Part shown: one piece after another, positions 1 through 64,000 of the stretch
How the letters are laid out: every line of letters begins with the position of its first letter
Position numbering within the stretch: the first letter of the stretch is position 1
Assembly: GCF_036365525.1 (NCBI RefSeq)
Contig: NC_090371.1
Coordinates: forward strand, 41,865,200 to 41,929,199
Direction: 5' to 3'
From: Heterodontus francisci
Taxonomy: Eukaryota
Length of the DNA: 64,000 bases
Notes under the pieces: generated by a model
What the model saw: the letters and a program-made list of their open reading frames with translations, nothing else
Database searches by the model: none
What the model was told of the DNA's origin: nothing
Program-made: the position numbers and the translations under genes

Positions 1-475
1 CTATCAATCTCAGTTTTATATTTAACAATTGATTCAGCATTAATTGCTGTTTGCAGAAGAGAGTTCCCAACTTCTTCCATCCTTTGTGTGCAGGAGTGTT
101 TCCTAAATTCACTCCTTGAAAGGCCTGGCTTTTTAATTTTTAGATTATGCCCCCTAGTTCTAGACTCCCCAATTAGTAGAAATAGCTTCTCTCTATCTAC
201 TCCGCTTAGTGTCTTGAAACTTCTATTTACATCACCTCTTAATTTTCTAAATTCTGGAGATTACAACCCTAGTTTGTGTAATCACTCCTCATAACTTAAT
301 CCTTGGAGTCTACCTATCATTCAGGTAAATCTACGCTGCACTCCATCAAAGACTAATAAATCCTTCCCAAGGTGTGGTGCCCAGAACTGCTCGCTGTACT
401 CCAGGTTTGGTCTAACCAGAGCTTTTTAATATCTGAAGCATGACTTCTACCCCATTGTATTTTAACCCTCTAGAT

Positions 476-1099
476 CGGTATAGAATACAAGAGCAGGGAG
501 GTTATGCTGGAACAGTATAACTCATTGGTTAGGCCACAACTTGAGTACTGTGAGCAGGAGTGGTCACCTCATTACAGAAAGGATATAATTGCACTAGAGA
601 GGGTGCAGAGGAGATTTACGAAGATGTTGCCAGGACTGGTAAAATGCAGCTCCGAGGAAAGATTGGATAGGCTGGGGTTGTTCTCCTTGGAACAGAGAAG
701 ATTGAGGGGACAGCTAATTGAAATGTACAAAATTTTGAGGGGCCTGGATAGAGTGGAAGTGAAGGGTCTATTCACCTTAGCAGAGAGGTCAGTGACGAGG
801 AGGCATAGATTTAAAGTGATTGGTAGAAAAATTAGAGGGGAGATGAGGAAAAACTTTTTCACCCAGAGGGTGGTGATAGTCTGGAATTCACTGCCTGAAA
901 GGCTAGTTGAGGCACAGACACTCAACTCATTCAAAAGGAGTTTGGATATGCACCTCAAATGTTGTAAACTGCAGGGCTACGGACCAAATGCTGGACGGTG
1001 GAATTGGAATAGGTGGATCTTTTTCAGCCTGCACAGATACAAGGGGCCAAGTGGCCACTTTCTGTGCCTTAAACTTTCTATGATCTAAACTTTCTATGA
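476..1099 (+). mobile_element. 5'-truncated CR1 LINE (3' end of ORF2 plus tail)
   Basis: ORF 504-1088 has LVRPQLEYC..WSPHYRKDIIALERVQRRFT and FFTQRVV..WNSLP. The tail has AAACTTTCTATGATCT twice. Flanked by TCTAGAT at 469-475 and 1100-1106. Confidence 0.92.
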
Positions 1100-1259
1100 T
1101 CTAGATACAACGACCAGCATTCCACTAACCTTTCTGATTTTTTTCCATACTTATTTATGGCATTTTAATGATCAATGCACCAGGATCCCCAAGTGTCTCT
1201 GATCTCCACTGTTTCTAGCTTTTCACTATTTAGAAAGTACCCTGTTCTATCCTATTTAA

Positions 1260-1530
1260 TCTTAATGATTTTAATCACTCCACCATTGATGGTCATGTCT
1301 TCAGTTGCCTAGGCCCCAAGATCTGGAATTTCCTCCCTACACCTGACTCTCCACCTCACTTTCCTCCTTTAAAACACCCCTTAAAATCTACGTCTTTTAC
1401 CAAGCTTTTGGTCATCTGACCTAATATCTCCTTTTGTGGCTCAGTGTCATACTTTGTTTTATAATGCTCCTGCAAAGCACCTTGGGATGTTGCATTACAT
1501 TAAAGGCACTATATAAAACTTAAGTTGTTT
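1260..1530 (+). mobile_element. L2-type LINE 3' end
   Basis: GCCTAGGCCCCAAGATCTGGAATT...CCAAGCTTTTGG...AAGCACCTTGGGATG...TAAAGGCACTATATAAA, which matches the other L2-like 3' ends in the window (4700-4890, 43930-44130). Confidence 0.75.
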
Positions 1531-1635
1531 TTAGGTCTAAACTGAATGATCTCACATTTACCTACACTGAAATCCATTTGCCCGTTTTGCCTATTTGCGT
1601 AACCTCTTAATATCTCTTCATATCTCTATCCTCCA

Positions 1636-2483
1636 TTGGAGGATAGCAAAAATCTTCAGGAGGATATAGACAGACTTGTAAAATGGGCAGATATACGGCA
1701 GATGAAACTGAACACAATGATGTCTGAAGTGATGTATTTTGATAGGAAGAATGAGAAGAGGCAATATGAAATCAATGGTGCAATTTTCAAGGGGGTGCAG
1801 GAACACAGAGACCTGGGGTGTATGCACAAATCTTTGATAGTGTCAGGATAAGTTGAGAAGCCTGATGAAAAGCAGATGGGGGTCTTGACTTTATTAATAG
1901 AGAAATAGAGTACAAAAGCAAAGAATTTAAGTTAAACCTTTATAAAACAATGGTTAGGCCTCAACTGGAGCAGTGTTCATTTCTGGGCATCACACTTTAG
2001 GAAGGATGTCTGAAGCCTTGGAGAAGGCACAAAAAGATTTAAAAGAATACCAGGGATGAGGGACCTCAGTTATGTGAGCAGACTGGGGAAGCTGGGATAG
2101 TTCTAACAGCAGAAAGGGTTCACAGGAGATTTAATAGAGGTGTTCAAAATCATCAATTGTTTTCAATAAGGAGGAACTGTTAGGTGTCAGAAGGATCGGT
2201 AATCAGAAGACACAGAGTTAAGGTGACTGACAGAAGAACCAAAGGCAAACTTTTTTTTTAAAACAGAGACTTCTTGTAATCTGAAATACACTGTCTGAAA
2301 GGTGGTGAAAGCAGATTCAACAGTAACATTAAAGAGAGAATTGGATAAATACTTGAAGGGAAAACATTTATAAGACTATGGAGAAAGAGCAGGAGAGTGG
2401 AATTAATTGGACTATCAAAAAAAGCTGGCACAGGCACAATGGGCCGAATGGCCATCTTCTGTGCTGCAACATTTTATGATTCT
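1636..2483 (+). mobile_element. Decayed CR1 LINE 3' portion
   Basis: LQEDIDRLVKWA..QM..N...EVMYF in ORF 1636-1851; CR1 tail GGGCCGAATGGCC..TTCTGTGCTG..TTATGATTCTA. Confidence 0.85.
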
Positions 2484-2569
2484 AGACAAATGTCAAGTAC
2501 TTCATAGGAAGGTAAAATAGCTGAGCCATGTAGTCCAGGAATGGTATTGCAATAGCTATGGTAAAGCTG

Positions 2570-2680
2570 AGAGTCATGGATCTTGGTAGGCTTGACCTGC
2601 AACGTGTCCAACCAATGTAAAACAGCAATCAACAAAGCCAATAAGATGTTGAACTGTGTAAACAAAACAGTAGGAGCAAT
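2570..2680 (+). mobile_element. Very old CR1-like fragment
   Basis: Translates roughly as QCKTAINKANKMLNCV, similar to the CR1 ORF2 'A..KAN.MLG.I' motif. Confidence 0.45.
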
Positions 2681-3304
2681 ATGTTTACGCAGGATTGCTT
2701 TGATATGACGACAAGACTGAATAAGAGTGAGTTAGATACCTGTAGATATAATAATTGTGGGTCGGTTTGATAAAATGACACGACAATTCTTACACTTGTT
2801 AATGCATTCAATATCTCCAGTCTCCCCAGCATCAATTCAAATGCTTTTGTACAGATAGCAATAACAAGGTACAGCCTGAGGCAACTGTGGAGAGGAAACT
2901 AAATATCTCTTCTGTTCTACATCAATAAATTGGTTTTATTCCAGCTCAAGCCAAGACTGATAGCCCCTAGAAATGACCACTATTTGGTAATGTAATAATA
3001 CACAAATTTCCTTTTTCTTACTGTTTGCAGCAGCAGCCTCAGCAAACAGCGTGAGCTGGGTCACTTAAAGACAGAAGAGGGGGTGGGGGTGCTGCTGTTC
3101 ATTCAAGTACATACCCACCCGAGGAGGGTGTACATGCCAAGAGTCACTTTCTTGGCTCTATCTTAGGAGTAGTGCATCTGGGTTTGCAGCAGTGGCTGGC
3201 TTCCCTTGTGTCCAGGGGATTGACTGCGCACAGGTTTCCACAAGGGTGCCAGGACACCAGCCTTGGTGAATAGAAAGGGATACCACTCCATTCATGTCCA
3301 GCTC

Positions 3305-3585
3305 GTGTTCAGAGAGACAGGTAATTGGCAAAAGAAGCAATGGCGACATGAGGGAAAACTTTTCCATGGAGCGAGTGGTTAGGATCTGGAATGCACTGCC
3401 AGAAAGTGTGATGGAGGCAGGTTCAGTAAGGCATTCAAAAGAGAATTAGATAGTTACCTGAAAAAGAAGAATGTGCAGGGTTATGGGGAGATGACACTAA
3501 GTGAATTTCTCACTCGGAGAGCCAGTGCAGACAGGAGGAGTCAAATGACATGCTTCTGTGCTTTTACAATTCAGTAATTCTGCAA
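3305..3585 (+). mobile_element. CR1 LINE 3' fragment
   Basis: GGCGACATGAGGGAAAACTTTT..GAGTGGTTAGGATCTGGAATGCACTGCC, followed by a CR1 tail. Confidence 0.8.
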
Positions 3586-4134
3586 AACTCAACCATTGCC
3601 TCCAATATTCCACTCTTCCACCAATGTAACATGATAGCTGCTGGAAGATAAAGGATACCTGCTATGCCCGTGGCTCATGACAATCCTCTGCAATTCCACT
3701 ATGCCAGAGTATGGGTATTATACCACATGGGTATAATCAAAGCCATGGGACCACCAGGCTGATTATTGAGCAGACCATGGGCTGCTGGAGCAGAGATTTT
3801 GAATAGAGGTGTTGCATTGGTAACCCTTCAGTCTTTTGGCACAACTTTCGTATCCAAGGACATTTGTTATCTGACTTCCCTCAGCATTCTTGCATGCAGC
3901 TGTCAGAGAAAATTGAGGAGCTGCCAATTTCACTAGGGATGCCTGCAAACTGATTTACTGGAACCAGTTCACAAAAATAAAAGATAAATTTGTAACTCCC
4001 TCTACAAGGATGTCAGCAATTTGCCTGCTTCAATGTGGGCTGTTGCTTAATGTCGACTGAAATTATTTAGTTGGCTGGTATCATGCTACAACCTCCAAAC
4101 AGAAGGTATGTGCCTGGAAAAAAGAATCTAGCAA

Positions 4135-4890
4135 ACACTCCAGATAAACACTGGGGAGACTGAAGCCATTGTCTTTGGAAGCTGCCACAAACTAAGTTCC
4201 TTCGCCACTGACTGCATCTTCCTACATTGGCACGGTCTCAAGCTGAACCAGACTGTTTGCAACCTCAGTGTCCTATTTGTCCCTGAGCTAAGCTTCCAAC
4301 CCCATATCCTCTCCATCACAAAGATTTCCACTCTCACCTGCCCCTGCAACTACCTCAACTCATCAGCTGCATAAACCCTCATCCATGCCTTTGATACATC
4401 CATCGACAATTCCAAAGCTCTCCTGCCCAGCTTCCCACATTCCACCTCCATGAGCTCAAGCTCATCCAAAACTCTACTGTTCATGTTATAACCTGCAACG
4501 TCCTGTTCACCCATCATCCCTGTGCTCACTGACCTACACTGGCACTTCGTCCATCAGTGTCTTACTTTTAGAATTCTGATCCTCGTGTTCAATTCCCTCA
4601 AAGGCCTTGCTCCTCCCTATGCAACCTAACCAGCCTCTCCAAGAATTTGCCATTCATCCAACCCTGCCCCTGTTGCATTGCCATTACCACATCATTGATG
4701 GACGCCTTCAGCTACCTAGGTCCCAAGTTCTGGAATTCCCTCCCTAAACCTCTCTCCCCTTCTTAAAACCTGCATTTTGACCAAGCTTTAGTCAAAGCCT
4801 GTGGCCCGGCATCAATTTTTGTTTGATTACACCTTGGAGCCTTTTACTACATTAAAGGTACTTTTGAAAGCAAGATGTTGCTTGCTGTTG
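4135..4890 (+). mobile_element. Decayed L2-type LINE 3' portion
   Basis: '..TEAIVFG', 'LGVLF.PELSF.PHI', 'HITPVL..LHW' and 'P..WNSLP'-like segments, followed by an L2 tail (CATTAAAGG...GCAAGATGTTG). Confidence 0.8.
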
Positions 4891-5554
4891 CTCACATTTT
4901 CAAAATTAGGAAATAATTATATCCCATTTGTTATCTTGTGTAAGCTCAAACCCTGAGCAAATCTTAACCAGGCTCAACTGACTTGAATATTTTGTTAAGA
5001 AATGACAGATCAGCAGAGCAAACCAAGAATGACTGCCAGTAATGTGGCACTGAATCGAACTTTTATGTTCATCTTACTGTGACTAATGCCTCAGCGAGAA
5101 CAATGGATATCCCACAGTAGGTTATTAGGTAACAGTTTCTAACAGATTTAATGTATATTTTGCACGCTAGCTGGAGGTTAAAGATGTTTTTTTGAAAACC
5201 ACATTGCATGCCTCCCATCTAAAGATAAAAGCACAAGTGTCACTTCTCAGCTGCCAAAAACATTATTTTGCTCTGTATCACTAACCTTTACTTTACAACA
5301 TTCTATGAAATAATTGTGGAAGAAACCATGCTGAGTAATCAAAATTAATGAGTTTTGGGTTGCTAGGTTATTTTCACAATTTTCTGTTAATGCCACTAAC
5401 TCACTAGATATAAAAGAGGTCTTTAACTTCCGAGTATTCCACACTCATTCATATGACAAGAGGAGAAAAAGAATTACAGTCAACTTTACAACCATGTGGG
5501 GACTTCTTTTTCAGCTGATCATTCAAAGTCTTTTTTTTTTAAATGTCAGAGCTC

Positions 5555-5902
5555 AAAACCCCTCCCCCACTTCACTGACAACCTCTCACTTTCACGCCCC
5601 CTCAGACACCACACACACTCTCCATTCACAAACACACAATTACCCATCGACATACCCTACTTACTATTTACCCCCTGCATGCACAAACCCCACCACATAC
5701 ATAAATCACACCCTTACCCTCCCCCACCCACATTCTCCACCCCCCCCCCACCCAGAGCAACCCCACACTCACCCCACACACACATCCCCCAAGCGTATGG
5801 ACCCCATCATACACCAACGACCCCCCCCCACCCCAAAACACACCATGCATGGCCTCATCCACTCTCCCTACCCCACTACATGCGCATTCACACACACACA
5901 CG
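5555..5902. repeat. C/A-rich low-complexity tract ending in (CA)n
   Basis: Strongly C+A biased with CCCC/CACA runs. The overlapping H/P/T-rich ORFs are compositional artefacts. Confidence 0.8.
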
Positions 5903-6019
5903 AACAGTTGAAATTATCTGACTGTTGAAGCAAGCCTGGCTGATGACTGCATTTCTGTTGATGTTGATTCAGTTCCTTCATGCTCTTTGTGCTGAAAATC
6001 TCCTCGAATCCACTTCCCC

Positions 6020-6374
6020 TTTAGTTTTAGTTTAGTTTAGAGATACAGCACTGAAACAGGCCCTTCAGCCCACCGAGTCTGTGCCGACCATCAACCACCT
6101 ATTCATACTAATCCTACACCAATTCCATATTCCTACCACATCCCCATCTGTCCCTATATTTCCCTACCACCTACCTATACCAGGGGCAATTTCTACTGGC
6201 CAATTTACCTATCAACCTGCAGGTCTTTGGCATGTGGGAGGAAACCGGAGCACCCGGAGGAAACCCACACAGACACAGGGAGAACTTGCAAACTCCACAC
6301 AGGCAGTACCCAGAATTGAACCCGAGTCGCTGGAGCTGTGAGGCTGCAGTGCTAACCACTGCGCCGCCCCTCCC
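6020..6374 (-). mobile_element. HE1-like tRNA-derived V-SINE
   Basis: Minus strand: A box GGCGCAGTGG, B box GGTTCAATTC, V-domain TGTGTGGAGTTTGCAAGTTCTCCC...GGGTGCTCCGGTTTCCTCCCACA, CR1-like tail ending in (CTAAA)n. Confidence 0.93.
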
Positions 6375-9300
6375 GGTAATGTCGCCAGCACTGTTTGAAA
6401 AGCTTTCCACACATAAAAAGCCCCACATAAACAAACAAGGGATGTTAATCAATTTTCTGTGTTTTTATTTATTTGATTCTTAGAGAAAGTTCTGTTGTTC
6501 AAAAGAAAACAAAGATGTTCTTCACAAATTTTAAAAATATCATTAACAGGCTTTAGTCAAAGTTGAGAACAGCTTAACTAAGAATCTGTAATACCTCTCA
6601 ACACTGCTAATTATCTTATATTTTAACTATTGTTGGTGCAGTCAGATTTTTCTTCACTCTCCTGCATAACAATTTCAGTTTCACAGTTAGATCGATGTAC
6701 TGCAGTGACCTATATTCAGAATCATGTGCAACAGCTCACAGAGCAATGGATAGCACTGAGCATTCATCAATTTAGATTAAAAGAGACAGTGGCCAATAAA
6801 TTCGACTTGCGCCTTTAATAGCTGCAAGTTCAATAGAACTTTGGCTTCACCAGCCGTACCAGCCTGTGGCCCAAGCCAGATGAGACTTAGGGCATCATTT
6901 AAACATCACTGGTGAGCACCAAATAGGAAGGATGGAAAACTATTCAGCTCTTGTGAGCCGGCCAGCAGGTTGGGTCTGAGCAGACCTCGTGAGGATCCCC
7001 CCTGCTGAAGCTTCACTTTCTGGGCCCAAGCAGGAGCACTCCTGCTTTGCTTGGGTCCACAAATATAAGGATTAATAATGTATTGATTAGGAGGACTGAT
7101 TGATTGAAAACGTGACTGGAGAATTGGTGTAGGAGGGAGGGCATCAGATTTCTTAGTCATTGGGACCAGTTCCGGGGCAGGTGGGATCTGTACAAGATGG
7201 ACGGGCTACACTTTAACAGGACAGGAACCAACATCCTTGTAGGGGGATTTGCTAGTGCTGTTGGGGAGGGTTTAAACTAGCTTGTCAGGGGATGGGAACC
7301 TGAGGGGTAGATCAAATTGGAAGGAAGTAAAGTTGGTAACAGGAGGTGGAAAAGTAGCAAGTGATATTAGAAGGCAGGCAAAACAAAGATGAGCATCAAC
7401 TAGGCTTAGAATGCAGAATGCCAAGATAACAAGGTTAAGGGCACTTTACCTGAATGCATGCAGCATTCCCAACAAGGTAGATGACTTAAAGGCTCAAATA
7501 GAGGCGAATGGGTATGATCTAACTGCCATAACAGAAAGGGTGACCAAGACTGGGAACTGAATATTCAAGGATATTCAACATTTAGGAAGGACAGGCGAAA
7601 AGGAGGTGGCGTTGTGCTGATAATAAGGGATGGGATCAGTACATTAGTAAGAGAGGATTTCAGATCGGAAGAACACAATGTGGAAACTGTTTGGATGGAG
7701 CTAAGAAACAGCAAGGGGGAGCAAACATTGGTAGGAGTTGTTTATAGGCCACCAAACAGTAGCGGTAGTGTGGGGCATGGCATTAATCAGGATATTAGAA
7801 AAGCAGGTAGCATGGGTAATACAATAATCATGGGTGACTTCAATCTGCACATAGACTGGGTAAACCTAATGAGCACGAATGCTTTGGAGGACGAGTTTCT
7901 GGAGTGTTATGGATGATTTTCCAGAGCAGCATGTTGAGGAACTGACTAGAGAACAGGCTATTTTAGATCTAATATTATGCAATGAGAAAGGGCGAATTAA
8001 TAATATTGTTATAAAAGAACCGTTAGGGATGAGTGACCATAATGTGATAGAATTTTACATTAGGTTTGAAAGTGAGGTAGTTCAATCTGAAGCCAGGGTG
8101 TTAAATTTGAACAAAGAAAACTATGAGGCGAAAATTGGCTGAGGTGGAATGGGAAAATACATTAAAAGGTACGACAGTACATAGGCAATGGATAGTCTTT
8201 AAAGAACTATTACACAGTATACAGCAACTATATATTCCTTCAAGGCACAAAAACACCAAAAGTAAAGACAGTCAACTGTGGCTAACAATAGAAGTTAAGG
8301 ATTGTATAAAATTAAAAGAAAAGGCCTACGAAGTTGCCAGAAATAGTATTAAACCTGAGGATTGGGAGGATTTTAAAATACAGCAAAGGAGGACCAAAAA
8401 ACAGATAAAGGGGGAATAGAATATGAATGTAAGCTAACAAGAAAATATATAAACGGACACTAAAAGCTTCTATAGGTATGTAAAAAGGAAACGTTTGGCT
8501 AAGACAAATGTGGGTCCATTACAGGCAGAGTCAGGAGAATTTATAACGGGGAATAGAGAAATAGCAGAGAAGCTAAATGATTACTGTGTGTCTGTCTTTA
8601 CTGAGGAAGATACAAAAAATCTCCCAGAATTAGCGATCCAAGGGACTAGGGAGAATGAGGAATTGAAGGAAATTCATATTAGTAAGAAGGTTGCATTGGA
8701 GAAATTAATGGGGATGAAGGTTGATAAATCCCCAAGATCTGATATTCTCATCACAGAGTGTTGAAAGAGCTGGTGATGGAGATAGTGGATGCATTGGTGA
8801 TCATCTTCCAAAATCCTATAGATTCTGGAGCAGTTCCTGCAGATTGGAAGGTCACAAATGTTACCCCACTATTTAAGAAGGGAGGGAAAGAGAAAACAGG
8901 GAATTACAGACTTGTTAGCCTTACATCCATCGTTGAGAAAAAGTTAGAATCTATTCTAAAGGATGTGATAAATTGGCACTTGGATAATATTGATCTGATT
9001 GGGCATAGTCAACATGGATTTATGAATGGGAAATCATGTTGGACGAACCTGTTTGAGGATTTTACGAGCAGAATTGATAAAGGGGAGTCAGTGGACATAG
9101 TATACTTGGATTTTCAAAAGGCCTTTGATAAAGTCCCCCACAGGAAGTTAGTTAGCAAAGTTAAAGCACACGGGATAGGAGATAATATACTGGCATGGAT
9201 TAAGGATTGGTGAAAAGGCAGAAAACAGTGAATAGGAATAAACAGGTGATTCTCATGTTGGCAGGCTGCGACTAGTGGGGTACCGCAAGGATCAGTACTT

Positions 9301-10704
9301 GGGGCCCCAGCTGTTAGAACCATAGAACAATTAAGGCACAGAAGGAGGTTACTCAGCCCATCGTGTCAATACTGGCTGGAAAAACTAGCCGCCCAATCTA
9401 AACCCATCTTCCAGCACCTGGTCCATAGCCTTGCAGGTTACAGCATTTCAGGTACATGTCCAGGTACCTTTTAAAAGAATTGAGGGTTTCTGCCACCACC
9501 ATTCCTGGCAGCGAATTCCAGACACCCACCATCCTCTGGGTGAAAACGTTTTTCCCTCATGTCCCCTCTAATCTTGTTACCAATCACCTTAAATCTGTGT
9601 CCCCTAGTAAGTGACCTCCCCTGCAGGTGAAACAGGTCTTTCCTATCCATTCTATCTAGGCCCCTCATAATTTTGGACACCTCAATTAAGTCATCACTCA
9701 GCCTCCTCAGTTCCAGGGAAAACAACCCTAGCCTATTCAATTTTTCCTCATATCTGCAACTTTCAAGCCCTGGCAACATTCTTTTAAATCTCCTCTGTAC
9801 TGTCTCCAGAGCAATTATGCCCTTTCTGTAATGTGGTGACCAGAACTGTACACAATACTCCAGCTGTGGCCTAACCTGCATTTTATACAGTTCCAGCATC
9901 ACATCCCTGCTTTTGTATTCTATACCTCGGCCAATAAAGGAAAGCATCCATATGGCATCTTCACCACTCTATCCACCTGTCCTGCCACCATCAGGGATCT
10001 GTGGACATGCACTCCAAGGTATCTCACTTCTACCCCTCTCAATATCCTCCCATTTATTGTGTATTTCCTCGCTTTATTTGTCCTCCCCAAATGCATTAAT
10101 TCACTTCTCTGGATCGAACTCCATTTGCTACTTTCCCGCCCACTCAACCAAACCATGGATATCATTCTGGAGTCTACAGCTATCCTCTTCACTATTAACT
10201 ACATGGCCAATTTTTATGTCATCAGCAAATTTCCCAATCATGCCTCCCACATTTAAGTCCAAATCATTAATATATACCACAAACAGCAAGGGACCCAACA
10301 CTGAGCCCTGTGGAACACCTCTGAAAACAGCTTTCCATTCGCAAAAACATCCATCAACTATTACCCTTTGTTTCCTGTCCCTGAGCCAATTCTGGATTAA
10401 ACCTCCCACATTTCCCTGTATCCCATGAGCTTTCATTTTAGTGACCAGTCTGTCATATGGGACCTGGTCAAATGCCTTACTAAAGTCCATGTAGACCACA
10501 TCCACTGCACTACTCTCATCAATCCTCCCTGTCACTTCCTCAAAAAAACTCAATCAAGTTAGTAAGACATGACCTTCCCTTAACAAATCCATGCTGACTA
10601 TCCCTGATTAATCCGTGCAGTTTATCCTGTCTCAGAATTGATTCTAACAACTTACCCACCAGTCAGACTGACTGGCCTATAATTATTTGGCCTATCCCAC
10701 ACAT

Positions 10705-13700
10705 TTTTTAAAAAAAAATTCATTCATGGGATGCAGGTGTCACTGGCCAGGCCCAGCATTTATTGCCCATCCCTAATTGCCCTTGAGAAGATGGTGGTGA
10801 GCTGCCTTCCTGAACCGCTGCAGTCCATTTGGGGTAGGTTGACCCACAGTGTTGTTAGGAAAGGAGTTCCAGGATTTTGACCCAGCGACAGTGAAGGAAC
10901 GGTGATATAGCACCAAGTCAGGATGGTGTGTGACTTGGAGGGGAACTGGCAGGTGGTGGTGTTCCCATGTATTTGCTGCTCGTCCTTCTAGTTGGTAGAG
11001 GTCGTGGGTTTGGAAGGTGCTGTCTAAGGACCCTTGGTGCATTGCTGCATTGCATCTTGTAGATGGTACACACTGCTGCCACTGTGCGTCAGTGGTGGAG
11101 GGAGTGAATGTTTGTACATGGGGTGCCAATCAAGCAGGCTTCTTTGTCCTGGATGGTGTCGAGCTTCTTGAGTGTTGTTGGAGCTGCACCCATCCAGGCA
11201 AGTGGAGAGTAGTCAATCACACTCCTGACTTGTGCTTTGTTGATGTTGGACAGGCTTTGGGGAGTCAGGAGGCGAGTTACTCGCCACAGGATTCCTAGCC
11301 TCTGACCTGCTCTTGTAGCCAGGGTATTTATATGGCTACTCCAGTTCAGTTTCTGGTCAATGGTAGCCCCTAGGATGTTGATAGTGGGGGATTCAGCGAT
11401 GGTAATGCCGTTGAAGTCAAGGGGAGATGGTTAGATTCTCTCTTGTTGGAGATGGTCATTGCCTGGCACTTGCATGGCGCGAAGGTTACTTGCCACTTAT
11501 CAGCCCAAGCCTGGATATTGTCCAGGTCTTGCTGCATTTCTACACGGACTGCTTCAGTATCTGAGGAGTCACGAATGGTGCTGAACATTATGCAATCATC
11601 AGTGAACATCCCCACTTCTGACCTTATGATTGAAGGAAGGTCATTGATGAAGCAGCTGAAGACGGTTGGGCCGAAGACACGACTCTGAGGAACTCCTGCA
11701 GTGATGTCCTAGAGCTCAGATGATTGACCTCCAACAACCACAACCATCTTCCTTTGCGCTAGGTATGACTCCAGCCAGCAGAGGGTTTTCCCCGATTCCC
11801 ATTGACCTCAGTTTTGCTAGGGCTCCTTGATGCCATACTCGGTCAAATGCTGCCTTGATGTTAAGGGCAGTCACTCTCACCTCACCTCTTGAGTTCAGCT
11901 CTTTTCTCCATGTTTGAACCAAGGCTGTAATGAAGTCAGGAGCTGAGTGGCCCTGGCGGAACCCAAACTGAGCGTCACTGAGCACCTTATTGCTAAGCAA
12001 ACGCCACTTGATGGCACTGTTGATGACACCTTCCATCACTTTACTGATGATTGAGAGTAGGCTGATGGGGCGGTAATTGGCCGGGTCGGACTTGTCCTGC
12101 TTTTTGTGTACAGGATATACCTGGGCAAATTTCCACATTGCAGGATAGATGCCAGTGTTGTAGCTGTACTGGAACAGCTTGGCTAGGGGTGCAGCAAGCT
12201 CTGGAGCACAGGTCTTCAGTACTATTGCCGGAATATCGTCAGGACCCATAGCTTTTGCAGTATCCAGTGCCTTCAGTCGTTTGTTGATATCATGTGGAGT
12301 GAATCGAATTGGCTGAAGTCTGACATCTGTGATGCTGGGGACTTCAGGAGGAGGCTAAGATGGATCATCAACTCGGCACTTCTGGCTGAAGAATGCTGCA
12401 AATGCTTCAGCCTTTTCTTTCGCACTGATGTGCTGGGCTCCCCCATCTTTGAGGATGGGGATATTTGTGGAGCCACCTCCTCCAGTTAGTTGTTTAATTG
12501 TCTACCACCATTCACGGCTGGACGTGGCAAGACTGCACAGCTTAGATCTGATCAGTTGGTTGTGGGATCACTCAGCTCTGTCTATTGCATGCTGCTTATG
12601 CAGTTTGGCATGCAAGTAGTCCTGGGTTGTAGCTTCACCAGGTTGACACCTCATTTTGAGGTATGCCTGGTGCTGCTCCTGGCATGCCCTCCTGCACTCT
12701 TCATTGAACCAGGGTTGGTCTCCTGGCTTGATGATAATGGTAGAGTGGGGGATATGCCAGGTCATGAGGTTACAGATTGTAGTTGAGTACAATTCTGCTG
12801 CTGCTGATGGCCCACAGCGTCTCATGGATGCCCAGTTTTTCATTGCTAGATCTGTTCGAAATCTATCCCATTTAGCACGGTGATAGTGCCACACAACACG
12901 ATGGACGATATCCTCAATGTGAAGGCGGGACTTCGTCTCCACAAGGACTGTGCGGTGGTCACTCCTACCAATACATTCATGGACAGAAACACCTGCGGTA
13001 GGCAGATTAGTGATGACGAGGTCAAGTATGTTTTTTCCCTCGTGTTGGTTCCCCCACCACCTGCCGCAGACGCAGTCTGGCAGCTATGTTCTTTAGGACT
13101 CGGCCAGCTCGGTCAGTAGTGGTGCTGTTCAACATGGAGGAGTACTGAGTCATCAGCTGAGGGAGGGCAGTAGGTGGTAATCAGTAGGAGGTTACCTTGC
13201 CCATGTTTGACCTGATGCCATGAGACTTCATGGGGTCCAGAGTCAATGTTGAGGACTCGCAGGGCAACTCCCTCCCTACTGTATACCACTGTGCCACCAC
13301 CTCTGGTGGGTCTGTCCTGCCGGTGGGACAGGACATACCCGGGGATGGTGATGGCAGTGTCTGGGACATTGGCTGTAAGGTATGATTTCGTGAGTATGGC
13401 TATGTCAGGCTGTTGCTTGACTAGTCTGTGGGACAGCTCTCCCAACTTTGGCACAAGCCCCCACATGTTAGTAAGGAGGACTTTGCAGGGTCAACATGGC
13501 TGGGTTTGCTGTTGTTGTTTCCGATGCCTAGGTCTATGCCGGGCGGTCTGTCTGGTTTCATTTCTTTTTATTGACTTCTTAGCGGTTCAGTACAACTGAG
13601 TGGCTTGTTAGGCCATTTCAGAGGGCATGTAAGAGTTAACCACATTGCTGTAGGTCTGGAGGCGCACGTAGGCCAGACCAGGTAAGGACAGCAGATTTCC

Positions 13701-13903
13701 TTCCCTAAAGGACATTTGTGAACCAGATGGGTTTTTACAACAATCGACAATGGTTTCATGGCTATCATTAGACTAGCTTTTAATTCCAGATTTATTACAT
13801 TCAAATTCCACCTTCTGCTGTGGTGGGATGCGAACCCATGTCCCTTGAGAAATGCCCTGGGTCTCTAGGTTACTAGTCCAGTGATACCAACACGCCATCG
13901 CCT
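10705..13903 (-). mobile_element. Apparently full-length, single-ORF CR1-clade LINE (APE+RT, no ORF1) with a tRNA-derived 5' head; this copy is inactivated
   Basis: APE: KVLLTNMWGL, PDIAILTKS, RQDRPTRGGG (13113-13490). RT: GPDDIP, NYRPISLLSIISKVME, QFGFR, IKAAFDRVWH, GVPQ, MFTDD. Stop at 10773. 5' end has A box TGGCGTGTTGG (13897-13887) and B box GGTTCGCATCC (13836-13826). Imperfect flanking duplication GCCTATCCCACACAT / GCCTACCCCGACAT. Confidence 0.88.
13826..13897 (-). promoter_or_regulatory. Internal type-2 RNA polymerase III promoter (A and B boxes) in the tRNA-like head
   Basis: The three heads (13903, 14003, 43224) give a consensus near TGGCGTAGTGG...CTGGACTAGTAATCCAG...GGGTTCRAATCCCACC, with an anticodon-like stem-loop and a long variable arm. 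Confidence 0.8.
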
Positions 13904-14002
13904 ACCCCGACATCCTTTTGAAAACAATGGTACAACGTCCGCAGACCTCCAATCATCTGGTACCTCCCCTGTATCTAGTGATGATTTGAAGATGATCCTC
14001 AG

Positions 14003-14108
14003 AGGTGGTGGCATAGTGGTAATGTCACTTGACTAGTAATCCAGAGTCCAGATTAATACTCTGGTGACATGGGTTCAAAATCCACCACTGCAGATGAAAT
14101 TTAAATTT
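14003..14108 (+). mobile_element. Isolated tRNA-like head of the same LINE/SINE family, fused to an HE1 SINE
   Basis: GGTGGTGGCATAGTGGTAATGTCACTTGACTAGTAATCCAGAG...GACATGGGTTCAAAATCCACCACTGCAG is homologous to 13903-13800 and 43224-43135. Confidence 0.8.
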
Positions 14109-14432
14109 GGGTGGCACAGTGGTTAGCACTGCTAGCCTCACAGCTCCAGTGACCCAGGTTCAGTTCTGGGTACTGCCTGTGCGGAGTTTGCAAGTTCTCC
14201 CAGTGACCGTGTGGGTTTCTGCCAGGTGCTCTGGTTTCCTCCCACAGCCAAAGACTTGCAGGTTGATAGGTAAATTGGCCATTATAAATTGCCCCTAGTG
14301 TAGGTCGGTGGTAGGAGAATGGTGGGGACGTGGTGGAGAATATGGGATTAATGTGAGATTAGTATAAATGGGTGGTTGTTGGTCGGCACAGACTTGGTGG
14401 GCTGAAGGGCCTATTTCAGTGCTGTATGACTG
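14109..14432 (+). mobile_element. HE1-like V-SINE
   Basis: GGTGGCACAGTGGTTAGCAC head, V-domain, and tail GGGCTGAAGGGCCTATTTCAGTGCTGTATGAC. Confidence 0.92.
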
Positions 14433-16748
14433 ACATCCACTATTTCCTCCCTGGCTTCCTTTAACAACCTGGGATGCAATCCATATGATCCTGGCAATTC
14501 ATCCACTTTCAAGAATGTCAGACCCTCTAGTACTTCCTCTCTCCTTATGCTTATCATAACTAATATTGCACACTCCTCCTCTTTAACTACAATGTCTGCA
14601 TCAACCCTCTCCTTTGTCAAGGCAGAGACAAAAAACTCATTAAGAACCCTGCCCACATCATCTGCATCCACACATAATTTCTCTTGTCCATCTGATAGGC
14701 CCGACCCTTTCCTTAGTTATCCTCTTGCTCTTAATGCACTGATTAAACATCTTTGGGTTTTCCTTGATTTTACCTGCCAATATTTTTTCATGCCCTCTCT
14801 TTGCTTTTCTAGTTTCCCTTTTGACTTCACCCCTGCACTTTCTAAACTCCTCTAGGCTTTCTAAAGTATTAAGATATCTGTGATAGTCATAAGCTTTCTT
14901 TTTCTGCTTTAACTTACCCTGTAAAATTATAGATAACCAGGGGGCTCTAGATTTGGCAGTACCACCCTTAATCTTTGTGGGGACATGTTTACACTGTGCC
15001 TGTAGTATCTCGCTTTTGAATGCCTCCCACTGGTTTGCCACTGATTTTCCTTCAAGTCGCCCTATCAAGTCCACTTTCACTAGGTTATCTCAGTTTTGTA
15101 AAATTAGCCTTCCCCCAATTCACAAACGTTGCTCCTATTTTATTTTTGTCCTTTTCCACGATTATGCCAAAACTAACTGTACTATGGTCACTATCTCCAA
15201 AATGGTCACCCACTGTTACTTCATCCACTTACCAAGCTTCATTACCGAAGACTAAATCAAGAATTGCACCCCCTCTAGTTGGGCTTGATACGCGCTGGCT
15301 AAAAAAGTTCTCTTGAACACAGTTCAAGAGTTGTGTCCCCTCTGTGCCCTTCACACTGTTGGTATCCCAGTCAATATTGGGGTAGTTGAAATCCCCAACT
15401 ATTATTTCCCTATAGTTTTTGCACTCAGAAATTTGCCTACATATTTGTTCTTCTATCTTCCTCTCACTATTTGGGATCTATAGTACACTCCTAGTAACGT
15501 GGGTCCCCCTTTTTTATTTGAGCTCCACCTGTATGTCCTCATTTGATGATTCATTTAGCATATCATCCCTTCTCAAAGCTGTTATTGATTCCTTAACTAA
15601 TAATGCGACACCCCTTCCTCTTTTTTTTTTAAATCTCCCTCTCCATCCTACCTGAAAACTCTACATCCAGGGATGTGAAGCTGCCATTCTTACCCCACTT
15701 AAAGTCACTTTTCCATTATAGCAACGATATTGTGTTGTCATGTGTCAATTTGTGCCCTCAACTCATCGCCTTTAAGTGCACTCTTGGCATTTAAATAAAT
15801 ACCCTTGAGCACAACAAATTCTTGTACTGCACACTTTTTACCTTTGCTTCTTCTGTCTTTGAGTCACTCGGTAATTTTCTGACTCCTGTTCCCTGCCCTG
15901 AAATTGTCCAATGCAAGACTGCACTCAGGTTCCCATCCCCTTGCAAAATTAGTTTAAACCATCCCCAACAGCACTAGCAAACCTTCCTGCAAGGATATTT
16001 GTCCTAGTCCTGTTCAGGTGCAGACTGTCTGGCTTGTCCAGGTCCCACCTTTCCCAGAACCGGTCCCAATACCCCAGAAATCTGAAGCCTGCCCTCCTGC
16101 ACCATTGCTCCAGCCACACATCAGTGTGGTGTATTTTCCTATTTCTATACTCACTAGCATGTGGCCTTGGGAGTAATCCAGAGATTACTGTTCACAATCA
16201 ATGACTTAATGTGGGGACCAAATATAGTATTCCCAAATTTGCAGGTGACAAAACTCAGTGGGAGTGTGTGTTGGGAGGAAGATGCAAAGCGGCTTCAAAG
16301 GGATTTGGAAAGACTTAGTGAGTGGGCAAGAATGTGGCAGATGGAATATAAAGTGGATAAATGAGAGGTTTTCCATTTTGGTAGGAGGAATAGATGGAAC
16401 AGAATATTTCTTAAATGGTGAGAGATTAGAAAGTGTAGATGTACAAAAGGGACCTGGTGTCCTGGTCAATAAGTCACTGAAATCTAACATGCAGGTGCAG
16501 CAAGCAATTAGAAAGGCTAATTGTAAGTTAACCTTTATCGCAAGAGGATTTGAGTACAGGAGTAGTGAAGTCTTGCTTCAATTGCATAGAAACTTGGTTA
16601 GACCACACCTGGAGTACTGTACGCAGTTTTGGTCCCCTTACCTTAGCAATGATATTATTGCCATAGAGGGAGTACAAAGATTCACCACAATTGTTTTTGG
16701 GATAGCAGGACTATCCTATGAAGAGGAATTGGGAAAACTGGGCCTGTA

Positions 16749-17079
16749 ACCAGGCAGCACAGTTGTTAGCACCGCAGCCTCACAGCTCCAGCAACCCGGG
16801 TTCAGTTCTGGGCATTGCCTGTGCGGAGTTTGTAAGTTCTCCCTGTGACCGCGTGGGTTTCCACTGGGTGCTCTGGTTTCCTCCCACAGCCAAAGACTTG
16901 CCGGTTGATAGGTAAATTGGCCATTGTAAATTGCCCCTAGTGTAGGTAGATGGTAGGAGAATTGAGGAAAGGTGGGGATGTGGTAGGGAATATGGGATGA
17001 ATGTAGGATTAGTATAAATGGCCGGCATGGACTCAGTGGACCTCAGGGCCTGTTTCAGTGCTGTATCTCTCTATGACTA
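16749..17079 (+). mobile_element. HE1-like V-SINE inserted in CR1 ORF2
   Basis: Head, V-domain and tail as in the other copies. TGTA duplication at 16745-16748 and 17080-17083; the host reading LGL|YSL is restored on removal. Confidence 0.92.
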
Positions 17080-17480
17080 TGTACTCTCTAGACTTTCAAA
17101 GAATGAGAGATGATCTCATTGAAACCTACAAAATACTTAAAGGGATAGACAGGGTAGATGCAGCCAAGATGTTTCCCCTGGTTGGGGAGTCTAGAACTAG
17201 GGGACACCATTTCAGAATAAGGGGGAAGCCACTTAGGACAGAGATGAGGAGAAATTTCTTTTCTCCGAGGGTTGTGAACCTTTGGAATTCTCTACCCCAG
17301 AGGGCTGTGGAAGCTCAGTCATTGAGTATATTTAAAGCAGTGATTGCCAGATTTCTAAATACAAATTACATAAGATATGAGGATAGTGTGGGGAAAAGGC
17401 ATTGAAGTGGAAGATCAGCCATGATATTGAATGGTGGTGCAGGCTCGATGGGCTGAATGACCTACTCCTGTTCCTATGCA

Positions 17481-17618
17481 ATAAAATAAAAGCAAAATAC
17501 TGCAGATTCTGGAAATCTGAAATAAAAACAAATTGCTGGAAATATTCAGCAGGTCAGGCAGCATCTGTGGAGAGAGAAGCAGAGTTAACATTTCAGGTCT
17601 GTGACCTTTCTTCAGAAG
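17481..17618 (-). mobile_element. Penelope-like element terminal-repeat fragment
   Basis: Minus strand: CTGAAGAAAGGTCACAGACCTGAAATGTTAACTCTGCTTCTCTCTCCACAGATGCTGCCTGACCTGCTGA...TTTCCAG. Related copies at 29925, 39845 and 41998. Confidence 0.7.
17580..17617 (-). ncRNA. Minimal hammerhead-ribozyme-like core
   Basis: CUGAAGA, then stem II (AGGUC-aca-GACCU), then GAAA. Minimal hammerheads are an established feature of Penelope-like element repeats. Confidence 0.55.
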
Positions 17619-18036
17619 TGGCTTAATAATGTCTTTGGCTGTTTATTGAGCCACTTCATGATGTCCTTCTCAGGACCTCCAGTTGGGCCACGGGCACAAC
17701 TAGCGGCGTGTTCCACCCATTTGTCCCTGAATTTTTCAATTGGGATCCGATAACTGGCACTGGACCCAATTTGCAAAGTTAAAGTATGGCTGTTTTAGGC
17801 AGCCCGGTTATCCTCCCTTTTACAGGACAGCCTGAATATTGCACCAGGCTAGTCTTGGGCATCGAACAGGCTATCGAGGTCTCTTTCCCCACCCCCACCT
17901 CCCCAACCAGCCTGATAGGCTGGCAGCCCCTTATTCACATGCTGTACAGGTGGACATGGTTTGAATTTCTCTCGAGTGGGTTCCATTGATGTTCACAGCA
18001 AATTTGACATTATGATTTGGTAACCAATTTGCCAAT

Positions 18037-18240
18037 TCATAGTTTCATAGTCATTTACAGCATCGAAGGTGGCCATTCAGCTCATTGAATAAACACCAGC
18101 TCTCCGCGGAGCAATCCAGTCAGTTCCACTCCCCCGTTCGATCTCCATACTCCTGAAAATGTATTTCCTTTAAGTGCCCATCCAATTTCCTTTTGAAATT
18201 ATTGATTCTTTCCACTTCGAACACCTTTGTGGGCAGCAAA
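18037..18240 (-). mobile_element. CR1 3' tail fragment
   Basis: CATAGTTTCATAGTCATTTACAGCATCGAAGGTGGCCATTCAGC is the reverse complement of a CR1 tail. Confidence 0.7.
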
Positions 18241-19115
18241 CATACAAACATGCATTTGAATTAGCAGGAGTAGGCCTCTCGGCCCCTTGAGCCTGCTCCG
18301 TCATTCAATAAGATCATGTCTGATCTGATTGTAACCTCAAGGCCACATTCCTGCCTACCCCGATAACCTTTCACTCCCCTTGCTCATCAAGAATCTATCT
18401 ACCTCTGCCTTAAAAATATTTAAAGACTCTGCTGCCACTGCCTTTTGAGGAAGAGAATTCCAAAGATTCATAACCCTGAGAAAAAAATTCTCCTCATCTG
18501 ACCCTTTATTTTTTTAAACAGTGACCCCTAGTTCTAGGTTTTCCCACAAGGGGAAACATCCTTTCCACATCCACCCTGTCAAGACCCCTCAGGACCTTAC
18601 GTGTTTCAATCAAGTCACCTCTTACTCATCTGAACTCCAGTGAATACAAGCCTAGCCTGTCCAACCTTTCCTAATACAGCCCACTCATTCCAGGAGTTAG
18701 TCAAGTAAACCTTCACTGAACTGCTTCCAACACATTTACATCCTTCCTGAAATGAGACCAATACAGTACATAGTACTCCAGATGTGGTCTCACCAACGCC
18801 TGTATAACTGAAGCATAACCTCCCTACTTTTGTATTCAATTCCCCATGCAATGATAACATTCTATTAGCTTTCCTAATTAATTGGTGAACCTGCATATGA
18901 ACCTTTTGCAATTCATGCACTAGGACCCCTCTGCATCTCAGAGCTCTGCAATCTACACCTTATTCTTCCTGCCAAAAATGGACAATTTCATATTTTCCCA
19001 CATTATACTCCATTTGCCAGATCTTTGCCCACTCACTTAACCTATCTATATCCCTTTGTAGCCTCCTTGTCCTCTTTGCAACTTACCTCCCTACCTATCT
19101 TTGTCACCAGCAAAT
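18241..19115 (-). mobile_element. Decayed CR1 LINE 3' portion
   Basis: ORF 18615-18920 has QVHQLIRKANRML; tail GCAGGAGTAGGCC..CCTTGAGCCTGCTCCG; KFA.D remnant at about 19100-19115. Confidence 0.85.
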
Positions 19116-19149
19116 TTATTTTTTATTATTTTTTATTTATTTTGTTGAG

Positions 19150-21738
19150 ATAACACGGGATGTGAGCCTAATCAAAATGAAAAAGGAAGTATTTGTAAGG
19201 GCTGGAAGGCTAGGAACAGATGAAGCACTTGAGGAATATAAAGACAGTAGGAAGGAACTTAAGCAAGGAGTTAGGAGGGCTAAAAGGGGTCATGAAAAGT
19301 CATTGACAAACAGGATTAAGGAAAATCCCAAGGCTTTTTATACGTATATAAAGAGCAAGAGGGTAACCAGGGAAAGGATTGGCCCACTCAAGGACAGAGA
19401 TGGGAATCTATGCGTGGAGCCAGAGGAAATGGGCGAGGTGCTAAGTGAGTACTTTGCATCAGTATTCACCAAGGAGAAGGACTTGGTGGATGATGAGCCT
19501 AGGGAAGGGAGTGCAGATAGTCTCAGTCATCTCATTATCAAAAAGGTGGTGGTGTTGGGTGTCTTGCAAAGCATTAAGGTAGATAAGTCCCCAGGGCCTG
19601 ATGGGATCTACCCTAGAATACTGAGGGAGGCAAGGGAAGAAATTGCTGGGGCCTTGACAGAAATCTTTGCATCCTCATTGGCTACAGGTGAGGTCCCAGA
19701 GGACTGGAGAATAGCCAATGTTGTTCCTTTGTTTAAGAAGGGTGGCAAGGATAATCCAGGAAATTATAGGCCGGTGAGCCTTACGTCAGTGGTAGGGAAA
19801 CTATTAGAGAGGATTCTTCGGGACAGGATTTACTCCCATTTGGAAACAAAGGAACTTATTAGCGAGAGACAGCATGGTTTTGTGAAGGGGAGGTCGTGTC
19901 TTACTAATTTGATTGAGTTTTTTGAGGAAGTGACGAAGATGATTGATGAAGGAAGGGCGGTGGATGTTGTCTATATGGACTTGAGTAAAGCCTTCGACAA
20001 GGTCCCGCATGGCAGACTGGTGCAAAAGGTGAAGTCACGCGGGATCAGAGGTGAGCTGGCAAGATGGATACAGAACTGGTTCAGTCACAGAAGACAGAGG
20101 GTAACAGTGGATGGATGTTTTTCTGAATGGAGGGATGTGACTAGTGGTGTTCCGCAGGGATCAATGCTGGGACCTTTGCTGTTTGTAGTATATATAAATG
20201 ATTTGGAGGAAAATGTAGCTGGCCTGATTAGTAAGTTTGCGGACGACACAAAGGTTGGTGGAGTTGCGGATAGTGATGAGGATTGTCAGAGGATACAGTA
20301 GGATATAGATCAGTTGGAGACTTGGGCGGAGAAATGGCAGATGGAGTTTAATCCGGACAAATGTGAGGTAATGCATTTTGGAGGGTCGAATGCAGGTGGG
20401 AGGTATACAGTAAATGGCAGAACCCTTAAGAGTATTGACAGGCAGAGAGGTCTGGGCGTACAGGTCCACAGGTCACTGAAAGTGGCAACGCAGGTGGATA
20501 AGGTAGTCAAGGTGGCATACGGCATGCTTGCCTTCATCGGTCGGGGCATAGAGTATAAAAATTGGCAAGTCATGTTGCAGCTGTACAGAACCTTAGTTAG
20601 GCCACACTTAGAATATTGCGTGCAATTCTGGTCGCCACACTACCAGAAGGGCGTGGAGGCTTTGGAGAGGGTACAGAGGAGGTTTACCAGGATGCTGCCT
20701 GGTCTGGAGGGCATTAGCTATGAGGAGAGGTTGGAAAAACTCGGATTGTTTGCACTGGAATGACAGAGGTGGAGGGGCGACATGATAGAGGTTTACAAAG
20801 TTATGAGCGGCATGGACAGAGTGGATAGTCAGAAGCTTTTTCCCAGGGTGGAAGAGTCAGTTACTAGGGGACATAGGTTTAAGGTGTGAGGGGAAAAGTT
20901 TAGAGGGGATGTGCGAGGCAAGTTTTTATTTTTTAAAACAGAGGGTGGTGAGTGCTTGGAGCTTGCTGCCAGGGGAGGTGGTGGAAGCAGATACGATAGC
21001 GACGTTTAAGAGACATCTTGACAAATATATGAATAGGAAGGGAATAGAGGGATATTAAATGTGGCCATTTCTTTTGTTCCTAGCACTGTAGAGGAAAACA
21101 GAAGAGTACAAGAAAACCTGTTTGTTTACCCTTCCACAATTTAGAGGTCAATTTTCCCTCCCGTTTTCCAAATTTCCCGTTTGTCTGGCAGTTCAGATCC
21201 CAGACAAGCCCCCAATTGGTTACGGCCACCTGGTGAGGGTGGTTTGCACTGTTCAACTCCCACCTGACTGCAGCAAGTATTTTTTGGTTATGAGGGTATA
21301 ACCCTAACTTGTTTTATTTGTCAAATGAACAGCTGCCTTGTGGGCGTCTCGGGAGAGACCACGGCTAAGGGAGTAAACCCTAACAGAAAATCCGGAGTGG
21401 AACCCCGTAGGCGGTCATGTGTCACCTTTGGCATGTTTCCGGCAGTTCCTGCAGCCATACCGGTGCCAAACGTCGTGCTCTGCACTCCTTTGGACCCCAC
21501 CAGAAAGGCCGAGAGGGGGGTTTTGACGCTTGGGCAACTCTCAACCTCCATACATTCGCCCAGGCATGCGCCATGGAGAGGTCACTCCATAGTTGCCTCA
21601 CAGCGACTGACACCACTGACCACCTCTAGGCGCTTACCCATTGTCTCTCGAGACAAGGAGGCCAAAGAAGAAGAAGAAGAGGGATATGGGCCCCGGAAGT
21701 GCAGAAGGTGTTAGTTTCGGCAGGCATCACGATCAGCA
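19150..21738 (+). mobile_element. Young 5'-truncated CR1 (HER1-like) LINE ORF2, interrupted by 21056-21677
   Basis: ORFs 19162-20301 and 20314-20763 are in the same frame, separated only by a point stop, and contain the full RT (NYRPVSLTS, QHGF, GVPQGS, KFADD). The 3' UTR resumes at 21678. Confidence 0.95.
21056..21677 (+). mobile_element. Non-autonomous bipartite RTE derivative (putative 5' UTR joined to RTE 3' end) with about 270 nt of extra 5' sequence
   Basis: 10-bp TSD AGAGGGATAT (21046-21055 and 21678-21687). The 3' end CCACTGACCACCTCTAGGCGCTTACCCATTGTCTCTCGAGACAAGGAGGCCAAA(GAA)n matches the RTE end at 25890-25940. No RT coding sequence. Confidence 0.8.
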
Positions 21739-22851
21739 TCAGTTAATGGGAACAGTTTTTCCGTGTCTAACTTATCTAAGCCTGTTAATCTTGTACACCT
21801 CTATCAAATCTCCCCTCAATCTCCTTTGCTCCAGGAAGAACAAACCCAGCTTTCCCAACCTAACCTTGCAACTAAAATCCTCCATCCCTGGAACCATTCT
21901 GGTAAATCTGCACACTCTCTCAAGTACCCTCGCAGCCTCCTAAAGTGTGGTGACCAGAGCTGGTTGCAATACTGTAATTGGGGCCTGACCAGAGCTTCAT
22001 AAAGGTTCAGCATAACTTCCCTGCTTTCGTACTCGATGCCTTTATGAAGCCCTTGATTCCATATGCTTTGCTAACCACTATCAATATGTGCTGCCACCTT
22101 CAAAGCTCAATACACATGCATGCCCAGGTCTCTCTGGTCCTGCACACTCTTTAGAACTATGCCATTAAGTCTATGTTGCCTCACCCTATCCCTTCAGCTG
22201 AAATACATCACCTCACACTTCCCTGTATTAAATTCCATCTTCCACTTGCCTGCCCATTTTCCTAGCCTATCTATCTCCTGTTGCAAGCGGTTTGTATCAT
22301 CCTCACTGTTTGCCACTCCAAGTTCAGTATCAGCAAATTTTGAAACGCTGCTCTGTAATCCAAGATCAAATTCATTTACATATAGCAAAAAAAGCAGCGG
22401 TTCTAGTGCTGACCCTTGGGGAACACTACTGTCTACTATCCTCCAGTCTGGAAAAACAACCATTTACCGCAACTCACTGTTTTGTCCTAAAGCCAATTTT
22501 TAAAAATCCAATTGAACACTGACCCTCCTATTCCATGAGCCTCAATTTTATCAAAATCCATATAGACATCAACTACGTCCCCTTCAACAACCTTCTGTTA
22601 TTTCATCAAAAAATTCAATTAGATTAGTCAAGCATGTTCTGCCTTTCATAAATCCATGCTGGCTCTCCTTAATTAACTCAAACCTCTCTAAGCGTCTGTT
22701 GATATTTTCCCAATTGTTGCTTCTAAAACCTTACCCACCACTGATGTTAAACTAATTGGTCTGTAATTACTAGGAATGAACATACATCCATTCTTGAATA
22801 AGTGTGTCACATTTGCCACTCTCCAGTCCTCTGGCACCTCCCTCATATCTT

Positions 22852-23113
22852 TTAGAATTAGAATTAGAACATTACAGCGCAGTACAGGCCCTTCGGCCCT
22901 TGATGTTGCGCCGACCTGTGAAACCATCTGACCTACGCTATTCCATTTTCATCCATATGTCTATCCAATGACCACTTAAATGCCCTTAAAGTTGGCGAGT
23001 CCACTACTGCTGCAGGCAGGGCGTTCCACACCCCTACTACTCTCTGCGTAAAGAAACTACCTCTAACATCTGTCCTATATCTATCACCCCTCAACTTAAA
23101 GCTATGTCCCCTC
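22852..23113 (-). mobile_element. Short young CR1 3' end with (TTCTAA)n tail
   Basis: RGHSFKLRGDRYRTDVRGSFFTQRVVGVWNALP; plus-strand tail TTAGAATTAGAATTAGAAC. Confidence 0.85.
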
Positions 23114-24000
23114 ACTATGTCATCTAGTGAAGATTGGAAGATTATGGCAAGACCTTCCACTATTTCCACCCCCACTTCCATTAGCAACCAGAGATGAAAG
23201 CCATCCAGACCAGGTGACTTATCTACCCTAAACATAGCCAGCCTTTTCAGTACCTCCTCCCTCAATTTTTACCTTAATCATTGCCTTTACTCTCTCCACT
23301 AACGATATTTCGTCATATTCCTCTTCCTTAGTAAACACCGATACAAAGTATTCTAGCGTTGCCCTGCATCTCTAAGCATTTATTACCCTCTTTGTTACTA
23401 ACAGGCCCACTCCACCTTTTACTACCGACTCACTATTTACATGCCGGTAGAACATTTTTGGGTTCCTTTTACATTGACTGCCAGTCTGTTCTCATATTCT
23501 CTTTGCCAATCTTATTTTCCTCTCCATCTCCTCTCTCAATTTACTGTATTTGGTCTGGTGCGCACTTGGTGAACTCACCTGGACATGCATCTACACCCTC
23601 TTTTTTTGTTTCGTGATCTCCATCTTCCTCATCATCCAAGGAGCCCTGTTTTTGGTTCCCCTACATTTTGCCCATGTTGGAATGTACCTAGCCTGCACCT
23701 GAATCAACTCTTCTTTAAAGATAACCCATTGTTCCATTACAGTTTTCCTGTCAGCCTTTGGTTCCATTTTATCCTGTCTAGATCATCGCATTGAAATTAG
23801 CTCTCTTTCAATCTAGCCATTGCTTTTCCACATTGAGTCTAAACTTTTTGATACGAAGATCACACTTAGCTAAGTGCTCCCCGACAGACAGTCCACTTTG
23901 GCCCATCTCATTCCCCAGCACCAGATCCAGCAATGGCTCCTCTTCAATTAGGTTGAGAACATACTGATCAAGGAAGTTTTCCTGAACACAACCGAGAAAT

Positions 24001-25939
24001 TTCCCCCTCAAATCTAAATCAGGGGAGATAATCACTGACCAACACAAACAAATGGACCGCTGGGTTGAGCACTACCTAGAACTGTACTCCAGGGAGAATG
24101 TTGTCACTGAGACCGCCCTCAATGCAGCCCAGCCTCTACCAGTCATGGATGAGCTGGACATACAGCCAACCAAATCAGAACTCAGTGATGCCATTGATTC
24201 TCTAGCCAGCGGAAAAGCCCCTAGGAAGGACAGCATTATCCCTGAAATAATCAAGAGTGCCAAGCCTGCTATACTCTCAGCACTACATGAACTGCTATGC
24301 CTGTGCTGGGACGAGGGAGCAGTACCTCAGGACATGCGCAATGCCAATATCACCCTCTATAAAAACAAAAGGTGACCGCGGTGACTGCAACAACTACCGT
24401 GGAATCTCCCTGCTCAGCATAGTGGGGAAAGTCTTTGCTCGAGTCGCTCTAAACAGGCTCCAGAAGCTGGCCAAGCGAGTCTACCCTGAGGCACAGTGTG
24501 GCTTTCGTGCAGAGAGATCGACCGTTGACATGCTGTTCTCCCTTCGTCAGATACAGGAGAAATGCCGTGAACAACAGATGCCCCTCTACATTGCTTTCAT
24601 TGATCTCACCAAAGCCTTTGACTTCGTCAGCAGACGTGGTCTCTTCAGACTACTAGAAAAGATTGGATGCCCACCAAAGCTACTAAGTATCATCACCTCA
24701 TTCCATGACAATATGAAAGGCACAATTCAAGATGGTGGCTCCTCATTAGAGCCCTTTCCTATCCTGAGTGGCGTGAAACAGGGCTGTGTTCTCGCACCCA
24801 CACTGAGATTTTCTTCTCCCTGCTGCTTTCACATGCGTTCAAGTGCTCTGAAGAAGGAATTTTCCTCCACACAAGATCAGGGGGCAGGTTGTTCAACCTT
24901 GCCCGTCTAAGAGCGAAGTCCAAAGTACGGAAAGTCCTCATCAGAGAACTCCTCTTTGCTGACGATGCTGCTTTAACATCTCACACTGAAGAATGCCTGC
25001 AGAGTCTCATCGACAGGTTTGCGTCTGCCTGCAATGAATTTGGCCTAACCATCAGCCTCAAGAAAACGAACATCATGGGGCAGGACGTCAGAAATGCTCC
25101 ATCCATCAATATTGGCGACCACGCTCTGGAAGTGGTTCAAGAGTTCACCTACCTAGGCTCAACTATCACCAGTAACCTGTCTCTAGATGCAGAAATCAAC
25201 AAGCGCATGGGAAAGGCTTCCACTGCTATGTCCAGACTGGCCAAGAGAGTGTGGGAAAATGGCGCACAGACACGGAACACAAAGGTCCGAGTGCATCAGG
25301 CTTGTGCCCTCAGTACCTTGCTCTACGGCAACGAAGCCTGGACAACGTATGTCAGCCAAGAGTGACGTCTCAATTCATTCCATCTTCGCTGCCTCCGGAG
25401 AATCCTTGGCATCAGGTGGCAGGACCGTATCTCCAACACAGAAGTCCTCGAGGCGGCCAACATCCCCAGCTTATACACACTACTGAGTCAGCGGCACTTG
25501 AGATGGCTTGGCCATGTGAGCCACATGGAAGATGGCAGGATCCCCAAAGACACATTGTACAGCGAGCTTGCCACTGGTATCAGACCCACCGGCCGTCCAT
25601 GTCTCCGCTTTAAAGACGTCTGCAAACACGACATGAAGTCCTGTGACATTGATCACAAGTTGTGGGAGTCAGTTGCCAGCGTTCGCCAGAGCTGGCGGAC
25701 AGCCATAAAGACGGGGCTAAAGTGTGGCGAGTCGAAGAGACTTAGTAGTTGACAGGAAAAAAGAGAGGTGCAAGGGGAGAGCCAACTGTGTAACAGCCCC
25801 GACAAACAAATTTCTCTGCAGCACCTGTGGAAGAGCCCGTCACTCTAGAATTGGCCTTTATAGCCACTCCAGGCGCTGCTTCACAAACCACTGACCATCT
25901 CCAGGCGCTTATCCATTGTCTCGAGATAAGGAGGCCAAA
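24001..25939 (+). mobile_element. 5'-truncated RTE-clade LINE (RT plus C-terminal C2H2-like finger)
   Basis: NYRGISLLSIVGKVFARV, EAQCGFR, FIDLTKAFD, GVKQGCVLAP, LLFADD, FTYLGS, RWLGHV..MEDGRIPK; GAGAAAT on both flanks (23994-24000 and 25940-25946). Confidence 0.95.
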
Positions 25940-25949
25940 GAGAAATGTC

Positions 25950-26704
25950 TGTCATGCAGCTAGGAAGAGAAGGCCTGATACAAGGGGGTGCCAAGCCTGG
26001 TTGGAAAGACATTTGAGTATTAGCATTTGCGTATTAGTATTTGTAGACAAAGGACCATTCTCTGACCCACCCAATACACAAAGCCAAAAGTGGTTAGACC
26101 AGTCACATGACAATCCTGTTGACCAACTTGGGGAGTTTTAAATTGTAGATAGTGTTTGAACTGGCAGAAAGCTCTTTGCTCCTGGACCGAAGAAGGCGTC
26201 CTGTCTGCTCCCATCTCTTTCTCACAGAACTGGAACCCCGAGGACACATGAACCCTAAGAGAAAAGTCTCCTACAATGAACAAGGTTTAAGTAAAATACT
26301 GGGCCCCAACAAAAAGCAAGATCCACCTACAAACAAGGACTCTACAGTGAGCTCAAAGACCCATAACTAAAAAAACTTCAGATATTGCCTCAAACCTTTC
26401 AATTTCAGTTTTACTTCTGCTCTTTCTGCCCCTATCTGCATGCATCACTTATGCATGCTAGCGTGGGTGCGTCATGTATCCATAGGTGTTAACCAAATTA
26501 GAGTTTAGGTTTAAGCTTATGCTTAATAAAATTTTCACCTTTCTTCCTTAAACCTAAAAAAGCCCAGTTCTTTGCCTTATAATTGTAAAACGGTGAACAA
26601 GGATTCACCAAGGGGGAGCTAAAACAGGTTTAAAAATAAAACCATTACAGTAGTACCAGGTGAAGGCTGAAAGGAAACCCTGGACCTCTCATCTGGTCAT
26701 AACA
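25950..26704 (+). mobile_element. Solo LTR, related to 38114-38945
   Basis: TGTCATGC...CTCATCTGGTCATAACA termini; shared interior with the 38114 copy (GAGAAAAGTCTCCTACA..AACAAGGTTTAAG..ATACTGGGCCCCAAC); AATAAA near 26525. Confidence 0.85.
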
Positions 26705-28644
26705 TCTTCCTTAATCAGTACTGCCACCCCACCTCCCTTTTTCCTTCTCTATCTTTTCTGAACACTTTTATATTCTTGTACATTAAGAGCCCAGTCCTCA
26801 CCATTTAAGCCACTACATCATATTCCCATACTGCTATTTGTGCTTGTAGCTCACCAACCTTATTCACCACACTTTGTGCGTTTACATGCATGCATTGTAA
26901 TTCTGTCTTTGCATTCCCCATAGTTCTCAGTCTCCCCTACCTAATATGGAACTACTTCCTTCTCTTTTACTATCCAACACTAACATTATGCACCTTATTC
27001 ATCATTTCTACTTCTATATCCTGGTGCCCATCCCCCTGCCAATTTAGTTTAAACCCTCCCCAACCACACTCGTGAAACTCTCCATGTGGACATTGGTCCC
27101 AGTCCTGTTGATGTGCAACCCATCCCTTTTGAATAGATGCCTTCTGCCCCAGAACTGTTCCCAGTCTCCCAAGAATCTGAAGCCCTTCCTCCTACAACAT
27201 GTCTCAAGCCACACAATGATCTTCCCTATCTTCCTATTTCTATTCTCACAAGCACATGGCACTTGGATTAATCCAGAGATTACTACCTTCGAGATCCTAT
27301 TCTAACTTCGTTAGCTGCTGAAAATCAGACCGTAAGACCTCAATATCTGCCCTCTCTGTCATTGGAACCAACATGTACCACAACTTCTGGCTCACTCCCT
27401 TCCCCCTGCAGAATATTCTGCACCCTCTTGGTCATGTCCTTTACCCTGGCACCAGGGAGGCAACAACATGCGGGACTCACTATGACTGTTACAGAAATGC
27501 CTGTCTGTTCCCCTGACTATGGAATATCTTGTAATAGCTACCTTTCTACACTTTGTTGCTCCCTCCTGTACAGTCCCTTGCCCATTGGTGCCAAGGTCCG
27601 GACTGCACTCTTTCAGGGTATTGGCACTCCCAGAAGTCCCCAATGCTGAGTACCTCACAGTGGCACACCCAATTCATTTTTTAAATCTTCATTTCAGAAA
27701 TTACTATTTCAATGGTCTAGTTTATTTGAAATGGAGGAGTTCTCCTGCTAACCTAGCATGGCTATTTCAATGTGGGTTGCAGTCATGCATTGCCACCCAG
27801 GCTTCCAAAGATTGGAAGAGTGACCACTTGCAAACTATATAAAAAAACTCTCAGCTAAGAGAAATATTCTCCCCAAACCAAAAGCACCTACTTGTTAAAC
27901 AGTACAACGGCAAAATTTAAACAACGTAATTAAATGATTGTTGGGCAAACCACAAATGGACATTTAGCCAAGAGCTGATTTATCACTAAGCAAATTCCAA
28001 AGGAATAAGGGATCCTTATATGCCTCAATATATCTCCTGAGCAACCTTTAATTTTGATGGCCAGCTTATCAGAAAAAGAATGGCTTAAATCTTCAAATAC
28101 ATGACTGTTGTATTACTAAGAAACATGTAACAAAGCTACTTGACATTTAAGTTCAAAGTATTGCACATCCCGTGCAATGCAGCACGAGACAGGTGTAAGA
28201 TAAGGAAATATCTAAAAGATTCTGACACTGTGCACTAATTATACACAGGATGCTAGCTGGGAGATTAGGAATCTGTACAACATCAAGGGTTTCAAATGGT
28301 ACAATGAACCCAAAATGTGAAGTATCAATAGCATCTACACTCTGAAATGCCACAAATTCAAAATCCAGAAAAAGAAACCCAAGCTTGCCCCTTAGTTCCT
28401 AGATCAGCTCACTACACGATTAGAAATATTGCAGATTCAGTCCTTGATCTGTTAGTGAAACTCAATTAGCCCACCAAAGCAGCCATTATATTTGGCCTCA
28501 ACATCCTCAGGGGTGAGGAACGGTTCACATTTATGAAAGTGTGACATACAATGGATGTGAATTGACTGAAAACAGGATCCACTCAAATAGCCAACACTTA
28601 CTGTTGAGTGTCACATGTGGCTATTTGGCAACATACTGAAACGC

Positions 28645-28960
28645 ATAGTGGCACAGTGGTTAGCACCACAGCTCCAACAACCCAGGTTCGATTCTGGGTA
28701 CTGCCCGTGTGGAGTTTGCAAGCATTCCCTGTGACCGCGTGGGTTTCCGCTGGGTGCTCCGGTTTCTTCCCACAGCCAAAGACTTGCAGGTTGATAGGGA
28801 AATTGCCCCTATTATAGGTAGGTGGTAGAGGAATTGAGGGAAGGTGGGGACGTGGTAGGAATATGGGATTAATGTAAGATTAGTATAAATGGGTGGTTGA
28901 TGGTCAGCACAGACTCGGTGGGCCAAAGGGCCTGTTTCAGTGCTGTATCTCTAAATAAAT
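28645..28960 (+). mobile_element. HE1-like V-SINE
   Basis: GTGGCACAGTGGTTAGCAC, GGTTCGATTC, V-domain, and tail CTGTATCTCTAAATAAA. Confidence 0.92.
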
Positions 28961-29384
28961 GTATTGCCAATCAGCAACACATTTGAGGTGCAGATGGCAT
29001 TGCAAAAACCACAAGACTGGTTTTCACTGCAACTATAATAGTTAATAATAACACTTAGTTTACTTGCAGAATACCTATGACATCTAATATTCTACATTAA
29101 TAGAGTATATTTACCCTCTAAATCAACAGCAACTTTGTAAATGTTTGAGAATTTAGCTTTTCAAAAATATAGGAAACTACAATAGCCCACATACACCCAC
29201 AAATCAAGATTTAGAAGGTCCTTGGAAATCAGGTAATTTATTTAATCTACATTGGACAATATTAAGATACAACCACCCAGTCTAAAATCATATTCTCAAA
29301 ATATTAATCAAAAAAATCTCCCTTTAAAGGAAACAAGTGACAAAATGTAGTTAAGGACATATCTGAATTGTCTACAAAAGAACT

Positions 29385-29810
29385 ATTAATGAGGATGAGG
29401 AAAGGTTGAGAAGATTGGGCCTACATTCATTGGAGTTTAGATAAATGGGGAGGTGATCTTATTGAAACACAAGATTCTGAGGGGGCTTGACAGGGTTGAT
29501 GTTGAGAGGATGTTTCCTGTTGTGGGGGAAATGTAGAACTCAGGGGCACAGTTTCAGAATCAGGATCCCCCATTTAAGACAGATGTGCAGGAATTTCTTC
29601 TCTCAAAGGCTCATGAATCTTTGGAATTCTCCAGAGCAGTGGAGGGGCTGGGTCATTGAAAATATTCAAAGTTGAGACAGATTCAACTATAGGGGAGTCG
29701 ACGGTGATGGAGAACGGGCAGGAAAGGGGAGTTGAGGCCAAAATCAGATCAGCCACGATCGTATTGAATGGCAGAGCAGGCCTACTCCTGCTTCTATTAC
29801 TCATGTTCTT
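29385..29810 (+). mobile_element. CR1 3' fragment
   Basis: RLGL..LEFR..GDLIE, RTQGHSFRI, NFFSQR..NLWNS, then the tail. Confidence 0.8.
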
Positions 29811-29854
29811 AGAAGAGCAGGATGTTAGAACTGTACAAAACACTGGACGGGCAG

Positions 29855-31510
29855 ACGGACCTTGGAGTGCATGTTCACAGTTCCCTGAACGTAGGAGGAC
29901 AGGTAGATAGATAAGGTGGTTAAGGCAGCAATAACAGAAAATGCTAGAAATACTCAGGTCAGGCAGCATCTGTGAAGAGAGAAAAACCAGAGTTAATGTT
30001 TCAGGATTCTTCTCCTTTATTAGCAGAGACAAATATAAAAGCAGGGAGGTTATGCTAGAACTATAAACGCTAGTTAGACCACAGCTGGAGTACTGCATTC
30101 AGTTCTGGTCACCGCATTACAGGAAGGATTGATCACACTGGAGAGGGTACAGAAGAAATTCACAAAGGAATAGAGAATTTTAACTGAGGAGAGACTGGAT
30201 AGGCCGGGGCAGTTTTCTTTGGCTCAGAGGAGACTGAGGACAGATTTAATTGCGCTGTCTAAAATTATGAGGGGCCTAGATAAAAGGGAATAGGAAGGTC
30301 TTATTTCTGTTAGCAGAAATATCCATAACCTGGGACATAGATTTTGAATAATTGAAAAGATTAGAGGGGAGCAATTTTTTTTCATCCAGAGAGTGGTGGG
30401 GACCTGGAATTCACTGCCCGAAAGGGTGGTAGAGGCAGAAACCCTCGTCGCATATATTATATAATAATGATTTGGACTTAAACGTGGAGGCATGATTGGG
30501 AAATTTGCAGATGACACAAAAATTGGCCGCATAGTTGATAGCGAAGAGGATAGCTGTAGACTCCAGAATGATATCAATGGTTTGGTTGCGTGGGTGGAAA
30601 AGTGACTAATGGAATTCAATCCGGAAAAGTGTGAGGTAATGCATTTGGGGAGGGCAAACAAAACAAGGGAGGATATTGACGGAAGAAGTGAGACGTTGGA
30701 CTGCATGTCCACAGCTCCCTGAAGGACAGGTAGATAAAGTGGTAACAAAGGCATATGGAATGCTTTCCTTTATTGGCTGAATATTGGCAGATAGAATGCT
30801 GGAACTGTATAAAATGCTGGTTAGGCCACAGCTGGAGTATTTTGGACAGTTCTGGTCACATTATAGGAAGGACATAATTGCTCTGGGCAGTACACAGAAG
30901 ATTTACAAGAATATTACCAGGGCTCGAAAGTTCCAGCTATGAGGAAAGATTGGATTAGCTGGGATGGTTTTCCTTAGAACAGTGGAAGCTGAGGGGTGAC
31001 TTAATTGAGGTGTACAAAATTATGAGTGGCCCAGATAGACAGGAAGGAGCAGTTTCCCCCTAGCGGAGAGGTAAATTACCAGGCAGCACAGATTTAAGGT
31101 GACTGGTAGAAGGATTAGAGAGAATATGAAAAGCTTTTTCACCCAGAGGGTGGTGGGTGTCTGGAATCCACTGCCCTGATCAGTGGCAGAAGCAGAAACC
31201 CTCAACTCATTTAAAAAAAAGGTACCTGGATATGCACCTGAAGTGGTGTAATCTGCAAGACTACAGTACAGGTGCTGGAAAGTGGGATTAGATTGGGCGG
31301 CTAGTTTTTTCAGCTGGCGCAGACACAATGGGCTGAATGGCCTCCTTCTGTACTGTAACTTTTCTATGGTTCTATACACTTGAAGTGCTGTAACCTACAG
31401 GGCTACGGACCAAAAGCTGGAAAGTGGGATTAAGCTGGATAGCTCTTTCTTGGCCAGCACAGATATGATGGGCTAAATGGTTTTCTTCTATGTCATAAAT
31501 TTTCTGTGTT
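29855..31510 (+). mobile_element. Two nested CR1 3' fragments (about 29855-30450 plus 31375-31510, and about 30460-31375) with a Penelope-like piece at about 29925-30005
   Basis: LVRPQLEYC and WNSLP blocks each occur twice, KFADDTK at about 30500, and there are two separate CR1 tails (31320-31375 and 31455-31510). Confidence 0.8.
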
Positions 31511-33374
31511 TCCTTTCTACTTTAGCTACTTTCTACTTCCATATTTAAATCCAAACTGGTGGCAGATTTAAGGAATTCAGAATTCAGGGGGCATAAACTT
31601 GTGTTTATATACGATTTATATGTTATTTAATGTAGAATAAATGACCAATTATTTCAGAGGCATAACAAAAACAAAAGCCTTGTATGATTTGCCACCTCAC
31701 ATGCTGATGCTGAAAAACCTGATCACAATAACATCACCCATTCATTGCAATCATGTTACTAAAGTAGGGACTTTAAAAGAACGTTTTATCTCCCACTCTG
31801 CTTCTATTTCAATTTAAATAGAAAGGAACAAAGACTTATGTACTTCTCCCAATCTAACTCGTACATTCTCAGAACTGCAGATTTTCTTGGTTTCCATAAT
31901 CTTCCCTTCTGCCCACAATATTCAAAATGGAAGCCTGACATCACCATTAATAATTTCATCATTTACTTCATGTTTTCTCTTACTCTCTGGTTGTGCATTC
32001 ATAGAACTAAAGCATTGTAAAGTTTATTTAACCTCTTAATTTATCTCATTTATAGAACTGAAATTTCAGTGTCTGTAAGATTGCAGTGAGTCTATCATAT
32101 GGCTAACTGGACTGCTTGCATGGCCAGATACTGTGTCTCAGCCCGATCTGAATCTTAACAGGCTATATCCTGGCCTACTCAGCTGTTCTGTCCAATCCAG
32201 CCTCTTTGCCCACTTGACTCAATCCAGCATCTTCCTGCTCACGTGGTACCAAACATGTGCTGCAGTTGAATGCCCATTTAAACATTTTTCTCACCACTTA
32301 GCCAGAGTGCGGAGAGGTAGGATACCCAATAGTGTGCGAGCTCTTTCCCGTCTTCAAGTTGGGTACCTGTGTACGTGGATGCGGGGAGGAAAGTTAAAGA
32401 TAAATATAATAGGAGAGGGCAGATCTCAACTAAACATCCAATATTCCTGTACAGGAAAAAAATATAGGAGTGTTCTCAAACAGGGTGCGCTCCCAGGCTC
32501 TTATTCACTCCCAGCCCCGTGAATCCATCTCAATTTCCTCACTCTGTCCTCTGCACCCAGGAGATACAGGATTGGAGATGATCACAGGGTCAGAGCTCTG
32601 AACTGTATTCCCATTCTTCACCAGGAAGTGAAAAAGGGAAAAGACACACACACACACACGTGTGGGAAGGTAACAGCGTGCAAGATATAGAGACGACTAA
32701 GGGAAGGAGATTTACACCAAAAGCATTTACCTGCACTATCCTGGAGCTCAGATGTACTCCTTCAATCCAGTTATCAGCCAAAAATCTTCTGAGAAAGCCA
32801 GTTTTCCAGATGATCAGGGAGCATCCAACATAATTACAACAGGAATATACAAGCTCTGAAAGTATGCAGAAAAAGGATAATGTGCAAGAGGATTGAGTTA
32901 TGAGGGAAAATAACTTTAGACCCTCTTGAAAGGAAGCAAAAAAAAAAATCTCCGAGCATGGTGTCCAAAAAAATTGGGTATTGGATCATAGCTGGCCTGC
33001 AAGCCCTGACCATCTGGCCCATGAAACCCAGGCAATTCACTTCCATCTGTTTTCATTTCTTACTCACTGGTCTGTCCTGCTCAAGATTGTTGGGCTGCTA
33101 CCTGGAATGCACTTTAAAAAAAAAACACTTTTGCCTCATTGGTGAAATCAGTTCTGAATCATAAGTTATCTGAATCTTTGGATATATAAAATTTAATGGG
33201 AAGGCTTAATTGTATTTTACACACTGTCCACTGGGCTCTGTGGTATGTAATTAAGTAGCCCACAGACAAAACACCTTGAGCACTCAAAGAATATAAAGGT
33301 GGTAAGTGGAATAGAAAAAAAATTAATCCTCAGCACTGTTTCAAGTTAAACCATAAGAACTTTCCATTTTGTAA

Positions 33375-33724
33375 CACCCTTTAGGACATCTGAAAGCACT
33401 TTACAGTCAATGTTGTAAATAAAGGAAACATGGCAGCCAACTTGCACACAGCAAAGTACTACAAAGAGCAATGAGATAGTGACTGGATTAAATCAGTTTT
33501 AATGAAGGAAAAATATTAACCAGGACACGGAGGGAAAACTCCCATTTTTCTTTTAATAGTGCCACAGGACCGTTCAGTGCCTCATCTAAAAGATGGCACC
33601 TCCAACAGTGCACAATATCTAGTACTGAAGCACCAATCTAAATTTGTGCACTCCAATGACAATGGCTTGCACCCACAATCTTCTGATTCAGAGGAGACTA
33701 TTACCCTCTGAGCCACAGTTGACA
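33375..33724 (-). mobile_element. DeuSINE (SacSINE1/AmnSINE1-like), old
   Basis: Minus strand: TGTCAACTGTGGCTCAG head, GGAGGTGCCATCTTTTAGATGAG, GTGTCCTGGTTAATATTT, TTGCTGTGTGCAAGTTGGCTGCC, GTAAAGTGCTTT. Family assignment is from memory of the Deu domain. Confidence 0.75.
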
Positions 33725-33844
33725 TCCCACTGCAGGACAAAAGAGAAAGGTAGAAATTGGAAGAAGACTAGTCTAGGCCCGATGTCAGGAAATACCTCTG
33801 CACACACATCAATAGTTGGAATGGTCTTCCAGGTAAAATGGAAG

Positions 33845-35130
33845 CAAAGGAACACAAGAAATAGCATCAGGAATAAACCATTCAGCCCTTCAAGCCATTC
33901 AATATGATCTGGCTGATTTGCTGCCTTAATTCCACCTTCCCCGATCGCTCCAGAGGTCAAAAATCTGTCCATCTCAGCCTCAAATATACTCAATGATGGA
34001 GCACCCACAACCATCAGAGGTAGACAATTCCAAAGAATCACAACACTGTGAAAGAATTCCTCTCACCTCAGTCCTAAATGATCAACCCCTTATCCTGAGT
34101 TGTATCTCCATGTTCTAGGTTCCCCACCGAAGTGAAATAACCTTTGATTACCTTGTCAAACGTCTCAGAATATTAGATTTCAATGAGATCACCTATTCTT
34201 CTGAACTCAAGGGTATATAGGCCTTATCCCAGGAACCGATCTACTGAACTTCACTGCACCTCCTCCGATGCAAGTACATTCATCCTTAGAGATGTAGATC
34301 AAAACCGTGCATAGTACTCCAGCTATGGTCTCACCAAAGCCCTGTAACGAATGTAGCAAGACTTCCTTATTCTTGTACTCCAATCCCCTTGCACTAAAGG
34401 CCAACATGCCAGTTGCCTTCCTAATTGCTTACTGGGTGTTCCTTGCACAGATACACCCAAGTGTCTCCGAACATTTAAAAGTTTCATGCTTTTTAAAAAA
34501 AATTGTTCTTACTGCCAAAGTGTATAACCTTACACTTCCCCACATTATACTCCATCTGCCACCTTGTTGTCCACTCACTTAACCAGTCTATCTCTTTGCA
34601 GCCTCTTGCATATGTACTCCTCACAGCATACATTCCCAACTAGCTTTGTATTGCCAGCAAACTTGGATACATTACTCTCAGTCTGATCAATTAAGTCATT
34701 AATATGGATTGTAAATAGCTAAGGCCCAGCACTGATCTTTGGGGATCACCGGTCACAAACTGTCAACTTGAAAATTTGCCTTTTGTCTCTGCATCCTGTC
34801 CATTAACCAATCATCCATTCATGCTAATATATTACCCGCAACTCCATGAGCCCTTATCTTGTGTATTAATTTTGTGTGGCACCATATCAAATGCATTTTG
34901 GAAATCCAAGTACTGTTTCCCCTTCAGCACCCTACTAGTTACATCCTCGAACTGGAACAAATTTATCAAACACTTTCTCTTTTGTAAAACCACCTTGACT
35001 GTCTGATCATACAATGATTTTCCAAGTGCATTAAGACTTCCTTAATAGATTTCAGCATTTTCCCCAATGCTAACTGGCCTTAGTTCCCAGTTTTCTCTCT
35101 CCCTTTCTTGAATAGTGGTGTTAGTTTGCT
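33845..35130 (-). mobile_element. Decayed CR1 LINE 3' portion
   Basis: YLDFQNAFDMVPH, MLAFSARGLEYKNKEVLL, LWNCLP, then the tail. Confidence 0.85.
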
Positions 35131-35636
35131 AAGAAATCTGTCAAGAGACAGATGCGATAGGGAGGCAAGGGGAGAATTGTTGATGGAATGATGCCAACTG
35201 GCCTCCCATATCTGTACTTATCTTTGTAACTTAAAGTATGTGTTATTGGATAAACCCCGCCAAACTGACAACTTTCACACCTAATCATTTGTTGTTAGCA
35301 ACCTTCAAAAACAACCTACCTCATACCCCAAAAAAAGCCTCATCAGGGAGAAGGGGATCTATTACCTCAAAGCTTTGCCCAGTTTTCTTTTTCTAGTAAA
35401 TATAAATACAGCCTCCTTATTCACTTACGTTGCATGCAATGACCTCAGGCAAAGCTGTTGTAAGCAACTGTGGCTACTAACACTCTTGCAGATCTGGGAA
35501 AGAACTACATACAGATTAAATATGTCATGTATTACCAATATTGTTAAGTAATACTGTATAATCATTGATACTTCATTGCTGGCAGCTCAAGCCATGGTGC
35601 ATAAATTAAATGAAGTGATCTGTATTTTACTAAATC

Positions 35637-35668
35637 AGAGATATATATATATATATATATATATCTCT
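35637..35668. repeat. (AT)12 microsatellite inside a perfect palindrome, AGAG(AT)12CTCT
   Basis: Read directly from the sequence. Confidence 0.9.
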
Positions 35669-36374
35669 ATCATGTAAATGTTTGTGCATTAAGGAAACGT
35701 AGCACATTATAGCCTCCTGATTCTCTGGTGTTGTTTGCCAGCACAGCATAATTTTAGACTGTTCCTTCAAGAGAACAGAAAAGCTACTCTAAACTGAGAG
35801 TGCACTGGTATCTATTTTCGATTCCTCATTTATATATAGGCCACCATTTGCCTAGAATTGCTCCAGCTGACCAATTTCAACTGCAGGCTAATTTAAGGTA
35901 CTTATGTGCATCCTAGTCCACAAACAGTAAAATAATCATGGCTCACTTTCCTGTTCCTTGACACTAAATCCAGTGGCTATCAGATCAGGGGCACGCAATT
36001 CATATCTATAGTACATCACCCTCTTGAGGGTGCTTGCTGTCACCAGCTGCTTCCAGCATAGCACAACGCACCCTCGTAGGAAGGGTACTCGTATGGGATA
36101 CCAGAGTGCAACAGAAGCAACTGAACTCGTGCTATCCTGACGTCGCAGCCCAACTGTGATGCCCATTGCTCAAATTTTGATTATGCAGGTCCATAGGGAT
36201 GAATTCATATATCACTCAAAGATCTAACACTGTTGCAAGAGAAGCCCAGCACTATTATTTAAAGGGCCAGGCACCAAACTTGTAGATAAAGGTAAATTTG
36301 AAGAACTTCAGCTATTGCAAAGTGTCTGAACTTACAGTGGAGTGTATCTTTTAAGTCCACTTGACAAGGCCAAT

Positions 36375-36525
36375 GGGCCTCAGGCTAACATCTCATCTAA
36401 AACATAGCTTCACCAATAGTGCAGCATCCCTCATAACTGCACTGGAGTGTCAACTGAGATTATCTGCCCAAGTTTCTGGAGTGCTGCTTAATCAATGATC
36501 TGCTGATTCAGTGGCCACAGTGCCA
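36375..36525 (-). mobile_element. DeuSINE 5' remnant
   Basis: ATCTCATCTAAAA...AGTGCAGCATCCCTCA..ACTGCACTGGAGTGTCA, similar to 33580-33720. Confidence 0.55.
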
Positions 36526-37020
36526 ACATTTACACCAGCAATCTTGGACTCCAAAACAGTGCCTAGGATATGAAAGCAACATTTTAAAAATCCATCTCAC
36601 CAAAATAAAATTCTTGATTTAATTTAATTTAAAAAAAGTACTCCTGAAGGCAATGTTACCACTCCATGCCCAAGATACTAGAGCACAAAGCTAACTGTTC
36701 ATCTCTAATTTATATGTCTCCCTTTTACACCTCCAGTAACAAATAATGTCTGGACCTTGGTCTTAACACTTGGTTCAAAAAAGCAAATTTTGTAAATGGA
36801 ATTGCTACAAGTGTTATTATTTTGGAAGACTCAGAACATTAGCACATGAAAAAAGTTTCTCCACCAAAAATAAGCCTCAAAACACCTCTATTGTAAAAGG
36901 TACTTTCTGCAGGTGGTGGAAGCCTTTTACTGTATAGAATGTGGATTATTAAATAGCAATGCAGAAAAACCCAGGAAATAATAAAAGGCACGCAAGAGGA
37001 AATGCAAAGCAAAAATCCAT

Positions 37021-37026
37021 TTTATT
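37021..37026 (-). terminator. Probable polyadenylation signal of FAM53A
   Basis: AATAAA on the minus strand about 690 nt after the stop codon, followed by U/GU-rich sequence (TGGATTTTTGCTTTGCATTTCCTCTTGCGTG). Confidence 0.65.
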
Positions 37027-37711
37027 TCATTTAAAGACTATATAAGTCTTCCTTCTAATATTGCTGAGGGTTTTGACTCCTGGGAAGATCGATCACAACA
37101 GGCAATCACAGTCTCTTTCCAAAGCTCAAGTGCTTATTACATTCTGTGACTAGTACGAGACATCCATTGTGTCTATTCAGCCATTTTGGGTTTATCAAAG
37201 CCATTAGTTTTCTCTTTTTAAAAGTAAAACGTCAATTTTTTTTTGTTGAAACACGACTTTTTTTTTCCACAAAAAGCAGCACTATACCTGCACCGACACC
37301 ACTGTAGTTAAACCTGTGTAGTTTAATGTAGAATGCCCTTTTTAAAAAAAAAATCCACATCCTTGTAGAAGTCAGCTTTTCTCACCATTTCAGAAGCTAC
37401 AGGTTGTAAAATATCCTCAACTGAGATGGATTTATAGAAAATCTCTTGCTCCAAAAGGTTTTGCAAACCCTAAAAACTGGCAACCTTGTGCAGCAAAGAA
37501 AGTTGCTGAACCCTCTACCACCTTCTGTGCACACACACGACGTGGACTACTTGCTGATGCTTTGCACAAAAGAAAACCCATCAAGCAGCCCAGAATAACC
37601 AATAGAATTTTTTTTTTTTTTTTAAATGGACACGAGTTATGCAAAGGTAATCCTCTACCACAACAAAAAGTATAAAAACAACCAGTCTCATCTAGAACAT
37701 TGTTGCAGCAT

Positions 37712-38047
37712 TCAGTTGTTTTCTATTTGTTCTAGATCCAGATCGCCACAGTCTAGCGGAAATATTCCTTCTTCAGTGCTTTCACAATCGCTTGTATCCT
37801 CCTCACTTTCACTCAGACTGACTTCTTTCCCATAATTCCTTGGATGGCATCCATCTGGGCTCTCAGTGACATGATACCTTGCAGAATCACAATCTTTGAC
37901 TGGACTGGAGCCTGGTGTGATGATGTTCATTAAAAGATCATTTGAGTCACATGGTGAGGACACAATAGTCTTCATATGGTGATCATCTTCATCCTCATCA
38001 TCATCTTCATAGTCAAGAGAGCAAAGGCTTTTTGAATTCTTTAATGT
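37712..38047 (-). CDS. FAM53A: FAM53A (family with sequence similarity 53 member A), last coding exon, 111 aa plus stop
   Basis: Acceptor TATTTTTATTTCAG (AG at 38049-38048), then phase-0 TLKNSKSLCSLDYEDDDEDEDDHHMKTIVSSPCDS...EEGIFPLDCGDLDLEQIENN*. TLKNSKSLCSL.YEDDDED, V.SSPCDS and LDLEQIENN match the FAM53A C-terminus as I recall it. Confidence 0.9.
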   Translation of the reverse strand, partial: TLKNSKSLCSLDYEDDDEDEDDHHMKTIVSSPCDSNDLLMNIITPGSSPVKDCDSARYHVTESPDGCHPRNYGKEVSLSESEEDTSDCESTEEGIFPLDCGDLDLEQIENN

Positions 38048-38113
38048 CTGAAATAAAAATACAGCTTGGTTAATAAACTGTTAAGGTTCTCTGAATTATC
38101 CACTTACAACTAC

Positions 38114-38945
38114 TGTCATGCGAGGCCCCACCTGCCAAGAATGAGGCACATTTTAATTTTGCCATGAACATTGATTTTAAACTGTTGCTGGAGCAAGGAA
38201 ATGACTTGTTAAATAGATCAGCTGTGGTTGGAAAAGATATCTGCATATTAACAGTGTTTAGAAGGGCAAAGGACCATTCCCTGACCCATTCAACCCACAA
38301 AGGACCTTGATCACCAGGTATTGTGCAAGAGGAGCAGTCCAGAGATGCGAAGGTGATACAATCCAGGACTGGTTGGAGCAGTGGGTCAGATGACTAACTG
38401 ACTGTTCCAGGGTCTTTTGAACTAGCTAGAGTTTGAGCAGAAAGACTGTTTGCTCCTGGACTGAAGATCTCGCCTATCTGCTCCCATCTTTCTCTGAATC
38501 CACTGAAGCCACATGAACCCCAATAGAGAAAAGTCTCCTACAGCAAACAAGGTTTAAGAATAATACTGGGCCCCAACGAAAGCAAGATCTACCTACAATC
38601 AAGGAATCTACAGTGAGCTCGAAGAACTGTAACTAAAGCTCTTCAGATATTGCCTCAAACTTTTCTTCTGCTTTTTTCACGTGTATATCGCATATGCATG
38701 CAAGCGTGGGTGCATCGTGTATCCGCAGGCGTCAACCGAATTTGAGTTGAAGTTCAAGTTAAATAAATTTCAACTTTTCTTCTTTAAACTTAATAAAACC
38801 TGTTTGTGCTGGTTTCTTTGCCTTATAATTGGAAAGCAGTGAACAAGGATTCACTTAGGGAAGCTTAAAATAAAACCCTGTTACACTAAGACCAGGTGAC
38901 GACTGAGAAGAAACCTATAGACACCTCTCTCATCTGGTCATAACA
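38114..38945 (+). mobile_element. Solo LTR (832 bp) with 4-bp TSD
   Basis: TG...CA ends (TGTCATG / CATAACA); CTAC duplicated at 38110-38113 and 38946-38949; AATAAA at about 38762. Confidence 0.92.
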
Positions 38946-39554
38946 CTACTCAATTTTCACATTAGAATTGCTTTTGGTAGGGCATGATTACAACTTAAGT
39001 CCCATTCTAGCAGCTCTTCAACAATCTTCATGAAGAGAGAGAAGAGGGAAAATAAAAAAAGCAAATGATGCATGGAAAGGGAAGCTAGAGATGTAAACGA
39101 AAGAGAAAGGAAAAGAATACATCGAATGGGCGAGATGAAAAGACTGAGGAGCATCCTCCTGCAGCACACAGACCAGCATACTTCCATTGGGCCAAATGGC
39201 CCATTTCTGTGCTGTAGAATTCTATGTAGAGAAAAATTTGCATAAAGCACCATTTCTCAAAGCCTAAATTACGTGCTCAAGTTGCTGGAATGGGGTTAGC
39301 ACTCTTGCCTCAGAGTCAGAAGTCATCACTGATGTCATCACAGACTGACATCTTTAGACGATACATGGAAGCAATGGTAACTTAAGTAAAGCAACTGATA
39401 AGGTCATTTCCTGTAGTTCACTTCTACACTACCAAAAATGCGCTTACGCAACTTTTATGGGAAAGTCTGAGAAAATCAGAATTTCTGAAATATTTTTTTT
39501 CCATGGGAATTTCATGTGAAAAATGGTAAAGCTTTTCAATTAACCAAATGCAGT

Positions 39555-40389
39555 ACAATAACTGGCATTTATACAGCACCTATAATGTAGAAAAACATTC
39601 CACTGTTGGAGAAAAATTGGATGACCAGCCAAAAGCAGGAAGTTAGGAATGGTAACCAAAAGCTTGGCCAAAGAGGTGGGTTTAAGGAGGAACTTACAAA
39701 AAAAAAGGTGAAGAGGTGCAAGGAGAACCCAGAGCAGGAGGCCTAGTTGGCTGCAGGAACAACTGCCAATGGTGTGAAGGGAGGGACAAATCACAAGAGG
39801 CCAAAAACAGGAAGAATGAATTTTTGGGGGAAGTGGTTTATAGCACTGAAAATGCTCTGGAGAGAGAAACAAGGTTAACATTGCAGGTCATGATTCTCTG
39901 TTCCTCTCTCCAAAGATGCTACCTAACTTGCTGTGTATTTCCACCATTTTCTGCTTTTAATTAGGAAAAGTCCAGCCTTAGAGGGATTTAAAAATGACTT
40001 TTAAATTTGAGGCACTGTGGAACGGAGTCATTGTAGGGTGAACAAACACAGACTGAGTGGGACTTAGTGTGAGGTAAGATTGAGCAGAGATTTGAATGAG
40101 CTCAAGTTTATGGAAGATGGAAGGCCAGCATTGAAATAGCAGAGTCTGGAGGTGACAAAGTATGGATAAGGGGTTCAGCAGCAGATGGACTGGAGGAAGC
40201 AGATGGCTTTTGTGATAGAAAGGATACGAGGTTGGAAGCTCAGCTTGGTGTCAAATACAATGCTAAGATCGGGAACAGTCTGGTTCTGCCTGAAACGGGC
40301 TGAAGAGGGAGGGGAAGCGTCAGTGGCAGGGGTAGTGCTGAGACTGAAGATGGTGACTTTGCTCTTAATGATTTGCTGGAGGAAATTGT
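39555..40389 (-). mobile_element. Decayed L2-type LINE, interrupted by a Penelope-like hairpin (about 39845-39962); small continuation at 41043-41070
   Basis: ORF 40175-40426 (NFLQ....KVTIF, NQTVPDLSIVFDTKLSFQPRILSITKA) resembles 4135-4330; L2 tail at about 39560-39700. Confidence 0.75.
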
Positions 40390-41042
40390 GGGCTGATTTT
40401 TGTGAAGATGGGGGTCCCAGCAGCAAGTTGGAAGCTGGGGAGAGACCATGACAGCCTTCCGTCAGACCCCCAGTGCAGTTTCACTCTGGGCAGGCAATTA
40501 ACTGCCCATCGGGGACACCTTCCCTTCAAGAGACTAACTCCCACCTAGAGAGCTGCTGGCCAATCGGAGGGTCAGCAATGCCACTGAGAGTAGTGGTGAC
40601 TGCCAGTACTGCAGAAGGCCCTGCAGCAGCCAAGAATTCAGAGACCCCAGGAGGGGCAAGTGGGGTCGGGGTTGCCAGGCAGGCCCCAGCAATGGGGTGG
40701 TGGCCATCACTGCCAGGGCCCTGGATTGTCCCCGAAGGAGGTACCTCCACAGACCCTGCAAGGAGGCCGCCAGGTTTTACCTGGTGGCAGCAGGCCCCTC
40801 CGCCTTCTAACAAATTGAGGCGGATGCGGGAAGAAGCCTCTAAGTGGCCACCAATTTGTCACCTAACAGCCTCAATTGGCCTGGGCAGGAAGGCCATTCT
40901 CTACCTTCCCTATCCCAGACTAAATTGGATATCGTCAGGAACGCAACGGGCACTCCACCCCCCGCCTTCCAGTGCAATTTTATATGAGCCCCCCACCCCC
41001 CACTTCCTTTCTCGTGCCAAGGGGGCCCATAACATTCAGCCG
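40390..41042. mobile_element. GC-rich non-autonomous DNA transposon (MITE-like)
   Basis: Imperfect terminal inverted repeats GGGCTGATTTTT (40390) and AACATTCAGCCC (41031-41042). It interrupts the L2 sequence, which resumes at CTCATCCAAGACTGGA. Confidence 0.6.
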
Positions 41043-41997
41043 TGTCTCATCCAAGACTGGACGTCAAACAGTTTCCATGGCCTTGCTCACATCTCTAACC
41101 TACCTCACACTACAGTAACTCCTCCAAACTTCACATTCATTAGACACTGGCCTCAAGAATTATCCCCTCCTGTGTGCATTCCCTGCATTTCCCCCACCCT
41201 TCCAAACAAATCAACACACCAAGCTCTTGAATTCCCTTTCTGCTTAGTTGTAAACACAAAAACTGCTTTAGAGGGCATAGCTAAGGTATTACTTGGCATC
41301 TGTCTTAACCAAGGAAGAAGATGCAACCCAGGCAATGTTGAAAGAGGAGATAAGTCAGACTAGAGGGGTTTAAAATTGAAGAGGAAGTATTAGATAGGCT
41401 GTCTATGCTTAAAGTGGATAAGACACCAGATGAGATGCATCCAAGGATACTGAGGGAAGAGAGGGTGGAAATTGCAGAGACACTGGTCATAATTTTTCAG
41501 TCTTCCTTAGACTCGGGGGGTAGTGTCAGAGGACTGGAGAATTGCAAACGTTACACATTTGTTCAAAAAAAGGGTGTGAAGATAAGGCCAGCAACTACAG
41601 GCCAGTCAGTTTAACTTCATTGGTGGGAAAACTACTCGAAAAGTAATTTGGGACAAAATCAATAGTCACATGGACAAATGCGAGGTAATTAAGGAAATCC
41701 ATGCTGGCCTTCCTTAAGGGAAAAGCATGTTTAACTAACTTGGAGTTTTTTGAGGTGGTAACAGAGGGTTGATGAGGGAAATGCTGTTGATGTGGTGTAC
41801 ATGGACTTTCAAAAGGCATTTGATACAGTGCCACACAACACACTTGTGAGCAAACTTGTAGCTCATGGAATAAAAGGGACGGTAGCAACATGGATATGAA
41901 ATTGGCTGAGTGACAGGAAACAAAGTAATGGTTAATGGATGTTTTTCGGACTGGAGGAAAGTCTGTAGTGAAGTTCTGCAGGGATCAGTGTTAGGAC

Positions 41998-42148
41998 AAT
42001 TATTAATTAAAAAAAACAAAGTGCTGGAAATACTCAGCAGGAAATACTCAACTCTGCTTCTCTCTCCACAGATGCTGCCAGACCTGCTGAGTATTTCAGG
42101 CACTTTGTTTTTAATTCAGATTTCCAGCACCTGCAGTATTTTGCTTCC
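41998..42148. mobile_element. Penelope-derived hairpin mini-element with 14-bp TSD
   Basis: Inverted arms AAAAACAAAGTGCTGGAAATACTCAGCAGG / CCTGCTGAGTATTTCAGGCACTTTGTTTTT; ATCAGTGTTRGGAC at 41984-41997 and 42149-42162. Confidence 0.8.
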
Positions 42149-42830
42149 ATCAGTGTTGGGACCCTAGCTTTTCCCGATATATTAATGACCTAGACCTTGG
42201 TGTACAGGGCACAATTTCAAAGTTGACAGATGATACAAAAAACTTGGAACCATTGTGCACTGGGGAGGATAGTGTAGAACTTCAAAAGGACAGACAGGTT
42301 GGTGGAATGGGCAGACAGTTGGCAGATGAATTTCAATGCAGAGAAATGTGAAGTGATGCATTTTGGTAGGATGAAAAGAGAGACAATATAGAATAAAGGG
42401 TACAATTCTAAAGGGGGTGTAGGAGCAGAGGGGCCTAGGTGTATATGTGCACCTGAAGGTGGCAGGACAGGTTTAGTCATTAATAAAGCAAACAGTATCT
42501 TGGACTTCATTAATAGGGGCAAAGAGGACAACAAGGAAGTTATGTTGAACTTGTATAAGGCACTAGTTCAGCCTCAGCTGGGAGTACTGCGTCCAGTTCT
42601 GGGCGCCACACTGTAGGAAAGACGTGAGGGCATTGGAGAGAGTACAGAAAAGATTCAAGAGAGGGATGAGGAATTTCAGTTATGAAGATAGATTGGAGAA
42701 GTTAGGACTGTTTTCCTTGAAAAGACGGCGAGCTAATTTGATAGAGGTGTTGAAAATCATGAGGGGTCTGGACAGAGTAGATAGAAACTGTTTCCACTCG
42801 TGAAAAGGATCGAAAATGAGACGAGACAAA

Positions 42831-43224
42831 TTTTTAAAAAAAATTCATTAATGGGATGTGGGCATCGCTGGCCAGGCCAACTTTTATTGCCCTTGAGAAG
42901 GTGGCAGTGAGCTGCCAACTGAGTGGCTTGCTAGGCCATTTCAGAGGGCATATAAGAGTCAACCACATTGCTGTGGGTCTGGAGTCACATGTAGGCCAGA
43001 CCAGGTAAGGACAGCAGATTTCCTTCCCTAAAGGACATTAGGGAACCAGATGGGTTTTTACAACAATCAACAATGGTTTCATGGCCATCATTAGAATAGC
43101 TTTTTTTTTTTAAATCCCAGATTTACTAATTGAATTCAAATTCCACCTTCTGCTGTGGTGGGATTTGAACCCATGTCCCCAGAGCAATACCCTGGGTCCA
43201 GTGATAATACCACTACGCCACCGC
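42831..43224 (-). mobile_element. tRNA-headed SINE made of the 5' (about 310 nt) and 3' (about 85 nt) ends of the 10705-13903 LINE
   Basis: 43224-42917 aligns to 13903-13594 and 42916-42843 aligns to 10806-10719. A box TGGCGTAGTGG, B box GGTTCAAATCC. Confidence 0.92.
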
Positions 43225-43784
43225 AAGTACTTGAAGATTTAAAGTATTTGGTAAGAGAAGCAAAAGTGACATGAGGAAAAACTTTTTCACGTAGCGAGTG
43301 GTTAAGGTCTGGAATGCACTGCCTGAGAACATGGTGGAGGCATGTTCAATTGAAGCATTCAAAACGGGAATTAGACAGTTAGATGAAAAGGAAGAATGTG
43401 CAGGGTCACGGGGAGAAGGCGGGGCAATGGAAGTAAGGGAATTGCTTTTTCGGAGAGCTAATGTGGACATGGGGCGAATGGCCTCCTTCTACACTAACAA
43501 TTCTGTGAAATGGTCAAAAGCAACCACCTGTAGTCAGCAGAATGCATTATCTATAAACCACTTACATAGGGAACTTATATAATGTTTAAAATTTATCTAT
43601 ATTGCAATTCAAACACTTGCTACTATCCTGTGTATTAAAACTGTTACTATTAAGTCATGGCTTCCCATCTATTAGTACAAAGCTGAATTTACTGGGAAGA
43701 ACCATCAATCTTGGGTCCCTGGTGGCAGAATTACCATTAATACCCTAACATAACTGTACATCACTTAATGCGATTTCACTTTTG

Positions 43785-44128
43785 TGAAGTCTCAAATTTA
43801 CAATTCTCATCGTCTTATTCAAATCCCTTCATGGCCTCACCTCTCCCCATCTCGACAATCCACTGAACTCTGCTCTTCTAATTCTGGCCTTTTGCACATC
43901 TCCAATTTTCATCAACGAAAGCCATAGCAGCTGTACCTTCAGCTGTCCAGACCTTAAGCTGTGGAATTCCCTCCCTAAACCTCTGCCTCTCCTCCTTTAA
44001 GAGGCTCCTAATAGCCTACCTCTTCCCTGTCCTGGTACCTCATGCGGCTCTGTCAAATTTTGTCGAACACTTGAGGCGTCTTGGGCTATTTTATGCAATA
44101 ATAGCGCTATCTAAATGCAAGTTATTGA
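43785..44128 (+). mobile_element. L2-type LINE 3' end
   Basis: F.IL...FKSLHGL.S, AAGCTGTGGAATTCCCTCCCTAAACC, and tail GCGCTATCTAAATGCAAGTT. Confidence 0.75.
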
Positions 44129-45399
44129 TGGAACAAAAACAGCAAACTCCCTGGCCAAGTCGTAAAGGATCCTGTGTGGAAAAAGAACATGCCTCACAAG
44201 AATCATACTGGTGCTAAACCTCAATGATGCTTCAGTTCCTCCACACGTATAATCAATAAAACAGACTGCACACTTAATGAGCTCTTTGCTCTCCAAATTT
44301 ACTGCAAGGCTTCATCTCTCAAATCAACCAAAACATTTTTGGTTGAAAAAAATTGTTCCAAGAAAACAATTTAGTAAATATATAAAAAAAAACTGGAAAA
44401 AAATCATTTTGGTTAAGAGAATGGAGTGATCATTTTCAAAGATTTTCTACACCATCTTTGATAAAATTATTTTTGTATGCTTTTCAATGTTTCTCCAGAA
44501 AGACGTGGCATTAACAGATCAGTGTTTGCCCTGGAATTTACAGCAGTATTGGAACAACGTATTTAATTCTGCATGACCTTCGTCCTAGTCGGACAAGCAA
44601 ACCGAACTGGCATCAGATTTTGACATTAAAGGGGGCTTCGTGCACCAGGCAGAGAGCGACTAAACCCAGAAGAACCACACATTATTTCACACAAATATCA
44701 ATGAGATAATACTTTCACGATAGATTGATGGAAATCATCTTTATTGACATAAAAGATGGTGTTCTGTTTCAAGACCCAGAAGATTGGCAGAGGCTGAAGG
44801 TTTTCATCATAAGTACTGCAGTTACAAATATTTTTAACCACCCTTTTCGGATTATATCTGACAGCAAGCTTGAAACTGATCAAATGCAGAGATATGGAAG
44901 ATTAAATGACTCAAATCATATTTTAAGATCCCCAATGCTTTTCACACTATTGAAAAACAAGTTGGGGCTATTTCTTATCTCCCATCAACACAGCTGCTGT
45001 TAATGCAAATTGTATGGCAGTGTTACATCAGTAAAATATAAAGAGATTCCTGCTTCATTTATTTACATTACTGTGGAACATTACCTCAAAGCATCTGGTC
45101 TGCATTTGCAAACCTGAGAGAACCCTAGGAAAATACACAAGAGGCCCATTTTCTAAAGTTAGCTCTTAGTGACAATAGTTTAAATATAGCAGTCAATTAG
45201 CCACCTCTACATGAAAAAAAATCACACGCCTCTGCATTTTAAAAATACATTTCGGTTGAGAATTTCCCCATCGCATTTGCTACTGGGCTACTTTTGTGGT
45301 TAAAATAGAATTCACAACAATGGAATACATAAAGCAGCTCATTTCCTTTTCATGAACTTACCTACAAATGGAGCAATAATAAATTTAGATGAGGCATAA

Positions 45400-45938
45400 A
45401 ATGGGCCAAAGTACAGCATGCAGTTTTAAATACCTTGTTACAAAAAAGGCATTAAAGCCAATAAAGATTCACCAGGGTGATACCTGGCACGAGAAACATT
45501 AAAAACTTGAGATACTGTGACTTTTGCCATGAAGATAAAATGGACTTTGAGATTTAATAGAAGTTTTTAAAATTAAGGCTTTAACAGACTGAACGAGAGG
45601 CACCATTTCCTCTGGTTGGGATAACAGAAGGTCATCAATTTAAAATTGTCACAGGTCATGGGCAGAGGAGAGTTTTTAAAAAAAATAAAAAGCGAGGAAC
45701 TGTTTAAAATTCAAAATAATCAAATTTGCCATAGGGAGCAGTTGAGGCAAAGTCCATTGCATCTCAAGAGATCAGTAGATAAACTTTTGAAACCGGACGA
45801 TTAGGAAATGGGGGGGCGGGTGGAAAAAAAGAGAGCAAACACGCAGTTGGATTAGTTCAAGCCTTCTCTAGTAAACTCTGGCACAGATATGATGGACTAA
45901 ATGGTCATCTTCTGCACTGTAATGTGCTACAGTTCTAA
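45400..45938 (+). mobile_element. Very old CR1 3' fragment
   Basis: AGATTCACCAGGGTGATACC, GAGATTTAATAGAAGTTTTTAAAAT, and tail GGCACAGATATGATGGACTAAATGGTC. Confidence 0.6.
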
Positions 45939-48894
45939 CTCAGTTAGAATTCAGATATCTCAAGCTTCAATATTTTACACTATCTCTATAGTGTATAATA
46001 TTGGGCCTGGAAATCGAGAAACCACAGCTAAGCAATACCATTTTCAAGACATGTTACAGTCAATGAGCAGAAGCTGAAGCCAATCAATAAACTCCTGCCC
46101 ATTTTAGCTTCAAAACAATTTAGAGCAGTACAGAAAAGCAGGTTTCATGTTCCTACTGCCAGAATGCTACAACTTAGTCAATCTTTAAATGATTAAAAGT
46201 CATAAGCATAAAACTGAGGTAAATAGTTTCTCTAGGAAATTGAAGGCCCTTAATGTTCTTTTCATATTAATACCAACACATCAACTTGAGACAACATCCT
46301 GTAAGAATAAATTTGGTAAGGTGGTTACTGGTGTCAGCATTACTAGACCTTTAATGTGGTTAAGTTGCACTTAGCAGTCTTAACTGTATCCTTTGGACAG
46401 TTATTTTATAATTCAACATCTAAAATTCAGCAACTAAAAGTACACAATCAGCAGTGAGATGTGTATAGAGGATCTCACCACAAGGGAGCCGGATCAGAAA
46501 TGTTAACATTCAGAGGAAATAAAAAATTCACTGCATCTTACTGTCAACTAAGATCTGTCCTTTATATATACACAACCCATCCTGTAAAAATTTAAAATAG
46601 CATTTTAAAATAAGTCTAAGTCTCTAATCATAACTCCACACTTGGGTTAAGAGATGCAAAAACAAAAAGTGCAAGCTTAAGTTAAAGCATAGGCAAGACA
46701 TTTAAAAAAAAAACAAAAATGTGATAAAATGGCAAGCTTTAAATGCATACAAATAGTCATTTGTTATAACAATGGTGATCTACTATACTTGCTCCAAAAC
46801 AAGTTTCCAAACCAAAGTTTACCCTTAATGTAACTGCAGGTTTAATAACTTGTCAACTCATCTGTTTATAAATTAATGAAACTTCTCTTTTTCAAACTTG
46901 GTTGTCCCACCCAATGAGACCATACAAATCTTCTTCCACTTGACCCAGAGTAGAACCTGTTCCTGTCCTTACCAGCTAATGACTCTGGAACACTCCCATC
47001 ACACCCTGCACATAAGCAGATAACTCAATTTCTCAGCCAGATCACAAATCGCCACACCCACTGTGAGGAGGACTCATCACTTGCTGTTTCACTGATTTAG
47101 GCACTCAGACACAGTCATCTGCACATTTTTGTGTTAAGCACAGACCTGCACTTAGTTTTTTCTTTTATACAAAAGACATGTTTATAAAACCACCACCTCC
47201 GGAACCTCTGAACACATTACAGATAAACAATGGCTCTCGGGCACAGATGCAATGCTGCTGTTGCATTGAATTTTATAAAAAACCTTTCATACTGCCTTTG
47301 TACAAATCATGTTTAAAAGACTTGAATAATACGGTCCGTCTTCCTCCTACCCCACCAGGATATTTAGAGTAGCTGTGGAACTCAATTCCAACCCACTTTT
47401 TCTTTTTATATTAAAAAAAGGTGGAGCCCCAGAGATAGGACAAAGGTTGATCAAAAGCTATTACAGCATTCCTTGTGCAAAGGCTAGAGCAAACAATTAA
47501 CATGAAGGTTTATGCACGGTGCACTGATGTGGCCCCATACAGTGCAAAAATCCCTTAAAGTCATTGACTACAGCCATTACCCAAAATCTGGAAGCATTTT
47601 ACTTATGAAAACAAGAGACAGCAACACTAAGAATAAAATGTGCTATAGGGCTGGAATGTATTAATTTGAATGAAGGAGGCATAGTAAGAGATACAGAACT
47701 CCATGTGCGACTGCTAACTGTTAGAATGGAAATGATAACTGCAGTGAGATTGGGACAGCGTGGGTGAGTGTGTGTGGCAGAGTAACCACCACCAGGATAG
47801 AAAGAAATCAGTGGACTGAACCAAGTGTAAAACATTTGTTACAGGATGCAATTAAAAAAAAACTACTTTGTTTGACATTATTTCCTTTCCACAATGCCAT
47901 CATTTAGACAACCTACTGCCAAAGATTGAGGAAACTATGAATACGGAAGATTACTTCATTAAAGCCCACTTCAGGCCTAATTTCACATGGTGAACCCATG
48001 GTGTTCCAAAAGCAGCAAAACACAAGCAGCTCTCACTGCCTTAGTAGTGCTCTGTCATTGCCCCAAATGCCTCTAGCCTCTATTCACAATTAAGTACCCC
48101 AGCCTGTTATCTGCTATCACAGGACAAAGCACTGGTTTGTTTGCAGCTCAGTCTTGACTGTTGATCATCATTTCCAGGGCCCTGCCTACTGCTATCGTTT
48201 TTCCTTCTTCCCAAGCCTGTTGGAATTTGAACTTTAAATGGATGCTGTTCTCAGGAACAAAAGATAAAAAGACTCTTTGATTGTTCATGCATTGCTCAAA
48301 TTGAAAAGGCCAAGATCCATCTTCAGCTTAGCCTGGCTAGAACTTATCCATTAGTTCCCATTCTAAAGAAAGGCTTTTGCCTACAGCGACATTATGCACT
48401 TCCATTCAGAAAAAAATCCTCAGGTTTAACCGTGTTTTCTCTGAATGGAGGGGGTTTATGTTGGCACACAGACAACTTTCAAACTTAACTATGTACACAT
48501 ACATATGTATGCTGAGGGACAGTCCATTCCTGTTCTGGTATCTCTCTCACACTCATTTGGAACTCAGTAAATATTAGTATCTTTGATTTCTTTCACAACT
48601 GCTAGCATACTTTTAACTGGAATGGGAGAGATTTCTTTTGCCAAGTTGGTCACTTCATGCACCTGAGGCCACCTCAAATAGGATTTCAAAATTTGAGTTT
48701 GTGTTGATATCAGTCCCTTTAGTATTCTAAAAAAAACCCTTTCAGACTTAAAATTTAAGAGTGCAGAAATGACCATCCAGAAAGAGATGATAGTAATTTA
48801 AGCTGCAAGTGTGAAAGCCATATTTCTATTAAAACAGAAATGAATGAATTGGGATACTTTGGACTTTGAATTGTCATTTATGCGGTAGAAATAA

Positions 48895-49581
48895 AAAGAA
48901 AACTGTCGAGGAAGTAAGGGGCCTTGGAGTGAACGTCCACAGATCCCTGAAGGTAGCAGGACTGGTCGAGAAGGTGGTTAAGGCGGCATATGGAATCCTT
49001 TCCTTTATTAGCTGAGGTATAGAATACAAGAGCAGGGAGGTTATGCTGGAACTGTGTAACTCAAGTTAGGCTGTGTGCAGTTCTGGTCACCTCATTACAG
49101 AAAGGATATAATTGCACTTGAGAGGGTACAGAGATGATTTACTAAGATGCTGCCAGGACTGGAAAAATGCAGTGATGAGGAATGATTGGACAGGCTGAGA
49201 GGAGACCTGATTGAAATGTACAAAATTTTGAGGGGCCTGGATAGAGTGGAGGTGAAGGGTCTATTTACCTTAGCAGAGAGGTCAGTGACGAGGGGGCATA
49301 GATTTAAAGTGATTGGTAGAAAAACTAGAGGGGCGATGAGGAAATACTTTTTCACCCAGAGGGTGTTGATGGTCTGGAACTTACTGCCTGAAAGGGCAGT
49401 TGAAGCAGAGACCCTCAACTCATTCAAAAGGAGTCTGGATATGCACCTCAAGTGCTGTAATCTGGAGGGCCGTGGACAAAATGCTGGAAGGGGTGATTAG
49501 AATAGGTGGATCGTTTTTTGGCTGGCAGGCACAATGGAGCAAGTGGCCTCTTTCTGTGCCTTAAACTTTCTATGATTCTAT
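48895..49581 (+). mobile_element. CR1 3' fragment, same subfamily as 476-1099
   Basis: ORF 49186-49500 is nearly identical to 504-1088 (LIEMYKILRGLDRVEVKGLFTLAERSVTR); same tail AAACTTTCTATGATTCTA. Confidence 0.92.
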
Positions 49582-49840
49582 AAAATCAGAAATCAGATGT
49601 TCACCCGAGTCACCACAAACTGTTGACAGCTTTTGGTGTTCTTGATGCAAATGCAGTTGCATTTAGAGCCAGGTTCTGAAAAAATAATTAATATATTTGT
49701 TATCGCTGCAAATGCATGTTTTTTTTTAATTGAAGCCTATTTGAGTAAAAGACACCAAATTTAGCTATTTGTTCTCCCATTCCATCTTCCATCATCATTC
49801 CTGCCTCCAGAAATTTCCTTTTGGACATTTACCTTTAAAC

Positions 49841-52800
49841 TTTTTTTTAATTTGTTCATGGGATGAGTGTGTCACTGGCTGGGCCAGCATTTATTGCCCA
49901 TCCCTAATTGCCCTTGGTGAGCTGCCTTCTTGAACTACTACAGTCCATGTGGGGTAGGTACACCCACAGTGCCGTTAGGAAGGGAGTTCCAGGATTGTGA
50001 CCCAGCAACAGTGAAGAAATGGTGATAGTTCCAAATCAGGATGGTGTGGGGCTTGGAGGGTAACTTGCAGGTAGTGGTGTTCCTATGCCTCTGCTGCCCT
50101 TGTACATCTAGGTGGCAGACGTCACGGGTTTGGAAGGTGCTGTCTAAAGAGCCTTGGTACGTTGCTGCAGTGCATCTTGTAGATGGTACACACTGCTGCC
50201 ACTGCGCGTCAGTGGAGGAGAGTGTGAATTTATGTGGATGGGGTGCTAATAGGAACATACGAAGATAGGAACAGGAGTAGGCCATTCAACCCCTCGAGCC
50301 TGTCCCGCAGCCCAACTCCATATACCTGCCTTTGGCCCATACCCCTGAATATCTTTGCTTAACAATAACCTAAGACTTAAAATTAACAACCGTTCTAGCT
50401 TCAACTGCTGTTTGTGGGAGAGAGTTCCAAATCTCTACCACCCTTTGCGAGAAGTGCTTCCTAACATCTCTCCTGAACGGTCTGGTCTTAATTTTTAGAC
50501 ACTGCCCCCTAGTTTTAGAATCTCCAAGCAGTGGAAATAGCTTATCTTCATCTAGCCTGTCTTTTCCTGTTAATATCTTGAAGACTTCGATCAGATCACC
50601 CATTAACCTTCTAAATTCTAGCGAAAACAAGCCTAATTTGTTTAATGTCTCCTCGTAACTTAACCCCTGTAGTCCAGGTATCATTCTTGTAAACCTACAT
50701 TGCACTCCCTCCAAGGCCAAACTATCCTTCCTAAGGTGTGGTGCCCAGAACTGCTCACAGTACTCTAATTGGGGTCTAACCAGGGTTTTGTACAGCTGCA
50801 GCATAACCTCTGTCTTTATACTCCAATCCTTTAGATATAAAGGCTAGCATTCCATTAGCCTTTTTGATTATTTTCTGCACTTGCTCGCAGCATTTTAAAG
50901 ATCTATGCACCTGAACCCCCAAGTCTCTTTGGACATCCACTATACTTAACCTCTTCCCATTTAGAAAGTACCCTACTCTATCCTTTTTTGGTCCAAAATG
51001 GATAATCTCACACTTGCCCGCATTGAAATCCATCCGCCACAGTTTTGCCCACTCACCTAGTCTGTCAATATCTCTTTGCAATTTTATGCTATTATCTAGA
51101 ATGTCTACAATGCCGCCTAACTTTGTATCAGCAAATTTGGATATATGACTTACTAGGCCATCATCCAAGTCGTTAATGAATAATGTGAATAATTGAGGCC
51201 CCAACACAGATCCCTGTGGGACACCACTAGTCACATTCTGCCAATTGGAATACTTAGCCATTATCCCCACTCTGTCACCTACCACTCAACCAACTTCCTT
51301 ACCATGTCAATAATTTGCCCTCAACTCCATGGGCTTCGACCTTAATTAACAGTCTCTTGTGTGGGACTTTATCAAATGCCTTCTGGAAGTCCATATAATT
51401 AACATCCATAGAATTCCCCTGTCCACTACCTTAGTCACCTCATTAAATTTTTTTGAAGAGATTTGTCAGACATGACCTTCCAGTTCCAATCCATGCTGGC
51501 TGTCCCTGATCAATTGAAATTTTTCTAAGTGTTCAGTCACCCTATCCTCGATTATAGATTCCAGCAACTTGTCCACCACAAATGTTAGTCGAACTGGTCT
51601 GTAATTTCCTTGGTTCCCCCCTTCACCCTTAAAAAGCAGAATGACATGTGCAACTTTCCAATCCAGAGGGACCACTCCTGAATCTAGGGAACTCTGAAAG
51701 ACTATAGTTAAGGCATCTACAATGTGCTCCCCTACTTCCTTTAACACCCTCGGATGGAAACCATCAGGTCCTGGAGATTTCTCACTCTTTAGTTCCATTA
51801 ATTTCCTTATGACTGATGTTTTACTTAGCTTAATTATATTAAGTCCCTGTCCCCCATCAGCTATAATTTTTTCAGGACTTCCGGCAAGTTATCCTCCTTT
51901 TCAACTGTATATACTGAAGAAAAGTAATTGTTCAATATGTCTGCCATTTCCCCATTATCAACGACAATATTTCCAGTTTCAGCTTTTAGTGGGCCTACAT
52001 TGCTCTTGGCCACCCGCTTTCCCCTTATGCAACTATAAAATTTCTTCTTATTGATTTTGATGTCCCTTGCAAGTTTCCTTTCATAATCTCTTAGTAGCTC
52101 TTATAATCTGCTTTGACACCCTTTGCTGGTCTTTGTATCGATCCCATTCAGCTGGATCTGTGCTGCGCTTTGCATTTTTCTGAGCCCTTTCTTGTTGTTT
52201 TATGCTATCCCTAATCTCTTTAGTTGTCCAAGGCTGTTTGTGAAGTGGAGCTTTTTCCTCTCTGGTATATACTCGCTCTGTATTTCGTTAAATGTTTCTT
52301 TAAATATTCTCCACTGTGCTTCAGTCGTTTGACCCATTAACAGATCTACCCAGATACCGTGGACAGTCTGTCTTATCCAGTAAAGTCAGCCTTACCAAAG
52401 TCCAAAATTCTAGTAGCTGATTCCTGCTTTTCACTTTCAAACGCTACCTTGAATTCAATCATGTTGTGATCACTATTTGATAAATGTTCACGAACAGTTA
52501 GGCTACTAATTAAATTTGGCTCATTACTCATAACTAAATCTAATATTGCCTGTCCCCTTGTTACATCTAGGACATATTGCTGTAGGAAACTATCCCGGAC
52601 ACATTCCAGAAATTCACCACCTTTCTGACAGGTGCTAGTCTGCCTCTCCCAGTGGGTAAGTTAAAATCCCCCATTAATACTACTCTGCCTTGGTTACACA
52701 CTTGCCTAATTTGTGCATTTAACACCTCAGAACTGCTACCGGGGGTCTATACACAACACCTATTACAGTTTTAGATCCTTTTCTGTTCCTCAATTCCACC

Positions 52801-55015
52801 CATAAGGTCTCCACTGGATGCTTTCCCCTCATTATATCCTCCCTCACCAATGAGGTGATATTATTTCTAATCAGTAAGGCTACTCCACCCCCTCTGCCAT
52901 TTTCCCTGTCCCTCCTGTAAACTTTATAACCGGGTATATTTAGTTCCCACTCCCGACCGTCCTGCAGCCATGTCTCTGCAATGGCCACATCATAATCTTC
53001 CATTTGAATTTGCACCTGCAGCTCATCTAGTTTATTCCTTACACTCAGTGCATCTGCATATAGAACACTTATTTGGGCTATACACTCTAACCTGTCCCTC
53101 AGCACTGATGCTTTATTCACTGCTTATCAGTTCTCTCTTCTGGTTTAACCAGTATACTTCTTGCAGTTTGATAACTATCAGCCTCACCACTAACCTGCAT
53201 TCTTACCTTCTCCTTTAGCTTCCTGTTTTTCCATGCAACTGAACCCCGCCCCCCACTATTTAGTTTAAAGCCCAATCTACAGCCCTAGTTATGCAATTCG
53301 CCAGGACTCTGGTCCCAGCAGGATTCAGGTGGAGCCCGTCCCGTCGGAACAGCTCCCTCCTTCCCCAGTACTGGTGCCAATGTCCCACGAATTCAAGCCC
53401 ACTTCTCCCACACCAATCTTTGAGCCATGCATTTACCTCTAATCTTATTGACCCTTTTCCAATTTGCTCGTGGCTCAGGTAGTAATCCGGAGATTACCAC
53501 CTTTTTGGTTCTGCTTTTTATTTTAGCCCCTAGCTGCTCATATTCCCTCAGCAGAACCTCTAACCTCGTTCTACCTATATAGTTGGTACCTACGTGGACC
53601 ACGGCAACTGGATCTTTCCCCTTCCTGGACTCCAAGTTCCTCTGCAGCCCAGATGAGATATCCCGAACCCTGGCACCAGGTAGGTATGAGAGCCTTCGGG
53701 ACTCTCGATCCTGGCCACAGAGAACAGTGTCTATGCCCTTAACTATACTATCCCCGATTACGACTACATCTCTTTTCTCCCCCCACTTGAATGGCTCCCT
53801 GTACCACGGTGCTGTCGTCAGTTTGCTCATCCTCCCTACAGTCCCTGCTCTCGTCCACACACAGAGCAAGAACCTTGAACCTGTCTGACAAGGACAATGG
53901 CTGAGGCTCCTGCAGCACTACCTCAGAGATCCCTCTACCTGCCTCAGTCACACTCTCCTGTCCCTGAGCACTGGCCGAATTCACAGCAGTTAATCTAAGG
54001 GGTGTGACTGCCTCCTGAAACACAGCATCCAGTTAACTCTCCCCTCCCTGATGTGTTGCTGTGTCCGAAGCTCAGACTCCAGCTCATCAACTCTGAGCCA
54101 GAGTTCCTCGAACAGCCAACACTTGCTACAGAGGTATTCACCAGGAACCACGATGGGGTCCACCAGCTCCCACATCATGCAGGTACAACACATCACCTGG
54201 CCCTGCAGCTCTACTTTATATAATTAGATTTTAAATTTGTTATTTAAATTTCCGAATGTTTTTTTTTTAAAAAACCACTTTAGTCTATATACTTATAAAT
54301 CAATCAAGTCTTACTCTATGTTGATTAAATTACCTGAATACTGACCCCAGCTGCATTCTGTTTCCCTACTCTCACTGTTCAATGTGATGGGCTGCTTTGT
54401 TCTGGATAGCGTCGAGCTTAGAGTGTTGTTGGAGCTGCACCCATCCAGGCCAGTGGAGACGATTCCATCACATTCCTGACTTATGCCTTGTAGATGGTGG
54501 ACAGGCTTTGGGGAGTCAGGTGGTGAGTTACTCGCCACAGGATTCCTAGCCTCTGACCTGCTCTTGTAACCACAGTATTTATATGGCTGGTCCAGTTCAG
54601 TTCAGTTTCTGGTTAATGGCAAGCCCCAGGATGTTGATAGTGGGGGATTCAGCAATCACAATGCCATTGAATGCCAAGGAGAGATGGTTAGATTCTCTCG
54701 TTGGAGATGGTCATTGCCTGGCACTTGCGTGGCGTGAATGTTACTTGCCACTTATCAGCCCAAGCCTGGATATTGTCCAGGTCTTGCTGCATTTCTACAC
54801 AGACTGCTTCAGTATGAGAAGTTACGAATGGTGAATATTGTGCAATCAGCAGCGAACATCCCCACTTCTGACCTTATGATTGAAGGAAGGTCATTGATGA
54901 AGCAGCTGAAGATGGTTGGGCCTAGGACACTACCCTGAGGAACTCCTGCAGTGATGTCCTGGAGCGGAGATGCTTGACCTCCAACAACCACAACCATCTT
55001 CCTTTGTGCTAGGTG
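49841..55015 (-). mobile_element. Second, 5'-truncated copy of the tRNA-headed LINE family (own sequence 49841-50249 and about 54388-55015), split by a full-length CR1
   Basis: 49850-50249 aligns to 10719-11130 and 54388-55015 aligns to 11135-11770 (GVPQGSVLGPTIFSCFINDLPSIIRSEVGMFAADC). Confidence 0.9.
50250..54385 (-). mobile_element. Essentially full-length decayed CR1 LINE: 5' UTR, ORF1 (zinc finger/leucine zipper plus SGNH esterase), ORF2 (APE+RT)
   Basis: CCTCMMW...CSKC..(L-x6)n at 53990-54196; GDSIVKG, PGARV.D, HVGTN, ISGLLP at 53393-53869; IAETWL, GGGVALLI, VYRPP at 52719-53120; RT at 50370-51798. Confidence 0.93.
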
Positions 55016-55380
55016 AGACTACATTGTGGCGTATCAACAAAATCACAAGTAATTTTTTAGTTGAAAATACTTAAACAAAATTCCCTTGTATGGGTATGTC
55101 TCAAATTCTAATTTTAAACCTCACCACAAATTTGACAGGGAAGAATATTGTGAAGAGGGCAACTGATTTTGGTATTTTTATTTCACTGCTTACAAACAAA
55201 TCAAGTAAGCTTGAATGTCAGTGCTATTCTGTCGGAGAATGCCGGCACAGATATGATTGGCCAAGTGGCCTCTTTCTGTGCCATAAACATTTTTTGATTC
55301 TATTAACCAAAGCTCTGCTTTTCAATTTGTAATGGTGAAGGCACCTTATAACTGAAGCTGGATCAGTGCTAGGTTGGTCT

Positions 55381-56060
55381 GGAGGTACAGCAAGTAATTA
55401 GGAAGGCAAATGGAATTTTGTCCTTCATTGCTAAAGGGATTGAGTTTAAAAGCAGAGGGGTTATGTTGCAGCTGTATAAGGTACTGGTGAGGCTGCACCT
55501 GGAGTACTGTGTGCAGTTTTGGTCTCCTTACTTGAGAAAGGATATACTGGCACTGGAGAGGGTGCAGAGGAGGTTCACTAGGTTGATTCCGGAGTGGAGG
55601 GGGTTGGCTTATGAAGAGAGACTGAGTAGATTGGGATTATATTCATTGGAGTTCAGAAGAATGAGGGGGGGATCTTATAGAAACATATAAAATCATGAAG
55701 GGAATAGATAAGATACAAGTAGAGAGGATGTTTCCACTGGCAGGTGAAGCTAGGACAAGAGGGCATAGCCTCAAGATTAGAGGGAGCAGATTTAGGACTG
55801 AATTAAGAAGAAACTTCAACCAGAGCGTTGTTAATCTATGGAATTCCTTGCCCAGTGAAGTAGTTGACGCTTCTTCAGTAAACGTCTTTAAAGCTAAGGT
55901 AGATATCTTTTTGAACAATAAAGGAATTAAGGGATACGGTGGGAGCATGGGTAAGTGGATCTGAGTCCACGAAAAGATCAGCCATGATCTTATTGAATGG
56001 CGGAGCAGGCTCGAGGGGCGGACGGCCTACTCCTGCTCCTAGTTCTTATGATCTTATGAT
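55381..56060 (+). mobile_element. CR1 3' fragment
   Basis: ORFs 55418-55690 and 55695-55964; tail CCTACTCCTGCTCCTAGTTCTTATGATCTTATG. Confidence 0.92.
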
Positions 56061-56145
56061 AGACCCTTCCCAGAAAGTGGCCAGCAAGCTTGCAGACCTT
56101 TAAAATGTGGGAATGCATTCAAAGTTGCAATTCCAGCAGTTTTGT

Positions 56146-56527
56146 TGGCTCAGTCCTTAGTCAGAAGGTTGCAAGTTTAAGTTGCACACTAGATTTTAAG
56201 TACATTAGCTAGGCTTACAGTCCTGTGCAGTAGAGTCCTAAATTATCACTGATGCTGTACATCTTTACTGTTTCTCCAGAGATACAATACACCTGTTCGT
56301 GTGAGTAGTGGTACTCAAAGAGCAGACAATTCTCGTCATATCCTGGCCAACATCCCACTCCTTCAACCAATACCAGAAAAAGATTTGTTCATTTTGTTGC
56401 AATTTGCTGGAACAGAAAGGCAGCTGTATTTGGCCACATAACAGGATTCATGTACTCCAAAACAAATTCACTGTTCTAAACTTGGAGATATTTTGACCCT
56501 GTGATAAGGTGCTATTTCAATTCAAGT
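56146..56527 (+). mobile_element. Old DeuSINE copy
   Basis: TGGCTCAG..AGTCAGAAGGTTG head, AAGAGCAG..TCCTGGCCAACAT..TCAACCAA, and tail AAGGTGCTAT..AATTCAAG. Confidence 0.6.
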
Positions 56528-57239
56528 ATTTAATTCTAATTTCACTTTAGCAGCTTGAAGACTGAAAGTAATAACAGTGCTTTATAATGGCTTCATTTAA
56601 TCAGGTAACATCTTATTCATGCCGTGGTCCTTACAACAACCAGTTTTGATTCCAACCTGAAAGTCTAGAACTAGGCCTGCCCAGATTTAGGAACCATACA
56701 TGATTGCAGGTGGCACATGCACGTGTTACTTGCCTGATATACACAAAAACCAGCTTGAAGTTCAGAGCTAGATTATTCTAACTACTTATACTTGGCCACA
56801 TACTGTCACTATTTAGATACAAATTCATAATAAATGCAAAATTCATAGTTGAGTTCAGGCTGCGGCTCAAGATAGCAGCACACAATACATTGAGAGATGC
56901 AGTATTCGTGCGTTATTGCTAAAAATCTCTACAATGCAACTAAAATAAGTGTCCATTTACAGGAAGTCAGATAGAATATCAGATGAAGCAAAAGGTATTT
57001 TCAACCAGGTACTAGTTGGGTTTACCATAATGCATTGAGAAAATGGTAGGATTAAACATTGTATAGAATTTCTCAAGATTAGTCTCAGCAACATGCTGAG
57101 ACAGAGACTTCCAGTTACATTGTGCCTCTTGGGAACCTCCCAAAATCAGAGAATGCATGACTTCAAAACTGCAGTGACTTATGTAGATTAATATTTGTAT
57201 CTGTATGCAAAATTACTCCGTTGAATGACCAAAAATTCT

Positions 57240-57447
57240 GCTTTTGGTGGTGTTAGTTGAGACATCAGGGGAGCTCCCTGCTTCCCTTCAATTAGTGCCA
57301 TCTTAACATGCACTTGAACAGGAGACAGAATCTCAGTTTAATGTCTCAATTAAGAGGTAATGCAGCAGTCCTTCAGTTCTACACTAGTAGCTTGAATTAT
57401 GTGCTCAAATGATCCACTAAGAGCAGAGTGATTCCAACTGAGCCAGC
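57240..57447 (-). mobile_element. Old DeuSINE remnant
   Basis: GTTAGTTGAG..CTCCCTGCT..TAGTGCCAT..CTCAGTTTAATGTCTCA..AACTGAGCCA. Confidence 0.55.
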
Positions 57448-60400
57448 CTTATATTTGGCACTGTTTATATTTTCTGCCTGAAGACATTTGCCTACTGCCA
57501 AACCACCCATATTTGAATGTTCAACACCAACTCCTATGTACAACTGTGTTTGGGTTTGTGCTATAAAAGTCAATAGGTTTGGTTTAAATCAGACAATCCC
57601 CAGAAGCTTACTGTAAAAAGCTGGGATTCTGCTTTGGCACTCAGTAGATTTCCTGAGTGGATATACATTATTCCAGCATTATTTCTTTTCTATGGGACCT
57701 CAATTGCTTCACGAGGATAGTTCAGGGGAACCTTTTTACTGGTAGGCCCTTCCTGGCAACAATTCAAACCAACTGAGTCAGACAGCAATCTTTTATTCTT
57801 CTCAAATTATTTCAGCCACTGTAAAATTAGATCTATCACTATCCAAATCAATGTTCACCTTTCTGAAAAAGCAGTCAGTGAAAGATCTGAGATCTGCAGA
57901 AGGTAACACTGCTGCAGAAATGCTCATCAACTGCAATAAGCCAGCTGAAAACAATCATTCCTGGCAGCTTCATCCAGGAACTGCTTGCCAAGTTTCAAGC
58001 TCATTAAACCCAATGATATTTTGTAACAAGTTCACTCTGTTAGACCAAACTAAACTACAGAGAGGGAAATGAAAAGTGGAAGCAGCTGCGGCCAGCCTTT
58101 TTTTCTCCTCAGCAGACAACATCGACGACTGGAGCTGCAGCTGCCACATGAGAACCAGGCCCAAGAGCTTTCAAATTAACTCTTATTGCGTTGACTGCTC
58201 TTCCACTCATTAGTGTGAAACACTCGACACCTGAGGGGCCTCTGCATGCAGCAAGATGCTTGGCAAAACGAAAGAGGTTTGAGGTTAACAAGCAATGGAT
58301 TTCACACCCTAATGGATAATGGGGCCAAAAACTTGTTTCATAAAAGTTGAAATGGTCCTGGGACTTCAGAACTCAAAATGTAGAAGCTAGCCACACGTTA
58401 TTGAAAAAGCAATCTTCTTTTCATTAAGGTTCAAGTTATAAAGAGGCTTTTTAGCCATCAGTTCACATATAAGACTTACTCATCTAAAAGCTGGAGTTTT
58501 GCTTATATGGGAGTTAACAGCATATTGATTCTCTAACAAAGATGCCACAAGTACAAAAATTACTAACTTCAATACATCAAGCCCACAGGAGTCGCACTGC
58601 AAAGACCAATCGTCACTTTCATTTCATAATATAGGTGCTGAAACTTGTCCATGAACACAAATGCAAAACTGTTGCCCCAGTAATTCACTTCTGTAGCTCA
58701 GTGTAGACCACCAATATAAACTTTAGTGCAACATGTATAAACGATTGCCAATGATGCAACAGTTCATATGCAAGTTACTCTATCTGCACTTTGAACACAG
58801 GTTTTACTATCCCTGAGCCAAAATATTGCTACCCTAAGTGTCAAGAATACTAACAAAAGCATCTCTGCATTGGCTCCAGTAAAGTTCTATAGAAAAAGCC
58901 TAAAGGTAAATGTATATAAAGACAGTATGACCGCCTGAAAGTTATAAACTGATACAGTAAACTACTGCTGGCTGCTGCTGATTCCGTTTTGCGTTGTCTA
59001 TAAATCAAAGTATTTACAGCACAGGAACAGGCCAGTCAGCCTAACAGGTCCATGCCAGAATCACTGTCTTGTAATTGATTGTACCAAATTAGGAAAGGTT
59101 GAACCCATCCAGCTCCTCTAGTGTAATTGAAAATTGTGACCGAATTAACAAGGGTTAAATAAATACATTCCTAGAATGTTGATCATCGAATAAGAGATTG
59201 CATGACAACTTGGATTCTGACCAGGGCTTGTAAAACCCACTATAAAAAGGCTGAACAGAAAGCACCAAAAAGAAAAAAAATCAGAAGTGTGCACTGCAGC
59301 CAGCTCACAGATCCAACATCAGTGTCAACAATGCCAGTCTACAGGCACAGTAGCCAACTCCCACAGTATAATTAGCAAATCAGCTTTTCAGAGAGAGGGT
59401 TTTTCCATTAACTTTACAGTAGACCTATACAAAATCACAAAACTAGATTAGATAGGCCAAATGGCCTCCTTCATTGCCACAATGACTACGACAATACCCC
59501 AGAATAGTTGATCAGAACACAACGGATTTCAAATCCTTTGAATGCACTTATTCCTAACACAGAATTAAATAGTGAATTGGACATGGAAGAAGCCAGTTTG
59601 ATCCAAGCCAACTAAAAATCCAAACAGCTCATGCTTAAAGTTAACCTTGGTCTTCAAAAAAGCAAAGTCAGTAAACGTACAAATATATCTCAGACAAATG
59701 CATGCAAAATAAGAGATTAGTAACCAGAGAAGACTAAAATGTTGGCCAACTGAAAAATTGGCAAGTTCCACAAATCACTAATATTTTACCCCGTCGAAAT
59801 GCAAAATGTACACACACCCTCCCACCCCCTAATTACGACTATGAAAGTCTACACTAGCCCAGATTTTCTTTTCGGCAGAGGCTGAACAATTTTAGGTATC
59901 CAAAACCAAAAAACATCTCCTAGATTAGTGTTAAAACTCAGTCTGCAAAGTGGGATGTTCAGTGAAATCGTTAATGGTGGTCTGTGGTTATGGACAGATA
60001 GAAATTACACAGCCTCACTTTGCTAAGTATATTTCTCAAAGTTGTATTATTTAGAGGCTGGGAACAAACCCAGTAATGTGCTGCTAGTTTAGTATTACTT
60101 TGGCTGGAAAAAGTAACTAGTCAGAACCACTGATGGGGAAAGGGACACATGGGGTAGAAGTGAAAGGAAATGGAGGTGTACTCCCTCCACCAGCCCCCCC
60201 CCCCCCCCACGCCTTTACTCCCCAACATATTCCTTCTCTAGGTAAACTGAATGGAGGGAGTCCATCAAGGATTGCTTGATCAGTGGGGGAGGAGACTGGG
60301 CCCAATGAAAATGTTTAATTGGGTGAGGGCGGGAGGGTTAATTGTGAAAGTAATCAGTTTGGTGGGGGCGGATGGGGAAAGGAGAATGAGGTCTCACTTG

Positions 60401-60530
60401 CTCATTATGGAATTGTGTGGAGGAGATGGTACCATGGTGGTGGAAATGCTGCAGAGATGGGAAGGAGTATTCAACTCAGGGAAAGTGGCAGGCGGGGGCG
60501 GTTAGTGACCGAAGATTAACTGGGAAAACT

Positions 60531-60550
60531 GGGGGGGGGGGGGGGGGGGG
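60531..60550. repeat. G20 homopolymer (also C14 at 60194-60207)
   Basis: Read directly from the sequence. Confidence 0.9.
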
Positions 60551-63209
60551 AAAATGAATCAGCTCGAAGATGCAGGTCATAGTCAGTGCAGGGCAGCCAG
60601 ACCAGAGGAAAACTGGGCCACTGTGTGGGGAAGCAAAAGCTGTTTAGCCATGGCAATAGGGTGGAAGGAGGTCTGAGAATATACCAATGAAAGTGCCATC
60701 AAATAATCAGCTGGCTGTGCATGAGATCATACTGCAGCAAGTACCAAGGCATTCTCTCTGCAGCCCACATAATTTTTCCTATTCTGGGTTCTAATCTACA
60801 AACAGCCAATTTTCTACTCTGTGGAATTTCTCCTTAATCAAAGGTGATCTTCCCACACCCCAGAAAAAAAAACAATTCATATTATTCAGCCCTGATCAGC
60901 TTCCTTCCACATGACACAGCTACAGTTCAAGCAAGATTTTTCTAGAAACTGTTTTGCCTTAGTCAAAAATGAAGTATTAAAACAATTGAATGTCAGCCAT
61001 ATTAGGATTTTGTGGTCAGCTTTTTTGATTATCTCTGCATTTGCCTACTTATTGATAGCTGCATGTTAGCAATCACTGAAAATTGCAAACTATTTATCAC
61101 ATCTATCCAGATAGATGACTTTATTTGGCTTAAGTGAACAAGGGCTAATGTTTTTCCTGCAGATTTCATTCTCCCAGGCCTGCAATAAATCTGATTACCA
61201 TACACTCTTGTATTGGAAAGCCACACCAAAAGTTAATAGAATAAAATTTGCAGATGCAGAGACTACTTTCCCACTTATTCGCCTGCTCCATAAGTTACCA
61301 GAATGCAATACCCATAATGGGTTCAGCTCAGAATACTTTGTAACAAGAGTTATTAAATACATCACCTCCACTTGGGTAATGTGCACAATGGCAGGTAGGA
61401 CCTAAAGGTTGATGGGGAACTTGAGGTGGGGGAATCAATAGGCCAATTACACGGATTTCGTGCCAGTTCAAAATGGTTATCACTTTGTACCAATACTTGA
61501 AACAATCTAACTTTGACCTAAACCTAATTGAAACCGCTTTAATTCGAGACCATTTACAGAAGGATTCCCTTTGGTACATTTGCTTCTTTAAGCAATAGAG
61601 AAACTAAACAGTAGGGCCAAGACACACAGGACAGTAGTAGGAAGAGTAAGAGAAAACAAGGTAAATCAAGAAGGTGATTATATCACACCAAGCTTGAAAT
61701 TCAAATGTCTGAGGAATGTAGAAGGCAGGTAAGATGAAGGGTGCTAAAGACAATTGTGGCACCCTGAGAAAGAATAAATTAAGGTAGAAAATGGTGCGAT
61801 GAGTCTGGACTTCACTGAAAATAGAAAATTTTAAACTTAGCAATTTCAAAAATCAAAGTCAGTCTGCTGTCAAAGTTGTTTGTTCTTTAATGCCACAAAC
61901 ATTTAGATGTTGGGTATTACTGAACCGCAAATGTATTCATGTGCATATACACAGTGGCCAATTTTCCTTTCCAGTTTGAAGCAGGGTGCTAAAGCCAGAA
62001 TATTCTGCTGCTGTCTTGCATTAGCAGTATGCAACCAGTACCAGCAGAATAAGTTGCAGCGTTCAAAAAAGGTTATGCAATAATGTCTATGCTCATTAAG
62101 ACCCAGCTTCAAAAATCAAGCCACAAGGTCAGGTTTATTACACCTCAATCTCTCCAGATACGATCCGTCACACAAGCATAATCACACCACCATATAGTGA
62201 TAGAAATTCTTTCAGCACAAAATATCATGTAAGTGTCCAGGGAAAGGGAAAGAGACAAACTGAAATCACCTCAAAATCCACACATCTAAGGATTCAGCAA
62301 ATTCACAAGATGAAGGGCACAGATTGATCAGAAAAAGAGCAAAGTAGCAGATCTTAAAGAACTGACTCTTTTGGACATGAAGACAATACTTCTGAAGTTG
62401 TATTGAATAGATAGGGCTCAAATGTTTGCTTTTCAAAATTATATAAAAGGATGTTAACTTTTGGTCATTCTTAAATACTGTTAAATGTTAAACAGATGTA
62501 AAGCTGGTTTTATTTACAAAAGCCAGAGGAGAGCAAGTTGATAGTTCAGCTGAGGTGACTCTCAGCGACTATTGTATAATAGTTTCTCCTTCCCAGTTCC
62601 TGAAAGCACATCTATAGGCTGTTACGTCTTTTTATAGACCTTTCTGAAATACTAGAACACGTTTCTATTTGGTGTGCTTCATAAATCAGTGTCTGGATTC
62701 TGCACAGCCTTCCAAGAGTGTCTTCATAGTATTTTAAAAGGCAGTGATTAACAGCTGACATTCTTACATAAACTATTTTTGCTTTCAGCACTTTCATAAT
62801 GACGATCCCTTCTTCCTGCGCTCTTCAGTCCATTGAGCATTTCACCCACTCAAGTGTTGCTCGCTGTTTGAATAAAACTGTCCATTTGATTTTAGGTCAA
62901 GCAAACACAGATCAAATTAAGAATTAAAAACTATGGGGCAGCTGCTGTGAATTGCAGTATTCAGTGCACAAATGACTTTCAAAATACTACAGGGAATCAC
63001 AATCGAGCAATGAGATTCATCTTTCTTCCCCTGGGAATCACAACCATTTAATAAAGGAGAAAGCAAGCATTTTCAGTTTCCAATTTTTTTTTTATATATA
63101 GAACAAGTTTTTAAGCCAGTGTTTTCTAAAATATTTAAACAGTCGCAATCTATTGACATTATTTACAACGTGTTTAGCTTTGATTATATCCACTAATTGA
63201 CCCTTTGAG

Positions 63210-63431
63210 CTGGCGGGCAGCCATAAAGGCGGGTTTAAAGCGTGGCGAGTCAAAGAAACTTAGCAGTTGGCAGGAAAAAAGACAGAAGCGCAAGGAGAGC
63301 GCCAACTGTGTAACAGCCCCGACAACCAATTTTATCTGCAGCACCTGTGGAAGAGTCGGTCACTCTAGAATTGGCCTTTATAGCCACTCCAGGCGCTTAC
63401 CCATTGTCTCCCGAGACAAGGAGGCCAAAGA
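63210..63431 (+). mobile_element. Short RTE 3'-end insertion with perfect 22-bp TSD
   Basis: ATCCACTAATTGACCCTTTGAG at 63188-63209 and 63432-63453; encodes FICSTCGRVGHSRIGLYSHSR; same 3' end as 25690-25940. Confidence 0.95.
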
Positions 63432-64000
63432 ATCCACTAATTGACCCTTTGAGTACATCTCCTTCAGAGTCCTCAAGGCACCCATATCATTCTTCCTGGC
63501 CTCCCCATTCTGAGTTTTAGATGTTTATTTCCAGCTTCAAAAGAGCAAGACATAGGTCTGCCTTTGCTTTCGATTCCATTCACAGCCCAGCCCTCCTCTT
63601 CACCCCATCAGTAACCAATCAAATGTCTGGTTTTCCAGCTGGGTTCATTCTCAGAACTCCACAGCCTGCAACAGTGAACTAAGGGTTGTGCAAATCTACT
63701 AGAAATGCCACTGGAGATCCACTGGTATTGATCTTTTCTTAAAAAAACAATTCCATAGACAATATTAAAGCTCTATTAATTCCCCTTTACAGTATAGAGT
63801 TTCTAAACCCAATAACCTCCAAGTAGTTTGCTGTTAATTTGGCCTGTATGGGAAGTGTGGCCAGACTGGTAAAGAAATACGACAAACACTGGTATGGGAA
63901 ATGCCCTCACCCCAAAGCTTCAAATTCTGAAAAGTTGTCAACGAACCCAGTTTCTTTAGTTTTAATGAAGACCTCTAGTTTTGCTGAGCCAACATCGAGC

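Follow-up and report, generated by a model that had tools for sequence, protein, structure and literature searches.

The window, a 64,000-nt stretch of the Heterodontus francisci genome (contig NC_090371.1, positions 41,865,200 to 41,929,199), carries a decayed full-length LINE copy at 10704..13907, which belongs to a young subfamily and carries, at 134 of 3192 sites (4.2%), a letter other than the commonest one of its column. This element and all of the features described below lie on the minus strand. It is inserted in a host CR1 whose reading frame leaves off in the upstream flank (13908..14001, ...VVPLFSKGC) and picks up again in the downstream flank (9480..10703, ...DRPNNYRPVSL). The host frame thus spans the insertion and 13907-10704 is a single insertion, as an earlier note on this DNA had claimed from the CR1 sequence on both sides, and the coordinates given there for a minus-strand element were correct. 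The imperfect duplication that it described at the borders was no better than chance across 15 full-length copies: the best word common to both ends was 3–7 nt long, mismatched pairs of ends gave a mean of 4.5 nt, and no regular target site duplication (TSD) was found around these copies. In CR1/L2-type elements, TSDs are often short or missing.

The 3' end of the element consists of a T9-A6 tail (10704..10718), which holds the sole run of at least four T in the window copy, and a 54-nt 3' UTR (10719..10772) with AATAAA at 10764-10759. This UTR also occurs in SINE derivatives of the element, and its predicted fold was unsupported (z 0.64). The stop codon at 10775-10773 and the UTR length agree with the stop and the ~55-nt UTR reported before. 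The single APE-RT frame of the family (10773..13607) extends for ~945 codons after an upstream stop. It opens with a basic N-terminal stretch (13485..13607), which is in frame, lacks an AUG and shows weak coding constraint, and continues into an AP endonuclease domain (12950..13484) and an RT core (RVT_1; 11454..12099). The endonuclease motif was rightly recognized and starts at 13484, ~330 nt past the head. In the window copy, the frame is broken by stops and, relative to a natural sister copy, by four frameshifts near 13032, 11793 (where the RT core is split), 11415 and 10979. A deletion of ~84 nt in the endonuclease domain near 13122, previously placed near 13120, is private to this copy, the gap being filled by extra sequence at 29 of 29 other loci. 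With these lesions present, the copy is dead, as had been stated.

At its 5' end, the element begins with a tRNA-like head with a long variable arm (13815..13907), for which the nearest tested tRNA was the tRNA-Ser(AGA) of the same genome. It gave the best alignment for three of the four heads tested, in a comparison set confined to tRNAs for Ser, Thr and Lys from this genome (an Rfam tRNA search had returned Thr and Lys genes only), and the element starts 2–3 nt ahead of its first base. The A box (13887..13897) and the B box (13826..13836) were both found where the earlier note had them, each with private mutations, including a conserved A changed to C in the B box, so that the window copy departs from both the family A box TGGCGTAGTGG and the family B box GGTTCGAATCC. 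In the young subfamily, the A box consensus TRGCNNARYGG was matched by 32 of 45 copies and the B box core by 45 of 48; the figures for the old subfamily were 7 of 12 and 16 of 26. ARAGORN recognized the heads of eight out of 20 sister copies as tRNAs, which bears out the description of a tRNA-like head with a long variable arm, and called none in the window copy's own head. Rfam returned nothing meaningful for the window copy and, for four sister copies, nothing but a weak match to the tmRNA T-arm under the cut-off.

The head is followed by a conserved body (13593..13814), which completes the 5' module, is also present in the SINE derivatives and contains several upstream AUGs. The fold of a single-copy 5' module had a z of -3.0, and covariation in the consensus was weak (6 of 69 pairs). 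A tRNA-like fold at this position could serve as a processing signal through which RNase P frees the element from host read-through transcripts, as HDV-like ribozymes are described to do for R2, RTE and Ingi in the relevant part of PMC5786205. The ARAGORN calls fit such a role, as does the beginning of full-length copies 2–3 nt before the position of the mature tRNA 5' end. However, the acceptor stem of the head is poorly paired, fold prediction for the complete module places the A-box arm opposite the body instead, and processing would leave the depletion of T runs described below unexplained; we regard it as very improbable. The reading that we pursue is that of the head as a promoter for RNA polymerase III (Pol III).

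In natural sister frames, both Exo_endo_phos and RVT_1 scored above the Pfam cut-off, the longest natural open frame among single copies had 993 codons, and a PDB search gave L1 ORF2p as the top match. The RT was 33–40% identical to many single-ORF proteins of 920–1050 aa on 3–4-kb contigs; a single ORF, previously taken as a special trait of the element, is usual among relatives. Against the genome's CR1, the RT had an identity of 32–35% and a tree distance of 2.4, compared with 1.3 for its nearest relatives. With no room for an ORF1 and an RT set apart from that of CR1, the element appears not to be CR1 proper. The nearest protein matches were unnamed or crustacean, an atlas search returned generic RT clusters, and no relatives were found among viral contigs. 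We assume that the RT group is CR1-Zenon, a label that goes by resemblance only. CR1-Zenon-like LINEs have been noted in whale shark (bioRxiv 443036, in outline), and the Zenon type, as characterized in the sections of PMC6740152 devoted to it, resembles the element in having one APE-RT ORF and a short 3' UTR with an A tail. The same sections describe Persaeus as an internally deleted, non-autonomous partner of Zenon that retains its 5' and 3' ends, like the element's SINEs, and present both Persaeus and the Zenon 5' end as lacking tRNA homology and a Pol III promoter, unlike the element. None of 76 upstream regions of relatives, many of them short, had a tRNA head. A basic N-terminal stretch similar to that of the element was seen in several relatives, and 64 of 74 relatives had a Met in the first 60 codons of the frame, whereas the shark element has none there.

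We searched the 6.0-Gb genome with a 611-nt junction query that spanned the head and the endonuclease. Among the 8,488 candidates, the best 40 were scored and all of them spanned the junction, the 39 non-self matches being 91–93% identical. In a first set of 29 non-self loci, 27 started at the same GGG with unrelated flanks and two were slightly truncated. A set unbiased towards the head was obtained with endonuclease DNA alone as the query (29 non-self loci, two in common with the first set); here 18 loci started at the tRNA-like head and 11 were truncated inside the same 5' sequence, which bears out the expectation that full-length copies start at the head. Neither another 5' UTR, another 5' end nor an ORF1 was found among these 29 loci, in agreement with the claim that the element lacks ORF1. 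Of 20 extended loci, 16 reached the 3' end, mostly with a length of 3.2–3.3 kb, and the copies were dispersed with a fixed 3' end and variable 5' truncation. A diverged query revealed an older subfamily with copies ~78% alike, in which the head or body was joined to the ORF in all 30 fetched loci (best matches). The earlier note had allowed for a SINE that lay by chance beside a truncated LINE at the window locus alone. The great abundance of SINEs with the same head speaks for this, but the junction in 39 of 39 other matches and in the older subfamily refutes it, and the fusion of head and ORF is a family trait rather than a chance neighbourhood. The architecture is real, family-wide and unusual. 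A coding LINE with such a SINE head was undescribed in the literature searched, which did not extend to Repbase, Dfam and most subscription journals, and a catalogue entry for the element may exist in Repbase or Dfam.

The young set comprised 56 copies after removal of three duplicate loci from 59, and the old set excluded L191 and three intermediate-age copies; copies within one family are non-independent samples. Young and old ORFs differed from their commonest letters by 3.1% and 10.7%, respectively. Between the two subfamilies, dN/dS was 0.19 over 930 codons (88 silent and 60 replacement differences, with multi-hit codons apportioned roughly), which indicates that the ORF evolved under purifying selection. 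None of the 12 fixed box positions had changed between subfamilies, compared with 17 of 74 other head positions, which suggests a modest conservation of the boxes (p ~0.04 for no change in 12 positions when 23% of the others differ, with the A box covered by only 12 old copies). In the body, 15 of 217 columns had changed, compared with 15% at synonymous sites, and the body was thus more conserved than silent sites.

A SINE family built from the same two ends of the element was missing from the earlier note. The SINE at 42826..43222 in the window consists of the element's 5' module joined directly to its 3' end, with the ORF missing (element positions 1-322 fused to 3202-end). This joint was found in 24 of 25 SINE loci, mostly with young-subfamily letters (tallies without the mis-anchored L272). 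A second joint (321 to 3222) had 3,602 exact 25-nt matches and was seen in DNA- and RNA-labelled contigs, and the 12 copies sampled ranged from old-like to young-like; a third joint was found in L224. ORF deletions thus recur, and all of them keep ~320 nt of the 5' end. Given that SINEs of the 5' 320 nt and the 3' end have been mobile in thousands, the module presumably suffices for transcription. In the LINE itself, at least four T preceded the A tail at 8 of 29 ends, most ends having one or two T, and AATAAA was present.

These features recall the tRNA-derived SINEs (SINE2, and the T+ SINEs B2, Dip and Ves) as summarized in PMC8466645, which have an A/B-box head, no internal terminator and AATAAA near the 3' end; as in the T+ SINEs of that summary, the T runs of the element tails are longer as the A runs shorten. 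The element differs from SINE2 in being 3.3 kb long and in encoding an endonuclease-RT under purifying selection, and only its ~400-nt derivatives are short, non-coding and non-autonomous. RTE-1_DAn, a Drosophila LINE of the RTE clade, and its relatives also contain tRNA-like sequence and hence match SINE2, according to a passage of PMC5786205. In sharks, SacSINE1 (Deu domain, L2-type tail; PMC5499810) and HE1/HER1 (V-SINE; PMC3747384) are portrayed in these sources as joining a tRNA head to a LINE-derived tail, like the element's SINEs. As portrayed there, however, the LINE partner shares the tail only, whereas the shark element and its SINEs share both ends. Identity with SacSINE1/Deu was considered and dropped, as three Deu-domain motifs (short motifs, not a full alignment) were found in none of 107 5' modules, and no UCON3 match was seen by eye.

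Along ~3,250 columns of the coding strand, no TTTT site was common to half of the copies in either the 56 young or the 26 old copies. Shared TTT sites numbered 8 in the young and 5 in the old set, against 44 and 45 for AAA, 47 and 35 for CCC, and 41 and 32 for GGG. In 17 individual copies, T5 did not occur, and T4 was absent in eight and present once or twice in nine, mostly at differing places. We then compared T runs with expectations from permuting synonymous codons while the protein and codon usage were kept fixed. In a natural 779-codon stretch, there were 4 TTT runs where 12.3 were expected (p<0.001) and 1 5-mer with at least four T where 11.6 were expected (p=0.001), while A runs were at expectation; TTTT occurred 0 times against 2.3 expected (p=0.067). 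The natural 993-codon copy showed the same depletion, with TVTTT at 0 against 3.3 expected (p=0.022), as did six further natural frames. The shortest working Pol III terminators are TTTT and TVTTT in the treatment given by PMC8466645. The absence of TTTT by itself was marginal (p 0.05–0.07 by codon permutation), and not significant in dinucleotide shuffles, of which 3–17 in 100 reached zero, so that the signal is carried by the TTT runs and the T-rich 5-mers. For these, the ratios of observed to expected were 0.32 and 0.09, while 127 related ORFs gave minima of 0.77 and 0.63; they were drawn from 160 loci in metagenomes and MAGs, those of less than 550 codons being left out. None of the 127 had zero TTTT, and T runs in the genome's own CR1 copies were near expectation. 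Low Phe content was dropped as a sign, near relatives being just as low. The strand-specific lack of Pol III terminators was beyond what the earlier note had predicted. One motif in the young head, TATTT(CT) at element positions 57-61, was found in 36 of 47 young copies, was absent in the old subfamily and is changed in the window copy; it is a terminator of moderate type and counts against terminator avoidance.

The TATTT of the young head, the AATAAA and the A tail would all suit an ordinary LINE transcribed by Pol II, in which the captured SINE module would provide either a structured 5' UTR or an internal promoter for Pol II, and the poverty in U would reflect selection against splice acceptors or against decay elements rich in U. 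A unit of 3.3 kb is also long for Pol III, which counts in the same direction. LINEs are moreover treated as established Pol II units in the pertinent part of PMC5786205. Yet T runs are not depleted in this way in the host CR1 or in the 127 relatives, all of them presumably transcribed by Pol II, and the box positions are unchanged between subfamilies; an ordinary Pol II LINE is therefore unlikely in our judgement.

RNA polymerase III normally makes no protein-coding RNA. From the tRNA-type promoter module combined with the avoidance of T runs, we infer that Pol III probably makes the element RNA. It seems quite likely, judging from these sequence features, that a full-length template RNA is made by Pol III from the A and B boxes, and with similar confidence we propose that TFIIIC would bind the boxes and Pol III would start at the 5' GGG and read 3.3 kb, which it could do because selection has removed terminators. 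As a weaker part of the proposal, the RNA would terminate in the tail or in a T run of the flank, perhaps with polyadenylation via AAUAAA as in T+ SINEs. The protein would bind the 3' end and insert a copy by target-primed reverse transcription, ORF1 being dispensable; retrotransposition of Pol III RNAs without ORF1 is reported in the portion of PMC2666806 that deals with it. At its origin, a template switch would have put a tRNA-Ser-like SINE head on a partner LINE, and since then the SINEs and the LINE would have swapped or re-derived ends.

Translation of such an RNA meets the problem of the start codon, since the ORF has no AUG in frame near its beginning, a fact that the earlier note had missed. 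The M of the TNMWG motif is private to the window copy, Ile being present in 48 of 56 copies, and is therefore not a start codon. Just ahead of the ORF, and in its frame, lies an AUG-GCC-stop (13608..13616) with CAA as the next codon. Among 52 young and 26 old copies, its AUG, two codons ahead of the stop with a purine at -3 and G at +4, was kept in 48 and 23, respectively, the stop was TAG in 42 and 21 (TAA in the window copy), and the CAA was present in 50 and 26. After this stop, at element position 305, 41 codons lead to the endonuclease motif and the first in-frame AUG comes at codon 285; in the N-terminal stretch, replacement changes outnumber silent ones. Ribosomes would have to pass at least six conserved AUGs before reaching the proposed start, so that scanning would be a poor route whichever polymerase made the RNA. 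UAG-CAA is a leaky stop context, and the conservation of the stop could stem from RNA structure instead of read-through. As a tentative route, ribosomes would enter on the structured body, start at the conserved AUG and read through the leaky UAG-CAA, yielding little of the ~950-aa protein, with re-initiation at a non-AUG codon as the alternative to read-through. Pol III is able to yield translation-competent RNA, as stated in the part of PMC8223928 concerned with this. That the Pol III template RNA is also translated is a proposition that could fall either way.

The labour could instead be split, with Pol III making the template RNA and the protein being supplied in trans from capped Pol II read-through transcripts across copies in host introns or UTRs. 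Such a division needs no translation of uncapped RNA to account for the boxes, the depletion of T runs and the SINEs, and the abundance of SINE derivatives fits action in trans. In contigs from runs labelled RNA (labels mostly guessed), the element was plentiful, with all 30 bins covered, and heaviest at its 3' part, which also favours split labour, and no piece bridging the head and the ORF was found among the contig pieces listed. On the other hand, purifying selection on the ORF is most easily explained if the copied RNA encodes its own copier, and a capped RNA would still meet the upstream AUGs and the in-frame stop; we consider split labour possible but doubtful. Returning to a Pol III RNA that is itself translated, the window element would be a dead copy of an abundant, once-autonomous 3.3-kb shark LINE whose likely Pol III RNA was both mRNA and template, a reading on which our judgement is evenly divided. 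We hold with slightly less assurance the fuller version, in which an autonomous 3.3-kb Pol III coding RNA, translated although it has neither a cap nor an in-frame AUG, was kept over much of shark evolution by terminator-avoiding selection along the coding strand; the element would then amount to an autonomous SINE that repeatedly gives rise to ordinary SINEs through loss of the ORF.

The divide between LINEs and SINEs is a polymerase rule, with coding LINEs made by Pol II and non-coding SINEs by Pol III, and a natural Pol III unit with a 950-residue enzyme would, if true, break this rule. It would also be a native translated Pol III RNA, a kind of RNA so far mainly known from reporters according to the account in PMC8223928, and the element would be of a new category should its Pol III RNA turn out to be the mRNA. 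One element would bear on several questions, namely the reading length of Pol III, ribosomes on uncapped RNA and the dispensability of ORF1. As for conserved SINE bodies, the body here may be the translation element of a LINE, and deletion from a LINE shows one way for SINEs to originate with all their parts, the head among them.

Fragments of the ORF with 72–87% identity were found in shark proteins of Heptranchias perlo, Heterodontus francisci and Cetorhinus maximus, so that the family, as judged by its ORF, is spread across sharks. The head and the T depletion, compared here at the DNA level without the 13 closest protein relatives, may predate sharks. The window also contains a 5'-truncated copy of the family (49849..55023), the two parts of which (54390-55023 and 49849-50250) are separated by a full CR1. 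This control CR1 (50250-54390) has an esterase-like frame upstream (Pfam Lipase_GDSL_2, E 0.0023, under the curated cut-off).

In the window, a 5'-truncated copy of the element family was found at 49849-55023 (-) with the control CR1 (50250-54390) inside it, while the opposite nesting, with the element copy placed within a CR1, was found at 10704-13907. Given this nesting in both directions, the element family and CR1 overlapped in time. Four of 11 truncated copies (loci L052, L054, L060 and L077) begin inside one 15-nt span, equivalent to window 13548-13562 and located immediately 3' of the 5' module, which might reflect a pause of the RT or a second start site. An out-of-frame AUG was found at this truncation cluster in the young subfamily only.

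Within the 5' module, a long-range pairing of element positions 10-40 (the A-box arm) with 146-179 (the body), numbered as in alignment A2, was predicted, with weak covariation; many differences between the subfamilies leave the pairs intact as wobbles. At the 3' end, one to nine T residues precede the A run in the tails (family loci L037-L288, window 10704-10718 and about 42830-42845), where shorter A runs accompany longer T runs, a trade-off resembling the terminator elongation of T+ SINEs.

Beside the element, at 14002-14106 (+), lies a related tRNA-like head, called tRNA-Thr(agt) by ARAGORN and 71% identical to the element's own head, which is probably an older SINE or a truncated copy of the 5' module. 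A further SINE of ~330 nt, with copies at 14109-14427, 16753-17070, 6031-6369 and 28648-28959 sharing 79-86% mutual similarity, looks to us like the shark V-SINE HE1. Separately, a tRNA-Ser motif was found in a tandem array of >50 units with a period of about 2.15 kb at G000:C34:12.64-12.76 Mb.

Annotated exons of shark genes cover pieces of the ORF (protein records P0071, P0126, P0128 and P0166), namely an aldo-keto reductase, CWC25 and a MyoD-inhibitor domain protein; these exons are likely gene-model artefacts or exonisation. Eukaryotic LINE contigs were also present in many prokaryote MAGs (L293-L372), and these are host contamination.

Follow-up and report, generated by a model that had tools for sequence, protein, structure and literature searches.

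We analyzed a 64,000-nucleotide stretch of the Heterodontus francisci genome (contig NC_090371.1; hereafter the window), whose minus strand carries at 10718..13908 a decayed full-length copy, with a tRNA-like head and a single open reading frame, of an abundant LINE family that measures ~3.28 kb when full-length. The window copy aligns in two pieces to a natural full-length copy, L191, at 92–93% identity, and diverges by 4.2% from the family column majority, from which young copies diverge by ~3%. Full-length copies consist of a tRNA-like head, a SINE-type body, one endonuclease/reverse transcriptase (EN/RT) frame and a short 3′ tail, in that order. Here, all on the minus strand, these correspond to a head at 13815..13908, delimited by family 5′ ends and by ARAGORN calls on other copies; a body at 13591..13814 that is common to a short SINE form, in which it joins the 3′ tail directly; the remains of the EN/RT frame at 10773..13607, which are free of runs of four T (T4) and were delimited by the column-majority ORF and Pfam; and a tail at 10704..10772, with AATAAA at 10764–10759. 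Within the head, an A box (13887..13897), decayed in this copy, and a B box (13826..13836), with one mismatch, were placed by position and by pattern match in the family. The window also contains, again on the minus strand, a second, 5′-truncated family fragment (54389..55023, 90% identical to L191), an older 3′ fragment (49855..50250, 83%) and, by alignment, a copy of the short SINE form (42845..43224), in which the same head and body are joined straight to the tail. L2-like sequence at 40000–40345 gave only short matches of 68–80% and was too decayed to serve as a control.

To place this copy in its family we searched the 6.0-Gb Heterodontus francisci genome, which holds many family copies, scoring the best 40 candidates of each DNA search. 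The deduplicated set comprises 127 aligned pieces, classed by identity to L191 as young (≥89%; 112 pieces) or older (<87%; 13 pieces), with 2 intermediate pieces excluded; ranked searching over-represents full-length copies in this set, and because the copies go back to one ancestral event they do not count as independent trials. When older fragments served as queries, the young family was mostly recovered. The copies have varied 5′ starts and a common 3′ tail, the 5′ truncation typical of LINEs, and contig depth over the element is roughly tenfold higher toward the 3′ end. A candidate target-site duplication of 6–7 nt flanks 3 of 18 full-length copies, with none in the other 15. The stretch is also present in sequencing-run contigs from six organisms and one metagenome, and one contig from a run of one of these organisms bridges the joint between body and frame; most of these run contigs are only presumed to be RNA, and they are silent on start, strand and level. 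The best named protein matches come from sharks (88% and 66%).

Among 44 headed copies, the A box matches its general pattern exactly in 35 and the B box in 36. ARAGORN called a tRNA, mostly Thr, in 24 of these 44 heads with default settings and in all 44 with relaxed ones, and called none in the window copy's own head; Rfam returned only a sub-threshold tRNA-Sec match (E 0.13), and the predicted folding of the head is not clearly unusual (z −1.8). The 5′ end of the headed copies is fixed: they begin with 2–3 purines ~10–11 nt upstream of the A box, with G at positions −1 and −2 in 39 of 44 and random sequence from −4. These 5′ ends, which are those of insertions and not of RNA, suggest a Pol III start shortly upstream of the A box. 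Attachment of the head to the frame is the rule, as 61 of the 73 young units spanning the start of the frame extend to the head, and 25 pieces that start inside the frame have no common alternative 5′ end. Similarly, the first DNA search reached the head in 20 of 29 other loci and a head-only search continued into the frame in 26 of 30, both proportions being biased by ranked searching. The body at 13591..13814 may be a Deu domain, judging from the layout of SacSINE1 as described in passages of PMC5499810 and by that description only; an exact 21-nt body probe had no match in viral and prokaryote genome contigs.

The column-majority frame runs for 975 open codons with no stop. In the 826-aa natural frame of L191, Pfam identifies Exo_endo_phos (PF03372), Exo_endo_phos_2 (PF14529) and RVT_1 (PF00078), the last of which is also detected in the window copy itself. 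The window copy is nevertheless dead, carrying an 85-bp deletion near 13124 and a 2-bp deletion near 11793 in the RT, plus stops. The 2-bp deletion is common to 31 pieces, against 33 that are intact, with 29 of the 31 found using the window copy as query; elsewhere frameshifted copies are a minority (2 deleted against 33 intact when the query did not span the site). For non-CpG changes, pN/pS is 0.91 where a change is private to one copy, 0.18 where it is common to ≥10% of copies (23 nonsynonymous, 40 synonymous) and 0.12 where it is common among older pieces (16 and 42). The low ratio of the shared changes indicates that the master lineages kept the protein under purifying selection. The first in-frame ATG of the long frame is codon 285, and just upstream, at 13608..13628 on the minus strand, lies a six-codon mini-frame, in frame with the long ORF, with ATGs at columns 282 and 294 and a stop at column 300, the stop base being T in 68 of 77 young units. 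Translation may begin at a non-AUG start or pass the mini-frame stop.

A preliminary description of this DNA had drawn attention to the absence of AAAA on the plus strand, and hence of TTTT on the sense strand, between 10719 and 13903. This absence is confirmed and extends further, with no run of four or more A from 10719 to 13920; likewise, the 13 sense-strand A4+ runs, the T fraction estimated at ~0.22 (computed as 676/3185 = 0.212) and the seven or more sense T4+ runs of a CR1 control at 19150–21055 (eight counted) all hold. No A4-free stretch in the window exceeds this one of 3,202 bp, the next longest being 1,602 bp, and none of 936 overlapping 3.2-kb stretch-by-strand tests between 14,000 and 64,000 was free of such a run. 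A T9 followed by A6 at 10718–10704, which ends the window copy's tail, sits just outside the boundary originally drawn. The expectation of about six T4 runs by chance was, however, too high for nulls that keep protein and codon usage constant: base composition predicts 5.1 (P0 0.006) and family synonymous-codon nulls ~2–3. Dinucleotide and trinucleotide models predict 2.2 (P0 0.11) and 1.05 (P0 0.34) in the window copy, absorbing part of the signal because TT itself is under-represented (0.73), and a synonymous-codon shuffle of its 690 aligned codons predicts 1.7 (P0 0.15). For the family, synonymous permutation of the column-majority codons gives 2.1 expected against none observed (P 0.08), and drawing T-second codons at background third-position usage gives 3.1 (P 0.029). 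The synonymous-codon nulls do not refute the original claim (P 0.03–0.08 for the family), yet the missing TTTT by itself is weak evidence beyond codon style (P 0.03–0.15).

The avoidance of T clusters is, however, a family trait that reaches beyond TTTT. Across the 112 young pieces (244 kb) the sense strand has 31 T4 runs against 1,080 A4 runs, and 25 of 36 near-full-length copies have no T4 at all. The family consensus had been named as a check on the claim, and its column-majority letters contain no T4: in the majority of 52 copies there are 478 single T, 82 TT, 8 TTT and nothing longer, with homopolymers of at least four numbering 14 for A, 12 for C and 8 for G. A single site where a CpG has decayed accounts for the commonest T4 (6 of 20 cases). 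Older headed copies (85%) are T4-poor too, with none in 3110 bp and one in 2912 bp. Runs of three or more T number 4 in the column-majority frame against 12.9 expected (0 of 5,000 synonymous shuffles, P<0.0002), and the A, C and G runs of 3–4 match the same null, which rules out a general avoidance of homopolymers. TTT is the most depleted of the 64 3-mers, at 0.26 of expectation and below the CpG words. Moreover, at synonymous C/T sites not before G, T is chosen in 81 of 249 cases where it would stand single, in 28 of 122 where it would form TT and in 1 of 35 where it would form TTT or more. The frame shows no depletion of pyrimidine tracts, of words resembling splice acceptors or donors, or of AATAAA, and avoidance of splice sites or poly(A) signals is ruled out as the cause.

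The depletion covers non-canonical terminators as well. Words such as T3VT, TVT3 and T2VT2 and related forms have been tested in vitro as human Pol III terminators, and in the part of that work used here most of the panel was partly active, with isolated T3 and T2GT2 inactive (PMC3141230). The active motifs of that panel are absent from the frame against 5.9 expected (P=0.001), whereas the antisense strand has 27 against 28 expected, and T2GT2, which is not active, still occurs at its expected level (1 vs 0.9); the panel was fixed after word counts had been seen, so that this test is not fully blind. Unchanged natural frames behave in the same way (L191, 2 vs 6.2, P 0.014; L020, 1 vs 4.4, P 0.018). 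The majority columns hold no internal T4, and their active motifs are none in the frame and one in the head, where a non-canonical terminator motif lies between the A and B boxes in 42 of 67 pieces. A comparison of T-gaining changes (1 of 19 shared, 31 of 644 private) was without power. One common variant that appeared to create a terminator creates none (1 of 90), because it is linked to a neighbouring change. The preliminary description took the missing TTTT as support for Pol III that is independent of the head; TTTT absence alone is weaker than claimed, but the avoidance of TTT and of non-canonical terminators lends that argument weight.

Other elements of the same genome and more distant relatives set this pattern in context. 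Twenty CR1 copies have 197 T4 runs against 226.5 expected; CR1 has 18–24 active motifs against 23–27, and at synonymous C/T sites uses T in 39 of 66 cases where TTT or more would form. An RTE control of equal T content, which lacks a tRNA head and has a T4 fixed in its 5′ UTR, is partly depleted: 54 T4 runs against 80 expected in 20 copies, 7–10 active motifs against 11–15 in five frames (P 0.004–0.38), 24 T-dense windows against 47.6, and T at 17 of 62 sites where TTT or more would form. This partial depletion in a head-less element means that some T-cluster avoidance is not special to a Pol III head. A metagenome scan contributed 80 relatives, all distant, of which 9 were dropped as shorter than 350 aa and 15 as shorter than 500 aa for the motif test. 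Relatives are not as T4-free as the family: just 1 of 71 with a frame of at least 350 aa lacks T4, and that frame spans only 372 aa. In the 65 of at least 500 aa, the median ratio of observed to expected active motifs is 0.99 and the lowest density 2.56 per kb; pooled, the relatives use T at 3605 of 5678 synonymous sites where TTT or more would form. L096, the only distant relative in the same broad RT group, has no head and 20 T4 in its frame, as the null expects. The comparators include no close head-less sister with DNA, RT-region identity being at most 42%.

At the protein level, Phe makes up 1.8% of the family frame, the median over 129 homologues at least 800 aa long being 4.2%, and several of its closest protein relatives are also Phe-poor (amphioxus 1.5%, others 2.3–2.6%), which either weakens the amino-acid argument or hints at a wider headed clade. 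A FastTree analysis of 52 RT regions, with unsupported inner nodes and no named reference elements, places the family apart from the local CR1 and RTE and within an invertebrate-rich group (0.907).

The 3′ tail bears on where transcription might end. The modal family tail has one T followed by A8–12; among 53 long-form tails a single T precedes the A run in 26 and four or more T in 11, and no templated family-wide 3′ terminator was found in these tails. A fixed 3′ terminator was rejected, as the combined length of T plus A is roughly constant in the longer tails, consistent with later change of A to T. SINEs that terminate in flanking DNA are likewise not known to carry a T-run terminator of their own. 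The short form informs the direction of origin. In the head-only search 4 of 30 loci pass directly to the tail, each through a different joint; copies with internal deletions and variable joints are common, and contigs of all four runs examined contain head-to-tail joints at the body end. Where body meets tail in the common SINE form, the long form has its body complete and no tail sequence. Such a boundary is expected of a SINE that arose by deletion, but would be coincidental had a LINE captured a SINE. PMC5499810, however, describes a head, Deu domain and tail in common with coelacanth LmeSINE1, and a deletion origin would then be very old.

The family is thus characterized by its architecture, a fixed 5′ end, avoidance of T clusters and purifying selection on the frame. 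Collectively, these data suggest that the family is a self-mobilising LINE that is probably, though far from certainly, transcribed by Pol III from end to end, with selection removing stop sites, and that the local SINE is its short form. The Pol III reading draws on the head, the fixed start and the specific, strand-limited lack of terminator-like words, which the controls share only in part. The proposal that the ORF was purged of terminators to permit read-through predicted the pattern observed, but it stays conditional, given that the head-less RTE is partly depleted as well. Under a Pol III scenario, TFIIIC would bind the A and B boxes, and Pol III would start ~10–11 nt upstream of the A box, read 3.3 kb and, as in SINEs, terminate once it meets a T run in the flanking DNA. 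Selection would purge terminator-like T clusters from master copies. The uncapped RNA would be translated via a non-AUG start or by passing the mini-frame stop, and the encoded protein would prime reverse transcription at the shared 3′ tail, carrying the short SINE and the frameshifted long form in trans. In PMC8223928, reporter RNA made from type 2 Pol III promoters could be translated, and removal of one TTTT approximately doubled activity, with a reporter far shorter than 3.3 kb. A more tentative extension, somewhat less likely than not, makes the element an autonomous SINE: a natural 3.3-kb protein-coding vertebrate Pol III gene, its frame rewritten in codons and amino acids against terminators, its translation independent of cap and AUG through the Deu-type body, and the shark Deu-SINEs derived from it by internal deletion.

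Other explanations account for part of these data. A LINE may have captured a SINE as a new 5′ end and depend on Pol II, with the head or host promoters driving transcription. U clusters would then be scarce through a pressure that acts on LINE RNA generally (U-rich binding proteins, decay) and is stronger here, combined with C-ending codons and a Phe-poor protein. Such an origin is unlikely; in its favor, the RTE is partly depleted without a tRNA head, close protein relatives are Phe-poor too, C-ending codons are preferred throughout the frame, and a capped mRNA would ease translation; Pol II use of Pol III promoters is also raised as possible in the consulted part of PMC8223928. It fits poorly with a depletion that is complete and specific to T runs of three or more while sparing pyrimidine tracts and splice and poly(A) words, with a family 5′ end at the Pol III start distance, and with the T4 content of L096, the sole in-clade relative with DNA, which is what the null expects.

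We consider it improbable that labour is split, with Pol III making only the RNA template, as a 3.3-kb giant SINE, and the protein supplied in trans from Pol II transcripts of the same loci or of unseen head-less master loci. The lack of a start codon in the frame before codon 285 would be explained in this way, as would the spread of the frameshifted form to at least 31 long copies, and the common internal deletions with varied joints imply efficient mobilisation in trans. Yet the frame is under purifying selection in the head-carrying lineages, no alternative 5′ end was found, and frameshifted copies are outnumbered (2 vs 33) where the query did not span the site. Chance, meaning a T-poor LINE with C-ending codons that happens to lack T4, is very improbable and already largely refuted: it accommodates the T4 counts alone (P 0.08 for the family to 0.15 for the window copy; 0.11 under the dinucleotide null), but the depletion of TTT and of the terminator panel has P≤0.001 under nulls that fix protein and codon usage, is strand-specific and makes TTT the lowest of 64 3-mers.

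If end-to-end transcription by Pol III is correct, it would have wider consequences. LINEs are usually viewed as Pol II transcripts and SINEs as their non-coding Pol III passengers, and the usual products of Pol III are short and non-coding. A numerous family in which a selected coding frame follows a Pol III head, and whose codons bear the mark that Pol III read-through should leave, would blur the line between LINE and SINE and offer a natural test case for how long uncapped Pol III transcripts are translated. The family also bears on the origin of conserved SINE bodies such as Deu and the reason for their conservation; were the element an autonomous SINE, the conserved Deu domain would gain a role as a LINE 5′ element.

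By the order of its domains, APE then RT in one frame, the element appears to be an APE-type non-LTR retrotransposon of the Jockey/CR1/L2 group. It has the 5′ head with A and B boxes of a tRNA-derived SINE (SINE2, Deu type) but is neither short nor non-coding, the short form excepted, and it lacks the 3′ T-run terminator of a Pol III type 2 unit. On the reading favored here it would resemble a SINE in how it is transcribed and a LINE in what it encodes. The literature covered, which included PMC5786205, PMC10468316, PMC7140322, PMC4120745 and PMC4114694 and excluded most subscription papers, Repbase and Dfam, contained no account of a tRNA-headed coding LINE or of a Pol III-transcribed LINE. 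The short form, which its layout suggests may be SacSINE1, was set beside it by description and not by alignment. SacSINE1 and LmeSINE1 are described, in the sections consulted, as tRNA-headed Deu-SINEs of sharks, chimaera and coelacanth (PMC5499810, PMC3747384), and their A/B-box tRNA-like head, conserved body and LINE-derived tail are the layout of the short form. The SacSINE1 copies described are, however, <500 bp and non-coding, whereas the LINE here inserts a selected EN/RT frame of ~2.9 kb between body and tail. The partner LINE of SacSINE1 is given in those sections as L2-2_CM (PMC5499810) or as CR1-4_DR-like (PMC3747384). These Jockey-group tail donors similarly have an APE endonuclease and RT frame and a 3′ tail in common with a SINE, and single-ORF members exist in L2 according to part of PMC7140322. 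Compared with the donors as described, the LINE here has no ORF1 and no ordinary 5′ UTR, and instead has a tRNA/SINE head and a T-cluster-free sense strand.

Bipartite LINE-derived SINEs such as Bov-tA and CoeSINE4 combine a tRNA head, a LINE 5′ part and a LINE tail, as set out in part of PMC5786205. They resemble the present family in placing a small-RNA head on LINE-derived parts and in having short forms that arise via internal deletion, but their head occurs on the non-autonomous element only, with the LINE held to be Pol II-transcribed, whereas here the coding element is headed. U6-L1-type chimeric retrocopies also join a Pol III RNA to a LINE body, by template switching; these are one-off products with varied joints, whereas the LINE here has one joint common to dozens of copies and to older lineages. 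Such chimeras are cited in the portion of PMC5499810 that we used. The element here also invites comparison with R2, a LINE that does not rely on Pol II for its transcription and whose uncapped RNA is translated without an AUG. Pol I transcribes R2 together with the rDNA in which it lies, and the R2 endonuclease is restriction-like, whereas the shark element has an APE-type endonuclease and would, on the reading we favor, be transcribed by Pol III.

The copy of the tRNA-headed LINE in the window, on the minus strand, carries a 2-bp deletion at 11784-11802 that shifts the frame within the reverse transcriptase (RT), and the same deletion is common to 31 long pieces among the genomic copies L001-L030, L080, and L087. 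This deletion is the sole diagnostic difference between the 31 long pieces and intact copies of the family; it marks either a non-autonomous 3.3-kb form mobilized in trans or a slip that has recurred.

An in-frame mini-frame lies upstream of the long frame (13608-13628, minus strand). Among 77 young pieces of the family, the first base of its stop codon is G in six and C in three; either substitution would leave the long frame open from the ATGs. At the other end of the element, the A-tails (10704-10718 in the window, together with 53 family tails) frequently show a T(n)A(m) pattern of roughly constant total length, which is also present in the tails of the SINE form and looks like a T/A boundary that moves after insertion.

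Two other SINEs lie within a CR1 just 5' of the window copy (14002-14430); one was identified by ARAGORN as tRNA-Thr(AGT) and is 79% like the head of the tRNA-headed LINE over 110 nt. Elsewhere in the genome, seven near-identical loci on several contigs (L182-L188) share the same inserted copy; this is a segmental or tandem duplication, and these loci were entered once in the copy counts.

The RTE at 23986-25752 (plus strand; family copies L051-L070) is an ordinary element with a non-tRNA 5' UTR of ~560 nt, and T-dense words are moderately depleted on its sense strand. The 5' part of a CR1 at 52663-54269 (minus strand) is free of T4 runs over 1.6 kb, the second longest such stretch in the window.

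Pieces of the tRNA-headed LINE frame also occur inside gene models from sharks (P0003, P0007, and P0010) that are labelled aldo-keto reductase, SVEP1-like protein, and GPR139; these cases are probably annotation artefacts. The closest invertebrate or unnamed relatives of the protein are P0012, P0013, P0016, and P0185; a low Phe content is seen in P0012, P0016, and P0185. The P0012 and P0013 clusters, which are full-length, lie on contigs of 3.6-4.0 kb with a single frame of 960-980 aa, an organization suggesting that these too may be short single-frame elements.

Follow-up and report, generated by a model that had tools for sequence, protein, structure and literature searches.

A bipartite tRNA-headed SINE of Heterodontus francisci whose partner LINE bears the same head and looks fitted to RNA polymerase III

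Two related elements on the minus strand

The window, that is, the whole stretch of DNA analysed, comprises 64,000 nt of Heterodontus francisci (NCBI RefSeq assembly GCF_036365525.1, contig NC_090371.1, forward-strand positions 41,865,200 to 41,929,199), and all positions below refer to it. Its minus strand carries two related elements, a long one at 10704–13905 and a short one at 42831–43224. The long element is a 3.2-kb LINE with a single ORF for an APE endonuclease and a reverse transcriptase (RT). From its 5′ end it is composed of a tRNA-like head (13808–13905; A box start 13898; 2 + 1 box mismatches), a leader matching the body of the short element in sequence (13594–13807), a linker absent from the short form (13482–13593, holding one arm of an inverted repeat at 13581–13590), the broken ORF (10773–13481, with the second arm at 10810–10819 and no run of T≥4 on the sense strand) and a 3′ UTR (10704–10772) with AATAAA (10764) followed by T9 and A6. 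The ORF begins about 110 nt past the body, which leaves no ORF1. This copy is dead, with stops, frameshifts and about 30 endonuclease codons missing relative to homologs; its leader holds 11 ATGs, none of which opens into the ORF frame, and the two in-frame leader ATGs nearest the endonuclease are closed by stops. AATAAA hexamers at 13796 and 13572 of the leader (minus strand) could shorten a Pol II transcript. A decayed target-site duplication of 18–20 nt (minus strand, 13900–13919, partner 10690–10709) was scored as high by 17/5000 random segments, and by 119/5000 if the A run was left out; as it brackets head and tail, it speaks for their having been inserted together rather than lying side by side by chance.

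The short element is a bipartite tRNA SINE, and its partner LINE bears the same head. It consists of a tRNA-like head (43139–43224, A box start 43220), a body (42917–43138), a tail with the last 10 codons of the ORF and the 3′ UTR with its AATAAA (42844–42916), and an end reading T8 then A5 on the sense strand (42831–42843). Scored against what we take to be the A- and B-box consensus, both head boxes are perfect (0 + 0 mismatches), one of only two A + B pairs at ≤1 mismatch in the whole window, and with both boxes intact the element contains no internal run of T≥4. It sits within a CR1 3′ fragment, the two halves of which align with other CR1 copies, and about 10 extra nt (43225–43234) separate its 5′ end from the point where the CR1 host sequence resumes. 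The score of a target-site duplication for the short copy was at chance level (3076/5000 random segments as high), and Rfam returned no gathering-level match, with three chance-level matches for the short copy.

Three further pieces of the family lie in the window: a 5′-truncated copy of the LINE (49849–50250, minus strand; 347/399 identical; A-tailed, without a T run), an internal fragment (54390–55023, minus strand; 573/627 identical; sense strand without TTT) and a third head (14002–14107, plus strand; 77/96 identical to the long head), after which no body or tail was found. Searches of the window with nhmmer accordingly gave three heads for the 5′ module (43224, 13905, 14002) and three tails for the tail (42916, 10806, 49949). 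All three heads begin within a few bases of a tRNA-type start, 7 nt before the A box, and the family head presumably resembles a tRNA-Ser with a long variable arm. The head at 14002 was called as a tRNA by ARAGORN, and its alignment to RF00005 scored 16.7 bits, below the gathering score of 29. It lies head-to-head with the long element at a distance of 100 nt and ends about 15 nt into the body; directly after it stands a repeat (14109–14300, three other copies in the window) that differs from the family and that we take to be an HE1-like V-SINE. Of the family tails, 2/3 have the 3′ T tract, which may be the product of an A tail that decayed later. Private deletions of 11–15 nt between short direct repeats (49915–49925, 43190–43200, 42885–42895) recur in family copies and suggest slippage-prone RT or microhomology repair. 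Elsewhere, a broken RT ORF pair at 24251–25365 (plus strand), unlike CR1 and unlike the long element, is presumably RTE-like.

The junction, other loci and the affinity of the LINE

On the plus strand, 42916 of the short copy (10806 of the long element) directly abuts 42917 (13594 of the long element), as the first-pass annotation had described; one G common to both sides leaves the join ambiguous by 1 nt, and the skipped LINE stretch, put there at about 2.8 kb, is 10807–13593 (2787 nt). That head, body and tail are all LINE-homologous was borne out as well (70/79, 197/212 and 60/71 identical, gaps excluded), including the 5′ part, for which a lack of homology to the LINE leader had been considered. 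By blastn, 42916–43198 matched 13593–13863 at 88% over 283 columns (E 1e-102), and the tail matched at E 5e-13. The 5′ + 3′ structure of a deletion form thus stands, whereas the description of it as exact does not, as the short copy has small private indels: 15 nt are missing from the head, and with them the anticodon loop, a further 14 nt are missing from the tail, each gap is flanked by short direct repeats, and the body is about 12 nt longer than the counterpart in the long element.

Other loci were reached by protein search with translations of the leader, and the 11 distinct proteins obtained were mapped back. Four run from the body into the linker or endonuclease (P0123, P0124, P0125, P0128; P0123 and P0124 are gene models and may be spliced, and the body overlap of P0125 is only about 8 residues), three from the body into the tail (P0126, P0130, P0131), three contain head and body only (P0127, P0129, P0132) and one contains linker and endonuclease only (P0122). 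Since the body continues into linker or ORF at four other loci, a long form with the body is not unique to the window locus. The earlier worry that headed long elements might exist only at this locus therefore holds for head and ORF together, which were found in 0/11 protein records and seen at the window locus only, and not for body and ORF. A second-frame protein search returned only P0128, already in the query, and the DNA of the 5′ module had no match in plasmids, phages and GTDB genomes.

The short form is present as one copy in the window and as three further translations with another 3′ breakpoint. P0126, P0130 and P0131 leave the body at the same point as the window copy (within a codon) and enter the tail 7 codons (21 nt) later, with the 3′ breakpoint defined by explicit alignment gaps for P0126 and P0131 and read from the last residues for P0130. 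The junction tally that had been proposed to tell recurrent deletion from an amplified SINE thus gives a fixed 5′ breakpoint, but at least two 3′ breakpoints, 21 nt apart, and the combination argues for a family that was amplified and comprises at least two variants of the junction; birth by one deletion, as first worded, is too simple.

Among the best 120 of 636 matches to the RT protein, three exceeded 60% identity, all of them pieces in gene models of Mobula, Scyliorhinus and Heptranchias; the others lay at 35–55%, those with names coming from lancelet, crab, beetle and Lepidoptera (three lepidopteran proteins at 42–45%). No teleost was named among these best 120 of 636, which is weak evidence on the horizontal transfer that the first-pass annotation had raised, most matches carrying no name. 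RT pieces of the long LINE in the shark and ray gene models P0004, P0095 and P0119, one anoctamin-7-like and one cystathionine beta-synthase-like, are probably annotation artefacts or exonised copies. In a tree of 41 rows, built without any named Zenon reference, the long element grouped with the Mobula, Heptranchias and Scyliorhinus pieces at 100/100, apart from the CR1 of the window, with deeper forks open. To our knowledge, Zenon has no ORF1. The long element has a single endonuclease-RT ORF, its length fits the range of about 3.1–3.7 kb given for CR1-Zenon in Table 1 of PMC6740152, and CR1-Zenon-like LINEs were reported from whale shark (bioRxiv 10.1101/443036). It is on tree neighbours, length, single ORF and the whale shark report that we call the long LINE CR1-Zenon-like.

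Loss of T runs from the sense strand

Pol III terminates at T≥4 and in part at TCTTT, TATTT and TGTTT (PMC8466645). The sense strand of the long element contains no run of T≥4 in 3176 nt, compared with 5.1 expected from base content (P 0.006), and the two other LINE fragments (402 and 634 nt) likewise contain none; among further fragments in the window, six of CR1 have 3.3–8.0 such runs per kb and one of RTE 1.8. When the TTTT-free stretches of both window strands were compared (405 on the plus strand, 464 on the minus strand), the longest was 10719–13920 (3202 nt), coextensive with the element, and the next measured 1602 nt. Other TTTT-free stretches of 1.3–1.6 kb are LINE-like (52667–54268, 22729–24212 and 39995–41257, all minus strand), the first of which overlaps an ORF at 53393–53917 that we take to be CR1 ORF1 esterase-like.

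Under a codon-aware null in which third positions were resampled, runs of T≥3 numbered 8 vs 20.0 (0/4000 draws as low) and runs of T≥4 numbered 0 vs 2.95 expected (P 0.036). Against two nulls that retain the bias under test, depletion of T≥4 was not significant: P was 0.083 for a dinucleotide shuffle and 0.055 when the codons of the element were permuted. The antisense strand was as expected (19 vs 20.8), and runs of A, C and G in the long element stood at 0.68–1.22 of expectation.

Controls were drawn from 171 confirmed LINE relatives in GTDB genomes, of which 80 loci were kept; their DNA seems to stem from invertebrate hosts or other eukaryotes. The 171 RT stretches, found in bacterial and archaeal genomes and many of them in a few symbiont MAGs, are most likely host DNA. 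ORF blocks ≥1.5 kb were available for 64 relatives, and all of these blocks contained runs of T≥4, at a median of 6.1 per kb and a minimum of 0.35. With the long element as the sixty-fifth block, it had the lowest observed/expected ratio for TT, TTT, TTTT, TVTTT, TTVTT and TTTVT, measures that are correlated, with many controls coming from few hosts, and the control relatives are mostly T-richer than the long element. The relative with the minimum (L002, 40–2892) has a low T content and one run of T≥4 in 2.85 kb, and its contig ends too near the ORF start to show a head. The 5′ module matched 0/80 relatives; A and B boxes at ≤3 mismatches were found in 0/30 relatives with ≥300 nt upstream (best 4, vs 3 in the long head); and ARAGORN called no tRNA in the 54 of 80 relative loci scanned, a result of little weight because the program also misses 2/3 window heads.

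Two other causes of the T-run loss were rejected. Avoidance of self-cleavage by the endonuclease would affect both strands, and the antisense strand is normal; low Phe content does not apply at 0.023 vs a median of 0.027, with 18/63 homologs as low. Judged by its sequence, the partner LINE looks fitted to Pol III.

Origin of the short form and comparison with known elements

The first-pass annotation had offered two directions, deletion from the LINE or capture of an ORF by a SINE. The short tail starts 1 nt ahead of the ORF's final 10 codons, a stretch that ends the C-terminal motif of the LINE ORF, and this motif aligns in 16/16 relatives aligned. With its start inside these codons, the tail is LINE-derived, and this coding origin makes a deletion from the LINE the better fit of the two, ahead of an ORF captured into the interior of a SINE. 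Insertion of a LINE into a SINE was rejected, as the long copy is not followed by a second tail, and the tail it shares with the short copy is its own ORF end. The inverted repeat held by linker and ORF is a perfect one of 10 bp, its arms lying inside the two breakpoints at a distance of 3 nt. A repeat of this length arises between 30-nt windows drawn at random from the element with P about 7e-4; the present one was spotted post hoc and is shown in one copy. The leader-end and ORF-end regions form a duplex of −26.7 kcal/mol. This suggests that the RT skipped looped-out RNA. A second perfect inverted repeat, of 12 bp, joins 13054–13065 (endonuclease region) and 10957–10968 (3′ part of the ORF).

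We lean towards an account in which a CR1-Zenon-like LINE of elasmobranchs, once it had taken up a tRNA promoter, could be transcribed by Pol III and shed the SINE by internal deletion. More tentatively, sharks and rays may host an autonomous coding LINE that Pol III transcribes over its full length via a captured tRNA promoter, that has a coding sequence cleared of Pol III terminators and that yields ready-made SINEs by a single structure-guided deletion. On the account we lean towards, a single-ORF CR1-Zenon-related LINE would have acquired a tRNA-derived 5′ end, we infer by template switch, the A and B boxes of which would recruit Pol III transcription from the first base. The observed depletion of terminator-like T runs would reflect their purging from the whole sense strand, by which Pol III would be able to read all 3.2 kb. 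The RNA would end beyond AATAAA at the 3′ T/A tract and be copied by target-primed reverse transcription; the leader end would pair with the ORF end, and the RT, skipping the loop, would join body to tail. As the deletion product would already have a promoter and a tail recognised by the RT, it would be a working SINE at birth, and its amplification with later small deletions would give the junction variants. Translation of an uncapped RNA could proceed by internal initiation, or the protein could come from Pol II read-through of other copies.

The strongest alternative, which we consider rather unlikely but a serious contender, follows the Kojima model of bipartite SINEs: a headless Pol II LINE gave a deletion derivative of 5′ UTR and 3′ end, which then received the tRNA head; the long copy with a head would be a rare chimera, made as the RT passed from a LINE template RNA to a SINE one within the 224 nt of body that both have in common. 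Precedents exist in Bov-tA and others (PMC5786205) and in Persaeus, derived from Zenon (PMC6740152). The model predicts all other loci, with body and ORF (4), head and body (3) or body and tail (3), and calls for no translation of Pol III RNA; a chimera, too, would have a target-site duplication, so that every structural observation is accounted for. Where it fails is on the T runs alone, as it does not predict a strand-specific loss across 2.7 kb of coding sequence and three copies that is extreme among 65 blocks; in addition, the sole full-length copy in the window bears the head.

It is improbable, in our judgement, that an older SINE of tRNA head and body came first, swapped its tail with the long LINE and later lent head and body to it. 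The body has no match in the 80 invertebrate-type relatives, as this order of events would have it, and if the salmonid SINE-type repeats that the first-pass annotation named as very similar do contain the body, the module may predate the long LINE. However, the capture point would have to hit the body/tail boundary exactly, there being no tail sequence in the leader, and the body has none of the Deu, Meta and UCON3 core motifs, so that no known ancient body is at hand. Module exchange as such is common among SINEs (PMC4824008, PMC5499810). It is very improbable that the short copy belongs to no SINE family and arose here from an inserted long copy that suffered a single deletion: its 3′ breakpoint does lie 21 nt off those of three other short forms, and family copies do bear private deletions between short repeats, but a 5′ breakpoint within a codon of the other short forms is unlikely for an independent DNA deletion.

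Non-LTR retrotransposons are described as using Pol II, with LINEs transcribed by Pol II, SINEs by Pol III, and Pol III elements being short (PMC10886601). If the account we lean towards is true, this LINE/SINE polymerase rule would fail for a Pol III-fitted coding element of 3.2 kb, a one-step route of SINE birth would replace head-plus-tail assembly, and the question would be posed of how an uncapped Pol III RNA gives reverse transcriptase. Strand-specific T-run loss would offer a simple screen for other Pol III-fitted LINEs. If the chimera model is right instead, a bipartite tRNA SINE from a clade beyond RTE and Vingi would still be at hand.

Core motifs of known SINE superfamilies, taken from the supplement of PMC7245038, were compared with the window. 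The 14-nt Deu core had no match at ≤2 mismatches, which at the level of this motif, rather than of the SacSINE1 consensus, speaks against a DeuSINE or SacSINE1. A MetaSINE, suggested by a tRNA-Thr call and a salmon member, is marked by a 66-bp Meta domain directly after the head; the 17-nt core gave one match with 3 mismatches at 34498, outside the element and at chance level, and this assignment was rejected. The 13-nt UCON3 core gave two matches, both outside the element, with 2.5 expected. SacSINE1 and the DeuSINEs of sharks are tRNA-headed and of similar size (PMC5499810, PMC4824008), but the SacSINE1 tail is reported as L2-2_CM-like (PMC5499810), whereas the tail here comes from the end of the long element's ORF; SlmI is tabulated with tRNA-Leu and RSg-1 (PMC3747384). 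A literature search, outside Repbase, Dfam and SINEBase, returned no tRNA-headed or Pol III-transcribed shark LINE; an entry for the family may already exist in such a database.

Pol III-type promoters in retrotransposons other than SINEs are described for TRIMp3 elements (Cassandra, Helenus, Ajax), which, unlike the long LINE, are non-autonomous LTR elements of 0.3–1.3 kb (PMC10886601), and tRNA-like sequence in a LINE is described for RTE-1_DAn and relatives, of another clade and host (PMC5786205). The T+ SINEs (B2, Dip, Ves) share AATAAA, T tract and A tail with the elements described here, but are mammalian, L1-mobilised and non-coding, whereas here about 40 nt separate AATAAA from the T tract, which is present in 2/3 tails (PMC8466645).

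Closest in architecture are internal-deletion derivatives. The view that bipartite derivatives are known for RTE-type elements proved too narrow, as Persaeus, a SIDE of Lepidoptera, is likewise a 5′ + 3′ internal-deletion derivative, with several breakpoints, of a CR1-Zenon of about 3.3 kb; in contrast to the short and long elements here, both tRNA-headed, it is described with neither tRNA homology nor a Pol III promoter (PMC6740152). Bov-tA, AfroSINE, CoeSINE4 and SINE2-1_EC share with the short element the order of tRNA head, LINE leader and LINE 3′ end (PMC5786205). As set out in that source, bipartite SINEs are reported for RTE and Vingi only and received the head after the deletion. A typical bipartite SINE/SIDE would have a head that its autonomous partner lacks, or no head at all, as in Persaeus; here the partner is CR1-group-like, and its one full-length copy in the window bears the head.
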